Shown piece after piece: positions 1 to 64,000 of a stretch of 64,000 nucleotides of DNA. This DNA comes from Escherichia coli (GTDB lineage Bacteria; Pseudomonadota; Gammaproteobacteria; Enterobacterales; Enterobacteriaceae). The stretch is taken from the NCBI RefSeq assembly GCF_048403405.1, contig NZ_CP183129.1; one strand, 5' to 3'. Position 1 is the stretch's first letter, and the number at the start of each line of letters is the position of its first letter. The notes below the pieces were generated by a model that searched no databases, had not been told where the DNA came from, and was given only the letters and a program-made list of their open reading frames with translations. Position numbers and translations under genes: made by a program.

Positions 1-321
1 AAATCCCTATCTTGCGTTCTTCCACGTTCTGATTGCCATCAACCATCAATGACTCAGGTAACCAAAAATGGATAAAACTTCGTTTCCGCTCCACGGTTTT
101 ATCCTCTTCCTGCACCGTATAAAGCTCGGTCACAGGAATAGCGATGAGCGGCCCAACGAGTTTTTGCGGCCCGCTGGTACTTTGGCGAATCGCATCTTCC
201 ACATCGCTACGGTAATCAGCACGTTCGACAATCACCTGCCGAATCAGCATTATCGGAATCAACAACAGCAATACTGCACCAAACAGGGTGGTCATTTTCC
301 AGAACAGGGGGGATTTCAACA
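1..321 (-). CDS. creD: CreD inner-membrane protein, 5' part only (about 107 codons; gene runs off the window start)
   Basis: ATG at 321 on minus strand preceded by AAGGAGA; translation MLKSPLFWKMTTLFGAVLLLLIPIML... matches CreD N-terminus; open to window edge so absent from ORF track. Confidence 0.8.
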
Positions 322-379
322 TAGTCTTCTCCTTTGCAATGGCAGCAGGATACGAAGGCTATGTGGGAAGAATTTGAAG

Positions 380-1804
380 CTATGTGAAGTGACGGTGAAG
401 TCGAAGCGAAGCCAGCACGCCACCTTCCTGCACGTTGCGCAGCGTGACTTCGCCGTTAAACAAACGGGCGACCTCACTGACGAACGCCAACCCCAGACCG
501 CTGCTTTTTTGACCATTTGCACGAGGCAAAGAGTAAAAGCGTTCAAAAATACGTGAAAGCGCGTAGTCAGGAATACCACTACCGGTATCCAGCACCTTAA
601 GCGTGACGTGTTCCTGATCCACTTCGGCGCTTAGCGTGATGCAACCGCTCTCGGGGGTAAAATCGATGGCGTTATCCAGTAAATTTCCCAGCGCCTGCTC
701 CAGTAACGCCGGTTCAGCAGCAACGTTAACCTCGGTGGGCGTAACATGCAGAGTGATTTTTTTTTCTGCCAACTGCACGGTGCGCGCTTCGCTGACGCGG
801 CGGAATAATGCCGCCACATCAACAGCAGTCAGAACGACTTCCTGACGATTCTCCAGTCTTGCCTGGCGTAGTAACGTTTCTACCAATGCCTGCATACGCG
901 CATTTTGCGTCAGAATGTTGTCAGTAAAACGAGCCACCACTTCCGGCGGCGGACCTTCGCGTAAAATTTCCGCCGCTCCACGAATCGCCGCCAGTGGGCT
1001 TTTTAGCTCATGAGTTAATGCGTAAACATACTGCTCAATATAGTTTTTCCCTTCCAGCTTCACGCGCATACTTTCCAGCGCCTGCGCGAGTTTACGCAGC
1101 TCGCTACTACCGAGATCGGGAAGAGGAACGGGCTTATTGTCAGTGACGGAATCAGCATAGCGAGTGAGCCGGGCAATGGAGCGGTTGATCCACCAAACCA
1201 TGCCTGCGCCAATCACCAGTGCAATCCCCAACAAAATGGCGCTGGCCCATAAAATTCGCCGCTCGCTGCGTTTAATGACCGGAGCCATCGCCGCGTTCGG
1301 TTTGCCTACGCTCAAAACGCCAATAAGCCGCGAGCCGTCCATAATCGGCGCGGCAACATACATCACCGAACTTTCGGGATCGGCAGGATTTTGCAACGTG
1401 CTGCGCGCACCATACTGACCACGCAACGTTAGCCAGACGTCATTCCAGCGCGAATAATCCTGTCCAACGGCTTTATTTGCCGAATCGAACAATACTTTGC
1501 CCTGCGCATCGGTCATATAGACATGATATTCATTGCGCACTTTGTTAATGCCACCGATATTGGCGCGAAACGGGCGATGCTGTAGCTGATTAAACGCCTG
1601 CGCCAGTTGCCCATGCGTTGGGTCCCCAGAGAGCAAATCGGGACGCGCCAGCTCCGCCAGCAACGTTGCGGTGTCGATCAACGTCCCCTCCGTTGCTCTT
1701 CGCACGCCCGGTTTAACTTCTTTGACAAAAATAGCCAGTACGAACCAGGCCGCCACCGCCACCAGTAAAAAATAGCCCAGCAGCAACCGCATGCCGATAC
1801 GCAT
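380..1804 (-). CDS. creC: two-component sensor histidine kinase CreC
   Basis: 474 aa ORF with two TM segments, HAMP and HisKA/HATPase motifs; synteny creA-creB-creC-creD. Confidence 0.93.
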   Translation of the reverse strand: MRIGMRLLLGYFLLVAVAAWFVLAIFVKEVKPGVRRATEGTLIDTATLLAELARPDLLSGDPTHGQLAQAFNQLQHRPFRANIGGINKVRNEYHVYMTDAQGKVLFDSANKAVGQDYSRWNDVWLTLRGQYGARSTLQNPADPESSVMYVAAPIMDGSRLIGVLSVGKPNAAMAPVIKRSERRILWASAILLGIALVIGAGMVWWINRSIARLTRYADSVTDNKPVPLPDLGSSELRKLAQALESMRVKLEGKNYIEQYVYALTHELKSPLAAIRGAAEILREGPPPEVVARFTDNILTQNARMQALVETLLRQARLENRQEVVLTAVDVAALFRRVSEARTVQLAEKKITLHVTPTEVNVAAEPALLEQALGNLLDNAIDFTPESGCITLSAEVDQEHVTLKVLDTGSGIPDYALSRIFERFYSLPRANGQKSSGLGLAFVSEVARLFNGEVTLRNVQEGGVLASLRLHRHFT

Positions 1805-2493
1805 TACAGGCCCCTCAGGCTATATCCCATGCTGCGATGAGTATTAATCGGTGAAAGATCGGGGTTGATGGCGCGCAGCTTGGCACGCAGCGTTTTAATG
1901 TGGGTATCGACGGTGCGATCGTAGGTGTCCTGCGCATCTTCCCACACGCTATCCATCAGTTGCTGGCGGGACCAGACGCGGCCCGGTGACTTGAGTAACG
2001 TCTTCAGCAATAAAAACTCATACCGCGTCAGCGCTAATGGCGTGTCAAACCAGCAGATCTGCGCCGCGGGTTCATTCAATTCAAAATGTCCAATACGGAT
2101 GACGGGAGACGGCGTCGAGAACTTCTTCACCCGACGCAGTAAGGTGCGCACCCTGGCGCACACTTCGCGGGGTGAAAACGGTTTAGCCACATAGTCGTCA
2201 GCGCCAATTTCCAGCCCAAGCAGGCGATCGACCTCTTCACTTCGGGCCGTCAGGAACAGTACAGGTAACGCCGGATGGAGCGCCAGTAACTGGCGGCACA
2301 ATTCAAAGCCGCTAATATCCGGCAGACCAACATCGAGAATCATGACGTCGGGTACCTGCTGGCGAGCTTTATCCAGCACCGGCAAGCCTCGCTCAAAGAC
2401 CTCGACGGCAAAACCTTCCTGCTGCAACATGTAGACCAGCGTGTCGGCTATCCCTTGCTCATCTTCCACTAACCAGACCGTTTCCCGTTGCAT
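1804..2493 (-). CDS. creB: response regulator CreB (OmpR family)
   Basis: 229 aa, receiver domain plus winged-helix; overlaps creC start by 1 nt. Confidence 0.93.
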   Translation of the reverse strand: MQRETVWLVEDEQGIADTLVYMLQQEGFAVEVFERGLPVLDKARQQVPDVMILDVGLPDISGFELCRQLLALHPALPVLFLTARSEEVDRLLGLEIGADDYVAKPFSPREVCARVRTLLRRVKKFSTPSPVIRIGHFELNEPAAQICWFDTPLALTRYEFLLLKTLLKSPGRVWSRQQLMDSVWEDAQDTYDRTVDTHIKTLRAKLRAINPDLSPINTHRSMGYSLRGL

Positions 2494-2505
2494 AAATCGC
2501 CTCTG

Positions 2506-2979
2506 TTATTGCCGCCACGGCATGACAGGAACCGCGCTAATCGCGTTTTTCGGCGAACCTTCTACAACTTTGTCGGAGTAAGCCAGATAAGCGAGCGCGT
2601 TGCGTTTGGCATCATAAAAGCGCACGACCTGTAACGACTTAAAGACCAGGGACGTGCGTTTTTTGAATACTACCTCGCCCTGAGCTTTGCCGTTTTTAAT
2701 ACGATCCGACAGTTCAATCGGCCCGACTTGCTGACAAGAAATGGCCGCATCGGAGGTATCTTCTGCCAGGCCCAATCCCCCTTTAATACCACCGGTTTTC
2801 GCCCGGCTCACATAACAGGTGACATTTTTCACATCGGGATCGTCAAAGGCTTCCACAACAATTTTGTGATCCGGGCCGATCATTTTAAATACGGTGTCGA
2901 CCGAACCAATCTCTTCTGCATGAGCCAATGGCCCCAGCATTATCAGGCTTAAAGACAGGATCAAATGCTTGTATTTCAT
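2506..2979 (-). CDS. creA: CreA periplasmic protein
   Basis: 157 aa with signal peptide [21 protein letters not shown]; first gene of cre operon. Confidence 0.9.
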
Positions 2980-3189
2980 ATTGTTACCATTTTTATCTAT
3001 TACACGAGCAATTAGTTCGTCACGGTAAATAACATATTGATTAAGAACAAAATCTCAATACTTTTATTTCCGTCAAGTCCTAAAACATACTCTACTAAGA
3101 AAAAAACACTGAATGCTAAAACAGCAAAAAATGCTATTATCCAATTACCTGATGTCAGGTGCTCGTTGTTGAAAGGATGAGGATATTTT

Positions 3190-4059
3190 ATGGATCAGGC
3201 CGGCATTATTCGCGACCTTTTAATCTGGCTGGAAGGTCATCTGGATCAGCCCCTGTCGCTCGACAATGTAGCGGCGAAAGCAGGTTATTCCAAGTGGCAC
3301 TTACAGAGAATGTTTAAAGATGTCACTGGCCATGCTATTGGCGCGTATATTCGTGCTCGTCGTTTGTCGAAATCGGCGGTCGCACTACGCCTGACTGCGC
3401 GTCCGATTCTGGACATCGCGCTGCAATACCGCTTCGACTCTCAACAGACATTTACCCGCGCATTCAAGAAGCAGTTTGCCCAGACTCCTGCACTTTACCG
3501 CCGTTCTCCTGAATGGAGCGCCTTTGGTATTCGCCCGCCGCTACGCCTGGGTGAATTCACTATGCCAGAGCACAAATTTGTCACCCTGGAAGATACGCCG
3601 CTGATTGGTGTTACCCAGAGCTACTCCTGTTCGCTGGAGCAAATCTCTGATTTCCGCCATGAAATGCGTTATCAGTTCTGGCACGATTTTCTCGGCAACG
3701 CGCCGACCATTCCGCCGGTGCTCTACGGCCTGAATGAAACGCGTCCGAGTCAGGATAAAGACGACGAACAAGAGGTATTCTATACCACCGCGTTAGCCCA
3801 GGATCAGGCAGATGGCTATGTACTGACGGGGCATCCGGTGATGCTGCAGGGCGGCGAATATGTGATGTTTACCTATGAAGGTCTGGGAACCGGCGTGCAG
3901 GAGTTTATCCTGACGGTATACGGGACGTGCATGCCAATGCTCAACCTGACGCGCCGTAAAGATCAGGATATTGAGCGATACTACCCGGCAGAAGATGCCA
4001 AAGCGGGAGATCGCCCAATTAATCTGCGCTGTGAACTGCTGATTCCGATCCGTCGTTAA
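3190..4059 (+). CDS. rob: AraC/XylS-family transcriptional regulator Rob
   Basis: 289 aa, N-terminal AraC HTH and C-terminal GyrI-like domain; conserved position next to creA. Confidence 0.93.
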   Translation: MDQAGIIRDLLIWLEGHLDQPLSLDNVAAKAGYSKWHLQRMFKDVTGHAIGAYIRARRLSKSAVALRLTARPILDIALQYRFDSQQTFTRAFKKQFAQTPALYRRSPEWSAFGIRPPLRLGEFTMPEHKFVTLEDTPLIGVTQSYSCSLEQISDFRHEMRYQFWHDFLGNAPTIPPVLYGLNETRPSQDKDDEQEVFYTTALAQDQADGYVLTGHPVMLQGGEYVMFTYEGLGTGVQEFILTVYGTCMPMLNLTRRKDQDIERYYPAEDAKAGDRPINLRCELLIPIRR

Positions 4060-4703
4060 CGCTGCAGCTCATCTAATGCAGGGGCGTCCAGATGCGAGAT
4101 GTCCCCTGCGGTTTCAACGACCCAGCCAGACGCCAGCCACAGGCTTTCCTGATAATCCACGCGCGAAATAGAACAGTTACGCAGACGTAAGCGGCGCTCT
4201 GCCCATGCTGGTAATCCGAGAATCGTACTCACCAGGCATCCCAGTGCAATACCATGGCTCACCAGCAGCGGTCGGCTTCCCTGCGGTAAGTCCCGGCAAG
4301 ATTCCAGTGCCGCATTGACGCGATCGCTGAGCTCCTGCATTGACTCGCCTTCAGGAATACGCCCGTCAACGGTGCCATTGACCAGCTGCCGACGCCAGTT
4401 CTCTTCTTCTTCGGTCAGAGAATCGATATGTCTTTTTTCCAGCACACCCATGTTTAATTCACGCAGGCGAGAATCAAAGATGATGTCACAGCCGCAGGCC
4501 TGGGCGATGATTTCCGCCGTACGCCGGGTGCGTCCTAAATCGCTACTGATGATATGCGTAATGCCAAGCTCTTTGGCACGGGTTGCCACCTGCATCGCCT
4601 GTTGCTCACCTTTGGCGGTCAGCGGGCTGTCAGACTGGCCCTGAATACGTCGCTCGGCGTTCCACTGCGTTTCACCGTGGCGGACTAGGTATACCTGTAA
4701 CAT
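4056..4703 (-). CDS. gpmB: probable phosphoglycerate mutase GpmB (histidine phosphatase family)
   Basis: 215 aa, RHGETQWN catalytic motif at N-terminus. Confidence 0.92.
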   Translation of the reverse strand: MLQVYLVRHGETQWNAERRIQGQSDSPLTAKGEQQAMQVATRAKELGITHIISSDLGRTRRTAEIIAQACGCDIIFDSRLRELNMGVLEKRHIDSLTEEEENWRRQLVNGTVDGRIPEGESMQELSDRVNAALESCRDLPQGSRPLLVSHGIALGCLVSTILGLPAWAERRLRLRNCSISRVDYQESLWLASGWVVETAGDISHLDAPALDELQR

Positions 4704-4742
4704 GCTTTTTTTCCGTATACTGCTGTAACGTTAATTTTCTGA

Positions 4743-5605
<863 letters not shown>

Positions 5606-5635
5606 TTAGCGGGGGAAGCAAAATGCCTCCCCCGG

Positions 5636-5653
5636 TGTACTCGCTAAAGAGTA
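5636..5653. promoter_or_regulatory. trp operator palindrome in trpR promoter (autoregulation site)
   Basis: GTACTCGCTAAAGAGTAC dyad 46-63 bp upstream of trpR start; matches the known TrpR operator half-sites GTACT/AGTAC. Confidence 0.75.
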
Positions 5654-5678
5654 CGATAGCATATCATAAACGTGCGGA

Positions 5679-7616
5679 TCAGTAACGACGTCCCCATTCC
5701 GTGGCGCTCATCAATGTCGGTTTATCCCCCATGAAATAGCGGTAGTAAGCGTCATAAGCCAGCACGTTCTTCACATAACCGCGCGTCTCGGAAAACGGAA
5801 TACTCTCGACGAATGCCACTGCGTCGATACGCCCGGCGCTGTTGCCAAGCCAGGTTCGCACCCGGCCTGGTCCGGCGTTATAAGCTGCTGAGGAGAAAAT
5901 ACGGTTATTACCAAACTGCTGATAAACATATTGCAGGTAACTGGTGCCAATGTTGATGTTCGTTTCCGGATCCAGCAATTGTCCTGGGCTGCTATAACCA
6001 GGAATAGAGAACATCTTCACCGTATGGGTCGCCGTGCCCGGCATAATCTGCATCAGGCCGCTGGCCCCTACCGGTGATTTCACTTTCGGATTCCAGGCGC
6101 TCTCCTGACGGGCAATCGCCATCGCATAGCTTTGCGGGATCTCCTTCCCACTGGTGTAACGTTTGAAAAGATCGTTGTAAGCCAGCGGGAATCGCTCTTC
6201 CAGATGATCCCATAGCTTCCCGGCGATCGTTGCCTGAACGCTAAGATCCCACCATTGGTTATTGAAAGCATACCGAGCCAGTTGCGCCTGCTCTGTTTTT
6301 GACTTGCTCTTCACCAGATTGGCCCACTCGCTACGCGCGGTGTTATCGAGATTCCAGTACATCAACTCGCGCACGCGCGCCATCTCCGGCCCCTGAGTCA
6401 GCGTGCTGTCAACATTCTGCGGCGCTTTATCAATCTTCAGCTCATACTCTTCTCCGATGCGTTGTGCTGCAACCATTGGGTAGAAACCACGCTGTTGCAT
6501 GAGTTGATGCAAAATCTCTTTCGCTTCAGCTTCACGTCCGCGTTCCAGCAGTAAATCCGCCTGCCAGTAACGCCATTCATCTTTCTCTTTCGCCTCCATC
6601 GGCAAACGCGCCAGCCAGGTATTCAGGCCGCGACGATCGCCGGTGCCAAGCGCCATTCGCACACGGCGTTCAATAAGCGAAGTAGATTGCGAACGCATAA
6701 TGGCGTCATCACGCCATTTCGCCTGCTCGTCGGTGACATCGTTGCCCATCAAACGCCAGGCGACGATATCGCGCAGCTCCTGAATCTGATCTTCATTAAG
6801 CTGCTGCGCCTGGGCAAGCGACGGGATCATCAGCCGTGCATTTTCAGCATCCTGCCGCGCCACACTGGCAAACGCCACCGCCGCCATTTGACGGGTAAAA
6901 TCGGTCGCTCCGGTTGTACGCGCGAAGGTCAGTACCGTATTAGGGTTGTTCGCCAGTGAAATGATTGCCGAGGCGATAGTCTGGTAATCGGCAGGCATCT
7001 GCCCTGCCAGCACTGTTACCAGGCCAGTGTTACCCGCTTTCATCGCCAGACGGATACGCTCTAAATACGCCAGCGGATCTTGTTTACCTGACGCACGCCA
7101 GACGCTAAATAACTTGTCACAGGCGTTAGGCTGGCTCTTGCCGGTTAGCCACAGCTCTTTCGCCCCTTGCCAGGCTTCTTCACTCTGCCCGGTGTTCCAT
7201 TTCGCATAGTAGTAATTACATTGCGCTTCGGTAGTTCCGGGCTTTTCCGGGCTAAAGGCTAACAAGCCACGCCAGTCTTCACGCCGCGCCAGTTCATTGA
7301 CGAAACGAGATTGCAGCGTGCGAGCGGGAGGAAGCGTGGGGTTAGCGCGAACAAAGTTAGTGACCGTCACCGCCGGTTGATTCATCAGGTCATCGGTGAT
7401 CTGACGGTATTCCAGGTAGGGATAAAGCGGATAATCCTTCAGTCCAGGCATCATTTGTTCGACCACATCCATTTGTCGATTATCCCAGGCCTGCTTGATT
7501 TGGGCGTAGCGGCTACGCTGCTCATCCAGTGAGTCGGCTCGCGCCACGCTGCTGACCGTCAGCAGACAGACACCGGCAGCCAACAGCCGCCAGGTAACTT
7601 GTTTGGCTTTTTCCAC
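5679..7616 (-). CDS. slt: soluble lytic murein transglycosylase Slt70
   Basis: 645 aa from a GTG start (ORF track extends to 7646); signal peptide then superhelical and lysozyme-like domains. Confidence 0.92.
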   Translation of the reverse strand: MEKAKQVTWRLLAAGVCLLTVSSVARADSLDEQRSRYAQIKQAWDNRQMDVVEQMMPGLKDYPLYPYLEYRQITDDLMNQPAVTVTNFVRANPTLPPARTLQSRFVNELARREDWRGLLAFSPEKPGTTEAQCNYYYAKWNTGQSEEAWQGAKELWLTGKSQPNACDKLFSVWRASGKQDPLAYLERIRLAMKAGNTGLVTVLAGQMPADYQTIASAIISLANNPNTVLTFARTTGATDFTRQMAAVAFASVARQDAENARLMIPSLAQAQQLNEDQIQELRDIVAWRLMGNDVTDEQAKWRDDAIMRSQSTSLIERRVRMALGTGDRRGLNTWLARLPMEAKEKDEWRYWQADLLLERGREAEAKEILHQLMQQRGFYPMVAAQRIGEEYELKIDKAPQNVDSTLTQGPEMARVRELMYWNLDNTARSEWANLVKSKSKTEQAQLARYAFNNQWWDLSVQATIAGKLWDHLEERFPLAYNDLFKRYTSGKEIPQSYAMAIARQESAWNPKVKSPVGASGLMQIMPGTATHTVKMFSIPGYSSPGQLLDPETNINIGTSYLQYVYQQFGNNRIFSSAAYNAGPGRVRTWLGNSAGRIDAVAFVESIPFSETRGYVKNVLAYDAYYRYFMGDKPTLMSATEWGRRY

Positions 7617-7826
7617 AAGCGCATCCTCTAAGTGTAAATACATCAATGCAGCGTCATGCCGCGTAATAGATTTATGCTAACCAGTCATTGCCGTTTACGC
7701 CACGTTACGGACACTTTTTTACTTTTACTGCGAGGGTGATCGACCGGCTGGGATTAGATAAGGAAACAGGCTACACTTCGCCTTTGAAAACTCATCATCA
7801 CGATAAACATAGAGGCGAAGTCCAAC

Positions 7827-9494
7827 GTGGCTCAATTCGTTTATACCATGCATCGTGTCGGCAAAGTTGTTCCGACGAAACGTCATATTTTGAAAAACAT
7901 CTCTCTGAGTTTCTTCCCTGGGGCAAAAATTGGTGTCCTGGGTCTGAACGGCGCGGGTAAGTCCACCCTGCTGCGCATTATGGCGGGCATTGATAAAGAC
8001 ATCGAAGGCGAAGCGCGTCCGCAACCGGATATCAAGATTGGTTATCTGCCGCAGGAACCGCAGCTGAACCCGGAACACACCGTGCGTGAGTCCATTGAAG
8101 AAGCGGTTTCTGAAGTGGTTAACGCCCTGAAACGCCTGGATGAAGTGTATGCGCTGTACGCCGATCCGGATGCCGATTTTGACAAGCTGGCCGCTGAACA
8201 AGGCCGTCTGGAAGAGATCATTCAGGCTCACGACGGTCACAACCTGAACGTTCAGCTGGAGCGTGCGGCGGATGCGCTGCGTCTGCCGGACTGGGACGCG
8301 AAAATCGCTAACCTCTCCGGTGGTGAGCGTCGTCGCGTGGCGTTGTGCCGCCTGCTGCTGGAAAAACCAGACATGCTGCTGCTCGACGAACCGACGAACC
8401 ACCTGGATGCCGAATCCGTGGCGTGGCTGGAACGCTTCCTGCACGACTTCGAAGGCACCGTTGTGGCGATTACCCACGACCGTTACTTCCTCGATAACGT
8501 GGCGGGCTGGATCCTCGAACTGGACCGTGGTGAAGGTATTCCGTGGGAAGGTAACTACTCCTCCTGGCTGGAGCAGAAAGATCAACGTCTGGCGCAGGAA
8601 GCTTCACAAGAAGCTGCGCGTCGTAAGTCGATTGAGAAAGAGCTGGAGTGGGTACGTCAGGGGACTAAAGGCCGTCAGTCGAAAGGTAAAGCACGTCTGG
8701 CGCGTTTTGAAGAGCTGAACAGCACCGAATATCAGAAACGTAACGAAACCAACGAACTGTTTATTCCACCGGGACCGCGTCTTGGCGATAAAGTGCTGGA
8801 AGTCAACAACCTGCGTAAATCCTACGGTGATCGCCTGCTGATTGATGACCTGAGCTTCTCGATCCCGAAAGGGGCAATCGTCGGGATCATCGGTCCGAAC
8901 GGCGCGGGTAAATCGACCCTGTTCCGTATGATCTCTGGTCAGGAACAGCCGGACAGTGGCACCATCACTTTAGGTGAAACGGTGAAACTGGCATCGGTTG
9001 ATCAGTTCCGTGACTCAATGGATAACAGCAAAACCGTTTGGGAAGAAGTTTCCGGCGGGCTGGATATCATGAAAATCGGCAACACCGAGATGCCAAGCCG
9101 CGCCTACGTTGGCCGCTTTAACTTTAAAGGGGTTGATCAGGGTAAACGCGTTGGTGAACTCTCCGGCGGTGAGCGCGGTCGTCTGCATCTGGCGAAGCTG
9201 CTGCAAGTTGGCGGCAACATGCTGCTGCTCGACGAACCAACCAACGACCTGGATATCGAAACCCTGCGCGCGCTGGAAAACGCCCTGCTGGAGTTCCCGG
9301 GCTGCGCGATGGTTATCTCGCACGACCGTTGGTTCCTCGACCGTATCGCCACGCACATCCTGGACTACCAGGATGAAGGTAAAGTTGAGTTCTTCGAAGG
9401 TAACTTTACCGAGTACGAAGAGTACAAGAAACGTACGCTGGGCGCAGACGCGCTGGAGCCGAAGCGTATCAAGTACAAGCGTATTGCGAAGTAA
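7827..9494 (+). CDS. ettA: energy-dependent translational throttle EttA (ABC-F ATPase)
   Basis: 555 aa with two ABC cassettes (Walker A GLNGAGKST and GPNGAGKST, two LSGGER signatures). Confidence 0.95.
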   Translation: MAQFVYTMHRVGKVVPTKRHILKNISLSFFPGAKIGVLGLNGAGKSTLLRIMAGIDKDIEGEARPQPDIKIGYLPQEPQLNPEHTVRESIEEAVSEVVNALKRLDEVYALYADPDADFDKLAAEQGRLEEIIQAHDGHNLNVQLERAADALRLPDWDAKIANLSGGERRRVALCRLLLEKPDMLLLDEPTNHLDAESVAWLERFLHDFEGTVVAITHDRYFLDNVAGWILELDRGEGIPWEGNYSSWLEQKDQRLAQEASQEAARRKSIEKELEWVRQGTKGRQSKGKARLARFEELNSTEYQKRNETNELFIPPGPRLGDKVLEVNNLRKSYGDRLLIDDLSFSIPKGAIVGIIGPNGAGKSTLFRMISGQEQPDSGTITLGETVKLASVDQFRDSMDNSKTVWEEVSGGLDIMKIGNTEMPSRAYVGRFNFKGVDQGKRVGELSGGERGRLHLAKLLQVGGNMLLLDEPTNDLDIETLRALENALLEFPGCAMVISHDRWFLDRIATHILDYQDEGKVEFFEGNFTEYEEYKKRTLGADALEPKRIKYKRIAK

Positions 9495-9503
9495 TGCGTA
9501 AAA

Positions 9504-9538
9504 TGCCGGATGCGGCGCGCCAGCATCGCATCCGGTAT
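9504..9538. repeat. REP (repetitive extragenic palindromic) element
   Basis: GCCGGATGCGGCGCGCCAGCATCGCATCCGGT, typical E. coli REP consensus, downstream of ettA. Confidence 0.8.
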
Positions 9539-9617
9539 TAGTTAAATGATTAGTCCCCGGAAAAGGCAGAATTTTCTTTAAGCGTATTAGCTCAGATGCG
9601 GACTGACATCTCAAATC

Positions 9618-9650
9618 AAGCGGGAACTCATGGTTCCCGCTTAACGTTTT
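9618..9650. terminator. perfect hairpin between convergent ettA and the LysR-family gene
   Basis: AAGCGGGAAC-tcatg-GTTCCCGCTT followed by AACGTTTT. Confidence 0.55.
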
Positions 9651-10536
9651 ATTCACCGCGCAGGATCTGGCGGAAATGGGAAACCAGCGGACGTTGGTTG
9701 GCTTTATGCCAGGCTGCCCATAATTGCGTTGAATAATTCATCCACGGCAATTCACGTAATACCACCCCTTCCGGCGCATTATGACGAAGACTATGTTGAA
9801 TTAAGGCCAGACCTAATCCCGCAGCGACCAGACCTAATGCCGTGAGGGGTTCACCAGCTTCCAGGCGAATATCAGGATTAAACCCGGCATTAACACAGGC
9901 GGCGACAAAATGATCGCGAGAATGCGCATCGTCGTTATGAATCACCGCAATCCACTGCTCATCGCCAAGTTGTGACGCGACAAGGTTTTCCTCCTGCGCC
10001 AGAGGATGATTTTGCGGTAAGGCCAACAACATTCGATCATCCAGAACCTGAATATATTCCAGATCCTGCTCGCTGTCGGTGGGCGGCGTATCGACCAGAG
10101 AAAAATCGAGACTGCGCTGGCGAAGGCCTTCAATCTGGGTCGCCGGTGGTTGGCTGTAAAGTGCGATATGCACATTCGGACGCGATACACGTAACGTACG
10201 TAGCGCCGTAGAAAGCACACCGGAATGCATGGCGTTTTCGATATAGCCAATACACAAGCCACCATCTTCCCCCCGTCCCAGGCGTTTGCCTAACGACTCC
10301 AGGCGGTTGGCGTGTGTCAGCAACGAACGTGTTTCGGCAAGGAATGTCTGTCCATCAGCGGTCAGGCGAATGCGCTGCTGATTACGCTCAAACAGCGTCA
10401 GCCCCAGCCGTTCTTCCAGTTGCGCAATCTGGCGGCTCAGCGGTGATTGCGAGATATGTAATCGCTCGGCTGCGCGTCCCACGTGCTCTTCTTCTGCGAC
10501 CACCACGAAGTACTTCAGTTGGCGTAAATCAATCAT
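9649..10536 (-). CDS. LysR-family transcriptional regulator (island gene)
   Basis: N-terminal HTH MIDLRQLKYFVVVAEEEHVGRAAERLHISQSPLSRQI; ORF track start 10665 is likely an upstream extension; divergent from the AKR gene. Confidence 0.8.
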   Translation of the reverse strand: MIDLRQLKYFVVVAEEEHVGRAAERLHISQSPLSRQIAQLEERLGLTLFERNQQRIRLTADGQTFLAETRSLLTHANRLESLGKRLGRGEDGGLCIGYIENAMHSGVLSTALRTLRVSRPNVHIALYSQPPATQIEGLRQRSLDFSLVDTPPTDSEQDLEYIQVLDDRMLLALPQNHPLAQEENLVASQLGDEQWIAVIHNDDAHSRDHFVAACVNAGFNPDIRLEAGEPLTALGLVAAGLGLALIQHSLRHNAPEGVVLRELPWMNYSTQLWAAWHKANQRPLVSHFRQILRGE

Positions 10537-10668
10537 GTTAGACCTCAAAGGACTTAAGTCAGACAAATTATGTCCTATCAAGTCATAACCTCGCAAGGTA
10601 TTGTGATCCACGTCACAGGGCAATAGCAAAAAACGCCCGAACCCAAACCGAATAATTGAGGACATCTT

Positions 10669-11679
10669 ATGAGCATCAAAAATTTACTTCCCGGCAAAAT
10701 TGGCTTAGGCGGCGCACCACTCGGCAACATGTTCCGTGCCATTCCGGAAGAAGAGGCCCACGCCACCGTGAGCGAAGCCTGGAACCTGGGTGTGCGTTAC
10801 TTTGATACCGCGCCGCTGTACGGCTCTGGCCTTTCTGAAATCCGCATGGGTGAAGCGCTGTCTCAGTATCCACGCGATGAATACGTTCTGAGTAGCAAAG
10901 TCGGTCGCATCATGCTGGACGAAATGGAAGATCCGGCAAAACGGGATTTCGGTGAAAAAGGTGGCCTGTTCGAACACGGCCTGAAAAACAAAATTCTGAA
11001 TGACTACTCTGCTGACGCCACGCTGCGCTCGATTGAAGACAGCCTGAAACGCCTGAAAACAGATCGTCTGGATATTGTCTGGATCCACGACCCGGCGCAG
11101 GACTTCTACGGTGACAGCTGGCTGGAACAGTTCAACATAGCCCGTACCGGTGCGTTTCGTGCGCTGACGCGTTTGCGTGACGAAGGTGTGATTAAAGCCT
11201 GGGGACTGGGTGTGAATCGCGTCGAACCTTGCGAACTGACGCTGGCGCTGGACGAACCGAAGCCGGATGCGTTCCTGCTGGCGGGGCGTTATTCCCTGCT
11301 GGATCACGAACGTGCGCTGCAACGCCTGATGCCAGAAGCACTGGAACAGAACGTGGATATTGTTGTGGGCGGTCCGTACAGCTCTGGCGTACTGGCAGGC
11401 GGCGAGCACTTTGAATATCAGAAAGCTTCTGCGGCCATCCAGCAGAAAGTGGCGCAAATTAACGCCATTGCCACACGTTTCAATGTGAACGTTAAAGCAG
11501 CTGCGCTGCAGTTCGCGCTGGCAAACCCGGCCGTTGCAGCGGTTATTCCTGGCTCCAGCCGTCCTGGCCGTATGGCAGAAGATCTGGCTGCACTGAATGC
11601 GCCTGTTCCGGCTGAATTCTGGGCAGAAATGCGCCGTCAAAATCTGGTTGCGGAAAACGCTCCGCTGCCGACCCGTTAA
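10669..11679 (+). CDS. aldo-keto reductase family oxidoreductase
   Basis: 336 aa, AKR fold motifs (GGAPLGN, YFDTAPLYG, LDIVWIHDP). Confidence 0.8.
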   Translation: MSIKNLLPGKIGLGGAPLGNMFRAIPEEEAHATVSEAWNLGVRYFDTAPLYGSGLSEIRMGEALSQYPRDEYVLSSKVGRIMLDEMEDPAKRDFGEKGGLFEHGLKNKILNDYSADATLRSIEDSLKRLKTDRLDIVWIHDPAQDFYGDSWLEQFNIARTGAFRALTRLRDEGVIKAWGLGVNRVEPCELTLALDEPKPDAFLLAGRYSLLDHERALQRLMPEALEQNVDIVVGGPYSSGVLAGGEHFEYQKASAAIQQKVAQINAIATRFNVNVKAAALQFALANPAVAAVIPGSSRPGRMAEDLAALNAPVPAEFWAEMRRQNLVAENAPLPTR

Positions 11680-11698
11680 TCAACCTGGTGAGAAAACG

Positions 11699-12496
11699 AT
11701 GAAACTGGATCTGACAGGTAAAGTCGCGGTGGTCAGCGGCTCAACCTCCGGCATTGGGCAGGGTATCGCCGCCGGACTGGCAAAAGCAGGCGCAACGGTG
11801 GTTGTCGTCGGCCGTAAACAGCGCGGCGTTGATGATGCCATGGCTGCGATTGCGGCACAAACTCCCACGGCGTCACTGCGTGGCGTGGTGGCCGATCTCA
11901 GCACCGAAGACGGCGTGGCTGCGCTGATCGCTGCAGTCCCAACGGCTGATGTGCTGGTCAATAATCTGGGCATTTTTAACGATAAAGATTTCTTTAGCGT
12001 TCCGGATGATGAGTGGATGCACTTCTATAACGTCAACGTCCTCTCCGGCGTTCGTCTGGCGCGTCACTATGCGCCAGGCATGACGGAACAGGGCTGGGGG
12101 CGGATTATCTTTGTCTCGTCCGAATCCGGCGTGGCAATTCCTGGCGACATGATCAACTACGGCGTCACCAAAGCTGCGAATCTGGCGGTCTCTCATGGTC
12201 TGGCGAAACGACTGGCGGGGACCGGTGTGACCGTCAACGCCATTCTGCCAGGGCCAACCTTTACCGATGGCCTGAAAGAGATGCTGGCGGATGCCGCTGC
12301 ACAATCGGGACGCAGTGCGCGTGAACAGGCCGATGAGTTTGTTAAAACCTCACGTCCGAGCTCCATCATCCAGCGTGCGGCAGAGGTGGAAGAAGTGGCG
12401 AATCTGGCGGTTTATCTCGCGTCACCGCTTTCCTCGGCAACCACAGGGGCAGCCCTGCGCGTCGATGGCGGCGTCGTCGACACCCTGACAATGTAA
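11699..12496 (+). CDS. short-chain dehydrogenase/reductase (SDR)
   Basis: Rossmann motif VVSGSTSGIGQG near N-terminus and NNLGI motif; start chosen at MKLDLTGK (ORF track extends upstream to 11597). Confidence 0.8.
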   Translation: MKLDLTGKVAVVSGSTSGIGQGIAAGLAKAGATVVVVGRKQRGVDDAMAAIAAQTPTASLRGVVADLSTEDGVAALIAAVPTADVLVNNLGIFNDKDFFSVPDDEWMHFYNVNVLSGVRLARHYAPGMTEQGWGRIIFVSSESGVAIPGDMINYGVTKAANLAVSHGLAKRLAGTGVTVNAILPGPTFTDGLKEMLADAAAQSGRSAREQADEFVKTSRPSSIIQRAAEVEEVANLAVYLASPLSSATTGAALRVDGGVVDTLTM

Positions 12497-12521
12497 CCCT
12501 ATAAATTAAGAGAAAATTATC

Positions 12522-12938
12522 ATGGCTAAAACAACTGTATCGATCGAAATTCCGGCTTCTGCCGACGCCGTATGGCAATTGATGGGCGGCTTTGATGCGC
12601 TGCCTGACTGGCTGCCGTTCATCCCGAAAAGCGTAGTGACAGAAGGAGGTCGCGTTCGTTCGCTGACAACCTCTGACGGCGGCACTGTGGTTGAACGTCT
12701 GGAAGCGTTTGATAACCGTCAACGCAGTTATACCTATTCCATTATTCAGGCACCGTTCCCGGTGGTGGATTACCTCTCCACCATTACCGTTCATGAAACC
12801 GCCGACAGCCAGGTTTCCCGTGTGGAATGGTTCGGTGAATTCACCCCGGTGAATGTGACGAACGAAGAGGCCGAAGCGCTGTTTACCGGCATCTATCGGG
12901 ATGGTCTCAAGGCGCTAAAGGACAACTTTGTTGCCTGA
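12522..12938 (+). CDS. SRPBCC-superfamily (polyketide cyclase/Bet v1-like) small protein
   Basis: 138 aa, tight spacing after SDR gene suggests same operon; family assignment by recalled similarity only. Confidence 0.6.
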   Translation: MAKTTVSIEIPASADAVWQLMGGFDALPDWLPFIPKSVVTEGGRVRSLTTSDGGTVVERLEAFDNRQRSYTYSIIQAPFPVVDYLSTITVHETADSQVSRVEWFGEFTPVNVTNEEAEALFTGIYRDGLKALKDNFVA

Positions 12939-13095
12939 TGCGATCGACAGGCGTCGGAACGTCCGGCGTCTGATTATTAACAAAAACAGAATAGTCTATT
13001 GCCATTTGTATCATTTATGTTATCAGGCAGCAGGCGTATTCTCTCCCCATCGCGTTAATAAACGCCAAACAATTAAGACACTCTGGAATATAAAC

Positions 13096-13308
13096 ATGAA
13101 AACGATCATCGCAATTTTTACAGCTTCTCTTTTCTCTGTCGCGGCGTTTAACGCATCGGCACAAAGCGTGACAGCAACCGGTACAACACTGGATTCTGCG
13201 GAAGCGGTTATTGCGCAGAAAGCGAAAGAGATGAACGCCTCTGAATATAAAATTACCAGCGCTCGCATGGGCAATACCGTCACCATGAGCGCCGAACTGT
13301 ACAAATAA
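13096..13308 (+). CDS. small secreted DUF1471 (YhcN/BhsA-like) stress protein
   Basis: 70 aa from MKTIIAIFTASLFSVAAFNASA signal peptide; C-terminal ...KITSARMGNTVTMSAELYK typical of the family. Confidence 0.65.
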   Translation: MKTIIAIFTASLFSVAAFNASAQSVTATGTTLDSAEAVIAQKAKEMNASEYKITSARMGNTVTMSAELYK

Positions 13309-13356
13309 CCGCGCGAGGGACCCATTACGTAATTTGCTAAATATGCGCTGAATGCG

Positions 13357-13548
13357 TTGCCATTAAAAAACCGTATTGTAATGCCACCGATGACACGTTC
13401 TCGCGCGGGTGCGGGTGACGTTGCGATTGACATGATGGCGGAGTATTACGCGCAGCGCGCCAGTGCAGGACTTATCATCAGCGAAGGTACGCAAATCAGC
13501 AGAAGCGCTGCGCATAATTTTCCATGGCACGCTGATTTACTCCGGTAA
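13357..13548 (+). pseudogene. remnant of an Old-Yellow-Enzyme type NADH:flavin oxidoreductase (N-terminal ~60 codons only)
   Basis: LKNRIVMPPMTRSRAGAGDVAIDMMAEYYAQRASAGLIISEGTQIS matches OYE/NemA N-terminus; ORF truncates after 63 aa. Confidence 0.6.
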
Positions 13549-13774
13549 ATACACCAAAGCGCGCGCCGAAGCGGACTGTCAGATTTGATTGCATTTTGGC
13601 TACGCAACCGGTCAGTTGGAGTATGAAGTTGCTCACGAATAGCCTTAGCATCCGCAATTTCGTAGTGGGTCACCCGTGCAGGTTCTTTCTAATCTCAACA
13701 GCCTCTTCCAGAGAGGTTTTCAACTCATCAAAAAAACTCAATTTATACCTCGCCTTTGAGCCGTTTCGTCACGG

Positions 13775-15007
13775 TTATCTTTGCTCCCCCATCATCTCCC
13801 GCACAAGTTCCACGCAGCGCAGGAAACGGCTGTCGTAATCGTCCTCTTCAACCCGCACGAATTCGATATTGTTCTCTTCCAGCATCTCCACCAGCAAGTT
13901 CTGGAACTCTTTGCGATCCACCGAACTGCCGAGGCTGCGTAAACCATCCGCCACCCAAGGGGTGTTGTTCTCCAGCAAGATAACCAGATCAAAACGGTAT
14001 TCATCGATCAGCGCCTGCACGAACGGATGCTCCCGCCCTTCGTACTTTTTGCAGAACGCCTGGGTAGTGACAAAATCAGTGTCGATAAACGCCACTTTAT
14101 TGGCGTATTTCACTGCAAAATCAATATATTGCGCGTGTCCTAGCGCGATTTTATCGTAGTCGGAATACTGCAATGCGATCTCATCACCGCCAAGGTGTGA
14201 AAAGACATAATCGCGACCATATTCCCACGCACTGGTGGTATTGAAGATATTGGCAAGTTTGTTTACCAGGGTGGATTTACCGCTCGACTCGCCGCCAAGG
14301 ATCGCCACGGTACGCACAAAGAACGGCTTCACTTCGGTGGGAATATATTCCCAGTAGCGGAACGGGTTTTCGCGGATCTGCGCACCGCTGATACTCATAA
14401 AGGTGCGTTTCGGATCGACCAGCACCGTTTCGATCCCCAGATGTTCCATATACTGTGGCGCATCGGCTTCTTCCGAGGTGTAGATCAGGTCCGGCTGGAT
14501 CCCCTTTTCAGCCATAAACTTTTTGATGCCGTTGCTCCATACATCCCAGCCGTGCGGATATGGCTCCATGCCCTCTTCATTGAAAGCATGAATACGGATA
14601 TTTTTCTGATATTTAAAGGTTTGCAATAACCAGCGCAGACGATCCGGCACGGTGGGCTGCTGCGACATGGCGCTGTCTTCAAACAACGCGCGGTCGCGGG
14701 TATCGTCAAACCCCATAATGATATGCAGCTCGTCAACCTGGCTACAGGCGCGCTGGATAAGGTAGATATGTCCGGTATGCAGCGGGTAGAACTTACCGAA
14801 TACCACACCGATCGTTTTCTTCTGCCGGGGAAACTCAAGCCCTAAAAAACGGTGCAACGCCTCCAGCTTTTGCGCGCTGGGGCTTTTAATTTTGGCATTC
14901 AGTAACTGGCTTAAATACCCTTTGGTCATACCGCTGGCATCAGCTACCTGCTGTAGCGTGCAGCCCTGTTGCTTGATGGCAGTTTTCAGGTAATCAAATG
15001 ACGACAT
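13775..15007 (-). CDS. nadR: bifunctional NMN adenylyltransferase / NAD regulator NadR
   Basis: 410 aa from MSSFDYLKTAIKQ; HTH, nucleotidyltransferase HTGH motif and Walker A GGESSGKST. Confidence 0.93.
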   Translation of the reverse strand: MSSFDYLKTAIKQQGCTLQQVADASGMTKGYLSQLLNAKIKSPSAQKLEALHRFLGLEFPRQKKTIGVVFGKFYPLHTGHIYLIQRACSQVDELHIIMGFDDTRDRALFEDSAMSQQPTVPDRLRWLLQTFKYQKNIRIHAFNEEGMEPYPHGWDVWSNGIKKFMAEKGIQPDLIYTSEEADAPQYMEHLGIETVLVDPKRTFMSISGAQIRENPFRYWEYIPTEVKPFFVRTVAILGGESSGKSTLVNKLANIFNTTSAWEYGRDYVFSHLGGDEIALQYSDYDKIALGHAQYIDFAVKYANKVAFIDTDFVTTQAFCKKYEGREHPFVQALIDEYRFDLVILLENNTPWVADGLRSLGSSVDRKEFQNLLVEMLEENNIEFVRVEEDDYDSRFLRCVELVREMMGEQR

Positions 15008-15027
15008 ATCTCCCTCCGTATTTCTCA

Positions 15028-16410
15028 TTATAAGTCGTCGAACACGCTAAGCGCGTCGGAGAGTTTTTTAACGCCAAAAATCTGCATCCCTTCCGGCGCT
15101 TTTTTCGGTACGTTAGCCGCCGGAACAATCGCCCGGCGAAAACCGTGTTTCGCCGCTTCAGAGATTCGTTCCTGACCGCTGGGCACCGGGCGGATCTCCC
15201 CTGCCAGCCCGACTTCACCAAACACCACCAGATCCTGCGGTAGCGGTCTGTCACGCAGGCTGGAAACCATCGCCAGCAGTAACGCTAAGTCGGCGCTGGT
15301 TTCGGTTACCTTCACGCCGCCGACCACGTTCACAAACACATCCTGATCGGCCATTTGCAGACCACCGTGACGGTGCAAGACAGCCAGCAGGATTGCCAGA
15401 CGGTTTTGTTCCAGCCCCACTGCCACGCGGCGCGGATTCGCCATCATCGAGTGATCGACCAGCGCCTGAATCTCCACCAGCAACGGACGCGTTCCTTCCC
15501 ACACCACCATCACGGAGCTGCCGGAGGTCACTTCATCTCCGCGACTTAAGAAAATTGCCGAAGGGTTGCTGACTTCACGCAGCCCCTGTTCGGTCATCGC
15601 GAAGACGCCCAGCTCATTCACCGCGCCGAAGCGGTTTTTATGGCTGCGCAAGGTGCGAAAACGGGAGTCGGCATCGCCATCCAAAAGCACCGAACAGTCG
15701 ATACAGTGTTCCAGCACTTTCGGGCCAGCCAGCGAACCATCTTTGGTTACGTGCCCCACCATGACAATCGCCACACCGCGCGTTTTGGCGAAGCGTGTCA
15801 AATAAGCCGCCGTTTCACGCACCTGCGCCACGCTGCCAGGCGATGATTGTACATCCGCCATATGCATCACCTGAATGGAGTCAATTACCATCAGCTTCGG
15901 TTGCTCTTCTTCGGCAATCAGGCAGATTTGCTCGATGCTGGTTTCCGACAACATATTGAGATTGTCAGTCGGCAGGCCAAGGCGATGAGCGCGCATTGCC
16001 ACCTGTTGCAGCGACTCTTCGCCGGTGACATACAGCGTTTTCATCTGCTGGGCCAGTTTGCACAGCGTTTGCAACAGCAGCGTGGATTTCCCCGCGCCTG
16101 GGTTACCGCCAATCAGAATGGCGCTTCCCGGCACCACCCCGCCGCCTAATACGCGGTCGAACTCTTTAAATCCGGTAGAAAAACGCGGCAGCTCCTCAAG
16201 GCTGATGTCGGAGAGTTTCTGGACTTTTGCCACTCCGGCGCTACCGGCATAGCCACTAAGACGCTCGTTACGCGCCACCGTTGGCGACGCAGCAAGACGC
16301 ACCTCGGTGATGGTGTTCCAGGCATGACAGGCACTGCACTGCCCCTGCCAGCGCGGATAATCGGCCCCGCATTCATTACAAACAAAGGCGCGTTTTGGAG
16401 CTTTTGCCAC
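15028..16410 (-). CDS. radA: DNA repair protein RadA (Sms)
   Basis: 460 aa from GTG start; C4 zinc finger, RecA-like Walker A GNPGAGKST, Lon-like C-terminus. Confidence 0.93.
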   Translation of the reverse strand: MAKAPKRAFVCNECGADYPRWQGQCSACHAWNTITEVRLAASPTVARNERLSGYAGSAGVAKVQKLSDISLEELPRFSTGFKEFDRVLGGGVVPGSAILIGGNPGAGKSTLLLQTLCKLAQQMKTLYVTGEESLQQVAMRAHRLGLPTDNLNMLSETSIEQICLIAEEEQPKLMVIDSIQVMHMADVQSSPGSVAQVRETAAYLTRFAKTRGVAIVMVGHVTKDGSLAGPKVLEHCIDCSVLLDGDADSRFRTLRSHKNRFGAVNELGVFAMTEQGLREVSNPSAIFLSRGDEVTSGSSVMVVWEGTRPLLVEIQALVDHSMMANPRRVAVGLEQNRLAILLAVLHRHGGLQMADQDVFVNVVGGVKVTETSADLALLLAMVSSLRDRPLPQDLVVFGEVGLAGEIRPVPSGQERISEAAKHGFRRAIVPAANVPKKAPEGMQIFGVKKLSDALSVFDDL

Positions 16411-16458
16411 GGTGTACCTCGTTAATGCTGTGCCGCCCGCAGGATGACGGGCAGGCAA

Positions 16459-17427
16459 TTACTTCTGATTCAGGCTGCCAGAGAGGATGCAGAATACCCC
16501 CATCAGGTCAGCGTGACGGATGGTGACTTCCGTCTTTTCATTCACTTTTGGCTTGGCATGGTAGGCAATCCCCAGCCCTGCCGCTTTGATCATCGGCAGG
16601 TCATTGGCTCCATCACCAATCGCCACGGTCTGCGCCAGCGGGATTTCATACTCCTGCGCGAGGCGAGTCAGAGTTTTCGCTTTGTACTGCGCGTCTACGA
16701 TGTCGCCGATCACATTGCCGGTAAATTTACCGTCCATGATCTCCAGTTCATTGGCTACCACGGCTGTCAGGCGCAGCTTGTCGCGCAGGTATTCAGCAAA
16801 GAAAGTAAAGCCGCCGGAGGCAATCGCCACTTTCCAGCCCAGCGTTTCCAGCTTGAGCACCAGTTGCGTTAAGCCTGGCATCAGCGGCAGATTTTCACGC
16901 ACCTGTTGCAGAATATTGGCGTCAGCGCCTTTCAGCGTCGCCACGCGGCTGCGCAGGCTGGCGGTAAAATCGAGTTCGCCGCGCATCGCCCGTTCGGTTA
17001 CCTCCGCCACCATCTCGCCCGTTCCGGCCAGTTTGGCAATTTCATCAATACATTCAATCTGGATGGCGGTGGAATCCATGTCCATCACCAGCAAACCCGG
17101 CGTGCGCAGGTGCGGGATTTTCCCCAGCGGCGCGACATCCAGCTGCGCTTCGTGGGCCAGGCGCGTAGCCCGCGCGGTGAGTGAACCTGCCAGACGAATC
17201 ACCTGATAATCTTCCACGCACCAGGCGGCAACAATCACCATCGCAGCGCCCAGTTTGCTCTGGTATTGGGTCAGACGTTGTTTATCCAGCCCACGACCAT
17301 ACAGCAGCCAGCCGCTACGACCTGCGTGGTAATCCAGTGGCATCACTTCATCACCACTTAATGAAAGAGGCAGACCCGGCCATAAAGAGACATCTTCAGG
17401 CAGGTCGCACCAGGTAATGTTAGGCAT
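16459..17427 (-). CDS. serB: phosphoserine phosphatase SerB
   Basis: 322 aa from MPNITWCDLPEDVSLW; HAD motif DMDSTAI; ORF track extends upstream into IS150-flanking DNA. Confidence 0.92.
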   Translation of the reverse strand: MPNITWCDLPEDVSLWPGLPLSLSGDEVMPLDYHAGRSGWLLYGRGLDKQRLTQYQSKLGAAMVIVAAWCVEDYQVIRLAGSLTARATRLAHEAQLDVAPLGKIPHLRTPGLLVMDMDSTAIQIECIDEIAKLAGTGEMVAEVTERAMRGELDFTASLRSRVATLKGADANILQQVRENLPLMPGLTQLVLKLETLGWKVAIASGGFTFFAEYLRDKLRLTAVVANELEIMDGKFTGNVIGDIVDAQYKAKTLTRLAQEYEIPLAQTVAIGDGANDLPMIKAAGLGIAYHAKPKVNEKTEVTIRHADLMGVFCILSGSLNQK

Positions 17428-17542
17428 TAAGGCTCCTGTAAAATCGTTCGAAGCAGGGAAAATAACGCATGAGGCTACCTTGTATCCATTGCTTCTGGCA
17501 ACATTAAGTCTCAAATTGTACTGACCCCAAAAAGTTGGACAG

Positions 17543-18394
17543 TTAAACACGAGGCATATAGGTCTGATTCCGATATTCAATTGGAGTCAGACCTTTTAAT
17601 TTCAGGCTAATTCTTCTGCTGTTGTAGTATTCAATATATTCCGTAACAGCATCCTTCAGTTCGCTTATATTACTGAACTCATCAAGATAAAAACACTCCG
17701 ACTTTAAGGTTCCAAAGAAACACTCCACCACAGCATTATCCAGACAATTGCCTTTTCTGGACATGCTTTGTTTAATACCATGTTCTTTAAGGATATTTTG
17801 ATATCTTCTCATACGATACTGCCATCCCTGGTCAGAGTGCAGAACAGGATGCTCGTGAGGATTAAGCTTTTTGAATGCCTGATCGAGCATATTCTCAACC
17901 ATGTTCATCACTGGTCTTTCCGAAAGGCTGTAAGAAATAACTTCGTTGTTGAAGAGATCTATTACTGGAGACAAATACAGCTTGCGCCCATTGACTACAA
18001 ATTCAGTAACATCGGTAACCCACTTCTCGTTTGGCCGCGTAGCCTTGAAATCTCTTTGGAGAACATTAGGGGCGGTTTGCCCTACCTCTCCTCTGTAAGA
18101 GCGGTATCGCTTGACCTTAATCGCTGCTTTAAGTGAGAGGGTTCCCATCAGGCGCTGAACAGCTTTATGGTTAATCTGTTTCCCTTCTCGATGAAGAGAC
18201 AGCGTTACCCTACGGTATCCGTATCGGCCTCTATTCTCGTGATAAATCTCACCAATACGCTTTTTAACGTCCGCATACTTGTCAGGCTTGCTGAGAGCCT
18301 TTAGATGGTAATAAAACGTACTGCGCGGTATCTCCGCAGCCCTGAGAAGCTCATCAAGAGGATAAAACTGCCTTAGCTCGTTGAGTACTTTTAC
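17543..18394 (-). CDS. insK: IS150 transposase orfB (InsK), expressed by -1 frameshift from orfA
   Basis: DDE-type integrase core (ORF track shows 201 aa C-terminal part from internal Met); upstream extent approximate. Confidence 0.8.
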
Positions 18395-18912
18395 TTTTTC
18401 GTGGGATGAGCTAAGGCTTTCAGCTTTTTTAGATACATAAGCCGCGTTTCAAGAAATCGAACTTGCCTTTCAAGATCCTCAATGCGTCGGTCTTTTGACA
18501 GCTCCAATGCTGATGCCGCTTTTTCTGGATCAACTGATATTGCAATGTTTCTTTTGGTGCCAATCTTGAGCGCGCGTAAACCAGCTTCTCCGCGCTCTTC
18601 ATAGACCTTCAGCCACCTGGCTACAGAACCACTACCAGCAAGCATAAAGTGAGCAGCAGCCTGATTAAGGGACATGTGCTGCTCGATCACAGCTTTCACG
18701 ACCTTAATACGCAACTCTGGATCAGCACTAACGCCTTTAGGTTTGGGAATTAAACCTTTTTCTCCATGTTTTTCATAGAGGGCAACCCATGTCCTGACCT
18801 GGGTTCGGGGGACACCAAAACGTGCCGAGATGATCCTGTAACCATCATCAGTTGTGAAGTAGTGATTCACGACTTCAAGGCGCTTTTCAAAAGGGTATTT
18901 TGGCTTTGACAT
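18391..18912 (-). CDS. insJ: IS150 transposase orfA (InsJ), HTH protein
   Basis: 173 aa MSKPKYPFEKRLEVVNHYFTTDDGYRIISARFGVPRTQVRTWVALYEKHG... Confidence 0.88.
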   Translation of the reverse strand: MSKPKYPFEKRLEVVNHYFTTDDGYRIISARFGVPRTQVRTWVALYEKHGEKGLIPKPKGVSADPELRIKVVKAVIEQHMSLNQAAAHFMLAGSGSVARWLKVYEERGEAGLRALKIGTKRNIAISVDPEKAASALELSKDRRIEDLERQVRFLETRLMYLKKLKALAHPTKK

Positions 18913-18978
18913 ATTAGGGGCTATTCCATTTCATCGTCCAACAAAATGGGTGCAGTACAAATTTTCAAAGGGTGGAAG

Positions 18979-19623
18979 ATGGCTCGCACAAAACTGAAAT
19001 TCCGGCTGCATCGGGCAGTGATTGTCCTGTTCTGTCTTGCCTTGTTAGTGGCGCTGATGCAGGGGGCGTCATGGTTTAGTCAAAACCACCAGCGTCAGCG
19101 TAATCCACAGCTGGAAGAACTGGCCCGCACCCTGGCGCGTCAGGTGACGCTGAACGTTGCACCGCTGATGCGTACCGACTCACCGGATGAAAAACGCATT
19201 CAGGCGATCCTCGATCAGTTAACGGATGAAAGCCGTATCCTCGACGCGGGCGTGTATGACGAACAAGGCGATCTTATCGCCCGTGCTGGCGAAAGCGTCG
19301 AAGTGCGCGACCGGTTGGCGCTCGACGGCAAAAAAGCGGGCGGCTATTTTAACCAGCAGATTGTCGAACCAATTGCGGGTAAAAACGGACCGCTCGGCTA
19401 TCTGCGCCTGACGCTCGACACCCATACGCTCGCTACCGAAGCCCAACAGGTGGATAACACCACTAACATTTTACGCCTGATGTTGCTGCTCTCACTGGCA
19501 ATCGGCGTAGTGCTGACCCGCACGCTGCTACAGGGTAAACGCACCCGCTGGCAGCAATCGCCCTTCCTGTTAACCGCCAGCAAACCGGTGCCGGAAGAGG
19601 AAGAAAGCGAGAAAAAAGAGTGA
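18979..19623 (+). CDS. ytjB: membrane protein YtjB (Smp)
   Basis: 214 aa from MARTKLKFRLHRAVIVLFCLALLVA; start lies 19 bp after the IS150 terminus. Confidence 0.88.
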   Translation: MARTKLKFRLHRAVIVLFCLALLVALMQGASWFSQNHQRQRNPQLEELARTLARQVTLNVAPLMRTDSPDEKRIQAILDQLTDESRILDAGVYDEQGDLIARAGESVEVRDRLALDGKKAGGYFNQQIVEPIAGKNGPLGYLRLTLDTHTLATEAQQVDNTTNILRLMLLLSLAIGVVLTRTLLQGKRTRWQQSPFLLTASKPVPEEEESEKKE

Positions 19624-19650
19624 CCCATTACTACAAGAAAGGAAATCGTT

Positions 19651-20667
19651 ATGTCCACATTACGCCTGCTCATTTCTGACTCTTACGACCCGTGGTTTAA
19701 CCTGGCGGTGGAGGAGTGTATTTTTCGCCAGATGCCCGCCACGCAGCGCGTTCTGTTTCTCTGGCGCAATGCCGACACGGTAGTGATTGGTCGCGCACAG
19801 AACCCGTGGAAAGAGTGTAATACCCGGCGGATGGAAGAAGATAACGTCCGCCTGGCGCGGCGCAGTAGCGGTGGCGGCGCGGTGTTCCACGATCTCGGTA
19901 ATACCTGCTTTACCTTTATGGCTGGCAAGCCGGAGTACGATAAAACTATCTCCACGTCGATTGTGCTTAATGCGCTGAACGCGCTCGGCGTCAGCGCCGA
20001 AGCGTCCGGACGTAACGATCTGGTGGTGAAAACCGCCGAAGGCGACCGCAAAGTCTCAGGCTCGGCCTATCGCGAAACCAAAGATCGCGGCTTCCACCAC
20101 GGCACCTTGCTGCTCAATGCCGACCTTAGCCGCCTGGCAAACTATCTCAATCCGGATAAAAAGAAACTGGCGGCGAAAGGCATTACGTCGGTACGTTCCC
20201 GAGTGACCAACCTCACCGAGCTGCTGCCGGGGATCACCCATGAGCAGGTTTGCGAGGCCATAACCGAGGCCTTTTTCGCCCATTATGGCGAGCGCGTGGA
20301 AGCAGAAATCATCTCCCCGGACAAAACGCCAGACTTGCCAAACTTCGCCGAAACCTTTGCCCGCCAGAGTAGCTGGGAATGGAACTTCGGTCAGGCTCCG
20401 GCATTCTCGCATCTGCTGGATGAACGCTTTACCTGGGGCGGTGTGGAACTGCATTTCGACGTTGAAAAAGGCCATATCACCCGCACCCAGGTGTTTACCG
20501 ACAGCCTCAACCCCGCGCCGCTGGAAGCCCTCGCCGGACGACTGCAAGGCTGCCTGTACCGCGCTGACATGCTGCAACAGGAGTGTGAAGCGCTGTTGGT
20601 TGACTTCCCGGAACAGGAAAAAGAGCTACGGGAGTTATCGGCATGGATAGCGGGGGCGGTACGGTAA
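19651..20667 (+). CDS. lplA: lipoate-protein ligase A
   Basis: 338 aa [22 protein letters not shown]... Confidence 0.95.
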
Positions 20668-20698
20668 CTCGCTCATTAAAATATCCAGGGAAGGAAAT

Positions 20699-20926
20699 AT
20701 GATCGATCTGGAGAGTCAGGAGCGGGAGGTTATCAATTTAATGTTCAGCCAGGGTATATCCTGGCTAGCCGCCGTGCGTATCAGGCATAAATTATCGCTT
20801 GCTGAAGTAAGTAAAATGTTAGGTATCTCGATTAATTCTCTAAAACGGATCGAAAAGACGGAACGGCTTAGCTCAAACATCAAAAGAAAATGGCAGGAAT
20901 TTATGGTTGTCCACCAGAGTTGCTGA
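20699..20926 (+). CDS. 75-codon XRE-type HTH ORF at the position K-12 yjjJ occupies; possible remnant
   Basis: HTH-like segment LSLAEVSKMLGISINSLKRIE; only 183 bp separate its stop from the deoD stop, so no room for a full yjjJ. Confidence 0.4.
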   Translation: MIDLESQEREVINLMFSQGISWLAAVRIRHKLSLAEVSKMLGISINSLKRIEKTERLSSNIKRKWQEFMVVHQSC

Positions 20927-21109
20927 TATACCCTTACTGGATGACGGCTGAACATAAATGAATAGATTCATGAATGGATTTTATTTTCTATCCATATGAA
21001 AAATAATAGTAAATCTATAAATCAGTCGCTATTGATGAATAGATACTAAAAAGCCGGAGCAGTCTCCCGTTCCGGCTTCACAAGGCAATCGCCTTTCAGC
21101 GAAACACAA

Positions 21110-21829
21110 TTACTCTTTATCGCCCAGCAGAACGGATTCCAGCGCGATTTTGATCATGTCGTTGAAGGTGGTCTGACGCTCTTCAGCAGTGGTCTGCTCG
21201 TGAGTACGGATATGGTCAGACACGGTGCAGATAGCCAGTGCTTTCGCACCAAACTCTGCAGCCACGCCGTAGATACCAGCCGCTTCCATTTCCACGCCGA
21301 GGATGCCGTATTTTTCCATCACGTCGAACATTTCGCCGTCCGGAGAGTAGAACAGGTCAGCGGAGAACAGGTTACCCACGCGAGCATCAACGCCCAGTGC
21401 TTTAGCCGCGTCTACCGCGTTACGCACCATGTCAAAGTCAGCGATAGCGGCAAAGTCATGGTCTTTAAAACGGATGCGGTTAACTTTGGAATCGGTGCAG
21501 GCACCCATACCGATAACGACGTCGCGCAGTTTTACGTGTGGCAGAACAGCGCCACAGGAACCCACGCGGATAATTTTCTTCACGCCGAAATCGGTGATCA
21601 GTTCTTTGGTGTAGATGGAGCAGGACGGGATACCCATACCGTGACCCATTACGGAAATTTTGCGGCCTTTGTAAGTACCGGTGAAGCCCAGCATACCGCG
21701 AACGTTGTTCACTTCACGGGCATCTTCAAGGAAAGTTTCAGCAATATACTTCGCACGCAGCGGGTCGCCTGGCATCAAAACTACGTCAGCGAAATCGCCC
21801 ATTTCTGCATTAATGTGTGGGGTAGCCAT
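21110..21829 (-). CDS. deoD: purine nucleoside phosphorylase DeoD
   Basis: 239 aa [34 protein letters not shown]... Confidence 0.95.
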
Positions 21830-21845
21830 TGTTTTATCCTTATCA

Positions 21846-21900
21846 ACATGTTTTCACCCTCTCCCTGTGGGAGAGGGCCGGGGTGAGGGCATCAAGCCGC
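21846..21900. repeat. GC-rich palindromic intergenic element between deoB and deoD
   Basis: CACCCTCTCCCTGTGGGAGAGGGCCGGGGTGAGGGC forms a strong hairpin; resembles E. coli intergenic repeat families. Confidence 0.5.
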
Positions 21901-21908
21901 ACCCATTA

Positions 21909-23153
<1,245 letters not shown>

Positions 23154-23183
23154 TCAAATTTAAATGATCAGACCAGTATACCG

Positions 23184-24506
23184 TTATTCACTGATACGAC
23201 GATAGACAGTTGGTGTGCTTTCCGGTGCTTTATCGGCAAGTTTAATTGCCGCTTTCACCGCTTTAGCCGCTTCCTGCCAGCTGTTTTCGTCTTTCGCGTG
23301 GATAACCGCCAGCGGACGCTGACCGTCTACCTGGTCGCCCAGACGCGCCATATCAGTAAAGCCGACGCTGTAATCGATGGTGTCAGATGCCTGACGGCGT
23401 CCGCCGCCCATTGCCACCACTGCCATCCCCAGCGCACGGGTATCCATTTCACTGACAAAACCTTCGGTATCAGCATAGACTGCTTTCGTCAGCATCGCTG
23501 TCGGTAGATACTTCGCGTAGTTCTCAACGAAGTCAGTCGGGCCTTTTTGTGCCGCTACCATACGACCAAAGACTTCTGCCGCTTTACCGTTGTCCAGCAC
23601 CGCCTGCAATTTCGCGCGCGCTTCGGCGTCATCTTTCGCCAGTTTACCGGAGATAAGCATCTCTACGCACAGCGCCATCGTGACATCAAACAGACGCGGG
23701 TTACGATACTCACCCGTCAGGAACTGCACCGCTTCACGAACTTCAACCGCGTTACCTGCACTGGAGGCCAGTACCTGATTCATATCGGTGAGCAGCGCGG
23801 TGGTACGCACGCCAGCGCCGTTAGCTACGCCAACAATCGCTTCGGCAAGGGCTTCAGAAAGTTCGTACGTCGGCATAAACGCGCCGCTACCCACTTTCAC
23901 GTCCATCACCAGCGCATCCAGACCTTCCGCCAGTTTCTTCGCCAGGATCGAGGCAGTGATCAGCGGGATGGAATCCACGGTTGCGGTAATATCACGGGTC
24001 GCGTAGAAACGTTTATCCGCCGGAGCCAGTGAGCTGGTCTGACCGATAATCGCCACGCCGACGTCTTTAATAATTTCGCGGAAACGGTTGTCATCCGGGA
24101 AAATGTCGAAGCCAGGGATGGATTCCAGTTTGTCGAGCGTACCGCCAGTATGACCGAGGCCGCGACCGGAGATCATCGGAATATAGCCGCCGCAGGCAGC
24201 AACCATCGGCCCCAACATCAGCGAAGTGACATCGCCGACGCCGCCGGTGGAATGTTTATCAACAATCGGGCCATTCAGATGCAGGCTTTTCCAGTCGAGA
24301 ACGGTTCCTGAATCTCGCATCGCCATGGTCAGCGAGACACGCTCAGGCATTGTCATATCGTGGAAGAAAATGGTCATCGCGAGGGCGGCAATCTGCCCTT
24401 CGGAGATAGTGTTGTCGCGAATACCGTTGATAAAGAAACGAATTTCTTCATCGCTCAGCGCATGACCATCACGTTTTTTACGAATAATTTCTTGTGCGAG
24501 AAACAA
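23184..24506 (-). CDS. deoA: thymidine phosphorylase DeoA
   Basis: 440 aa from a TTG start ([21 protein letters not shown]...); ORF track extends to 24575. Confidence 0.93.
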
Positions 24507-24583
24507 GGTAACCTCCCGTGGAAAAGAGACGAGGTAATCGGGGAACCGGATGAGCATCGCTGCGTCATCCGGCAAATCAAGCC

Positions 24584-25363
24584 TTAGTAGCTGCTGGCGC
24601 TCTTACCGTCGCCGTGGCCCAGAGCCTTCAGCAGGCTTGCCAGCAGGCTGGAAGCGCCAAAGCGGTAGTGGCGCGCATCGGCCCAGTCAGCGCCGAACAG
24701 TTCATCGGCGATGGCGAGATATTTCTGCGCATCTTCCGCAGTACGCACGCCGCCTGCCGGTTTGAAACCAACGGTTTTTTCTACGCCCATATCACGGATC
24801 ACTTCCATCATGATGCGCGCGCTTTCCGGCGTCGCGTTCACTGCCACTTTACCGGTAGAGGTTTTGATGAAGTCAGCACCCGCTTTGATGGAGATTTCAG
24901 ACGCTTTGCGGATCAGCGCTTCGTCTTTTAGTTCGCCGGTTTCGATGATCACTTTCAGCAGTACATTCGCTGCCGCGCAAGCCTCTTTACAGGCTTTCAC
25001 CAGGTCAAAACCAACCTGCTCGTTACCCGCCATCAGCGCGCGGTACGGGAACACAACGTCAACTTCATCAGCACCGTAGGCGATTGCCGCACGGGTTTCT
25101 GCCAGCGCGATTTCGATGTCGTCGTTACCGTGTGGGAAGTTGGTTACCGTAGCGATACGGATTTCCGGGGTACCCTGCTCTTTCAGCGTTTTGCGAGCAA
25201 TTGGGATAAAGCGAGGATAGATACAGATAGCGGCGGTATTGCCGACCGGAGTTTTGGCCTGATGACACAGAGCAATTACTTTCTCGTCGGTGTCGTCGTC
25301 ATTCAGGGTGGTCAGGTCCATCAATTTCAGTGCACGCAGGCTGCTTGCTTTCAGATCAGTCAT
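24584..25363 (-). CDS. deoC: deoxyribose-phosphate aldolase DeoC
   Basis: 259 aa from [29 protein letters not shown]. Confidence 0.95.
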
Positions 25364-25407
25364 TTCATTCTCCTGGCTTGTAGCCAATAAAATTCACCTT
25401 GCGAGTT

Positions 25408-25423
25408 TGTTAGTATTCTAACA
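25408..25423. promoter_or_regulatory. DeoR operator (promoter-proximal, deoP2)
   Basis: TGTTAGTATTCTAACA near-perfect 16-bp palindrome, 45 bp upstream of deoC start. Confidence 0.75.
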
Positions 25424-25620
25424 TCTACTCCGCAACACACTTCGATATACATCACAATTAAGGAAATCTACTTACAAGTTTGCATCACTGTAATGCGATC
25501 TGGTTCAAATAATTCACTTTCAAATGAATGCGTCAGTGGTGGCAAACGCATCAGGATCAAAGTGAACTTCACGAAACTTCTTACAATGGCGCATCACCTT
25601 CGGCATAAAAGGAAAAGAAG

Positions 25621-27171
25621 ATGCCCACTTCTCATGAAAATGCACTGCAACAACGTTGCCAGCAAATTGTCACCAGCCCGGTGCTTAGCCCGGAGCAGAA
25701 GCGCCATTTTCTGGCGCTGGAAGCAGAAAACAATCTGCCTTATCCGCAGCTTCCTGCCGAAGCCCGCCACGCGCTGGATGAGGGTGTAATCTGCGATATG
25801 CTTGAAGGTCATGCGCCGTACAAACCGCGCTATGTCTTACCCGATTACGCCCGTTTTCTGGCGAACGGTTCCGAATGGCTGGAGCTGGAAGGCGCGAAAG
25901 ATCTTGATGACGCACTCTCTCTGCTGACCATTCTTTACCACCACGTACCGTCGGTCACATCGATGCCGGTCTACCTGGGGCAACTGGATGCGTTGTTGCA
26001 ACCGTATGTTAGAATTCTAACACAAGACGAGATCGATATTCGAATAAAACGTTTCTGGCGTTACCTCGACAGAACCCTGCCAGACGCCTTTATGCACGCC
26101 AATATCGGCCCGTCTGATTCGCCCATTACCCGCGCGATCTTACGTGCAGACGCAGAGTTGAAGCAGGTTTCACCGAACCTGACCTTTATCTACGATCCTG
26201 AAATCACCCCTGATGACCTACTGCTGGAAGTGGCGAAGAACATCTGTGAATGTAGCAAACCGCACATCGCCAACGGTCCGGTGCATGATAAAATTTTCAC
26301 AAAAGGGGGCTACGGGATTGTGAGCTGTTACAACTCACTGCCGCTGGCGGGTGGTGGCAGCACGCTGGTACGCCTTAACCTGAAAGCCATTGCCGAGCGC
26401 AGCGAATCGCTGGATGACTTCTTTGCGCGCACTCTACCGCACTACTGCCAGCAGCAGATCGCCATCATCGATGCGCGGTGTGAATTCCTCTATCAACAAT
26501 CACACTTCTTTGAGAATAGCTTCCTGGTGAAAGAAGGGCTGATTAACCCTGAACGTTTTGTGCCAATGTTTGGCATGTATGGGCTGGCGGAAGCGGTTAA
26601 CTTGCTGTGTGAGAAAGAAGGGATTGCCGCGCGCTACGGTAAAGAAGCCGCCGCAAATGAAGTGGGTTATCGCATCAGCGCGCAACTGGCGGAGTTTGTC
26701 GCCAATACCCCCGTGAAATATGGCTGGCAAAAACGCGCCATGTTACACGCACAGTCGGGGATAAGTTCCGATATCGGCACCACGCCGGGCGCACGTTTGC
26801 CGTATGGCGATGAGCCAGATCCGATCACCCATCTGCAAACTGTCGCCCCGCATCATGCTTATTATTATTCCGGCATCAGCGACATTCTGACACTCGACGA
26901 AACCATCAAACGAAATCCGCAGGCGCTGGTACAGCTTTGCCTCGGTGCCTTTAAAGCCGGAATGCGTGAATTTACCGCCAATGTCAGCGGTAACGATCTG
27001 GTTCGCGTTACTGGTTATATGGTGCGTTTGTCGGATCTGGAAAAATATCGTGCCGAAGGCTCACGTACCAACACCACCTGGCTGGGCGAAGAGGCCGCAC
27101 GCAACACTCGTATTCTGGAACGCCAGCCGCGCGTGATAAGCCATGAACAGCAGATGCGCTTTAGTCAGTAA
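25621..27171 (+). CDS. yjjI: YjjI glycine-radical-enzyme-like protein
   Basis: 516 aa [20 protein letters not shown]...; divergent from deoC; paired with activase gene downstream. Confidence 0.9.
26007..26022. promoter_or_regulatory. DeoR operator (deoP1), lying inside the yjjI coding sequence
   Basis: Perfect palindrome TGTTAGAATTCTAACA; centre-to-centre distance to the 25408 site is 599 bp, matching the recalled O1-O2 spacing. Confidence 0.75.
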
Positions 27172-28006
27172 GATTATCCCCTTCTCCTGCGTTGACGGGC
27201 CAGGCAGTCGTCTGGCTCTGTTTTTGCAGGGCTGCAATCTGCGCTGCAAAAACTGTCACAATCCGTGGACGATGGGACGTTGCAATGACTGCGGGGAGTG
27301 CGTGCCACAGTGTCCGCATCAGGCGTTGCAGATTGTTGACGGCAAAGTGGTGTGGAACGCTGTGGTCTGCGAGCAATGTGATACCTGCCTGAAGATGTGT
27401 CCGCAACATGCCACGCCAATGGCGCAGTCCATGAGCGTGGATGAGATGCTTAGCCATATCCGCAAAGCAGTGCTGTTTATCGAAGGGATAACGGTAAGCG
27501 GCGGCGAAGCCACGACCCAGCTACCGTTTGTGGTGGCGCTGTTTACTGCTATCAAAAATGATCCGCAACTGTGCCATCTCACCTGTCTGGTGGACAGTAA
27601 CGGTATGTTGAGCGAAACCGGCTGGGAAAAATTGCTCCCGGTGTGCGACGGCGCGATGCTCGATCTCAAAGCGTGGGGTAGCGAATGTCATCAACAGTTA
27701 ACCGGACGCGATAATCAGCAGATTAAGCGCAGCATCTATTTGCTGGCAGAGCGCGGCAAGCTGGCGGAACTGCGTTTGCTGGTAATCCCTGGCCAGGTGG
27801 ATTATTTGCAACACATCGAAGAACTGGCGGCGTTTATCAAGGGACTTGGCGATGTTCCGGTACGCCTGAACGCGTTTCATGCCCACGGCGTGTATGGCGA
27901 AGCGCAAAGCTGGCCGAGCGCCACACCGGAAGATGTTGAGCAGTTGGCTGATGCGTTAAAGGTGCGCGGGGTGAGCCGGTTGATATTTCCGGCGCTGTAT
28001 TTGTGA
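27143..28006 (+). CDS. yjjW: glycyl-radical enzyme activating protein YjjW (radical SAM)
   Basis: 287 aa; cysteine-rich ferredoxin-like stretch [15 protein letters not shown] and [12 protein letters not shown]; overlaps yjjI end. Confidence 0.88.
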
Positions 28007-28048
28007 CATGCCGGATGTGGCGTAAACGCCTTGTCCGGCCTACGGCAC
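28007..28048. repeat. REP element
   Basis: CATGCCGGATGTGGCGTAAACGCCTTGTCCGGCCTACG between convergent yjjW and yjjV. Confidence 0.7.
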
Positions 28049-28819
28049 GTTAAACAACGTATACGTGTTATTAAGCAACACTTCGGCAATTTCATCCGCG
28101 GGTTCCGGGCGTAACTCGCAAAGCACGGCAAACACCCGCGCGGCCTGTTCCGGGCGATTAGGCTGCCCCTGAAAACCGTTGAGCGGCATATCCGGCGCGT
28201 CGGTTTCCAGCAACAACGATGCCAGCGGTAATTTTGCGATGACATCGCGGGTTTTACTGGCGCGTGGATAGGTGATAGTACCGCCTACGCCGATTTTGTA
28301 GCCCAGCTGTACAAACCGCTCGGCCTGTTGCAGGCTGCCGGAAAAACCGTGAACCACGCCAGTGCGCGATAAATCGTGGCGTTTAAGATGCATCGCCAGT
28401 TTGTCGTGCGTGCGCCGTGAATGCAGGATCACCGGCAGATCGTAGCGTTTCGCCAGTTTCAGTTGTTCGTCGAGTAACCACTGCTGCCTCTCAAATTGCG
28501 GATCGTCGCCGAAGAGATCCAGACCGATCTCCCCCACTGCCACCACCTTCGCCGGACGCCTTTCCAGCGCCTGCTGTAGCTGATCAAGAGACACATCGCT
28601 ATGTTTTTCTAACATCCCCGGATGCAACCCTAACGAGGCATACAGCGGTTGATAATTTTCCGCTAATGCCAACACACGGGCAAAATTTTCCGCCTCTGTC
28701 GCCGGAACAATGATCTTGCCTACGCCCGCTTGTGCCGCGCATTGCAGGCTGGCCTCTTCATCGCCACTAAACGGCGGAAAATCAAAATGGCAGTGGGTGT
28801 CGATAAAACGGCAAATCAA
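28040..28819 (-). CDS. yjjV: TatD-family metal-dependent hydrolase/DNase YjjV
   Basis: 259 aa, MICRFIDTHCHFDFPPF motif. Confidence 0.9.
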   Translation of the reverse strand: MICRFIDTHCHFDFPPFSGDEEASLQCAAQAGVGKIIVPATEAENFARVLALAENYQPLYASLGLHPGMLEKHSDVSLDQLQQALERRPAKVVAVGEIGLDLFGDDPQFERQQWLLDEQLKLAKRYDLPVILHSRRTHDKLAMHLKRHDLSRTGVVHGFSGSLQQAERFVQLGYKIGVGGTITYPRASKTRDVIAKLPLASLLLETDAPDMPLNGFQGQPNRPEQAARVFAVLCELRPEPADEIAEVLLNNTYTLFNVP

Positions 28820-29925
28820 GCCAGATCCTCATTGTTAAATGTCGGGTCGTTCGCCTGCGGAGCGTCGCTCACTTCGGCAACCAGCGTATCGTTGGCGACT
28901 GGCGCAGGCGGAATGACAATCGATTCCGGCGTCACCACTGGCACCAGATGGCGGGTTAGCGGCGCTTTTTCAGTTAATAGCTTGCCAACCGTTGCCAGGA
29001 AATAACGACCGCATAAACGCCCAAGTTTATAGTCTTCACGCAGCGCCGGAATCCGACTGCCAAGCGCGATACTATGCAATGGCTTCGGCGGATAAATTTC
29101 GAATATCCGCAGTTTGCCCGGTGGTTTCTCAATAAATTGCTGAATGTCACGATAGCTGGTTTCATGATGCTGCACCAGATTGACCAGCGGCTGCAGGCTA
29201 CTGTCACCCAGCCAGCGTTCCATGCGTTTGAACCACTGCGGCGTGTAGTACATTTGCGACGGCACGGTGCGAATGACGACCAACGTTTTAGCGCCCTGCC
29301 TTGCCGCCTCTTTAACCGGAATCGCATCACTGATCCCACCATCCAGGTAGTTAATGCCTTCCAGCGACACTCCGCTACGATAAAAGCCAGGTATCGCACT
29401 GGAGGCGCGAATCACATCCAGCCAGTTTTGTTTGGTTGGTAAAAAGTAATTCGGCGCATAGTCATCCTGACGACAGGCGCACATATAAAACGATTTGCCG
29501 CTGTCAAACAACCGCGCGGCGGTATCCATTTGCAACGGCATCTGGCTTGCGGTGGCCTCCACCAGCCAGTCGAGATCGATAAGATTTCCTCCACGGACAA
29601 AGCGCAATGGATCGAAAAATTCGCGTTTTGTGGTATAGCGCATGATGACTTTGCGCGCGTAACCGGGCTGATTGCAGATATACGCCGAGAGGTTCTGCGC
29701 CCCGGCAGATGTGCCGAGATAAAGATCGAAAGGATTAAACTGCGCGCGCATAAACTCATCCAGCACGCCAGCCGTGAAAATTCCACGCTGTCCGCCGCCT
29801 TCGCACACCAGAGCTATTCGTCCAGGCTGGAACGGCCTTAGCGACAACGGCGCAATATTACCAAGCGTTACAGGTATTCGCTGCCCCACCTCTGCCTTCC
29901 TGTTTTTGTTGTGAAAGAATGACAA
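28816..29925 (-). CDS. yjjU: patatin-like phospholipase YjjU (true start probably internal, around 29889)
   Basis: GGGQRG oxyanion motif and GTSAG serine lipase motif. Confidence 0.85.
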   Translation of the reverse strand: MSFFHNKNRKAEVGQRIPVTLGNIAPLSLRPFQPGRIALVCEGGGQRGIFTAGVLDEFMRAQFNPFDLYLGTSAGAQNLSAYICNQPGYARKVIMRYTTKREFFDPLRFVRGGNLIDLDWLVEATASQMPLQMDTAARLFDSGKSFYMCACRQDDYAPNYFLPTKQNWLDVIRASSAIPGFYRSGVSLEGINYLDGGISDAIPVKEAARQGAKTLVVIRTVPSQMYYTPQWFKRMERWLGDSSLQPLVNLVQHHETSYRDIQQFIEKPPGKLRIFEIYPPKPLHSIALGSRIPALREDYKLGRLCGRYFLATVGKLLTEKAPLTRHLVPVVTPESIVIPPAPVANDTLVAEVSDAPQANDPTFNNEDLA

Positions 29926-30010
29926 AGTAACGCAATTTATTATTCGCTAAAACCGCAAAAGCCAGTCCGCTGGACTGGCTTTGGATAAAATTTTCTTAAT
30001 GGTCTGAAAT

Positions 30011-30172
30011 CTAGGGTCGTTTTCGGCCCATGAACAAACTCACCAGGAACAGAATAATCCCGACGACAAAGACAATTTTAGCTGCGCCTGCAGCGGTACC
30101 GGCCAGACCACCAAACCCAAGTGCGGCGGCGATTAACGCGATAACCAGAAATATGATGCCCCAACGAAACAT
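30011..30172 (-). CDS. ytjA: small membrane protein YtjA (DUF1328)
   Basis: 53 aa [22 protein letters not shown]... Confidence 0.85.
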
Positions 30173-30298
30173 AAGCGTCTCCTTTACCATAGTTAATGTC
30201 ACCGCTTGATATGAGCGTGAAAATCACACAATGCGATATTTTTAGTGTGGTGCACATCGCGCCTCCCGACAAAGTTCGGGAGGACGAATTACGACGAA

Positions 30299-30904
30299 TT
30301 ACTTAGTTTTCAGATCATTTTTAACGCTTTTCACACCATCTACCGCTTTGGCGATACTTTCAGCACGGTCGCTCTGTGCCTGGGAATCGACGGTACCGGA
30401 GAGCTGAACCACGCCGTCGGTGGTTTCAACTTTCACATGACGGGAAGGGACGATATCGTCCGCCAGCAGTTTGGCTTTGATTTCACTGGTGGTGGCGGTG
30501 TCACCCGCGTAGCCCTTCACAGAGCCTTCTTTAGCGTCGCGAACGTGCAGTTTGTCGCTGACAGAGGTCACCCCTTCAACGCCTTTCGCCACTTTCACTG
30601 CCTCTTCGGCCTGGGCCTGGCTTTCAACGAAACCGCTCAGGGTCACGACTTTTTGATCGGTTTTGACAGAGATATCGGTGCTCTTGATGTTGTCATGATC
30701 CACCAGGGCCGCCTTCACTTTCGCGGTGATGGCGCTGTCATCCATGAAATTACCGACTTTATTCATAGAGCTATCGACTTTTTGCCCTGCGCTTTCATTG
30801 GTAGTCTGCGCGTTGTTTTCCGCGTAGGCAGAGCCGGTCGCGACGGCAGAGGTCAACATTACAGCCAGCAGAGTTTTCGAAATCTTCAGTCTTGTCATAG
30901 TCAT
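30299..30904 (-). CDS. osmY: osmotically inducible periplasmic protein OsmY
   Basis: 201 aa from [28 protein letters not shown] signal; two BON domains. Confidence 0.92.
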
Positions 30905-31296
30905 CGATTTATTCCTGTATGTTTGCTCGTAATTTGAGCCTGGCAACACGAGGTTGCATTGCTGAATAGGGAGAGACTTCACCCTCTACAGAAGTCAATG
31001 GTCGCCATCACAAAAGCGATGGGTGATGAATAACGACCATTACAGCCTCTGAATCAGTTATTAATATCGGTAGAATGACAATCGACGGCTTTAGATACTG
31101 ATATCTACGCATTGAACGGTATTTAACGCCGTCAGAAATGTCATTACTTTGTTAAATATAGATCACAATTTTGAAACCGCTCGGGATATCAGCTAAAACA
31201 TAAGCAAAAGTGAATGTTTTAAGAACATTCCGTAAGCGGCTAATAAGGAAGGGAAATTGACAGGGCGCAGCGGCTACCGCGCCCTGGAGGCAAGAA

Positions 31297-32883
31297 TTAA
31301 TGCTCGCGGGTCTGGTGGAACTGAACGTCCGGATAACGTTCCTGCGCCAGGCGCAGGTTGACCATGCTGGTAGCGATGTAAGCGAGGTTATCGCCGCCAT
31401 CAAGCGCCAGTTGGCTTTCGTTCTTACGCTTGAACTCTTCGAATTTCTTCGCGTCCGCACATTCTACCCAGCGGGCAGTGGCAACGTTGACTGACTCATA
31501 CACTGCTTCAACGTTGTATTCGCTCTTCAGACGCGCTACCACCACATCAAACTGCAGCACACCAACCGCACCAACGATCAGATCGTTGTTGGAGATCGGA
31601 CGGAACACCTGCACTGCGCCCTCTTCGGAAAGCTGTACCAGCCCTTTAAGCAGCTGTTTTTGCTTCAGCGGATCTTTCAGGCGGATACGACGGAACAGTT
31701 CCGGCGCGAAGTTCGGAATACCGGTGAACTTCATCATCTCACCCTGGGTAAAGGTGTCGCCGATCTGAATAGTGCCGTGGTTATGCAGGCCGAGGATATC
31801 GCCCGGATACGCTTCTTCAACGTGCGAACGGTCACCCGCCATAAAGGTCAGCGCGTCGGAGATCACCACATCTTTCGCAGTACGCACCTGGCGCAGCTTC
31901 ATGCCTTTTTCATATTTACCGGACACCACACGCATAAACGCCACGCGGTCGCGGTGTTTCGGGTCCATGTTGGCCTGAATTTTAAATACGAAGCCTGTAA
32001 ATTTGTCTTCGCTCGCCTCTACGGTACGGGTATCAGTCTGACGCGGCATCGGCGCAGGTGCCCACTCCACCAGACCATCCAGCATATGATCGACGCCGAA
32101 GTTACCCAGCGCAGTACCAAAGAATACCGGAGTGATTTCGCCCGCAAGGAACAATTCTTTGTCGAACTCGTTAGACGCGCCTTTCACCAGCTCCAGTTCA
32201 TCACGCAGCTGCTGCGCCAGATCTTCACCAACCGCAGCGTCGAGATCCGGGTTATTCAGCCCTTTAACAATACGGACTTCCTGAATGGTGTGGCCTTTAC
32301 CGCTCTGATAAAGATAGGTTTCATCTTTATAAAGGTGGTAAACGCCTTTAAACAGCTTGCCGCAGCCAATCGGCCAGGTGATCGGTGCGCAGCCGATTTT
32401 CAGCTCGTTCTCAACTTCATCGAGCAGTTCCATCGGGTCGCGGATATCACGGTCAAGTTTGTTCATAAAGGTGAGGATCGGCGTATCGCGCAGACGGGTA
32501 ACTTCCATCAGCTTGCGGGTACGATCTTCAACACCTTTTGCGGCGTCGATAACCATCAGGCAGCAGTCCACCGCCGTCAGGGTACGATAGGTATCTTCCG
32601 AGAAGTCTTCGTGCCCCGGGGTGTCGAGCAGGTTAACCAGGCAATCGTGATACGGAAACTGCATCACAGACGTAGTAATGGAGATCCCACGCTGCTTTTC
32701 CATCTCCATCCAGTCCGACTTAGCGTGCTGGTTGGAACCACGGCCTTTTACTGTACCGGCGGTCTGAATGGCCTGTCCGAACAGCAGCACCTTCTCGGTG
32801 ATGGTAGTCTTACCGGCGTCTGGGTGAGAAATAATTGCAAAGGTTCTTCTTTTCGCTACCTCTGCGGCCAAAAGGCTTGTCAT
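31297..32883 (-). CDS. prfC: peptide chain release factor 3 (GTPase)
   Basis: 528 aa, G1 motif [20 protein letters not shown]; start at [15 protein letters not shown]. Confidence 0.93.
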
Positions 32884-33038
32884 AATTGTTGTCTCTTTGA
32901 TTATGTACAATCATATGTACAAAGAAAAATTCATGCCGCTGATTGTACATTTTGGAGGTATCAGAGCATAGCAGAACATGATCAGTAGGTGTATTTGTAG
33001 CCAAAGAACATTTGTACATGCAGCAATCTTTGTTCCAT

Positions 33039-33067
33039 TGACACTGTTTATTCATACAGTTAAAAAT
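33039..33067 (+). promoter_or_regulatory. sigma70-like promoter for the dinI-like gene
   Basis: TTGACA (33039-33044), 17-bp spacer, AAAAAT (33062-33067). Confidence 0.5.
33045..33060. promoter_or_regulatory. LexA box 1 (SOS box)
   Basis: CTGTTTATTCATACAG fits CTGT-N8-ACAG; lies in promoter spacer. Confidence 0.65.
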
Positions 33068-33071
33068 AACA

Positions 33072-33087
33072 CTGTATACAAACACAG
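33072..33087. promoter_or_regulatory. LexA box 2 (SOS box)
   Basis: CTGTATACAAACACAG fits CTGT-N8-ACAG; 16 bp upstream of dinI-like ATG. Confidence 0.7.
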
Positions 33088-33102
33088 TGTAGAGGGATTT
33101 TT

Positions 33103-33351
33103 ATGCGTATTGAGATCTGCATAGCCAAAGAGAAAATGACTAAAATGCCAAACGGTGCTGTGGATGCGTTAAAGGAAGAATTAACTCGACGCATCAGTAA
33201 GCGTTATGACGATGTAGAGGTGATCGTAAAAGCCACCAGCAACGATGGCCTTTCTGTTACGCGCACCGCCGATAAAGATTCAGCTAAAACTTTTGTTCAG
33301 GAAACTCTGAAAGATACCTGGGAGTCTGCTGACGAGTGGTTTGTTCACTAA
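33103..33351 (+). CDS. DinI-family protein (prophage-borne DinI homologue)
   Basis: 82 aa [31 protein letters not shown]...[11 protein letters not shown]; C-terminal WESADxWF motif as in DinI. Confidence 0.85.
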
Positions 33352-33417
33352 TTAACACGTAAAATCGGTAACGGCTGGAAATCATTCAATACTCGCACTA
33401 TCGGAAGTTCACCAGCC

Positions 33418-33460
33418 AACCGCAGCACGTTCTTGCATACGACGTGTCTGCGGTTTTTCA
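33418..33460 (+). terminator. probable intrinsic terminator after dinI-like gene
   Basis: Imperfect stem CCGCAGCACGT...ACGTGTCTGCGG followed by TTTTTC. Confidence 0.5.
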
Positions 33461-33777
33461 ACCATTCAGATACAGCACTCTCATCACATTCATTCTTCCG
33501 CATTAAAGTATATATGACCATATCACCTTAATATTTTTCTTCTTCAGATAAAAATTGTTATCTATGTATACTTTTAAACCGAATCCGTGTAGAGTCTCTA
33601 CCTAAGTTAGTTCACAGCTACCCCTTCAGTTTGCGCCATTAACTTCCTGACTTTTGCCGCTATCTGTAAGCATTCCTGTATACCTGAAACTACAGGGTTC
33701 ATCTACGAACTTTAAGAACACCCAGGATAAAAATTGTCAACTATATTATATATAACACCATACTAATTCGAGGCTAT

Positions 33778-33891
33778 ATGGACAGCATACTGATAATCAC
33801 TTCACTACTTATCATATTCAGCATTTTTAGTCATGCTCTAATAAAATTAGGGGTTGGCATATCCAATAACCCGGACAAAACCGATGTATAA
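33778..33891 (+). CDS. unlisted 37-codon ORF encoding a hydrophobic peptide (hypothetical small membrane protein)
   Basis: GAGG 4 nt upstream of ATG; [37 protein letters not shown]: one predicted TM helix plus polar tail; too short for the ORF track. Confidence 0.35.
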
Positions 33892-33959
33892 GTCAACATA
33901 TCCTGAATCAGACATACAATATTGCAATGAAAACCAATAATATTTTAAGGAATATCTTC

Positions 33960-34193
33960 ATGAAATCAAATGACACCCTAAAGTGGTTCCCCGCGCAGCT
34001 TCCTGAAGTCAGAATTATCCTGGGAGATGCTGTCGTGGAAGTGGCAAAACAGGGAAGACCTATCAATACCAGAACATTGCTTGATTACATTGAAGGAAAC
34101 ATAAAGAAAAAGTCATGGCTGGATAACAAAGAATTATTACAAACAGCGATATCAGTTCTTAAAGACAACCAAAATTTAAATGGTAAAGTGTAA
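33960..34193 (+). CDS. YdfK/YnaE-like prophage protein (so-called cold-shock-induced family; function unknown)
   Basis: 77 aa from MKSNDTLKWFPAQLPEVRIILG..., AAGGA RBS; recalled similarity to Rac/Qin ynaE/ydfK, which sit beside pin genes. Confidence 0.6.
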   Translation: MKSNDTLKWFPAQLPEVRIILGDAVVEVAKQGRPINTRTLLDYIEGNIKKKSWLDNKELLQTAISVLKDNQNLNGKV

Positions 34194-34573
34194 TAAACAC
34201 CCCCTGAAAAATAATTTTTCAATGCATTAAAAAATATCAACAACTACGTTATTCCGCAACAACCTACTTTTTTTACCATTTTTCCACTTTAACAACTTTT
34301 TGCTCCACTTTTCCAAGACCAAACAAATTGAAATCTGGCTAAAACAACATACAACACTATTATTCGTCTTTCTCGAGTCCGCCCGGAGTTCGAAAAACAA
34401 ACCGAGTTAAAGCCATTTTTCAAAAAATCGATTTTAGGTTACACCAAAATTACGGGACTGCATCCAAATTTGTTTATTTTCGAACGTATACATACAAATA
34501 TGTGCAATAATAAGCGAAATAATTTTTGGATATGCATTATGATATGTACACCAATTTCGTATAGAGTCTCACT

Positions 34574-35164
34574 ATGTCTCGAATTTTTGCTTACTGTCGG
34601 ATATCAACTCTGGATCAGACCACCGAAAATCAACGCCGGGAAATCGAAAGTGCAGGCTTTAAAATCAAACCTCAGCAAATAATCGAAGAACACATTAGCG
34701 GCTCAGCAGCAACCAGTGAGCGTCCTGGTTTTAACCGGTTGCTTGCTCGCCTGAAATGTGGTGATCAATTGATTGTGACAAAACTGGATCGCCTTGGTTG
34801 TAATGCAATGGATATCAGGAAAACAGTGGAACAACTGACCGAAACAGGTATCAGAGTGCATTGCTTAGCATTGGGGGGCATTGACCTGACCAGTCCAACA
34901 GGAAAAATGATGATGCAAGTAATTTCAGCAGTCGCTGAATTTGAACGAGACCTTTTACTTGAACGCACTCATTCCGGGATAGTAAGAGCCCGGGGCGCAG
35001 GGAAACGTTTTGGTCGACCACCTGTGTTAAATGAAGAACAGAAACAGGTGGTATTCGAACGAATTAAGTCAGGTGTAAGTATAAGTGCCATTGCCCGGGA
35101 ATTCAAAACCTCGCGGCAAACCATTTTAAGAGCCAAAGCAAAACTTCAGACACCTGACATATAA
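34574..35164 (+). CDS. pin: serine recombinase, Pin-type DNA invertase (PinR/PinQ-like)
   Basis: 196 aa; catalytic Ser region [15 protein letters not shown] motif, C-terminal HTH. Confidence 0.88.
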
Positions 35165-35391
35165 AAAATAATCTCGGTGTGAGATGCTTTACGTCTTCCA
35201 AGCCCCCTTCCTTGCCGTAAATGGAAAGATACATCTAATTATAGAATTTATATGTTTTACCCTACGGCAGTGCTGGCCATTCAATATCCTGTGCAGTTGA
35301 CGTATCAACACGGTTCAGCAACACCCGATACTTTTTCCAGGCTTCCAGCAACGGGGTTTCTTCCTCCGTTGCATATACAGCTCACCTTTTT

Positions 35392-35688
35392 TCACCCACG
35401 ATTAACCAACAGCCAGACCAGCAGACACGCCACCACCGGCACAGCAAAATCCATCAGGCTTGCCACATCCCACACGCGCGGATCAAAACCGCCCCACCAC
35501 GGCATGTTAATCCTCTTGCCATGCCCAAACATTTCAATCCAGCGATATTCCGCCTGGGTGTGTTCACGCGCAATGAAGAACGTACAACCGGCTATCGCCC
35601 CGTAAGCCCAGTTCCCGGTAAAAAGACCAACCAGTAGCTGCGCAGCCACAGCACAAAGCGCATGAAGGAAAGGTGTTATATCCATTTT
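35392..35688 (-). CDS. small 3-TM inner-membrane protein of unknown function (prophage accessory)
   Basis: MKMDITPFLHALCAVAAQLLVGLFTG...; three hydrophobic helices; between tail-fibre module and pin. Confidence 0.55.
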   Translation of the reverse strand, partial: KMDITPFLHALCAVAAQLLVGLFTGNWAYGAIAGCTFFIAREHTQAEYRWIEMFGHGKRINMPWWGGFDPRVWDVASLMDFAVPVVACLLVWLLVNRG

Positions 35689-35727
35689 CATCCTACCCAA
35701 TAAAACGGGGCGCTCGGCCCCTTGATA

Positions 35728-36768
35728 TTATTTAGACGCAAGCGCCGCCTCAATTGCAGATAATCTTTGTCTTAATTCTGCGTTTTCTTCTTCCAGTGCT
35801 GTTATTCTGTCGTCTGACTCTCTGGCTACCTGAACAAGCAAGCCAGTAACACCAGAATAATCTACTGTGTAATAACGTTCACCTTCTTCACCTTCCGATC
35901 CGCTTGCGCCGTCCTGATATTTCATTGCGGAACCTACAACTTCTGGGATTGCTTCCAGAGCTTCCTGTGCAATGACACCAGCATAGGGCATACCGTTTTC
36001 TTTAAGCGTGTATGTATAGCCGTTCATTTTACGGATGCGGTCGGTTGCATTATCGATCACCTGAATGTTGTCTTTCAGATCCCGGTCGGAATGCTGGTTA
36101 AATGCGGTGGCATGACATGCACCATTAACGCTTAACATATAGGTGTTATCGGTATTTTTTTGCGCATAGAACATATAAGCGCCACCATCAACACCGACTT
36201 CATAAACAACAGGACGGCTGGAGTTGCCCCACAATTGAGCAGTAACACCAGCATAAGCGGTTCCCTGTGTGTTTAATGTCATGGTTGACCCATGATTGGC
36301 ATATTTGATCTGTAATGTGTCGGTGTAATCAAATTTAATAAGCGCGTTACTTCCACGCTTGCTGTATGACATAAGGCAGTTACCCATTTTGAGGTATCCG
36401 CTGTCACCGGGAAAAATCATCGTACCGCCATAAAGGTTGGTAAAGTCCCAGCAAATGTTTGTCCCGTTATCGTTCAGGTTAAGGCGCGCCATTGCGTTAC
36501 CTGGACTGTCTATCCATTTTTTGAGGTATAGTTCGCAATACGCATCCTCAACACCTGCCGTCCTGTGAGTTGAGCGGAGTTTTCTCCCAAATATAGCTCC
36601 GCTAGTTGGCAATACCTGCTGATACCATGAAGCAGACCAGTCACCAACGATTTCATCTTTGCTGTCTACATATAATTTTGTTGCGTAGCTTCCTTGATCG
36701 TTTTTTAATTTGCTAACGTCGGATTTTAGCGTTTTGATGTCATCAGGAATTACTGTCGATGTAGCCAT
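35728..36768 (-). CDS. tail-fibre/tail-spike tip protein with C-terminal intramolecular chaperone (peptidase S74-like) domain
   Basis: 346 aa; C-terminus DLKDNIQVIDNATDRIRKMNGYTYTLKENGMPYAGVIAQEALEAIPEVV... typical of auto-cleaving chaperone domains of endosialidase and T5 pb1 type fibres. Confidence 0.7.
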   Translation of the reverse strand: MATSTVIPDDIKTLKSDVSKLKNDQGSYATKLYVDSKDEIVGDWSASWYQQVLPTSGAIFGRKLRSTHRTAGVEDAYCELYLKKWIDSPGNAMARLNLNDNGTNICWDFTNLYGGTMIFPGDSGYLKMGNCLMSYSKRGSNALIKFDYTDTLQIKYANHGSTMTLNTQGTAYAGVTAQLWGNSSRPVVYEVGVDGGAYMFYAQKNTDNTYMLSVNGACHATAFNQHSDRDLKDNIQVIDNATDRIRKMNGYTYTLKENGMPYAGVIAQEALEAIPEVVGSAMKYQDGASGSEGEEGERYYTVDYSGVTGLLVQVARESDDRITALEEENAELRQRLSAIEAALASK

Positions 36769-36777
36769 TTTTCTTCC

Positions 36778-37059
36778 TCACATCCAGCCACGAAGTTGAT
36801 GCTCAACAGCAACCACGTATTCATCGAATAATGACGATATTTGCGAATCATTAATGATGCGCACGTTTACAAAATATCCGTCTTCCTTAACACATACCGG
36901 TTCGCCATCTTCAGTCAGTTCTCCGGTTTCTTTGTACACGTTACCTATCACGTCAATAAGAATATCATCCTGCATCAACTCGTCATCATAATAGCCAATG
37001 CTCTCCATAAAGGCCGAAAAGTCGGCCCTGTCGGGAAATTTGAGTGTTAAATCTTTCAT
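36778..37059 (-). CDS. hypothetical 93-aa acidic protein between fibre genes (possible fibre assembly/adaptor)
   Basis: ORF with 1-nt overlap (ATGA) with stf stop; no recognised motif. Confidence 0.45.
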   Translation of the reverse strand: MKDLTLKFPDRADFSAFMESIGYYDDELMQDDILIDVIGNVYKETGELTEDGEPVCVKEDGYFVNVRIINDSQISSLFDEYVVAVEHQLRGWM

Positions 37060-39434
37060 TAGATTGACTCCCCCACCTGAGCATCAGTCAATGCCTTGTG
37101 CCATATTCTGAAATTCCTTACATGACCAAATAAATGACGTAACCCGGCTGTAGTCTGGCCTCCAATACGGATAATTGCGGTGTTCTGAATACAGGACCAT
37201 GTGGTTTTTGTTTCGCTGGATATACGCCCGTTACTTACTGCGCATGTAGACTGATCAGACTTTACACGCATCCCCATAACCATTTTTTCAAGTGATGCAT
37301 TTTCGTTTATCCGTCTGTTAGACCCACCAATATCGCAATAAGGAAATCCGTCGTAATCTGCTGAAGAACCGAAGCCAAGAATAATAGCCGCTCCGGTTTG
37401 ATGACCGCCGGTATCAAAAACACGCGGTGCTGCATTTGGCGTTTTATACCAGTTCTTATGTACCTCACAAAGAACCGTAAAAGGAAGATTATAAAGATTA
37501 TTCTTAATGGGAACTGTGACTATATCGCTTGCGCGGGTCGCCGCCGTCGTTCCTGATATAATAAAAGATGATACACAAGGCCCATTTTCTACTTGTGGGG
37601 TGGCCAGATAAATATAGTCACCAGATACGGTTGCCCCGCCCTGCTTAGGAGAATACTGTATCTGAGAACCTATTTTTAACTCCCCATCAATTGCCTGAAT
37701 TGTTGCCTCTGCAAAAATCCATCCGATAACTTCGTCCTTTCTGACTCTCGCTGTAATCCTTGAGGCAGCGCCGCCTGTCATATTAATTTCAAGCGTTTGT
37801 GTATCAATATACACATCACCAAGAAAAGTTGTTGCGCTACCGTCATATTTATCAAATCGGATACGCAACCTTACCTGCAGTTCTGTTTTAAAACGACATG
37901 AGGTTGTCACGTATTTATTATCGCCTGAGACATCAACTGACTTTGTTGCAGCAATTGATGCCATATTAATGGCTGAGGTTTGCCCAATCAGAGAATCGTT
38001 ACAGACAAACTTTCCATAGGTAAAACCAAAACTATCCGTCCCGGTTTCGGGAACATCCATATTTGACGATCGCCCCCAACTGGCAGGGCTTTCCGAATTG
38101 AGCATGTAGTTCGTTCTTTGCCCCTCAATAAGCAGGCCATCACGTTCAAACCGTGGCTCGTCAATGGCAGCCTCTGTCAGCACACCAGATTTATTAATAT
38201 AGGTTGCTTTCGATGCGCGTTTAAACTTAACAACCTTGTCGCCAGGCATCGTTATTTCATCATCACCAATAACAATCTTTTTATATGACGGCGAAAAGCC
38301 CGTAATCATATCCAGCGAATCGTTAAATGGTATCCACACATCAGGCAGCGGCTGTAAGACATATTTATACGGCTCCGCAGCCTGGCTTGCGTACTCTCTG
38401 GCTGCATCTTCGCTTGCTTTAGCTGCCGTCTGGCTTGCTGCCGATGCTTTCGCTGAGTTCGCAGCCGCTGTTTCGCTCACCTTTGCGTTGGTTTCACTGG
38501 TTTTTGCTGCTTTTTGACTGTTAGCTGATGCAGTGGCAGAAGCAGCAGCCGCGCTTGCAGAACCAGCTGCAGCACTCTCGCTTTCGGCTGCTGCATCCTG
38601 ACTGCTTTTCGCCGCAGTTTCGCTGGCTTTGGCATTCGTTTCGCTGGTCTTCGCTGCCGTCTGGCTGGACTTTGCGTTAGTTTCACTCGTCTTCGCTGCT
38701 TTCTGACTGTTAGCCGCAGCAGTTGCTGATCCAGCAGCTGAAGTCGCAGAACCGGCTGCCGCGCTCTCGCTTTCGGCTGCTGCATCCTGACTGCTTTTCG
38801 CCGCAGTTTCACTGGCTTTGGCATTCGTTTCGCTGGTTTTCGCTGCCGTCTGGCTGGACTTTGCGTTGGTTTCGCTCGTCTTTGCGGCTGTCTCGCTATT
38901 TTTCGCGTTGGTTTCTGATTTTTTGGCTGCTGTCGCGGAGTTTTCTGATGCAGTCTGTGAGGTCGCTGCCGCCTGTGCACTATTAGCTGCATTCGTTTCT
39001 GAGGTTTTCGCCGCGTTCTTCGATGATGCCGCTGCAGTTTCGGATTTCTTTGCCGCCGCTGCGCTCTGAGAGGCGGCTTCGGCGTTGCGTGCCGCTTCTT
39101 CCACCATTTCCTCAAAACGACGCAATGCCTCCGGCATGACATCATCTTCCGTCATGGCACCGAGAAAATCATTCAGCGTACCTGGTCTGGAACCTTCATA
39201 GACGGTAATGGTTCCGGCATGTGAAGGCGGAAAACCTTCAACAAGCAGGATAACGCTGTACTGGCCATACTCAACATCCATGCTGTAACGCCCGGCTTCA
39301 TCCGGATTTTCAGAGGCCACCGTGTTCACCAGTACCGTGGTGCTGTTACGCTTTGCCTTCAGTTGAATAGTGCAGTTCTGTATTGGTTTTCCCGCACCAT
39401 CTTTCAGCACACCTGAGATTTTTACTGCTGCCAT
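37059..39434 (-). CDS. stf: side tail fibre protein Stf (lambda-type N-terminus, divergent C-terminal receptor-binding part)
   Basis: N-terminus MAAVKISGVLKDGAGKPIQNCTIQLKAKRNSTTV... matches lambda Stf; Ala/Ser/Thr/Lys-rich repeats; C-terminal part resembles a lectin/LamG-like domain. Confidence 0.85.
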   Translation of the reverse strand: MAAVKISGVLKDGAGKPIQNCTIQLKAKRNSTTVLVNTVASENPDEAGRYSMDVEYGQYSVILLVEGFPPSHAGTITVYEGSRPGTLNDFLGAMTEDDVMPEALRRFEEMVEEAARNAEAASQSAAAAKKSETAAASSKNAAKTSETNAANSAQAAATSQTASENSATAAKKSETNAKNSETAAKTSETNAKSSQTAAKTSETNAKASETAAKSSQDAAAESESAAAGSATSAAGSATAAANSQKAAKTSETNAKSSQTAAKTSETNAKASETAAKSSQDAAAESESAAAGSASAAAASATASANSQKAAKTSETNAKVSETAAANSAKASAASQTAAKASEDAAREYASQAAEPYKYVLQPLPDVWIPFNDSLDMITGFSPSYKKIVIGDDEITMPGDKVVKFKRASKATYINKSGVLTEAAIDEPRFERDGLLIEGQRTNYMLNSESPASWGRSSNMDVPETGTDSFGFTYGKFVCNDSLIGQTSAINMASIAATKSVDVSGDNKYVTTSCRFKTELQVRLRIRFDKYDGSATTFLGDVYIDTQTLEINMTGGAASRITARVRKDEVIGWIFAEATIQAIDGELKIGSQIQYSPKQGGATVSGDYIYLATPQVENGPCVSSFIISGTTAATRASDIVTVPIKNNLYNLPFTVLCEVHKNWYKTPNAAPRVFDTGGHQTGAAIILGFGSSADYDGFPYCDIGGSNRRINENASLEKMVMGMRVKSDQSTCAVSNGRISSETKTTWSCIQNTAIIRIGGQTTAGLRHLFGHVRNFRIWHKALTDAQVGESI
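38560..38890. repeat. tandem duplication (about 186-bp unit) inside stf coding region
   Basis: Near-identical DNA blocks ...CTCGCTTTCGGCTGCTGCATCCTGACTGCTTTTCGCCGCAGTTTC... at about 38562-38700 and 38748-38890; protein repeat SETNAKSSQTAAKTSETNAKASETAAKSSQDAAAESESAAAGSA occurs twice. Confidence 0.8.
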
Positions 39435-39498
39435 ATCCACTCCACAAAAAAGCCCGCCTGAACCGGCGGGCTGTCATAACACTGTGTTACCTGGCTAA

Positions 39499-40098
39499 TC
39501 AGAATTTATAACCGACACCCACGATGAAACCGTCAGTGCGCCAGTCACCACTGCCGGAACCTTCATAAGCAAGGTCAATGGCCACGGATTCGGTCGGGTT
39601 AAACTGCACGCCAGCCCCCCACGCCAGAGACGTGTTGCTGTGGCGACCGTCATCACTTCCGGTCAGCACATCGTGCGTTTTCCCCTTGTTGTCAGTTACG
39701 CGGAGATAATCCCCGGAGAAGGTCGACACACGGCTGTAAGCCATACCCGCCATCGCATAAGCACTGAACCATTCATTCACGCGTACAGATGGCCCCGCCA
39801 TCATGCTGAACCAGCGGTTACGCACGGAATCTTCATGCCAGCGGGTATCGCTGTAATGCGTTTTTTGCTCATCTTTGGCATTGGCATAACTGAATGACGT
39901 CACCAGCCCCAGCGTGTCCGTAAATTCATAACGGTATTTCACGTTAATGCCCTTCAGGTCATCACTGCCTGGCATATCAGTATGGGTCTGAAGATACCCG
40001 GCGCTTAGTGTGGACTGATGCTCTGCTGCGCTCGCTGGCGTACCAGCGGCAACCAGCCAGACTACTGCGGACAGAATAACAGCACATAATTTACGCAT
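39499..40098 (-). CDS. lom: Lom outer-membrane protein (Ail/Lom family)
   Basis: 199 aa, signal peptide, beta-barrel ending ...GFIVGVGYKF; position between J and stf as in lambda. Confidence 0.88.
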   Translation of the reverse strand: MRKLCAVILSAVVWLVAAGTPASAAEHQSTLSAGYLQTHTDMPGSDDLKGINVKYRYEFTDTLGLVTSFSYANAKDEQKTHYSDTRWHEDSVRNRWFSMMAGPSVRVNEWFSAYAMAGMAYSRVSTFSGDYLRVTDNKGKTHDVLTGSDDGRHSNTSLAWGAGVQFNPTESVAIDLAYEGSGSGDWRTDGFIVGVGYKF

Positions 40099-40165
40099 AA
40101 TTACCTCTCGCTTTTCTGCAATAAAAAAGGCGTCATTTCTGACGCCCGTATTGGGGTTATAAAAT

Positions 40166-43100
40166 TCAGCTGATACTGATGCCTGCGGTGGCTTTCTTCA
40201 TCACCACAACCAGCAAATCGCTGATACTTGCTGTGGGATACCAGTCATTTACCAGCCATGCTGACACCGAAAACTCCAGCGTCATGTGACCGTGACCGGC
40301 AGGCATATCAATAACGCCACTGTAAATCAGCGTATTATCCAGCGCGGTACGGTTATAAATTTCAGCACCGTTTTTCCGCACTATCAGACGGCATGAGGAG
40401 TAAATATCAGTATGCTCTCTCTCATGTTTAGCGCCGCTGAATGCCACCGCCGGAATAACAATCTGCCGGTCAAACGGCTGATCGTCATAAATCCTGACGG
40501 TAATGGTCCCTGATGGCCACCGTTCCGGTGCACGGGAGTCCCGGGGGAAAGCTTTGCCCACTGTTTTAACGAGATCGCCTTCAATCTGGTTCGCGGACAG
40601 TTTTCCCAGAACCCGGCAGTTCTCGTTAATCGTGACGTTGTTGAGCGTCCCGGAGTTCGCATTCACGTTACCGCTGATATCGGCATTTTTCGCCGTCAGC
40701 CGCCCGTCCGGTGTCAGGGAAAATGCCGGAGGATTACCGCCGCTGGTAATGGTGGGAGCCGTCAGATATTTCAGGAACACTTCATTCATAAATATCTGAT
40801 CGCCCTGACCAACAAACATCGGCTTTGTGTTGCCATTCGCAGGATTAACCATCGCAATCCTGTCCGCCGCCAGCAGCACCTGACTCTGCATACCGTCAGG
40901 AGTATTCTCAATACCGGCACCAATACCCGCGATATAAAGGCGTCCGTCCTGCATCTGCTGCAGCTTCACAGCCCACATGCTGTTCAGGTTATTATTTGTA
41001 TCAACCTGAACCTTCTGTATCTGCTGAATTACCGCACTCTGGTCTTCCAGTTTATTATTGACGGTCTGCGTGATTTCATTGCTGACATCCGTAATGGACG
41101 TCCTGATTTCAGCCAGGTCAGGCGCAAGCTGACCGTTATCAATCTGCGTCCACAGCTCCTGAGCCAGATGGCTTTTCCCTATCTCGCCTTTGAAAAAATC
41201 CAGATAGCCGGATGCATCATCACTCGGCTGGCCAACAGCCTCCACAAATGCCGATTTGCCAACGGTGTTCACACTGCGGATGTAAAAATAATAATCATGG
41301 CCCGGTTTGATATTGATACTGGTGGCTATCCAGTACAGCGCCGTGCCAAGATAGCGGGCTGTGGTTTCAACCTGCCTGATATCGGTAATCCGCGTTTCCG
41401 AGAACCAGAACTCAAACTGTACCGTCGGATCATAAACCGCAAGATGCGGCGTGGCAGTTATCTGAAAATAGCCCGGCGTCAGCTCAATCCGCGACGGCGC
41501 TGCCGGTGCGGCAATCCGGAACGATACCGATGCCGGATCGCCCTGCTGTCCCCACGCATTTACCGCCCGGACCGTCAGCGTGTAACGCCCCAGCGCCAGT
41601 TGCCTGAAGCGGTATGTGGTTTCCGTCGTCCTGGCCGTGCTGACCAGCCGCTCACTGCCGTCGTCCGCTGCCACGGTCAGGCGAAGCAGGAAGCTCACGC
41701 CCTTCACCACCTTCGGCGTGTCCCAGCGGGCCAGTACCTGATACTCCCCGCTGTCTGCGGTGACTTCGGCAGTCAGGTGCTGCACCGCTGGCGGCGTGAC
41801 ACCATTCACCGTGCCGCTCTGGTCACCGTCAAAGTGCGCCCCGTTATCCACGATGGCTTCTTTCTCCGGTACATGCTGCACGGCGGTGATGGCATACGTG
41901 CCATCGTCGTTCTCACGGATACTCACACAGCGGAACAGGCGCTGGCGCAGCGTCGGCAGCTTCAGCCCCCATACGCTGTATTCAGCAACACTGTCAGGAA
42001 CACGGCTCACTTTTACCTTCACGCCGTCGGTGACGGACTGAACCTCCACGCTGACCGGATTGCCACTTCCGTCAACCAGGCTTATCAGCGTGGTACCGGA
42101 GGATGGCAGCGTGATTTCACGGTCGAGCGTCAGCGTCCGGGTCTGGCTGTTCACCGCCAGTACACGACCACCGGTGCTGATACCGGCATAGTCATCATCA
42201 CAGATTTCAATAACATCGCCCGGTACATGGCGAAGCCCTTCTGCGCCGACGCTGAAATCCACGGTCTGCGTTTCCAGCAGTTCCGTTTTAATCAGCCACA
42301 GCCCGGCGCGGTGTGCCTGCCCCCGGCTGGTACAGCCAAAGGCATCCATCTTCGTGACGTTACGACCGTAACGGGCAATGGCCTGCGTGTCCTCCACAAG
42401 CTCTGTCGCCGTCTCCCAGCCGTTGTTCGGGTCAATCCAGTTCACCTCAACGGCATTATGGCGGTCCTTCAGGGCGCTGAAGCTGTAGCGGAACGGCGCG
42501 CCATCATCCGGCATCACCACATTACTGCGGTTATAGGTCCACACCTTATCCGACGGTCGGTCCTGCACGAATGTCAGCGTCTGCCCGTTCCATACCGGCA
42601 TACAGCGCATCGCCGAGCAGAAATCACTGAGCACATCCCACGCCTTGCGCTGTGTGGCCAGGTACGCATTACAGGTGATGCGCGGCTCCGTGCCGCCAAA
42701 ACCATCCGGCACCGACTGGTCGCAATACTGGCTGATGACATACAGCGCCCATTTATCCACATCTGCCGCACCAAGACGTTTCCCCATGCCGTAGCGCGGA
42801 TGGGTCAGCATATCCCACAGACACCAGGCCATGTTGTTGCTGTATGCTGGCTTAAACGTTCCGTCCCAGATACCGCTGTATTGCCGCGTCTGCGGGTTAT
42901 AGTTCGACGGCACCTGCAGAATGCGCCCGCGAAGATGATAATTACGGCTCACCTGCTGGCTGCCGAACTGCTCCGAATCCACCTGCACGCCGACCAGTGC
43001 CGTGTTCGGGTAGCACTGTTTCACATCGATGATTTCGGTGTATGACGACCAGAGCGTTTTGTTCTGCAGCTGGTCTGTGGTGCTGTCCGGCGTCATTCTG

Positions 43101-43645
43101 CGCATCCGGATATTAAACGGGCGCGGCGGCAGGTTATCCACCACCACCGAGGCCAGATACTGTGAGGTGGTTTTGCCCTTAATGGTGATGTCTTTTTCCG
43201 TCACCCAGCCACCATTACGCTGTATCTGAACCAGCAGGCGAACTTCCGACAGATTCCGGTCCCCCTTTGAGGTGGTTTCCACCAGTGCCTGCACACCGAA
43301 GGTAAAGCGCAGACGGTCGATGTTTGCAGACGTGATGGTCCGGGTAATCGGCGTGTCGTACTTCACTTCCGTACCCAGCACCGTCTCGGAGCCGGAGGAT
43401 TCAAATCCCTCCGGCGGTGTCTGCTCCTGCTCACCTGCCCGGAACACCACCGTGACACCGGAGATATTGGTATTCCCCTCACTGTCCAGCACTGGCGTAC
43501 TGTTCAGCAGCACACTTTTTAATCCGTCCACCGGACCTTCAACCGGCCCTTCACTGATGGCGTCTATCACGCTCAGCATCTGGGATGATTTCAGGTTGTC
43601 CTTCGCTTCGCGCGGGGTATGCCCCTTACTGCTGCCTTTACCCAT
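40166..43645 (-). CDS. J: tail tip/host-specificity protein J
   Basis: 1159 aa, N-terminus [20 protein letters not shown]... as lambda J; C-terminal ~150 aa appears divergent from my recollection of lambda. Confidence 0.92.
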
Positions 43646-43705
43646 TCGTCATGATCCATAAACGATAAAACCGCCCGGAGGCGGTTTCACATAAAACATT
43701 TTGCA

Positions 43706-44377
43706 TCAGCGACCAATCACCACAACCTGACCACCATCCCCTTCGTCTGCCGTGCTGATCTCCTGAGAAATCACGCGTGACCCCACGCGCATTTCACCGT
43801 ACAGAACGGGCAGAACATTCCCCTGGGCAACCATGTTATCCAGTGAGGAGAAATAGGTGTTCTGCTTACCGTTATCCGTTGTCTGTGTGCGGGGAGTTCT
43901 GGCTTTCGGTGCCAGCATCTGAGCCACACCACCGAGCACCATACTGGCACCGAGAGAAAACAGAATGCCGGTCATACCACCGGCACCAATGGCTGCCCCC
44001 CATGCTGCAAGGGTGGCTCCGGCGGTAAAGAATGATCCGGCAATGGCGGCTGCTCCCAGGACAATCTGGAATACACCACCTGACTTGGCCCCGGCGACTC
44101 TGGGAACAATATGAATCACAGCGCCATCAGGCAGAGTCTCATGTAACTGCGCCGTTAATCCGGACGTGCTGACGTCCCGCCCGGCAATCCGTACCTGATA
44201 CCAGCCGTCGCTCAGTTTCTGACGAAACGCCGGGAGCTGTGTGGCCAGTGCGCGGATGGCTTCAGCCCCCGTTTTCACACGAAGGTCGATGCGGCGGCCA
44301 AATCGTTGCAAATCCCCGTAAAGGCAGATGCGTGCCATTCCCGGTGACGCCAGAGGGAGTGTGTGCGTCGCTGCCAT
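43706..44377 (-). CDS. I: tail assembly protein I
   Basis: 223 aa MAATHTLPLASPGMARICLYGDLQRFGRRIDL... Confidence 0.9.
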   Translation of the reverse strand: MAATHTLPLASPGMARICLYGDLQRFGRRIDLRVKTGAEAIRALATQLPAFRQKLSDGWYQVRIAGRDVSTSGLTAQLHETLPDGAVIHIVPRVAGAKSGGVFQIVLGAAAIAGSFFTAGATLAAWGAAIGAGGMTGILFSLGASMVLGGVAQMLAPKARTPRTQTTDNGKQNTYFSSLDNMVAQGNVLPVLYGEMRVGSRVISQEISTADEGDGGQVVVIGR

Positions 44378-45018
44378 TTGTCGGTATACCTCTCTCGTTT
44401 GCTCAGTTGTTCAGGAATATGGTGCAGCAGCTCGCCGTCACCACAGTAAATGGCGGCATGATTCGGCACCGATGAACCAAAGCAGCACAGCAGCACGTCG
44501 CCAGGCTGCGCCTCTGTCAGTGCGACACGGTAAAAACCAGTCGCCTCCATATTGTCAAGATAGAGATTCTGACCGTTACGCCACCAGTCATCCCCGCGAT
44601 GAAAATCCGGCATCTCAATCCCCGCCAGATGATAAGCATCCCGGAACAGCGTGTAACAGTCCGTCACCCCGTGCTCAAAGCGACGCCCGGTGAGATGCGG
44701 CACACAGCGGAACTTGTGAATCGCCCCCCGGCAGACCAGCCACCACGGCAAATCACTCTGCACCTGCAGCCGCCGGTCAGCCTCACTCAGCCAGGGCAGA
44801 CCACCGGGATGACTGTGGACCAGTGCCACAATCTCACCCTGCATCTCTGCCTGCAGCCAGTCCTCCGGAGCCATCCGGAAATAATCCTCCGGCTCACCGG
44901 AGATATTCACGCAGGGAAAATATCTTTCCCCCTCCGGCGTGCTTACCACGAAGCCGCACGACTCCGCTGGCGCACATCGCCGGGCGTGCGCCAGAATCGC
45001 TGATTCTGTCTCTGTCAT
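44275..45018 (-). CDS. K: tail assembly protein K (NlpC/P60-JAB-like); start approximate
   Basis: MTETESAILAHARRCAPAESCGFVV...HSHPGG motif; overlaps I. Confidence 0.85.
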   Translation of the reverse strand: MTETESAILAHARRCAPAESCGFVVSTPEGERYFPCVNISGEPEDYFRMAPEDWLQAEMQGEIVALVHSHPGGLPWLSEADRRLQVQSDLPWWLVCRGAIHKFRCVPHLTGRRFEHGVTDCYTLFRDAYHLAGIEMPDFHRGDDWWRNGQNLYLDNMEATGFYRVALTEAQPGDVLLCCFGSSVPNHAAIYCGDGELLHHIPEQLSKRERYTDKWQRRTHSLWRHREWHASAFTGICNDLAAASTFV

Positions 45019-45022
45019 GGGA

Positions 45023-45721
45023 TTACTGCGAAAGTTTGTTAATGGAAAGGAAGCCGCCAAAGTTGCCGACGTTATTGCGGAACTTACAGCCACTCAGGCA
45101 TTTGCTGCATTTATCCTTCGTGATATCGAACGTCGGCTGGTCATATTCATCCGCGACCGCCGGACCGCTATAACCGCACTCATCACCGCGATAGGTCCAG
45201 GTGCAGGTGTTGGCCAGCATGATGCGCCCCGGAAAAACAGCACCATCCGTTTCCGTCGGCGTGGACAACACAAAGGAGGCACTGACCGCGCTCAGTTCGC
45301 TGCACTGCTCGACGCGCCAGCGGCTGATCACCTCCTGCTCCGGATCGGCATCGCTGTTTCCGTTGACGAAATTCACCGCATCCAGAAAACGGGCGTAAAC
45401 CTTACGCCTGACCACCGTTCCGCCGACCAGACTCTGCAGATCTTCCACCATCCCGGTGACCATACCGTACAGGTTAGAAACCGTCAGCGTGGGGCGCGTA
45501 CTGGCGCCTTTGCCATTCAGTTCAAAACCGCTCCCCTGAATGGGATACGGCTGATACTGTCGCCCCTGCCAGGTGACCGGCTCACCTTTTTCGTTCTGCT
45601 CATTACAGAAAAAATAACGCTCTCCACCGACCTCTGTCAGATCGATTTCCCAGAGCACCACGCTGGCCGACTGCTCCGCACGGGTGCATTCATTCAGTGT
45701 TTCCTGTTGGATATCCTGCAT
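45023..45721 (-). CDS. L: minor tail protein L
   Basis: 232 aa, lambda L-like, Cys-rich C-terminus. Confidence 0.9.
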   Translation of the reverse strand: MQDIQQETLNECTRAEQSASVVLWEIDLTEVGGERYFFCNEQNEKGEPVTWQGRQYQPYPIQGSGFELNGKGASTRPTLTVSNLYGMVTGMVEDLQSLVGGTVVRRKVYARFLDAVNFVNGNSDADPEQEVISRWRVEQCSELSAVSASFVLSTPTETDGAVFPGRIMLANTCTWTYRGDECGYSGPAVADEYDQPTFDITKDKCSKCLSGCKFRNNVGNFGGFLSINKLSQ

Positions 45722-46050
45722 CAGTTCACCACCTGTTCAAACTCTGCGCTGAACTCAACACGCAACATACTGACCCGCGACGACCATTTTGCGCAGGTCA
45801 CCTTTATCTGCCGGTAGCCATAAGGCGGCGTCCACAGAAAGGCCTTCCAGCCCCCGTGCTCAGCCAGAAACGACTCCAGCGCCGCGGCCTCCCAACGGGG
45901 AACAGAAAGCGTCACGCTGTACGTTTTCAGGTCAGTGTTCAGCCCGGCAGGCGCTCGCTGGGAATAGCCATCACCAAAGCGCACCTTTCTTACGGAAGGG
46001 GCCGAAGCCACATCCATACCGGGTTTCACTTTCCAGCGGAAGGTTTTCAT
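45721..46050 (-). CDS. M: minor tail protein M
   Basis: 109 aa MKTFRWKVKPGMDVASAPSVRKVRFGDGYSQRAPAGLN... Confidence 0.9.
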   Translation of the reverse strand: MKTFRWKVKPGMDVASAPSVRKVRFGDGYSQRAPAGLNTDLKTYSVTLSVPRWEAAALESFLAEHGGWKAFLWTPPYGYRQIKVTCAKWSSRVSMLRVEFSAEFEQVVN

Positions 46051-48608
46051 CGTCCACCTCCGGAGAACAGACCACCATCGCGCATCTGCCCGGTCACAAC
46101 ATCCATTGCCGCCTTACGGGCTACGTCATAAACAGCCTTCAGCGCCTGTGGCCCTATCTGACCGTTCGTGCCGTCGTTGTTAATCACCACATGGTTATTC
46201 TGCTCAAACGTCCCGGACGCCTGCGACCGGCTGTCCGCCATGCTGCCCGGTGTACCGACATAACCACCGGTGGCATAGCCGCGCATCAGCCGGTAGAGAT
46301 TCCCCACGCCAATCCGGCTGGTTGCCTCCTTCGTGAAGACAAATTCACCACGGTGAACAATCCCCGCAGGCTCATATTTGCCGCCGGTTCCCGTAAATCC
46401 CCCGGTCGCAAAATGGAATTTCGCCGCAGCTGCCTGAATGGCTGTACCGCCTGACGCTGATGCGTCACCACCGACAGCACCGCCAATGACACTGCCCACA
46501 CTCCCGACGATCCCCACCATTGCCTGCTTAAGCAGAATTTCTGTCATCATGGACAGCACGGAACGGGTGAAGCTGCGCCAGTTCTGCTCACTGCCGGTCA
46601 GCATCGCCGCCATATTCTGCGCAATACCATCAAAGGTCTGCGTGGCTGCACTTTTAACCTGCGACATACTGTCCGTGGCACTCTCTTTCCACTCGCTCCA
46701 GCCGGACCTGAGGCCTGCCATCCAGTTCCCGCGAAGCAGGTCTTCAGCCGCCCAGGTCTTTTTCTGCTCTGACATGACGTTATTCAGCGCCAGAGGATTA
46801 TCGCCATACTGTTCCTTCAGGCGCTGTTCTGTGGCTTCCCGTTCTGCCTGCCGGTCAGTCAGCCCCCGGCTTTTCGCATCAATGGCGGCCCGTTTTGCCC
46901 GTTGCTGCTGTGCGAATTTATCCGCCTGCTGCGCCAGCGCGTTCAGGCGCTCCTGATACGTAACCTTGTCGCCAAGTGCAGCAAGCTGGCGTTTGTACTC
47001 CAGCGTCTCATCTTTATGCGCCAGCAGGGATTTCTCCTGTGCAGACAGCTGGCGACGTTGCGCCGCCTCCTCCAGTACCGCGAACTGACTCTCCGCCTTC
47101 CACAAATCCCGGCGCTGCTGGCTGATTTTCTCATTTGCTCCGGCATGCTTCTCCAGCGTCCGGAGTTCTGCCTGAAGCGTCAGCAGGGCAGCATGAGCAC
47201 TGTCTTCCTGACGATCGCCCGCAGACACCTTCACGCCGGACTGTTTCGGCTTTTTCAGCGTCGCTTCATAATCCTTTTTCGCCGCCGCCATCAGCGTGTT
47301 GTAATCCGCCTGCAGGATTTTCCCGTCTTTCAGTGCCTTGTTCAGTTCTTCCTGACGGGCGGTATATTTCTCCAGCGGCGTCTGCAGCCGTTCGTAAGCC
47401 TTCTGCGCCTCTTCGGTATATTTCAGCCGTGACGCTTCGGTATCGCTCTGCTGCTGCGCATTTTTGTCCTGTTGAGTCTGCTGCTCAGCCTTCTTTCGGG
47501 CGGCTTCAAGCGCAAGACGGGCCTTTTCACGATCATCCCAGTAACGCGCCCGCGCTTCATCGTTAACAAAATAATCATCCTTGCGCAGATTCCAGATGTC
47601 GTCTGCTTTCTTAAACGCAGCCTCTGCCTTAATCAGCATCTCCTGCGCGGTATCAGGACGACCAATATCCAGCACCGCATCCCACATGGATTTGAATGCC
47701 CGCGCAGTCCTGTCTGCCCAGGTCTCCAGCGTGCCCATGTTCTCTTTCAGGCGGCGGGTCTGGTCATCAAACCCTTTCGTTGCGGCCTCGTTCGCCGCCT
47801 GCAATGCCCCGGCTTCATCGCCGGAACGCTGCAACTGAGCAACATACGCAATCTGCTCCGCCGTCACGTTATGGAACTGGCGTGCCATCGCCGTCAGCCC
47901 CGACGTCGGGTCTGTGGTCAGCTTCCCGAAGGCTTCAGCGACCTTGTCCACCTCCACGCCGGATGCAGAGGAGAAACGCGCCACACTCTGGCTGATGGAC
48001 GCAATCTGAGCCTCACCGCTTACCCCCGCCTTAACCAGTGCGCTGAGTGACTCGCTGGTCTGGTTAAACGTCAGCCCTGCCGCCTGCCCGGCTCTGGACA
48101 GGACCAGCATACGATCTGCCGTCAGTCCCGCCTGATTGCCGGAAAGGACCAGCGTTTTGTTGAAATCGGACAGGGTTGAGTTGCCCTGATACCAGGCATA
48201 CGCCAGTGCACCGGTCGCCACCGCCAGCGAGGTGGCCCCCACCATCGGCAGGGTGATCGCACCGGCAAGCCCCCTGAACATGGGGATCATCCCGCCGAAG
48301 GAGTCCTTCACCTGCCCCCCCTGTTGCAGCAGGATGAGCCACGGATTCTGCCCCCCTGCAAGCTGCGTGGCCACGTCGGTGAACTGTGCAGGCAGCATAC
48401 GCATGGCGGCTTTATACTGCCCGACGGAAATCCCCGCTTTCTGTGCAGCCAGCGCCTGTCGGCTCAGCGACTGTTCAACGACTGCCGCTGTTTTTTTCGC
48501 ATCACTTTCCGTACCGGAAAAATGACGCCTGACTCTGGCCATCTGCTCGTCAAATCTGGCCGCATCCAGACTCAAATCAACGACCAGATCGCCTACCGGT
48601 TCAGCCAT
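46047..48608 (-). CDS. H: tail tape measure protein H
   Basis: 853 aa, coiled-coil rich, lambda H-like. Confidence 0.92.
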   Translation of the reverse strand: MAEPVGDLVVDLSLDAARFDEQMARVRRHFSGTESDAKKTAAVVEQSLSRQALAAQKAGISVGQYKAAMRMLPAQFTDVATQLAGGQNPWLILLQQGGQVKDSFGGMIPMFRGLAGAITLPMVGATSLAVATGALAYAWYQGNSTLSDFNKTLVLSGNQAGLTADRMLVLSRAGQAAGLTFNQTSESLSALVKAGVSGEAQIASISQSVARFSSASGVEVDKVAEAFGKLTTDPTSGLTAMARQFHNVTAEQIAYVAQLQRSGDEAGALQAANEAATKGFDDQTRRLKENMGTLETWADRTARAFKSMWDAVLDIGRPDTAQEMLIKAEAAFKKADDIWNLRKDDYFVNDEARARYWDDREKARLALEAARKKAEQQTQQDKNAQQQSDTEASRLKYTEEAQKAYERLQTPLEKYTARQEELNKALKDGKILQADYNTLMAAAKKDYEATLKKPKQSGVKVSAGDRQEDSAHAALLTLQAELRTLEKHAGANEKISQQRRDLWKAESQFAVLEEAAQRRQLSAQEKSLLAHKDETLEYKRQLAALGDKVTYQERLNALAQQADKFAQQQRAKRAAIDAKSRGLTDRQAEREATEQRLKEQYGDNPLALNNVMSEQKKTWAAEDLLRGNWMAGLRSGWSEWKESATDSMSQVKSAATQTFDGIAQNMAAMLTGSEQNWRSFTRSVLSMMTEILLKQAMVGIVGSVGSVIGGAVGGDASASGGTAIQAAAAKFHFATGGFTGTGGKYEPAGIVHRGEFVFTKEATSRIGVGNLYRLMRGYATGGYVGTPGSMADSRSQASGTFEQNNHVVINNDGTNGQIGPQALKAVYDVARKAAMDVVTGQMRDGGLFSGGGR

Positions 48609-49035
48609 ACCGGACTCCTCCTGCGATCCCTTCTGATACTGTCATCAGCATTACGTCATCCTCCGTCATGTCCGCCACATCCGGGGAAGCGGAGATAACT
48701 TCATTCCCGTCCGGGCCAAAGCGGACACCTCCGGCAAGCCCTGCCGCTTTCTGCATCAGCACATCATCTTCAGGCTCTTCGTCAGCCTCGCGCCGGTTCA
48801 GCAGACTGAAATCCAGCGGATGCATATCCGGATCGCTGAAAAACAGGCTGAGCACGGTGTACGTCAGCCCGGAAAAGTGCATATCCAGCAGAACATCATG
48901 AAAATAATGGGTACTGTAAAAACGGTGCCAGTCGGCATACTCCGTGGATGACATCCCGGCAAGCATGGCACGCCAGTCGGGTCGCCCCATCTCACGCGCC
49001 AGTTTCAGGGCAAAACTCAGCTCACCGTCGAACAC
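48601..49035 (-). CDS. T: tail assembly chaperone T segment (expressed as G-T fusion by -1 frameshift)
   Basis: 144 aa ORF overlapping G end; slippery heptamer GGGAAAG on minus strand at 49034-49040. Confidence 0.85.
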   Translation of the reverse strand: MFDGELSFALKLAREMGRPDWRAMLAGMSSTEYADWHRFYSTHYFHDVLLDMHFSGLTYTVLSLFFSDPDMHPLDFSLLNRREADEEPEDDVLMQKAAGLAGGVRFGPDGNEVISASPDVADMTEDDVMLMTVSEGIAGGVRYG

Positions 49036-49439
49036 TTTCCCGCAGAAACAGGCTCTGCGGGCCCGGCGTCCTCTGTCTGTTCAGGGGCATTATTCACAAC
49101 AAACTCATACATACCGGACAGCCGGTACACCACGTTTTCAGCATGAGAAATTGCCTCTGTAGGCCAGGTGGTAAGCACTTCCTGCTCAATCTGTTTAACG
49201 GCTTCATTCATGGAAGGCATCTGCGTCTTCTGCGGATGGTTATGCCACAGGGACATCGCTACCACAAAAGCACCGGTTCTGATGGCGTCTTCCACAGTAA
49301 ACTTCCGGTTGCTGTCTGACTCCGCCTGTTCTGCCTGCCGTTTCATCAGGGCGAGATGCTCAATACGCTGCAGGGCTGACAGTTCAGAAAGCGTGACGGT
49401 CACACCGTTATGTTCAAATGATTCGGTTTTCAGGAACAT
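49017..49439 (-). CDS. G: tail assembly chaperone G
   Basis: 140 aa MFLKTESFEHNGVTVTLSELSALQRIEHLALM... Confidence 0.9.
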   Translation of the reverse strand: MFLKTESFEHNGVTVTLSELSALQRIEHLALMKRQAEQAESDSNRKFTVEDAIRTGAFVVAMSLWHNHPQKTQMPSMNEAVKQIEQEVLTTWPTEAISHAENVVYRLSGMYEFVVNNAPEQTEDAGPAEPVSAGKCSTVS

Positions 49440-49454
49440 CTCTGACTCTCCGGA

Positions 49455-50195
49455 TTAACTGGCGGTGACGGTGATTTCTGCAACCGCAGCAAACTCACCA
49501 TTACCGGATACGACCGGAATGTTGACCTTACCTGCAGCAACGCCATTCACGGTGATGGTCATACCACTGACCGACACGGTGGCTTTTGTTTTATCCGCTG
49601 ACACCGCACGGAAGCTCTTGTCGGTTGCGCCTTCCGGCTGGAATGCCACGGTCAGCGTGGTGCTCTTCCCTTTCACTACGGAAGCGCTGGCTGGCGTCAC
49701 GGTCATACCGGTTGCCGCTGTTACCGTGCTGCGTTCTTCTGCCATCGACGGACGTCCCACATTGGTGACTTTCACCGTGCGGGTGATCACTTCCTTCGCC
49801 GTCACCGCCTTACCGATACTGCTGACCCAGCCACGGAACACATCGACCGTGCCGTTCGGGAAGCGGATTTTATAGGCACGGGTATCGCCTTCATTAAACC
49901 ACGCCAGCAGCGCCTGCTGCCCCTGCTCTCCGGGCATCCACGCCAGCGTGAAGCTGGTATCTCCGGCAGATTTCTGCCCCTGCCCGGTCGCGGTCCAGTC
50001 TGCATCTTCATCATCGAGATAGCTGTCGTCATAGGACTCAGCGGTCAGTTCGCCGGGCGTCAGGTCTTTAACTTTAGCCAGACGCGACCAGTCAACGTCT
50101 GAAAGCGGGTTCGCATAAGGGTCACCGTTCCCCTTATAAACCCACAGGGTGGTCCCGGCCCCTTTCACCGGCATTACTGGATTTGGTACAGGCAT
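49455..50195 (-). CDS. V: major tail protein V (with C-terminal Ig-like domain)
   Basis: 246 aa [36 protein letters not shown]..., near-identical to lambda V as recalled. Confidence 0.93.
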
Positions 50196-50267
50196 ATCGT
50201 CCTCACATTTCAGGTGATGCTGCCAACTTACTGATTTAGTGTATGATGGTGTTTTTGAGGTGCTCCA

Positions 50268-50543
50268 GTGGCTTCTGTTTCTATCAGCTGTCCCTCCTGT
50301 TCAGCTACTGACGGGGTGGTGCGTAACGGCAAAAGCACCGCCGGACATCAGCGCTATCTCTGCTCTCACTGCCGTAAAACATGGCAACTGCAGTTCACTT
50401 ACACCGCTTCTCAACCCGGTACGCACCAGAAAATCATTGATATGGCCATGAATGGCGTTGGATGCCGGGCAACCGCCCGCATTATGGGCGTTGGCCTCAA
50501 CACGATTTTCCGCCATTTAAAAAACTCAGGCCGCAGTCGGTAA
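50268..50543 (+). CDS. insA: IS1 InsA
   Basis: 91 aa [43 protein letters not shown]... Confidence 0.9.
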
Positions 50544-50965
50544 CCTCGCGCATACAGCCGGGCAGTGACGTCATCGTCTGCGCGGAAATGGACGAACAGT
50601 GGGGATACGTCGGGGCTAAATCGCGCCAGCGCTGGCTGTTTTACGCGTATGACAGGCTCCGGAAGACGGTTGTTGCGCACGTATTCGGTGAACGCACTCT
50701 GGCCACACTGGAGCGTCTTCTAAGCCTGCTGTCGGCCTTTGAGGTCGTGGTATGGATGACGGATGGCTGGCCGCTGTATGAATCCCGCCTGAAGGGAAAG
50801 CTGCACGTAATCAGCAAGCGTTACACTCAGCGAATTGAGCGGCATAACCTGAATCTGAGACAACATCTGGCAAGGCTGGGACGGAAGTCACTGTCGTTCT
50901 CAAAATCGGTGGAGCTGCATGACAAGGTCATCGGGCATTATCTGAACATAAAACACTATCAGTAA
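50462..50965 (+). CDS. insB: IS1 InsB (transposase, made as InsAB by frameshift)
   Basis: 167 aa ORF overlapping insA in -1 frame. Confidence 0.9.
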
Positions 50966-51375
50966 GTTGGAGTCATTACCCACATTTCATAGGTAATGAC
51001 ATAAGTCAGATCGGCTGAACTCCACAGGCCCGCATCATCGTCGCGCCGGTAGTCATAGCCGCTGGCCACCATACTGGTGATCAAATCTGACAGTGCCGGG
51101 ATATCACTCATCACCGGATAAATCCGGGACTCCATCCACTCATCCAGCTCTGAATCCGGCACCTGAGCAGGCAGGAAAACTTCGATATGCAGCTCCGCCT
51201 GCCAGGTATCGCTGTCCAGCTCTTCGCCCGTGTATTCAGCGCCGGTGAGATAAACGGCAACTGCCGGAAAATCCGCCTCATCAAAAACAGCGGGGCGACC
51301 ATCAAAAAACGTCGCCCCGGTGTCATGCTTCTCCAGTGCATCCAGTACGGCTGCACGGAGTTCAGTATGTTTCAT
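50959..51375 (-). CDS. U: tail terminator protein U; C-terminus altered by IS1 (7 extra codons read into IS1)
   Basis: 138 aa [31 protein letters not shown]...; ends ...ITYEM then WVMTPTY encoded by the IS1 end. Confidence 0.88.
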
Positions 51376-51950
51376 CGCTTTATTACCATTCTCAGTTGAT
51401 GCTGCAGCGCATAGCCCAGCTCTTTCGGAAGACGCTCACGCCGTATCCGCTCAATATTTTGTTTAAACGCCGTGGTCAGCGGCACCGCCATCGGGATTTT
51501 CACTACATCAATGGGGTAACGGTTTTTCCCGGCCACACGCTGCATGACATGCCAGCGGCCATTTTTCAGTTGCTGAATAAACGCGCCGGGAATACGACGG
51601 TTTCCCACCACAAGCACGCTGCCGCCACCTTTCAGGGCTGAACGCTGCCCCTTTTTACGACGCCTGCGTCGGGACAGGACAATCCGCGCGTTACCCAGCT
51701 TGATTACGGGCAAATCCCCCCGGTTAACCTTGATTCTGGCCTGCGGATTTTTAACCGTAGCCCTTTTCAGCCTGGCCCTTTCCTTTACCAGTTTCCGGCG
51801 TACCTTTGTCTCACGGGCAACCTGTGACGCCGACTGCGATATCGCGGATGAAGCAACGCGGTTAATGGCCATTGCGGCGGCACCAGGCACCGCCGTTTTG
51901 CTGATACGGCTGAGGTTTTCAACGGCCTGCTCAAGACCTTTTATGGCCAT
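51372..51950 (-). CDS. Z: tail completion protein Z
   Basis: 192 aa, lambda Z-like. Confidence 0.88.
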   Translation of the reverse strand: MAIKGLEQAVENLSRISKTAVPGAAAMAINRVASSAISQSASQVARETKVRRKLVKERARLKRATVKNPQARIKVNRGDLPVIKLGNARIVLSRRRRRKKGQRSALKGGGSVLVVGNRRIPGAFIQQLKNGRWHVMQRVAGKNRYPIDVVKIPMAVPLTTAFKQNIERIRRERLPKELGYALQHQLRMVIKR

Positions 51951-51961
51951 ACATCCCCCTT

Positions 51962-52315
51962 TCAGCGGCGACGGTTAACGGCAGGCGGTACGCCCCGCCC
52001 AAGCCAGAGATGACAGCTTCCGCCATCATCCGGCGAAACACGATCTATCCAGAAGTTTTCCTCACCGATGGTCAGCGTGTCTCCACGCCGCAGTTGCCGC
52101 ACATCATCAGTCCGGACAAACAGGGACGGGCTGGAGCCTTCAACGCGCACGCCCTGTCCGGCATAGCTGATATTTTCAGGGTCATCAAAAACACCACGTA
52201 TCACAGCACCGGACTGCTCACCGGATGTCATGGTGGCTGACGTTCCCATGTACCCGCGTATCGTTTCATCAGCGCGGGCAATGGCAGCATCGAACAGGTT
52301 ATCGAAATCAGCCAC
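51962..52315 (-). CDS. FII: head-tail connector protein FII
   Basis: 117 aa MADFDNLFDAAIARADETIRGYMG... Confidence 0.88.
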   Translation of the reverse strand: MADFDNLFDAAIARADETIRGYMGTSATMTSGEQSGAVIRGVFDDPENISYAGQGVRVEGSSPSLFVRTDDVRQLRRGDTLTIGEENFWIDRVSPDDGGSCHLWLGRGVPPAVNRRR

Positions 52316-52326
52316 AGCGCCTCCCG

Positions 52327-52725
52327 TTATTGCATTCTGGCCAGGCCACGTTCTGTCATTTCGGCTGCCACACCGGCAGAGACACGAAACGCCGTTCCCG
52401 GCAGCACAAATGCCACAGGTTTATCCCGCGTGGCGTGAAGTGCATCAGTATGCAGCGTCACCAGTGCCACGACCGTGACCAGTTCAGCCGTATCCTGAAT
52501 CACGGTATCCGGCTGCGCTGATACAGCCTCATTTTCATGCCCGGTCAGCACATTTTCCGGGCTGAGAGGGGTGTCCTGACCGGCAGTGTCACCCGTGTCA
52601 TCAAGCTCTTCTTCCAGCTCTGCCACACGGAGCGCCAGTTCTTCTTTCGTCCCCGTCAGGCTGACATCACGGTTCAGTTGTTCACCCAGCGAGCGGAGAC
52701 GGGCAATCAGTTCATCTTTCGTCAT
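52327..52725 (-). CDS. FI: DNA packaging protein FI
   Basis: 132 aa from MTKDELIARLRSLGEQLNRDV; ORF track start is 13 codons upstream. Confidence 0.85.
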   Translation of the reverse strand: MTKDELIARLRSLGEQLNRDVSLTGTKEELALRVAELEEELDDTGDTAGQDTPLSPENVLTGHENEAVSAQPDTVIQDTAELVTVVALVTLHTDALHATRDKPVAFVLPGTAFRVSAGVAAEMTERGLARMQ

Positions 52726-52766
52726 GGACTTCTCCACAGAGAGACAATGGCCCCGAAGGGCCATGA

Positions 52767-53792
52767 TTACGCCAGTTGTACGGACACGAACTCATCAGGA
52801 TCAGCCAGCAGCATCAGCGGTGCTGACTGAATCATGGTGAACTCACGCGCCGGATCGCCGGTGGTCACCCAGTTTTTCGGGTAACGGGCAGAGGCGTTAA
52901 TGCCTTCGCGCTGTGCGTCCGCATCCTGAATGCAGCCATAGGTGCGCAGACCGCGAGCCTGAGTGTTCCCCAGCACCATCGTGTTGTCCGGCAGGAAGTT
53001 CTTTTTGACGCCGTTTTCCACGTACTGTCCGGAATACACGACGATGGCCACATCGCCATACATTCCCTTATAGGACACCGCTTTGCCCAGGTCTTTTACC
53101 GCTGTCTCCAGCTCGGAATGAGAGCCGCGACGGGTATCCAGCTTCTCCTTGACGGCTTTGAAGGAACGGAACAGCGCCCAGCCTTTCGGGTCAAACACGA
53201 TGATATTCACCACACCGCTGGCGTTCAGCGCGTAGGCTTCGATATCGTCGGTCGGGTCATACGTGGACTTGTCACGCTTGCTCCACTCCGTGCCGCCGGA
53301 CTGCGTGATGTTATTCGCCTCACTGCGGCCCATATCCACCTCAACCGGATCGAAGGCTTCACCGGTCATGGTATATTTGCCCTTAAGCACGGCAGAAACT
53401 GCCTGCATCTCTTCGACCTGGGCAATCGCCAGATTTTCATCCAGCATATTCTGCCGAATAATACGGCGACGACGGTAAGCCGGGTCAGCCAGGTTCTGCG
53501 GATCTTCATCCGGCAGGCGACGCAGGGTCATCTGCGGATTCACCTCATGCTTGGGTTTGACATAACCCGGCGTAAATTCAGAGGTGGAGCCGCCACGGGA
53601 TCGGATAACCTCACCGGAAACAATCGGCGAAACGTACAGCGCCATGTTTACCAGTCCCGGAATTTGTGAGAGATAGACTTTTTCCGTGGTGAAAGGATAG
53701 GTTTCACGGAAAAACAGGCGCAGAAACAGCGGATCGAACTTAAAGTGATGCTGGGTCGATGCCAGTAATTCTGCAGTTGTATATACAGACAT
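52767..53792 (-). CDS. E: major capsid protein E
   Basis: 341 aa MSVYTTAELLASTQHHFKFDPLFLRLFFRE..., lambda E. Confidence 0.95.
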   Translation of the reverse strand: MSVYTTAELLASTQHHFKFDPLFLRLFFRETYPFTTEKVYLSQIPGLVNMALYVSPIVSGEVIRSRGGSTSEFTPGYVKPKHEVNPQMTLRRLPDEDPQNLADPAYRRRRIIRQNMLDENLAIAQVEEMQAVSAVLKGKYTMTGEAFDPVEVDMGRSEANNITQSGGTEWSKRDKSTYDPTDDIEAYALNASGVVNIIVFDPKGWALFRSFKAVKEKLDTRRGSHSELETAVKDLGKAVSYKGMYGDVAIVVYSGQYVENGVKKNFLPDNTMVLGNTQARGLRTYGCIQDADAQREGINASARYPKNWVTTGDPAREFTMIQSAPLMLLADPDEFVSVQLA

Positions 53793-53847
53793 AAATTATT
53801 TCCATAAAAAAAGCCGCACAGGCGGCCTTTGTTGATGAAGGGGAAGA

Positions 53848-54180
53848 TTAAACGATGCTGATTGCCGTTCCGGCAAACGCGGTCCGTTTTTTCGTCTCGT
53901 CGCTGGCAGCCTCCGGCCAGAGCACATCCTCATAACGGAACGTGCCGGACTTGTAGAACGTCAGTGTGGTGCTGGTCTGGTCAACAGCAACCGCCAGAAT
54001 GCCAACGGCTGCACCGTCGGTGGTGCCATCCCACACAACCAGCTTACGGGTAGTGCCATCCAGCATCAGTGGGGTCATTGCAGGCGTTTTCGCACTCAAT
54101 CCGCCAGGCGCAATTGCTGTATGAGCCGGATCACTGTTACCCAGCGGCTGGTAATGGTTAAACTCTTCTTTTGTCGCCAT
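53848..54180 (-). CDS. D: head decoration protein D
   Basis: 110 aa [27 protein letters not shown]... Confidence 0.93.
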
Positions 54181-54189
54181 AACTGCCTC

Positions 54190-55501
54190 TTATACCGGTA
54201 AAGCTTCAGGTGTATTAAGTAATTCTTTATTGGTATCAGATGCCAGGTTACCTGCAGCCAGCGGTGCCGCTGCACCCTGCATCAGACGATCCAGCGCAGT
54301 GTCACTGCGCGCCTGTGCACTCTGTGGTGCTGCGGCCAGAATGCGGCGGGCCGTTTCCACGGTCATTCCGGGGGTTTCTGCCAGAACGCGCGCCTGTTCT
54401 TCGCGTCCGTGAGCCTCCTCACAGTTGAGGATCCCCATAATGCGGCTGTTTTCTGCCGCAACCGCTGCGGTGATCTGTGCGTTCACATCCGGCTGCGCCG
54501 CGCTGGCGTTTTCGCCCTCCTTCGCAGGCTCCACGGTGGTGATGTCAGCCTGCGAAGCAGTGGCTGAAACAGTTGTTGATTGAGTCTCTTTGGTCATTCG
54601 CCCTCCTGAGAGACGGGATTTACGTGCATCCAGTGCATCACGCATGACGGTGATCGCATCGGTGCTGTTAACAAGTTCATCAGCCAGTCCGGCATCAATG
54701 GCCTCCTGACCGCTGTACACTGCAGCCTCGGTATCCAGCACAGCCTGCACAGACAGGCCGGTATATGCCGACACCTTCTGCGCAAACATCTGGCGGGTTG
54801 CATCCATCCGGGACTGCAGTGTTTCCCGGACGTCATCCGGAAGATGGCTGTAGGGGTTGCCATCCACCTTATGGCTGCCGCTGTAAATCAGCGTGATTTC
54901 CACGCCCTGTTTCTCCAGCGCAGCACCGTAATTGCTGTGAGCCATCATGACGCCGATGGAGCCTGTCCGGGCGGTCTGCGTGACCAGGCGCCGGGAAGCG
55001 GCACTGGCAAGCAACTGACCTGCACTGCAGTTCATGTCGTTGGCAAGCGCCCATACCGGTTTTATGTCACGCACACGGGCGATGATGTCAGCGCAGTCAA
55101 ATGCCCCCGCCACCATCCCGCCGGGCGTGTCCATATCGAGCAGAATGCCGTCCACCATCGGATCGCTGGCAGCCTGTTGCAGACGGGCGATAATGCCGTT
55201 GTAACCGGTCATCCCCGAATACGGCTGCAGCGCCCGCGTCCGGCTGACCAGCGTGCCGGAAACCGGCAGCACGGCGATGCCGTTCATGACCTGATAACTG
55301 CGGGCCTGTCGTGGCCCGCCATCATCACCGGATAACGCCAGCGTCGCGGGTGCCTCTCCGGCAGCCAAGCTGTCACCGGACACCGCATCCGTCAGGCGGC
55401 TGATCCCAAGCTGACCTGCAAGTGCACAAAAGAAAACCCGCGCATAGGCGGGTTCAAGCATCAGCGGCTCATTAAAGGCCATGCTGGCAATATGCGGGAG
55501 A

Positions 55502-55509
<8 letters not shown>
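54190..55509 (-). CDS. C: prohead protease/scaffold C (with nested Nu3 scaffold frame)
   Basis: 439 aa from GTG start (VTAELRNLPHIASMAFNEPLM...); S49/ClpP-like protease core. Confidence 0.9.
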
Positions 55510-59202
<3,693 letters not shown>

Positions 59203-59228
<26 letters not shown>

Positions 59229-59748
59229 TCAGCAACCCCGGTATCAGTTCATCCAGCGCGGCTGCTTTGTTCATGGCTTTGATGATATCCCGTTTCAGGA
59301 AATCAACATGTCGGTTTTCCAGTTCCGGAAAACGCCGCTGCACCGACAGGGGGATCCCGTCGAGAATACTGGCAATTTCACCTGCGATCCGCGACAGCAC
59401 GAAAGTACAGAATGCGGTTTCCACCACTTCAGCGGAGTCTCTGGCATTTTTCAGCTCCTGTGCGTCGGCCTGCGCACGCGTAAGTCGATGGCGTTCGTAC
59501 TCAATAGTCCCTGGCTGGAGATCTGTCTCGCTGGCCTGCCGCAGTTCTTCAACTTCCCGGCGCAGCTTTTCGTTCTCAATTTCAGCATCCCTTTCGGCAT
59601 ACCATTTTATGACGGCGGCAGAGTCATAAAGCACCTCATTACCCTTGCCACCGCCTCGCAGAACGGGCATTCCCTGTTCCTGCCAGTTCTGAATGGTACG
59701 GATACTCGCACCGAAAATGTCAGCCAGCTGCTTTTTGTTGACTTCCAT
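59203..59748 (-). CDS. Nu1: terminase small subunit Nu1
   Basis: 181 aa MEVNKKQLADIFGASIRTIQNWQEQGMPVLRGGGKGNEVLYD... Confidence 0.95.
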
Positions 59749-59849
59749 TGTTCATTCCACGGACAAAAACAGAGAAAGGAAACGACAGAGGCCAAAAAGC
59801 TCGCTTTCAGCACCTGTCGTTTCCTTTCTTTTCAGAGGGTATTTTAAAT

Positions 59850-59960
59850 AAAAACATTAAGTTATGACGAAGAAGAACGGAAACGCCTTAAACCGGAAAA
59901 TTTTCATAAATAGCGAAAACCCGCGAGGTCGCCGCCCCGTAACCTGTCGGATCGCCGGAA
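59850..59960 (-). other. lambda cos site (cosB-cosN-cosQ); 12-nt cohesive end at 59926-59937
   Basis: Minus strand reads ...CCGACAGGTTACG-GGGCGGCGACCT-CGCGGGTTTTCGCTATTTATGAAAATTTTCCGG...; cosN lies 189 bp from Nu1 start as in lambda. Confidence 0.9.
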
Positions 59961-60136
59961 AGGACCCGAAAAATGATAATAATTATCATCTACATATCAC
60001 AACGTGCGTGTACGCCATCAAACCACGTCAAATAATCAATTATGACGCAGGTATCGTATTAATTGATCCGCATCAACTTAACGTAAAAACAACTTCAGAC
60101 AATACAAATCAGCAACACAGAATACGGGACAACCTC

Positions 60137-60331
60137 ATGTCAACGAAGAACAGAACCCGCAGAACAACAACCCGCAACATCCGCTTTCCTAACCAAATGA
60201 TTGAACAAATTAACATCGCTCTTGATCAAAAAGGGTCCGGGAATTTCTCAGCCTGGGTCATTGAAGCCTGCCGTCGGAGACTAACGTCAGAAAAGAGAGC
60301 ATATACATCAATCAAAAGTGATGAAGAATGA
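60137..60331 (+). CDS. small basic protein, lambda right-end ORF (possible ribbon-helix-helix DNA-binding fold)
   Basis: 64 aa MSTKNRTRRTTTRNIRFPNQMIEQINIALDQKGSGNFSAWVIEACRRRL...; the 155-aa ORF-track call spans cos and is probably an over-extension. Confidence 0.55.
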   Translation: MSTKNRTRRTTTRNIRFPNQMIEQINIALDQKGSGNFSAWVIEACRRRLTSEKRAYTSIKSDEE

Positions 60332-60581
60332 ATATCCCGGTTTCTTTACCTCCCCTCCCACCCCGCACAGGACTGGCGAGCGTGTGGGACAAATATGTGA
60401 GTCATAAACGCCTTATCCTCAGAAATGCAGTTGGCATCCGAACAGGACGATATTGTAAATTCACCTAATTACGAGGCATTGCAGTAGTTGAATTGTAGTT
60501 CTGTATTAGCCTGACAGTGACAGAATGCGATATTGACTCTGTCACAGGTGAAATAGTTTGAATGGTTAGCAGTTATGGTGA

Positions 60582-60788
60582 TCAGTCAACCACCAAGGAA
60601 TAATCCTTCGAATTCTTATCGTGCTTCACCAACGCTGCCTCAATTGCCCTGAATGCTTCCAGAGACACTTGATGTTCTATACATGCAATTACAACATCCG
60701 GGTAACCCATCGAAATGGTGCTATTAAGCATAGTTTTTACACGAATCTGCTCCTGGGAGGGGGCATCAGTGTATTGATCTTTATGCAT
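60582..60788 (-). CDS. hypothetical 68-aa phage protein (lambda right-arm accessory ORF)
   Basis: [57 protein letters not shown]... Confidence 0.5.
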
Positions 60789-61083
60789 TTTGTCGCTCCA
60801 TGCGTTTGCTCTTCACTTGCGGCTAAAAATATAACGTCAAATCACTCAGCATGAAAGAGTGAAAGTTTCAGCGCGTTTCCCTTACATAATCTGTCATTTG
60901 TATTCTCTTCAGGCATACCGGAAAGACTAGGTATTGTCACACAACCAATACCATCGACAATCGAGATTTATATCTATTCGGTAATGTTTAAATATAACAA
61001 AACCCCGTAAAAACGAGGTTTATGGGTAATTTGTATTGTTGAATAGCATCTGATGAGAAATTGATGCTAATACTATAAACATA

Positions 61084-61257
61084 CTAGATTAAATCAATCT
61101 TGATATCATAGCTTTCAAGACCAGTCATTTTTTCCCGTGCAGTAAACTGGATACTGGTAACTTCTTTCCCGGTCTTTTTCTTAAGCTCAATGATTTTTTT
61201 TGTTATATATTCAGAAATATCTGCTTCTGTTTTTGTTTTTAACTCTTCAATGTTCAT
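61084..61257 (-). CDS. GnsA/GnsB-family small protein
   Basis: 57 aa from MMNIEELKTKTEADISEYITKKIIELKKKTGKEVTSIQFTAREKMTGLESYDIKIDLI; recalled similarity to GnsB of Qin. Confidence 0.7.
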   Translation of the reverse strand: MNIEELKTKTEADISEYITKKIIELKKKTGKEVTSIQFTAREKMTGLESYDIKIDLI

Positions 61258-61429
61258 CATTTCCTCTTTTAGTCTGTTATGACTTTCCTGGTACACAGTA
61301 GTGTCAATTATATGGAGCAAACGTATAAAAGATAAGATGAAACATCGCAATAATCAACATACGACGGTCTAAATTTCACACAAACAGATAAAGATGATTA
61401 TCATTTATTATCAATGCATTAGAATCAAA

Positions 61430-61660
61430 TCAATTCAAGAGTCTCATTGCTGCTTCCAGAATTTCTTCTGAAGTTACATGTCGATCCGCTGCTACATAAA
61501 TGACTTTATGATCTCCGGTCAGAGATGGAAACCCTGCAGCCATTACAGTGAGGTGTGTTGTTTCGCCATTTGGATATTCACGCATGATGGTGTTAACTCC
61601 GGTCATCACTGGCACTACCATTGCTGGTTCAGAGTTAAAAAAAACTATTATTTTTTTCAT
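61430..61660 (-). CDS. hypothetical 76-aa protein (prophage moron region)
   Basis: From MKKIIVFFNSEPAMVVPVMTGVNTIMREYPNGETTHL...; no recognised motif. Confidence 0.45.
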   Translation of the reverse strand: MKKIIVFFNSEPAMVVPVMTGVNTIMREYPNGETTHLTVMAAGFPSLTGDHKVIYVAADRHVTSEEILEAAMRLLN

Positions 61661-61931
61661 AATGTTACCGTAATATGTGAGTATCCATCGACTAGACACT
61701 AAGCAAAAAAGCTCCCGAAGGAGCCTTCATTTTCACTTTCTTAAATCTAACGACAGACGGCTAACATTTAAGTATTGTGAAATATTATCAAATGTAATCA
61801 TCATTGATTTACAAAAGATACATTTTGCCCCGAAAGGATTCCTGTCAGAAACATCAAAAGATGATGTTCTATACTGAGAACCATGGCAACACGGGCATCT
61901 AAAGTGAATATGGTTTGTAATATTTTCTACC

Positions 61932-62144
61932 TCAAAGTGCCACTACATGAACAGCCGCGGGGCCTTTAGGTCCGTTCTCAATACCAAATTCGACTTCCTG
62001 ATTCTCAGTTAACGTTTTGAAATCGTTGCTCTGAATAGCTGAGAAATGGACAAACACATCTTTGCTACCATCTTTCGGCGTGATGAAACCAAAACCTTTT
62101 TCAGGGTTAAACCATTTCACTAAACCAGTCATTTTGTTAGACAT
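61932..62144 (-). CDS. cold-shock-domain protein (CspA family; CspI/CspB-like prophage copy)
   Basis: [38 protein letters not shown]... with RNP1 motif KGFGFI. Confidence 0.9.
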
Positions 62145-62147
62145 CAT

Positions 62148-62508
62148 TATTACCTTTTGAAGAAGTTAGCCCTTGGGCAGAATGGTCCGAAAAAAAAATA
62201 TCAGAGAGAAAAACCAACAAGGAAATCTCAAGAGGTACAAATAATAAATTTATAACAATGACTGCTTCAGATAATTTTGTAACAAACCAGAACACCATTA
62301 ACGCATGATTAACCAACCATAGCAAGGATTACTTTTGTAAAGAAAAACACACGAATGAAACAATAGCTTTATTTATTAATAAAACGTGTCATTCTGTCTA
62401 ATGACCTTTTATCTTACCCTTAAGATTTCAAGGATTTTGACTCATGGAAGAGTCCTTTTTATTTAAATTTCACATTCAGCGCTAAAAATAATCCGATTTA
62501 ATATTAAT
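62148..62508 (-). promoter_or_regulatory. long AT-rich 5' leader of the csp gene
   Basis: About 360 bp non-coding AT-rich region upstream of the csp start, as typical for CspA-family mRNAs. Confidence 0.45.
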
Positions 62509-63536
<1,028 letters not shown>

Positions 63537-63643
63537 GGATATTTATCAGGATTTATCGGCTTCAAATCCCTGGATATGTTAAATCTTACCTCACCAGTGA
63601 TGGGCACTGGCGGGAGGAGGATGTCAATCTGATAAACACAGAG

Positions 63644-63910
63644 GTGACTATGGATTACACAAATCTACCAAAACAAACTTTTGCTGATTTAATCGCACTC
63701 AGGCAAGCAGTCGTAGCCCTAATCAACTTGTTGCCGGAGAAGGAAAAGGAATTAGTTAAAGCGCTTCTTAACAGAACTGCCGCCGATTTTTCATCATATC
63801 CACTGACAGATGACCTTGCGGACCTTCCTGAATTAATTGCAGCGTCCGCCATTAAGCTTACTGAAGAGATTTACCCTCCTCAAAAATCTTCACAAAATTC
63901 CTGCGAGTAA
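63644..63910 (+). CDS. hypothetical 88-aa acidic protein between endolysin and the expected holin position
   Basis: ORF followed by hairpin terminator; opposite strand to lysis genes. Confidence 0.4.
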   Translation: MTMDYTNLPKQTFADLIALRQAVVALINLLPEKEKELVKALLNRTAADFSSYPLTDDLADLPELIAASAIKLTEEIYPPQKSSQNSCE

Positions 63911-63924
63911 CTTCAATGCAATAA

Positions 63925-63960
63925 TCGTAAAACGCCGCAAACTGCTCATCGCGGCGTTTT
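63925..63960. terminator. hairpin terminator
   Basis: ACGCCGC-aaactgctcat-GCGGCGT followed by TTTTTTTTC. Confidence 0.6.
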
Positions 63961-64000
63961 TTTTCATCTTCAGAAGGAATCAGCACCGACAATTTTTTAT

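Follow-up and report, generated by a model that had tools for sequence, protein, structure and literature searches.

A mosaic lambda-type tail protein J with a 1A2-type receptor-binding domain, predicted to use OmpC, in an Escherichia coli prophage

The tip attachment protein J of phage lambda binds LamB through its C-terminal receptor-binding domain (RBD). The 64,000-nucleotide stretch of E. coli DNA analysed here (contig NZ_CP183129.1; hereafter, the window) encodes a lambda-type J within a lambdoid prophage, which raises the question of whether this protein would also recognize lambda's receptor. The first-pass annotation, made from the sequence alone, had proposed that the C-terminus differs and that the element may use another receptor. 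We compared the window J with its relatives along its whole length, assigned its RBD to an allele and set that allele against proteins for which the receptor has been established by experiment.

Results

A lambda-type J gene in the tail operon

Six gpJ-specific Pfam families were found above cut-off in the J open reading frame, in the same order as in lambda (FNIII-A_GpJ, Phage-tail_3, Ig_J, Ig_J_second, Phage_Tail_Tip and Ig_GpJ_C). The protein has 1159 amino acids, compared with 1132 in lambda J. Open reading frames and the annotation of identical DNA place the gene in a tail operon of the order ...H-M-L-K-I-J-lom-stf, and the identical gene in strain MS 69-1 carries the RefSeq label gpJ. 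By domain set and gene position, this open reading frame encodes a lambda-type tip attachment protein J. Its subdivisions and downstream neighbours are as follows, with the names of the shaft and upper-fibre domains taken from the structural study of lambda (PMC11101478).

40166–43645, minus strand: J, tip attachment protein and central tail fibre; 1159 codons plus stop (open reading frame list and translation)
41231–43645, minus strand: J residues 1–805, hub and two Ig/FNIII domains, lambda-like by protein and DNA identity
40811–41230, minus strand: J residues 806–945, alpha-helical shaft and upper fibre, phage 21 type by identity comparison
40631–40810, minus strand: J residues 946–1005, conserved lower-fibre island, likely a natural recombination junction
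40169–40630, minus strand: J residues 1006–1159, Ig-like RBD of the 1A2/VT1-Sakai/PhiR55_1 allele, predicted to bind OmpC
40128–40147, minus strand: putative terminator-like hairpin with T-run, just 3′ of the J stop codon (consensus scan)
39499–40098, minus strand: lom, Ail/Lom outer-membrane protein, the next gene after J as in lambda (Pfam Ail_Lom)
37059–39440, minus strand: stf, side tail fibre of 793 amino acids, with Pfam phage_tail_N at residues 5–134

In phage 21, a terminator is annotated at the equivalent place after J. The Ail_Lom match spans the full length of Lom (423 bits), and the gene is syntenic with its counterparts in lambda, VT1-Sakai and PhiR55_1. The stf product, which contains alanine/serine-rich repeats with internal direct repeats in the DNA, is a second host-range determinant of the same tail as J.

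J diverges from lambda in two separate regions

Aligned by BLASTP, the window J and lambda J (J02459) share 83% identity overall, distributed very unevenly along the protein. Of the first 805 residues, 781 are identical (97%), but identity drops to 58/140 (41%) at residues 806–945, where the window protein has 28 additional residues, recovers to 53/60 (88%) at residues 946–1005 and falls again to 66/154 (43%) at residues 1006–1159. The lambda-like N-terminal part had initially been put at ~1000 residues; this holds for the first ~805 and fails for residues 806–945. The view that the last ~150 residues are unlike lambda is borne out by the final segment (window 40169–40630), where identity is clearly far from exceeding 95% through to the C-terminus. 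The interval first given for the divergence, 40166–40700, was close, with its part at 40631–40700 already lying in the conserved island. Against a background mismatch rate of 3%, finding at least 88 mismatches in 154 residues has a binomial probability of ~2e-91.

The DNA follows the same pattern. In 150-nt bins, identity to lambda is 90–99% up to window position ~41246, then 41–64%, 87% in the island at 40646–40795 and 52–59% from there to the end of the gene, while the G+C fraction drops from ~0.60 to ~0.50 at the first identity break. From L/K through J nucleotide ~2500, DNA identity to lambda is 94.5%.

The alignments proposed in the first-pass annotation gave RBD identities of 43% for lambda, 66% for phage 21, 21% for HK97 and 3% for phi80. 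At these values HK97 and phi80 J are too distant to be informative, and both were set aside as comparators.

The window J is a mosaic

Phage 21 (OL657228) matches the window protein at 98% over residues 1–805, 95% over residues 806–945 and 97% over residues 946–1005, with identity falling just downstream of this island to the 66% seen in the RBD. PhiR55_1 J is 98% identical over both residues 1–805 and residues 806–945, and 100% identical from residue 946 to the end of J, including 66 nt downstream. The island is also 100% identical to that of VT1-Sakai, whose DNA matches the window J at 60–85% in the first 2100 nt and at 97–100% from nt 2850. The window J is therefore a mosaic of residues 1–805, which lambda, phage 21 and PhiR55_1 all share, residues 806–1005 of phage 21 type and residues 1006–1159 of 1A2 type. 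The lambda h434 hybrids first showed that lambdoid phages exchange J C-termini as modules, and the swap of the RBD seen here, by recombination at a conserved linker, is ordinary lambdoid mosaicism. The switch lies in the island at residues 946–1005 (window 40631–40810), matching the stretch chosen for protein fusions by Broedel et al., who described their fusion point at lambda residue 964 as the 'last stretch of identity' (PMC11338833).

The divergent end is a gpJ receptor-binding domain

The Pfam family PF12421, Ig_GpJ_C ('Tip attachment protein J, C-terminal receptor binding domain'), covers residues 1029–1159 with a score of 128 bits (cut-off 26.2). A phmmer search of PDB sequences returned gpJ713 of A8 (9WCA/9WCB, E=4e-126), the nearest protein of solved structure, and of lambda (8XCJ/8XCK, E=1e-105). 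We also generated an AF2 monomer model of the last 225 residues of J. Its pLDDT was 72–94 by 10-residue block over residues ~1024–1152 and below 50 at fragment residues 1–88, the trimeric fibre part, where a poor score is to be expected of a monomer; only the RBD part was used. The top four Foldseek matches to this RBD were 9WCA, 8XCK, 8XCJ and 9WCB, all at a probability of 1.00, the last bearing the title 'Open state of A8 gpJ 713 central tail fiber with OmpC G17 from E. coli EDL933'. The divergent end of the window J is a gpJ receptor-binding domain with retained fold rather than a foreign domain.

Alignment of six RBD types revealed conserved loops (DDxxFD, NG and MPxGxG; 67–100% invariant) alternating with four variable or indel-bearing segments (0–12% invariant). 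This alternation fits a beta-sandwich that turns its constant end to the fibre and its variable end to the receptor. The lambda RBD uses four bottom loops, L1–L4 (PMC11101478), with which we equate the four variable segments, inferring that these are the receptor-contact loops.

The RBD belongs to the 1A2/VT1-Sakai type

PhiR55_1 (PV340571) and the window have RBDs with 100% identity in both protein and DNA; as this phage forms plaques, the allele is functional. VT1-Sakai shares 150 of the 154 residues (97%), the differences from the window being I1052V, R1076K, D1134N and S1157T. Of these residues, R1076 adjoins variable segment ii and D1134 is part of variable segment iv. At the DNA level, the RBD is ~97% identical to VT1-Sakai, PPompW prophages and many Stx1a/Stx2a phages; the allele is carried by numerous prophages both with and without Stx. 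Protein identity is lower for phi330 (63%) and h434 (45%), alongside the values for phage 21 (66%) and lambda (43%).

The sequence of gpJ 1A2 was taken from a noisy machine-read supplement (PMC11338833), in which frameshifting reading errors fragmented plain tblastn matches. No exact 12–20-mers of the window RBD DNA were found in this supplement because 1A2 is codon-recoded, and its J sequences were located by the J start instead. In a frameshift-tolerant alignment, 1A2 is identical to the window RBD in 137 of the 146 readable columns, 8 columns being unreadable, whereas A8 is identical in only 91 of 154. At all four sites that vary between the window and VT1-Sakai, 1A2 has the VT1-Sakai residue, and the real differences between the window and 1A2 number ~4–5, comprising I1052V, R1076K, D1134N, S1157T and possibly one F/L change that may be a misreading in the PDF text.

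The window RBD is near-identical to the 1A2/VT1-Sakai type over its whole length, without indels. It is neither the phage 21/A8/phi330-type allele (63–66% identity, other loop lengths) nor the 434-type allele (45% identity, other loop lengths), and it is not the LamB-specific allele of lambda, from which an identity of only 43% and indel-bearing variable loops set it apart.

Tested relatives point to OmpC

In the work of Broedel et al. (Nature 2024), C-terminal parts of J from natural prophages were joined to lambda J at its residue 964 (PMC11338833). Chimaeras carrying the 1A2 and A8 C-termini delivered DNA via OmpC and no longer used LamB, in an assay host that lacked both lamB and ompC and received OmpC alleles by complementation; 1A2 delivered with EDL933 OmpC and failed with MG1655 OmpC, while both worked for A8 (PMC11338833). 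Other members of the wider family agree. The long-tailed Stx phage phi330 does not plate on K-12 lacking ompC, a defect that complementation reverses (PMC12502783), and the classical h434 allele likewise uses OmpC (PMC11101478, PMC3509688). Structural work on lambda found that OmpC loops clash with its open RBD (PMC11101478), so LamB and OmpC specificities need different loops. For PhiR55.1, ManYZ is reported not to be needed (PMC13190303). A 2026 receptor-prediction preprint addresses Drexlerviridae-type GpJ, excludes the lambda RBD and has no bearing on the window allele.

On this comparative evidence, the receptor of the window J is very likely not LamB, in line with the original suggestion of a different receptor: its RBD is near-identical to that of gpJ 1A2, an OmpC user. 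By homology at 97% identity to a tested protein, the predicted receptor is OmpC, recognized in an allele-dependent manner. In the proposed mechanism, three copies of the Ig-like beta-sandwich would form the tip of the central fibre, as in lambda, and insert their far-end loops into the outward-facing opening of a porin trimer, with binding to the porin triggering tail opening. The rewritten loops would lead to recognition of OmpC rather than LamB, and OmpC of EDL933 type would be preferred over that of K-12 type. We consider this account as a whole, that is, a mosaic J with a 1A2-type RBD that uses OmpC allele-dependently in place of LamB, to be probably correct.

An IS1 insertion upstream of J

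The lambdoid prophage is integrated adjoining prfC, has a DinI-like gene at ~33103 and extends beyond the end of the window, with head, terminase and lysis genes coming after the tail genes. A search for inverted repeats around the serine recombinase yielded no convincing crossover sites. The late operon is interrupted upstream of J by an insertion sequence.

50213–50980, 768 bp: IS1, lying upstream of J in the late operon and separating tail genes U and V

This element ends in IS1 terminal repeats and is flanked by a 9-bp target duplication, TGAAATGTG, and its transposase is annotated in near-identical strains. It sits exactly on the stop codon of U, which gains seven residues, and splits U from V and every downstream tail gene, J included. 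In the close relatives YDC107 and OU701452, the same prophage is free of IS1. In MS 69-1, the DNA is identical over window 18958–50981, with RefSeq annotation of gpJ, Lom, tail fibre and others, and the locus is reduced to tail genes, everything beyond IS1 being deleted. The nearest complete genome, TUM1226 (99.25%), holds a full lambdoid prophage, including heads, lysis and regulation.

With IS1 at the U/V junction, expression of J from this prophage may be lowered or lost. J could accordingly be a silent passenger in a crippled prophage, serving only as material for recombination, a reading to which the position of IS1 upstream of V through J, the extension of U by seven residues, the cut-down locus of MS 69-1 and the mutation-split J of VT1-Sakai itself all lend weight. 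We nevertheless regard it as rather doubtful: J is an uninterrupted open reading frame of 1159 codons with RBD DNA that agrees at 100% with PhiR55_1, a phage that forms plaques, the remainder of the prophage is present in TUM1226, and the IS1 target duplication restores the ribosome-binding site of V. Moreover, whether J is expressed has no bearing on what the protein would bind, and this reading is compatible with recognition of OmpC.

Alternative specificities of the RBD

Starting from OmpC as the predicted receptor, the four substitutions relative to 1A2 could shift the preference among OmpC alleles. Under this alternative, the sub-allele that the window has in common with PhiR55_1 (I1052, R1076, D1134 and S1157), with its 4–5 substitutions, would accept a set of OmpC alleles other than that of 1A2 or bind another or an additional outer-membrane protein. 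Two of the changes, R1076K and D1134N, fall within or next to segments that differ from one receptor type to another, and a few point mutations in lambda J suffice to add OmpF (PMC3509688). The J protein of Gifsy-1 binds OmpX and BtuB besides OmpC (PMC12312913), so to assume only one receptor may be an oversimplification. PhiR55_1, moreover, was deposited with E. coli C, not K-12, as its host. However, all four changes are conservative (I/V, R/K, D/N and S/T), the RBD is 97% identical to those of VT1-Sakai and 1A2, and RBDs at only 63–66% identity (phi330 and A8) still use OmpC. We therefore judge such a shift unlikely.

Finally, drift of the RBD in sequence with LamB binding kept, although it would accord with the shared fold and Pfam family of the lambda RBD and with LamB and OmpC both being trimeric porins, is highly improbable given the 43% identity to lambda, the variable segments that are 0–12% invariant and bear indels, the ability of the near-identical 1A2 to deliver into a lamB deletion in dependence on the OmpC supplied (PMC11338833) and the clash of OmpC loops with the open lambda RBD, which calls for different loops (PMC11101478).

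Discussion

Prevalence and implications

The OmpC-type RBD predicted here is not confined to this prophage. Megablast with the 465-nt RBD-coding segment detected the window-type RBD in 3397 of the 5426 complete E. coli genomes, and 2524 records reached ≥95% identity. The corresponding lambda segment was found in 98 of the 5426, the listed examples being largely laboratory strains of K-12 and BL21(DE3). The window-type allele is the commonest RBD in E. coli prophages, whereas the lambda RBD is a rare outlier. For annotation, this means that a 'lambda J-like' label should not imply LamB binding. The type of RBD further predicts that the prophage, or recombinants gaining its tail genes, would target strains with the right OmpC allele. 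Should the specificity of the sub-allele differ from that of 1A2, a few conservative changes in the commonest RBD would tune which lineages can be lysogenized.

Comparison with known systems

The allele (as gpJ 1A2), the mechanism, the recombination junction and the structure of a sister allele (9WCB) have all been published and are already known. The closest tested protein, gpJ 1A2, has an RBD that agrees with that of the window in length, in loop sequences and in the C-terminal motif ending in (S/T)IS. It is a codon-recoded gene on a pure lambda scaffold, whereas the window gene has a shaft of phage 21 type.

Among natural elements, PhiR55_1 and VT1-Sakai/Sp15 (AP000400) share the J-lom-stf gene order of the window. 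The head and early region of PhiR55_1 differ, with only short parts aligning to the window. In VT1-Sakai, J is split by mutation, whereas the window J is uninterrupted, and the N-terminal 700 residues of J share only 60–85% DNA identity with the window. Phage 21 J is close in length (1160 amino acids) and in its long shaft, but its RBD is of the A8/phi330 type, two loops of which contain additional residues.

That type shares a domain family with the window RBD. Both the fold and the domain family are common to A8 gpJ713, solved in closed (9WCA) and open, EDL933 OmpC-bound (9WCB) states, and phi330 J, an OmpC user on K-12 (PMC12502783), belongs to the same RBD family. The A8/phi330 RBDs are 59–66% identical to that of the window, with segments i and ii of other length: relative to the phage 21/A8/phi330 type, loop i of the window is 4 residues longer and loop ii is 5 shorter. 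A8 can use OmpC of K-12; the 1A2 type cannot. The 434 RBD (45% identity to the window) binds OmpC through a third, independent allele. Lambda J itself (P03749; 8XCJ/8XCK) has the same architecture and mechanism as the window protein, with near-identical hub and Ig domains, but its RBD binds LamB.

Distribution of the receptor-binding domain and divergence within the J shaft

A search of 5426 complete E. coli genomes found DNA encoding the window-type receptor-binding domain (RBD; 40166-40630) in 3397 of them, at a median of 2 and a maximum of 10 places per genome. Lambda's own RBD (L001, the lambda record: 4443-4904) was found in 98 genomes of the same set, and its carriers among the matches listed were mostly laboratory strains. 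An annotation of 'lambda J-like' should not be taken to mean LamB binding.

J carries a second divergent block, overlooked in the first-pass annotation:
40811-41230, alpha-helical shaft and upper fibre (J residues 806-945)

This block shares 95% identity with phage 21 versus 41% with lambda, and the shaft and upper fibre of the window J are 28 residues longer than those of lambda. In lambda J, the shaft/upper-fibre segment refolds upon receptor binding.

Side tail fibre gene and the region beyond it

The tail-fibre genes and the region 3' of stf (34574-36768), which holds four features, are arranged as follows:
37059-39440, side tail fibre gene (stf), 793 aa
within 34574-36768, 93-aa ORF downstream of stf
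within 34574-36768, 346-aa tail-fibre protein carrying Peptidase_S74, an intramolecular chaperone domain
within 34574-36768, truncated tail-fibre-assembly gene
34574-35164, Pin/Hin-type serine recombinase

The middle part of stf is long, repetitive and rich in Ala, Ser and Thr, with KTSETNAK-like units, and the gene contains direct DNA repeats (38481-38704 and 38670-38893; 88% identity, ~189 nt apart). The stf region seems to vary among close strains, since its counterpart in TUM1226, the nearest complete genome, is annotated as split. Downstream, the arrangement of tail-fibre genes and recombinase looks like what is left of an invertible tail-fibre switch; an inverted-repeat search near the recombinase gave no convincing inverted crossover sites.

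IS1 insertion at the U/V junction

The junction comprises the following features:
49455-50195, V ORF
50213-50980, IS1, 768 bp, with a 9-bp target duplication
50959-51375, U ORF

The insertion, with TGAAATGTG as its duplicated target, falls precisely on the U stop codon, and U gains 7 residues (WVMTPTY) encoded by the IS1 end. The duplication restores the sequence 5' of the V ATG. Downstream of the element come V and the other tail genes as far as stf, and each could be subject to polarity from it. Relatives carry an IS1-free version of the prophage; in strain MS 69-1, everything past IS1 is gone.

Tail-tip module shared with PhiR55_1

Phage PhiR55_1 (L003) and the prophage of the window both carry the M-J-lom-stf block, at 91% identity over 7.9 kb and 100% from J residue 946 to beyond the stop codon. 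The head and early genes of PhiR55_1 differ from those of the prophage. The tail-tip module thus transfers as one unit among otherwise unrelated lambdoid phages.

Follow-up and report, generated by a model that had tools for sequence, protein, structure and literature searches.

IS-driven decay of lambdoid prophages is known, for example, from IS629 in the prophages of E. coli O157 and from the cryptic prophages of K-12. IS1 is classically known for adjacent deletions, and it reportedly favors target sites similar to its own ends. IS1 insertions in the gal and lac operons are polar in both orientations through Rho-dependent termination, and the lambda N and Q antitermination systems suppress polarity. 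The IS1 element, the lambda tail genes U and V, IS polarity and antitermination, and IS-anchored prophage erosion are all known, and it is the present instance that is new.

The window analyzed here, a stretch of 64,000 nucleotides from Escherichia coli (contig NZ_CP183129.1), includes part of a lambda-like prophage in which an IS1 lies between U and V. The features of the prophage and the insertion site are given below.

32822-64000, extending past the window, minus strand: lambda-like prophage that hosts the IS1.
32822-32835: attR core ATTATTTCTCACCC, within the 5' end of prfC.
49455-50195, minus strand: major tail gene V, 246 aa.
50204-50212: target-site duplication CACATTTCA, V-side copy, which on the minus strand restores TGA and part of the V Shine-Dalgarno.
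50213-50980, plus strand (transposase genes): intact IS1, 768 bp, antisense to the phage late operon.
50213-50235: IS1 left inverted repeat GGTGATGCTGCCAACTTACTGAT, 23 nt, facing V.
50268-50543, plus strand: insA, 91 aa, with one residue different from K-12 InsA.
50462-50965, plus strand: insB' reading frame, 167 aa.
50958-50980: IS1 right inverted repeat ATCAGTAAGTTGGAGTCATTACC, facing U, source of seven extra U codons and a new stop.
50981-50989: target-site duplication CACATTTCA, U-side copy, containing the final codons of U plus the TG left from its original stop.
50959-51375, minus strand: tail-terminator gene U, extended from 131 to 138 aa.

A sequence-only reading of this DNA had placed the IS1 at the stop codon of U, between U and V, and had described a simple transposition with a 9-bp target duplication that extends U by seven codons (WVMTPTY), all of which was borne out. 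The direct repeat CACATTTCA is exact on both sides of the element (50204-50212 and 50981-50989), and its 9 bp is the length typical of the IS1 family, where 8-10 bp occur occasionally. The TGA stop of U is split after TG, and IS1 adds a G to give TGG. Read directly on the minus strand, the U side is ACC TAT GAA ATG TGG GTA ATG ACT CCA ACT TAC TGA, and U ends in M-W-V-M-T-P-T-Y-stop. On the V side, the minus strand reads ...CATCACC, followed by TGAAATGTGAGGACGAT and ATG, where the duplicated copy restores the V start region, and V retains its own Shine-Dalgarno GAGGA (50200-50204) and ATG. The antisense orientation of IS1 just upstream of V also held, the transposase genes being on the plus strand, but the reported distance of 18 bp did not, as 17 nt were measured from the IS1 end to the V ATG. 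When IS1 and one repeat copy were removed in silico, the remaining DNA matched the IS1-free allele of strain YDC107 at 1024 of 1024 positions. Because the empty site is reconstructed exactly, the insertion is real and not a chance pattern, and at the level of sequence the event is confirmed as a simple IS1 transposition into the U stop codon. A paper on the tail of "Escherichia phage YDC107" was set aside as irrelevant, since it treats a Ravinvirus-type tail protein and not this prophage.

A short sequence shared by U and the end of the element was found next to the insertion point.

50992-51000, plus strand, inside U: 9-mer GGTAATGAC, with its second copy (50972-50980) at the tip of the IS1 right end.

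The copy in U lies 11 nt from the insertion point and pairs with the IS1 end as a perfect 9-bp inverted repeat around the duplicated target. Only these two copies of GGTAATGAC occur in 64 kb, against 0.33 expected, and its position may reflect the preference of IS1 for end-like targets.

The element itself was compared with known IS1 copies. Its inverted repeats, 23 nt each, are imperfect (83% complementary) and begin with the family-type GGTGATG and GGTAATG. The A6C frameshift motif TTAAAAAACTC begins at 50517, and a modelled -1 shift yielded an open InsAB' frame of 232 aa. The element thereby shares with the IS1A/IS1R type its 768-bp length, 23-bp imperfect ends, insA and insB' with the A6C site, and the 9-bp duplication. 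It aligned with IS1A of K-12 at 740 of 768 positions (96.4%) with no gaps, and the 28 substitutions, mostly in insB', mark it as an isoform and not the K-12 copy. An identical copy in the E. coli genome TUM1226 is annotated in RefSeq as "IS1 family transposase, programmed frameshift", and the Pfam families DDE_Tnp_IS1, Zn_ribbon_InsA, and HTH_Tnp_IS1 (PF03400, PF03811, and PF12759) matched the same genes in the sister loci L006 and L007. Judged on these features, all that can be read from sequence to define an IS1 is present. The copy is functional-looking, being both intact and the anchor of one-ended deletions in two sister genomes.

The host prophage measured ~48.2 kb including IS1 on the TUM1226 record. 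As this is about the size of lambda, packaging length is not the problem, and an over-length genome was ruled out as a lesion. The late genes are ordered Nu1-A-W-B-C-D-E-FI-FII-Z-U-V-G-T-H-M-L-K-I-J, followed by lom-stf, as in lambda (from the annotation of an identical region). The DNA is 96-98% identical to lambda, with 98.4% in the U-V region, and residues 1-131 of gpU are identical to lambda gpU at 130 of 131 positions. Among isolated phages, PhiR63_1 was closest, with 97.2% identity across the entire head half. Compared with lambda, U here has seven extra C-terminal residues, 777 bp lie between U and V, the early, Q, and lysis regions resemble prophages of the Qin/CPS-53 type, and integration is in prfC. 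These early, Q, and lysis regions are outside the window. In TUM1226 and the IS1-free relatives, a Q-lambda-family gene precedes the lysis cassette, likewise outside the window, and the encoded protein of 250 aa contains two copies of PF03589 ("Antitermination protein Q"), with Q-lambda (7UBM) as its best PDB match (E = 1.7e-37). It is a duplicated relative of Q-lambda, not Q-lambda itself.

Two further observations were made on the prophage. Integration took place within the first ~20 codons of prfC, where the prophage provides a different, replacement PrfC N-terminus, and a 69-bp remnant of the native prfC start lies at the opposite end of the prophage. In addition, the window has stf (37059-39440, minus strand) as one open reading frame of 793 aa, and the annotations of CNR65D6 and, as far as the gene is visible there, of MS 69-1 also show it undivided, while in TUM1226 and 097H6 RefSeq splits it into a pseudogene and a "head spike fiber" protein. 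The split was taken to be an annotation effect, although TUM1226 and 097H6 carry substitutions there relative to the window. A second lesion in stf was rejected, given that the frame is open in the window and whole in CNR65D6, whose prophage sequence is identical.

The distribution of the insertion among genomes was narrow. The full U-IS1-V arrangement was limited to TUM1226 among 5,426 complete E. coli genomes, and the exact 138-aa U fusion was recovered from three further Japanese assemblies by an exact-protein look-up. The same IS1 junction was present in at least six independent assemblies, whose origins include Japan, the USA, and Spain. These IS1-bearing genomes share one chromosomal background, with a 23.5-kb flank that is 100% identical. 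No IS1-bearing prophage was found in other clonal backgrounds among the 5,426 complete genomes or by the exact-protein look-up, and the insertion did not occur in any of 50,697 phage records. That the IS1 allele is confined to one clone could mean that the phage is defective, but would be no less expected if the insertion were very recent.

Genomes with an empty site or an IS1-free prophage provided further insights into the order of events. Three genomes of the same clone (4621, TUM14771, and GN02461) have an empty prfC site. The strain CNR65D6 (France) carries an IS1-free prophage at prfC with no differences from the in-window prophage apart from IS1 and the duplication, while the chromosome beside it differs from the IS1 clone by 27 SNPs in 3 kb. 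The two prophages are identical over the stretches compared, which were the ~30 kb of prophage in the window and, by way of TUM1226, 20.5 kb from U to the replication genes. The 13 kb of the head half were free of differences from an IS1-free prophage, in agreement with the earlier statement that the head genes are intact. The strain 097H6 (Algeria) carries a related but non-identical IS1-free prophage at prfC, and its yjjU allele is that of CNR65D6 and differs from that of the IS1 clone. The IS1-free prophage is accordingly present in chromosomes unrelated to the clone. The simplest history suggested by these sequences is that the IS1-free phage spread recently by infection, lysogenised this clone, and gained IS1, which would later have seeded deletions.

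The window is not the TUM1226 record but comes from a sister genome in the same clone. The two had no differences in the 1.8 kb around IS1, and ~265 substitutions without indels were concentrated at about 35000-47999 (stf, lom, and J, with a few in K and H), the rest of the prophage being identical. In the J/lom/stf/H patch, TUM1226 stands apart from the window, MS 69-1, and CNR65D6, and its divergence in the tail-fibre and J genes looks like a recombination patch acquired from another lambdoid prophage after the IS1 insertion.

Differences were also observed outside the prophage. An IS150-like element of 1,443 bp (17517-18959), with ends TGTACTG...CAGTACA and a 3-bp duplication AAT, is located in the ytjB-serB spacer of the window. 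It is absent from TUM1226 and, judged by the same 94% coverage in two pieces, from five other complete genomes of the clone. As the IS150-like element is private to the window strain, the source strain has at least two private IS insertions. A single tRNA-Leu gene is present in TUM1226 (L005 10085-10171; record 4150084-4150170; outside the window), where MS 69-1, isolate 68, 4621, TUM14771, and GN02461 have a tandem of three; the single gene reflects either recombinational loss or a collapsed assembly.

The sequence-only reading had also held that IS1 polarity probably blocks late transcription from V to J. The antisense RNA does have the expected properties, but the block itself is doubtful. 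Specifically, each of the three frames of the antisense IS1 RNA contains 9-14 stops, which leaves ~745 nt untranslated, and the RNA includes one weak hairpin with a T-run at 50353-50339 as well as the following region.

50543-50815, minus strand: C-rich, G-poor stretch of antisense IS1 RNA, a candidate Rho-loading region by composition only.

Across this stretch of 270 nt (50815-50543), C accounted for 31-36% in each of six 78-nt windows, and the C/G ratio was 1.04-1.69 (1.35-1.69 in four of the six), versus about 0.6-0.9 in U and V, from which we infer a rut-like composition. An RNA that is untranslatable and C-rich implies that IS1 would be polar in an ordinary operon. The arrangement is like the polar insertions in gal and lac in that IS1 lies between cistrons of a polycistronic operon, yields untranslatable RNA, and includes C-rich stretches. 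Unlike gal and lac, this operon would naturally be read by an antiterminated polymerase, which should suppress most of the polarity (PMC12360218). Suppression of polarity is documented for Q-lambda, and its complexes resist pausing and termination, while its protection against Rho "requires further validation" (PMC12360218). As the late operon would be read by a polymerase modified by a Q-lambda-family protein, and as V initiates from a ribosome-binding site of its own, transcription of V-J is unlikely to be blocked completely. Some loss of transcription is possible even with Q.

Other ways in which IS1 could influence V were considered and rejected. Occlusion of the V ribosome-binding site by the new upstream sequence was dismissed because the insertion allele folds more weakly, with a minimum free energy of the V initiation region of -23.3 kcal/mol versus -38.6 kcal/mol in the wild type for fragments of equal length. 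An outward or hybrid promoter from the IS1 end driving V was rejected as well, since a scan of the minus strand revealed no promoter-like site. A TTGGCA in the IS1 left end had by eye no usable -10 at 16-18 nt.

The second consequence of the insertion concerns gpU, to which seven residues (WVMTPTY), mostly hydrophobic, were added. Homologues 67-100% identical to gpU, compared across Escherichia, Shigella, Salmonella, Klebsiella, Pluralibacter, Enterobacter, and others, were 131-133 aa long and ended in ...ITYEM or YDM, and longer forms were rare. The conservation of this C-terminus could instead reflect the overlapping V ribosome-binding site. Lambda U- mutants make over-long tails that are unable to join heads, and a gpU defect would be expected, from these phenotypes, to give over-long or unjoined tails, not tail-less heads. 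All 131 residues of gpU are ordered in the lambda virion (PMC10721106). In the homologous tail terminator of T5, the lumen of the tube is lined by the beta-sheet, the C-terminus contributes to the interface between subunits, and polymerisation became aberrant with a His tag at the C-terminus but not with a tag at the N-terminus (bioRxiv 10.1101/2024.10.16.618446). The gpU chains in the PDB bear no C-terminal tags, only three extra N-terminal residues, and so give no information on the tolerance of an extension. Together, these observations suggest that the lengthened gpU is more likely to be the lesion than a transcription block, and the chances that it causes a serious gpU defect seem evenly balanced.

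One extended homologue was seen among the U-family sequences. The cluster representative P0020, of 141 aa, ends in ...ITYEM-LGRYGYTKSP, and its tail looks like a read-through of the U stop into the U-V spacer. Sequence databases therefore hold further gpU variants with a lengthened C-terminus.

Two sister strains carried the IS1 in an altered context. In both MS 69-1 (USA) and isolate 68 (Spain), the IS1 (768 of 768 positions) and the V-side junction were identical to those of the window, while the U-side ends were joined to new sequences.

L002 12514-13282: deletion locus of MS 69-1, with the U-side end of IS1 joined inside int; endpoint at 4154217 of the TUM1226 record.
L003 12514-13281: deletion locus of isolate 68, with the U-side end of IS1 joined just past the end of a cro-like gene; endpoint at 4160633 of the TUM1226 record.

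The missing DNA amounts to 29,039 bp in MS 69-1 and 22,623 bp in isolate 68, and in both cases begins exactly at the U-side end of IS1. The genes from U to Nu1 are lost in both strains, together with the lysis genes, Q, and the replication genes, while V-J-stf remain. The new joints are without duplication, which is the pattern of an adjacent deletion, and it fits either transposition or IS1-IS1 recombination. By their breakpoints, the two deletions are shown to be independent, one-ended, and anchored at the same IS1, so that prophage decay in this clone began with the insertion. A tail defect by itself would leave an induced host unprotected, as Q and the lysis genes precede the insertion. 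Unlike the tail defect, both deletions remove exactly the host-killing genes. Literature searches on IS1 adjacent deletions in prophages and on these strains turned up nothing relevant to the finding.

Three accounts of what the insertion does to the phage were weighed. Under strong IS1 polarity, late transcription would stop within IS1, V-G-T-H-M-L-K-I-J would be silent, and filled heads without tails would accumulate. The untranslatable antisense RNA with its 9-14 stops per frame, its 270-nt C-rich stretch, and its weak hairpin with a T-run all point this way, as does the precedent of gal and lac, where IS1 is polar in both orientations, and the occurrence of the IS1 allele in one clone only is also in line with it. 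This outcome is nevertheless improbable, given that the prophage encodes a Q-lambda-family antiterminator, that V retains its Shine-Dalgarno and ATG through the target duplication, and that Q-lambda suppresses polarity and its complexes resist pausing and termination (PMC12360218). A transcription block is scarcely more credible as the main cause of a reduced particle yield. At the other extreme, the insertion could be silent, with Q reading through IS1, gpU tolerating seven more residues, and the prophage remaining a viable phage with IS1 as cargo. The size of ~48.2 kb with IS1 is inside the packaging capacity of the lambda type, the V ribosome-binding site is retained, Q is present, and the other in-window phage genes are identical to those of an IS1-free prophage that evidently moved between lineages recently. 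However, no IS1-bearing copy was found outside the one clone in the 5,426 complete genomes or the exact-protein look-up, nor in the 50,697 phage records, the length of the U-family C-terminus is conserved, and a C-terminal tag disturbs the homologous T5 terminator, which together make a silent insertion rather unlikely. It is similarly improbable that the IS1-bearing prophage is still fully infectious through Q read-through and a tolerated gpU tail. If it were, the phage would provide a natural lambda-like means of packaging an active IS1 and moving it between strains. The preferred reading is that an extended gpU, rather than a halted polymerase, is the more likely lesion.

The origin of the deletions and the integrity of the assembly were weighed in the same manner. 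The deletions in MS 69-1 and isolate 68 could have arisen by homologous recombination with a second, later IS1 in int or next to cro. Either route would produce the observed state, in which the one remaining IS1 has its original flank on one side, a new flank on the other, and no matching duplication, and an IS1-containing query matched 7-11 places per genome, so that several partner copies were probably available. Recombination would require two extra insertions in the same orientation in one prophage and two recombination events, however, and no two-IS1 intermediate was found in the prophage among the genomes searched, while IS1 is itself known for adjacent deletions. This route is therefore considered unlikely, if somewhat less so than the silent insertion. 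Nothing was found that points to a misplacement of IS1 by the assembler, which is exceedingly improbable in view of the perfect 9-bp duplication, the exact reconstruction of the empty site, and the recurrence of the same junction in genomes assembled independently in Japan, the USA, and Spain.

The overall explanation favored here begins with a single, simple transposition of a functional-looking IS1 into the TGA stop of U in a lambda-like prophage of ~48 kb in prfC of one E. coli clone. The insertion created the 9-bp duplication and a gpU with seven additional residues, and it separated the two tail genes by an antisense IS1 of 768 bp that cannot be translated in the late mRNA, while V kept its ribosome-binding site. 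After induction, a polymerase antiterminated by a Q of the Q-lambda type should pass the Rho-dependent signals that make IS1 polar elsewhere, and transcription of V-J would probably be reduced little or moderately, not abolished. The gpU extended by WVMTPTY may assemble or terminate tails poorly. The IS1 later acted as the fixed anchor of the deletions of 22.6 and 29.0 kb in the sister strains. Taken as a whole, this account of a simple insertion, Q read-through, a gpU lesion, and anchored deletions is likely to be correct. As with every functional statement made in this study, we infer the effect on phage production, where a clear reduction in the yield of infectious particles appears somewhat probable.

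The insertion by itself is ordinary, and the locus is a tidy example of IS-seeded prophage decay. It presents a natural series that leads from an empty prfC to an IS1-free prophage, to the IS1 in the U stop, and to two independent IS1-anchored deletions that removed the lethal part. It also provides natural tests of whether Q antitermination can override IS1 polarity in a native late operon and whether the tail terminator tolerates a C-terminal extension, and both questions are open to lambda genetics because gpU is identical to lambda gpU at 130 of 131 residues. As in the decay of the O157 and K-12 prophages, an IS entered the morphogenesis operon and an IS-anchored loss of lysis, replication, and head genes followed. 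Unlike in those prophages, the whole series is kept here at base-pair resolution in near-identical genomes.
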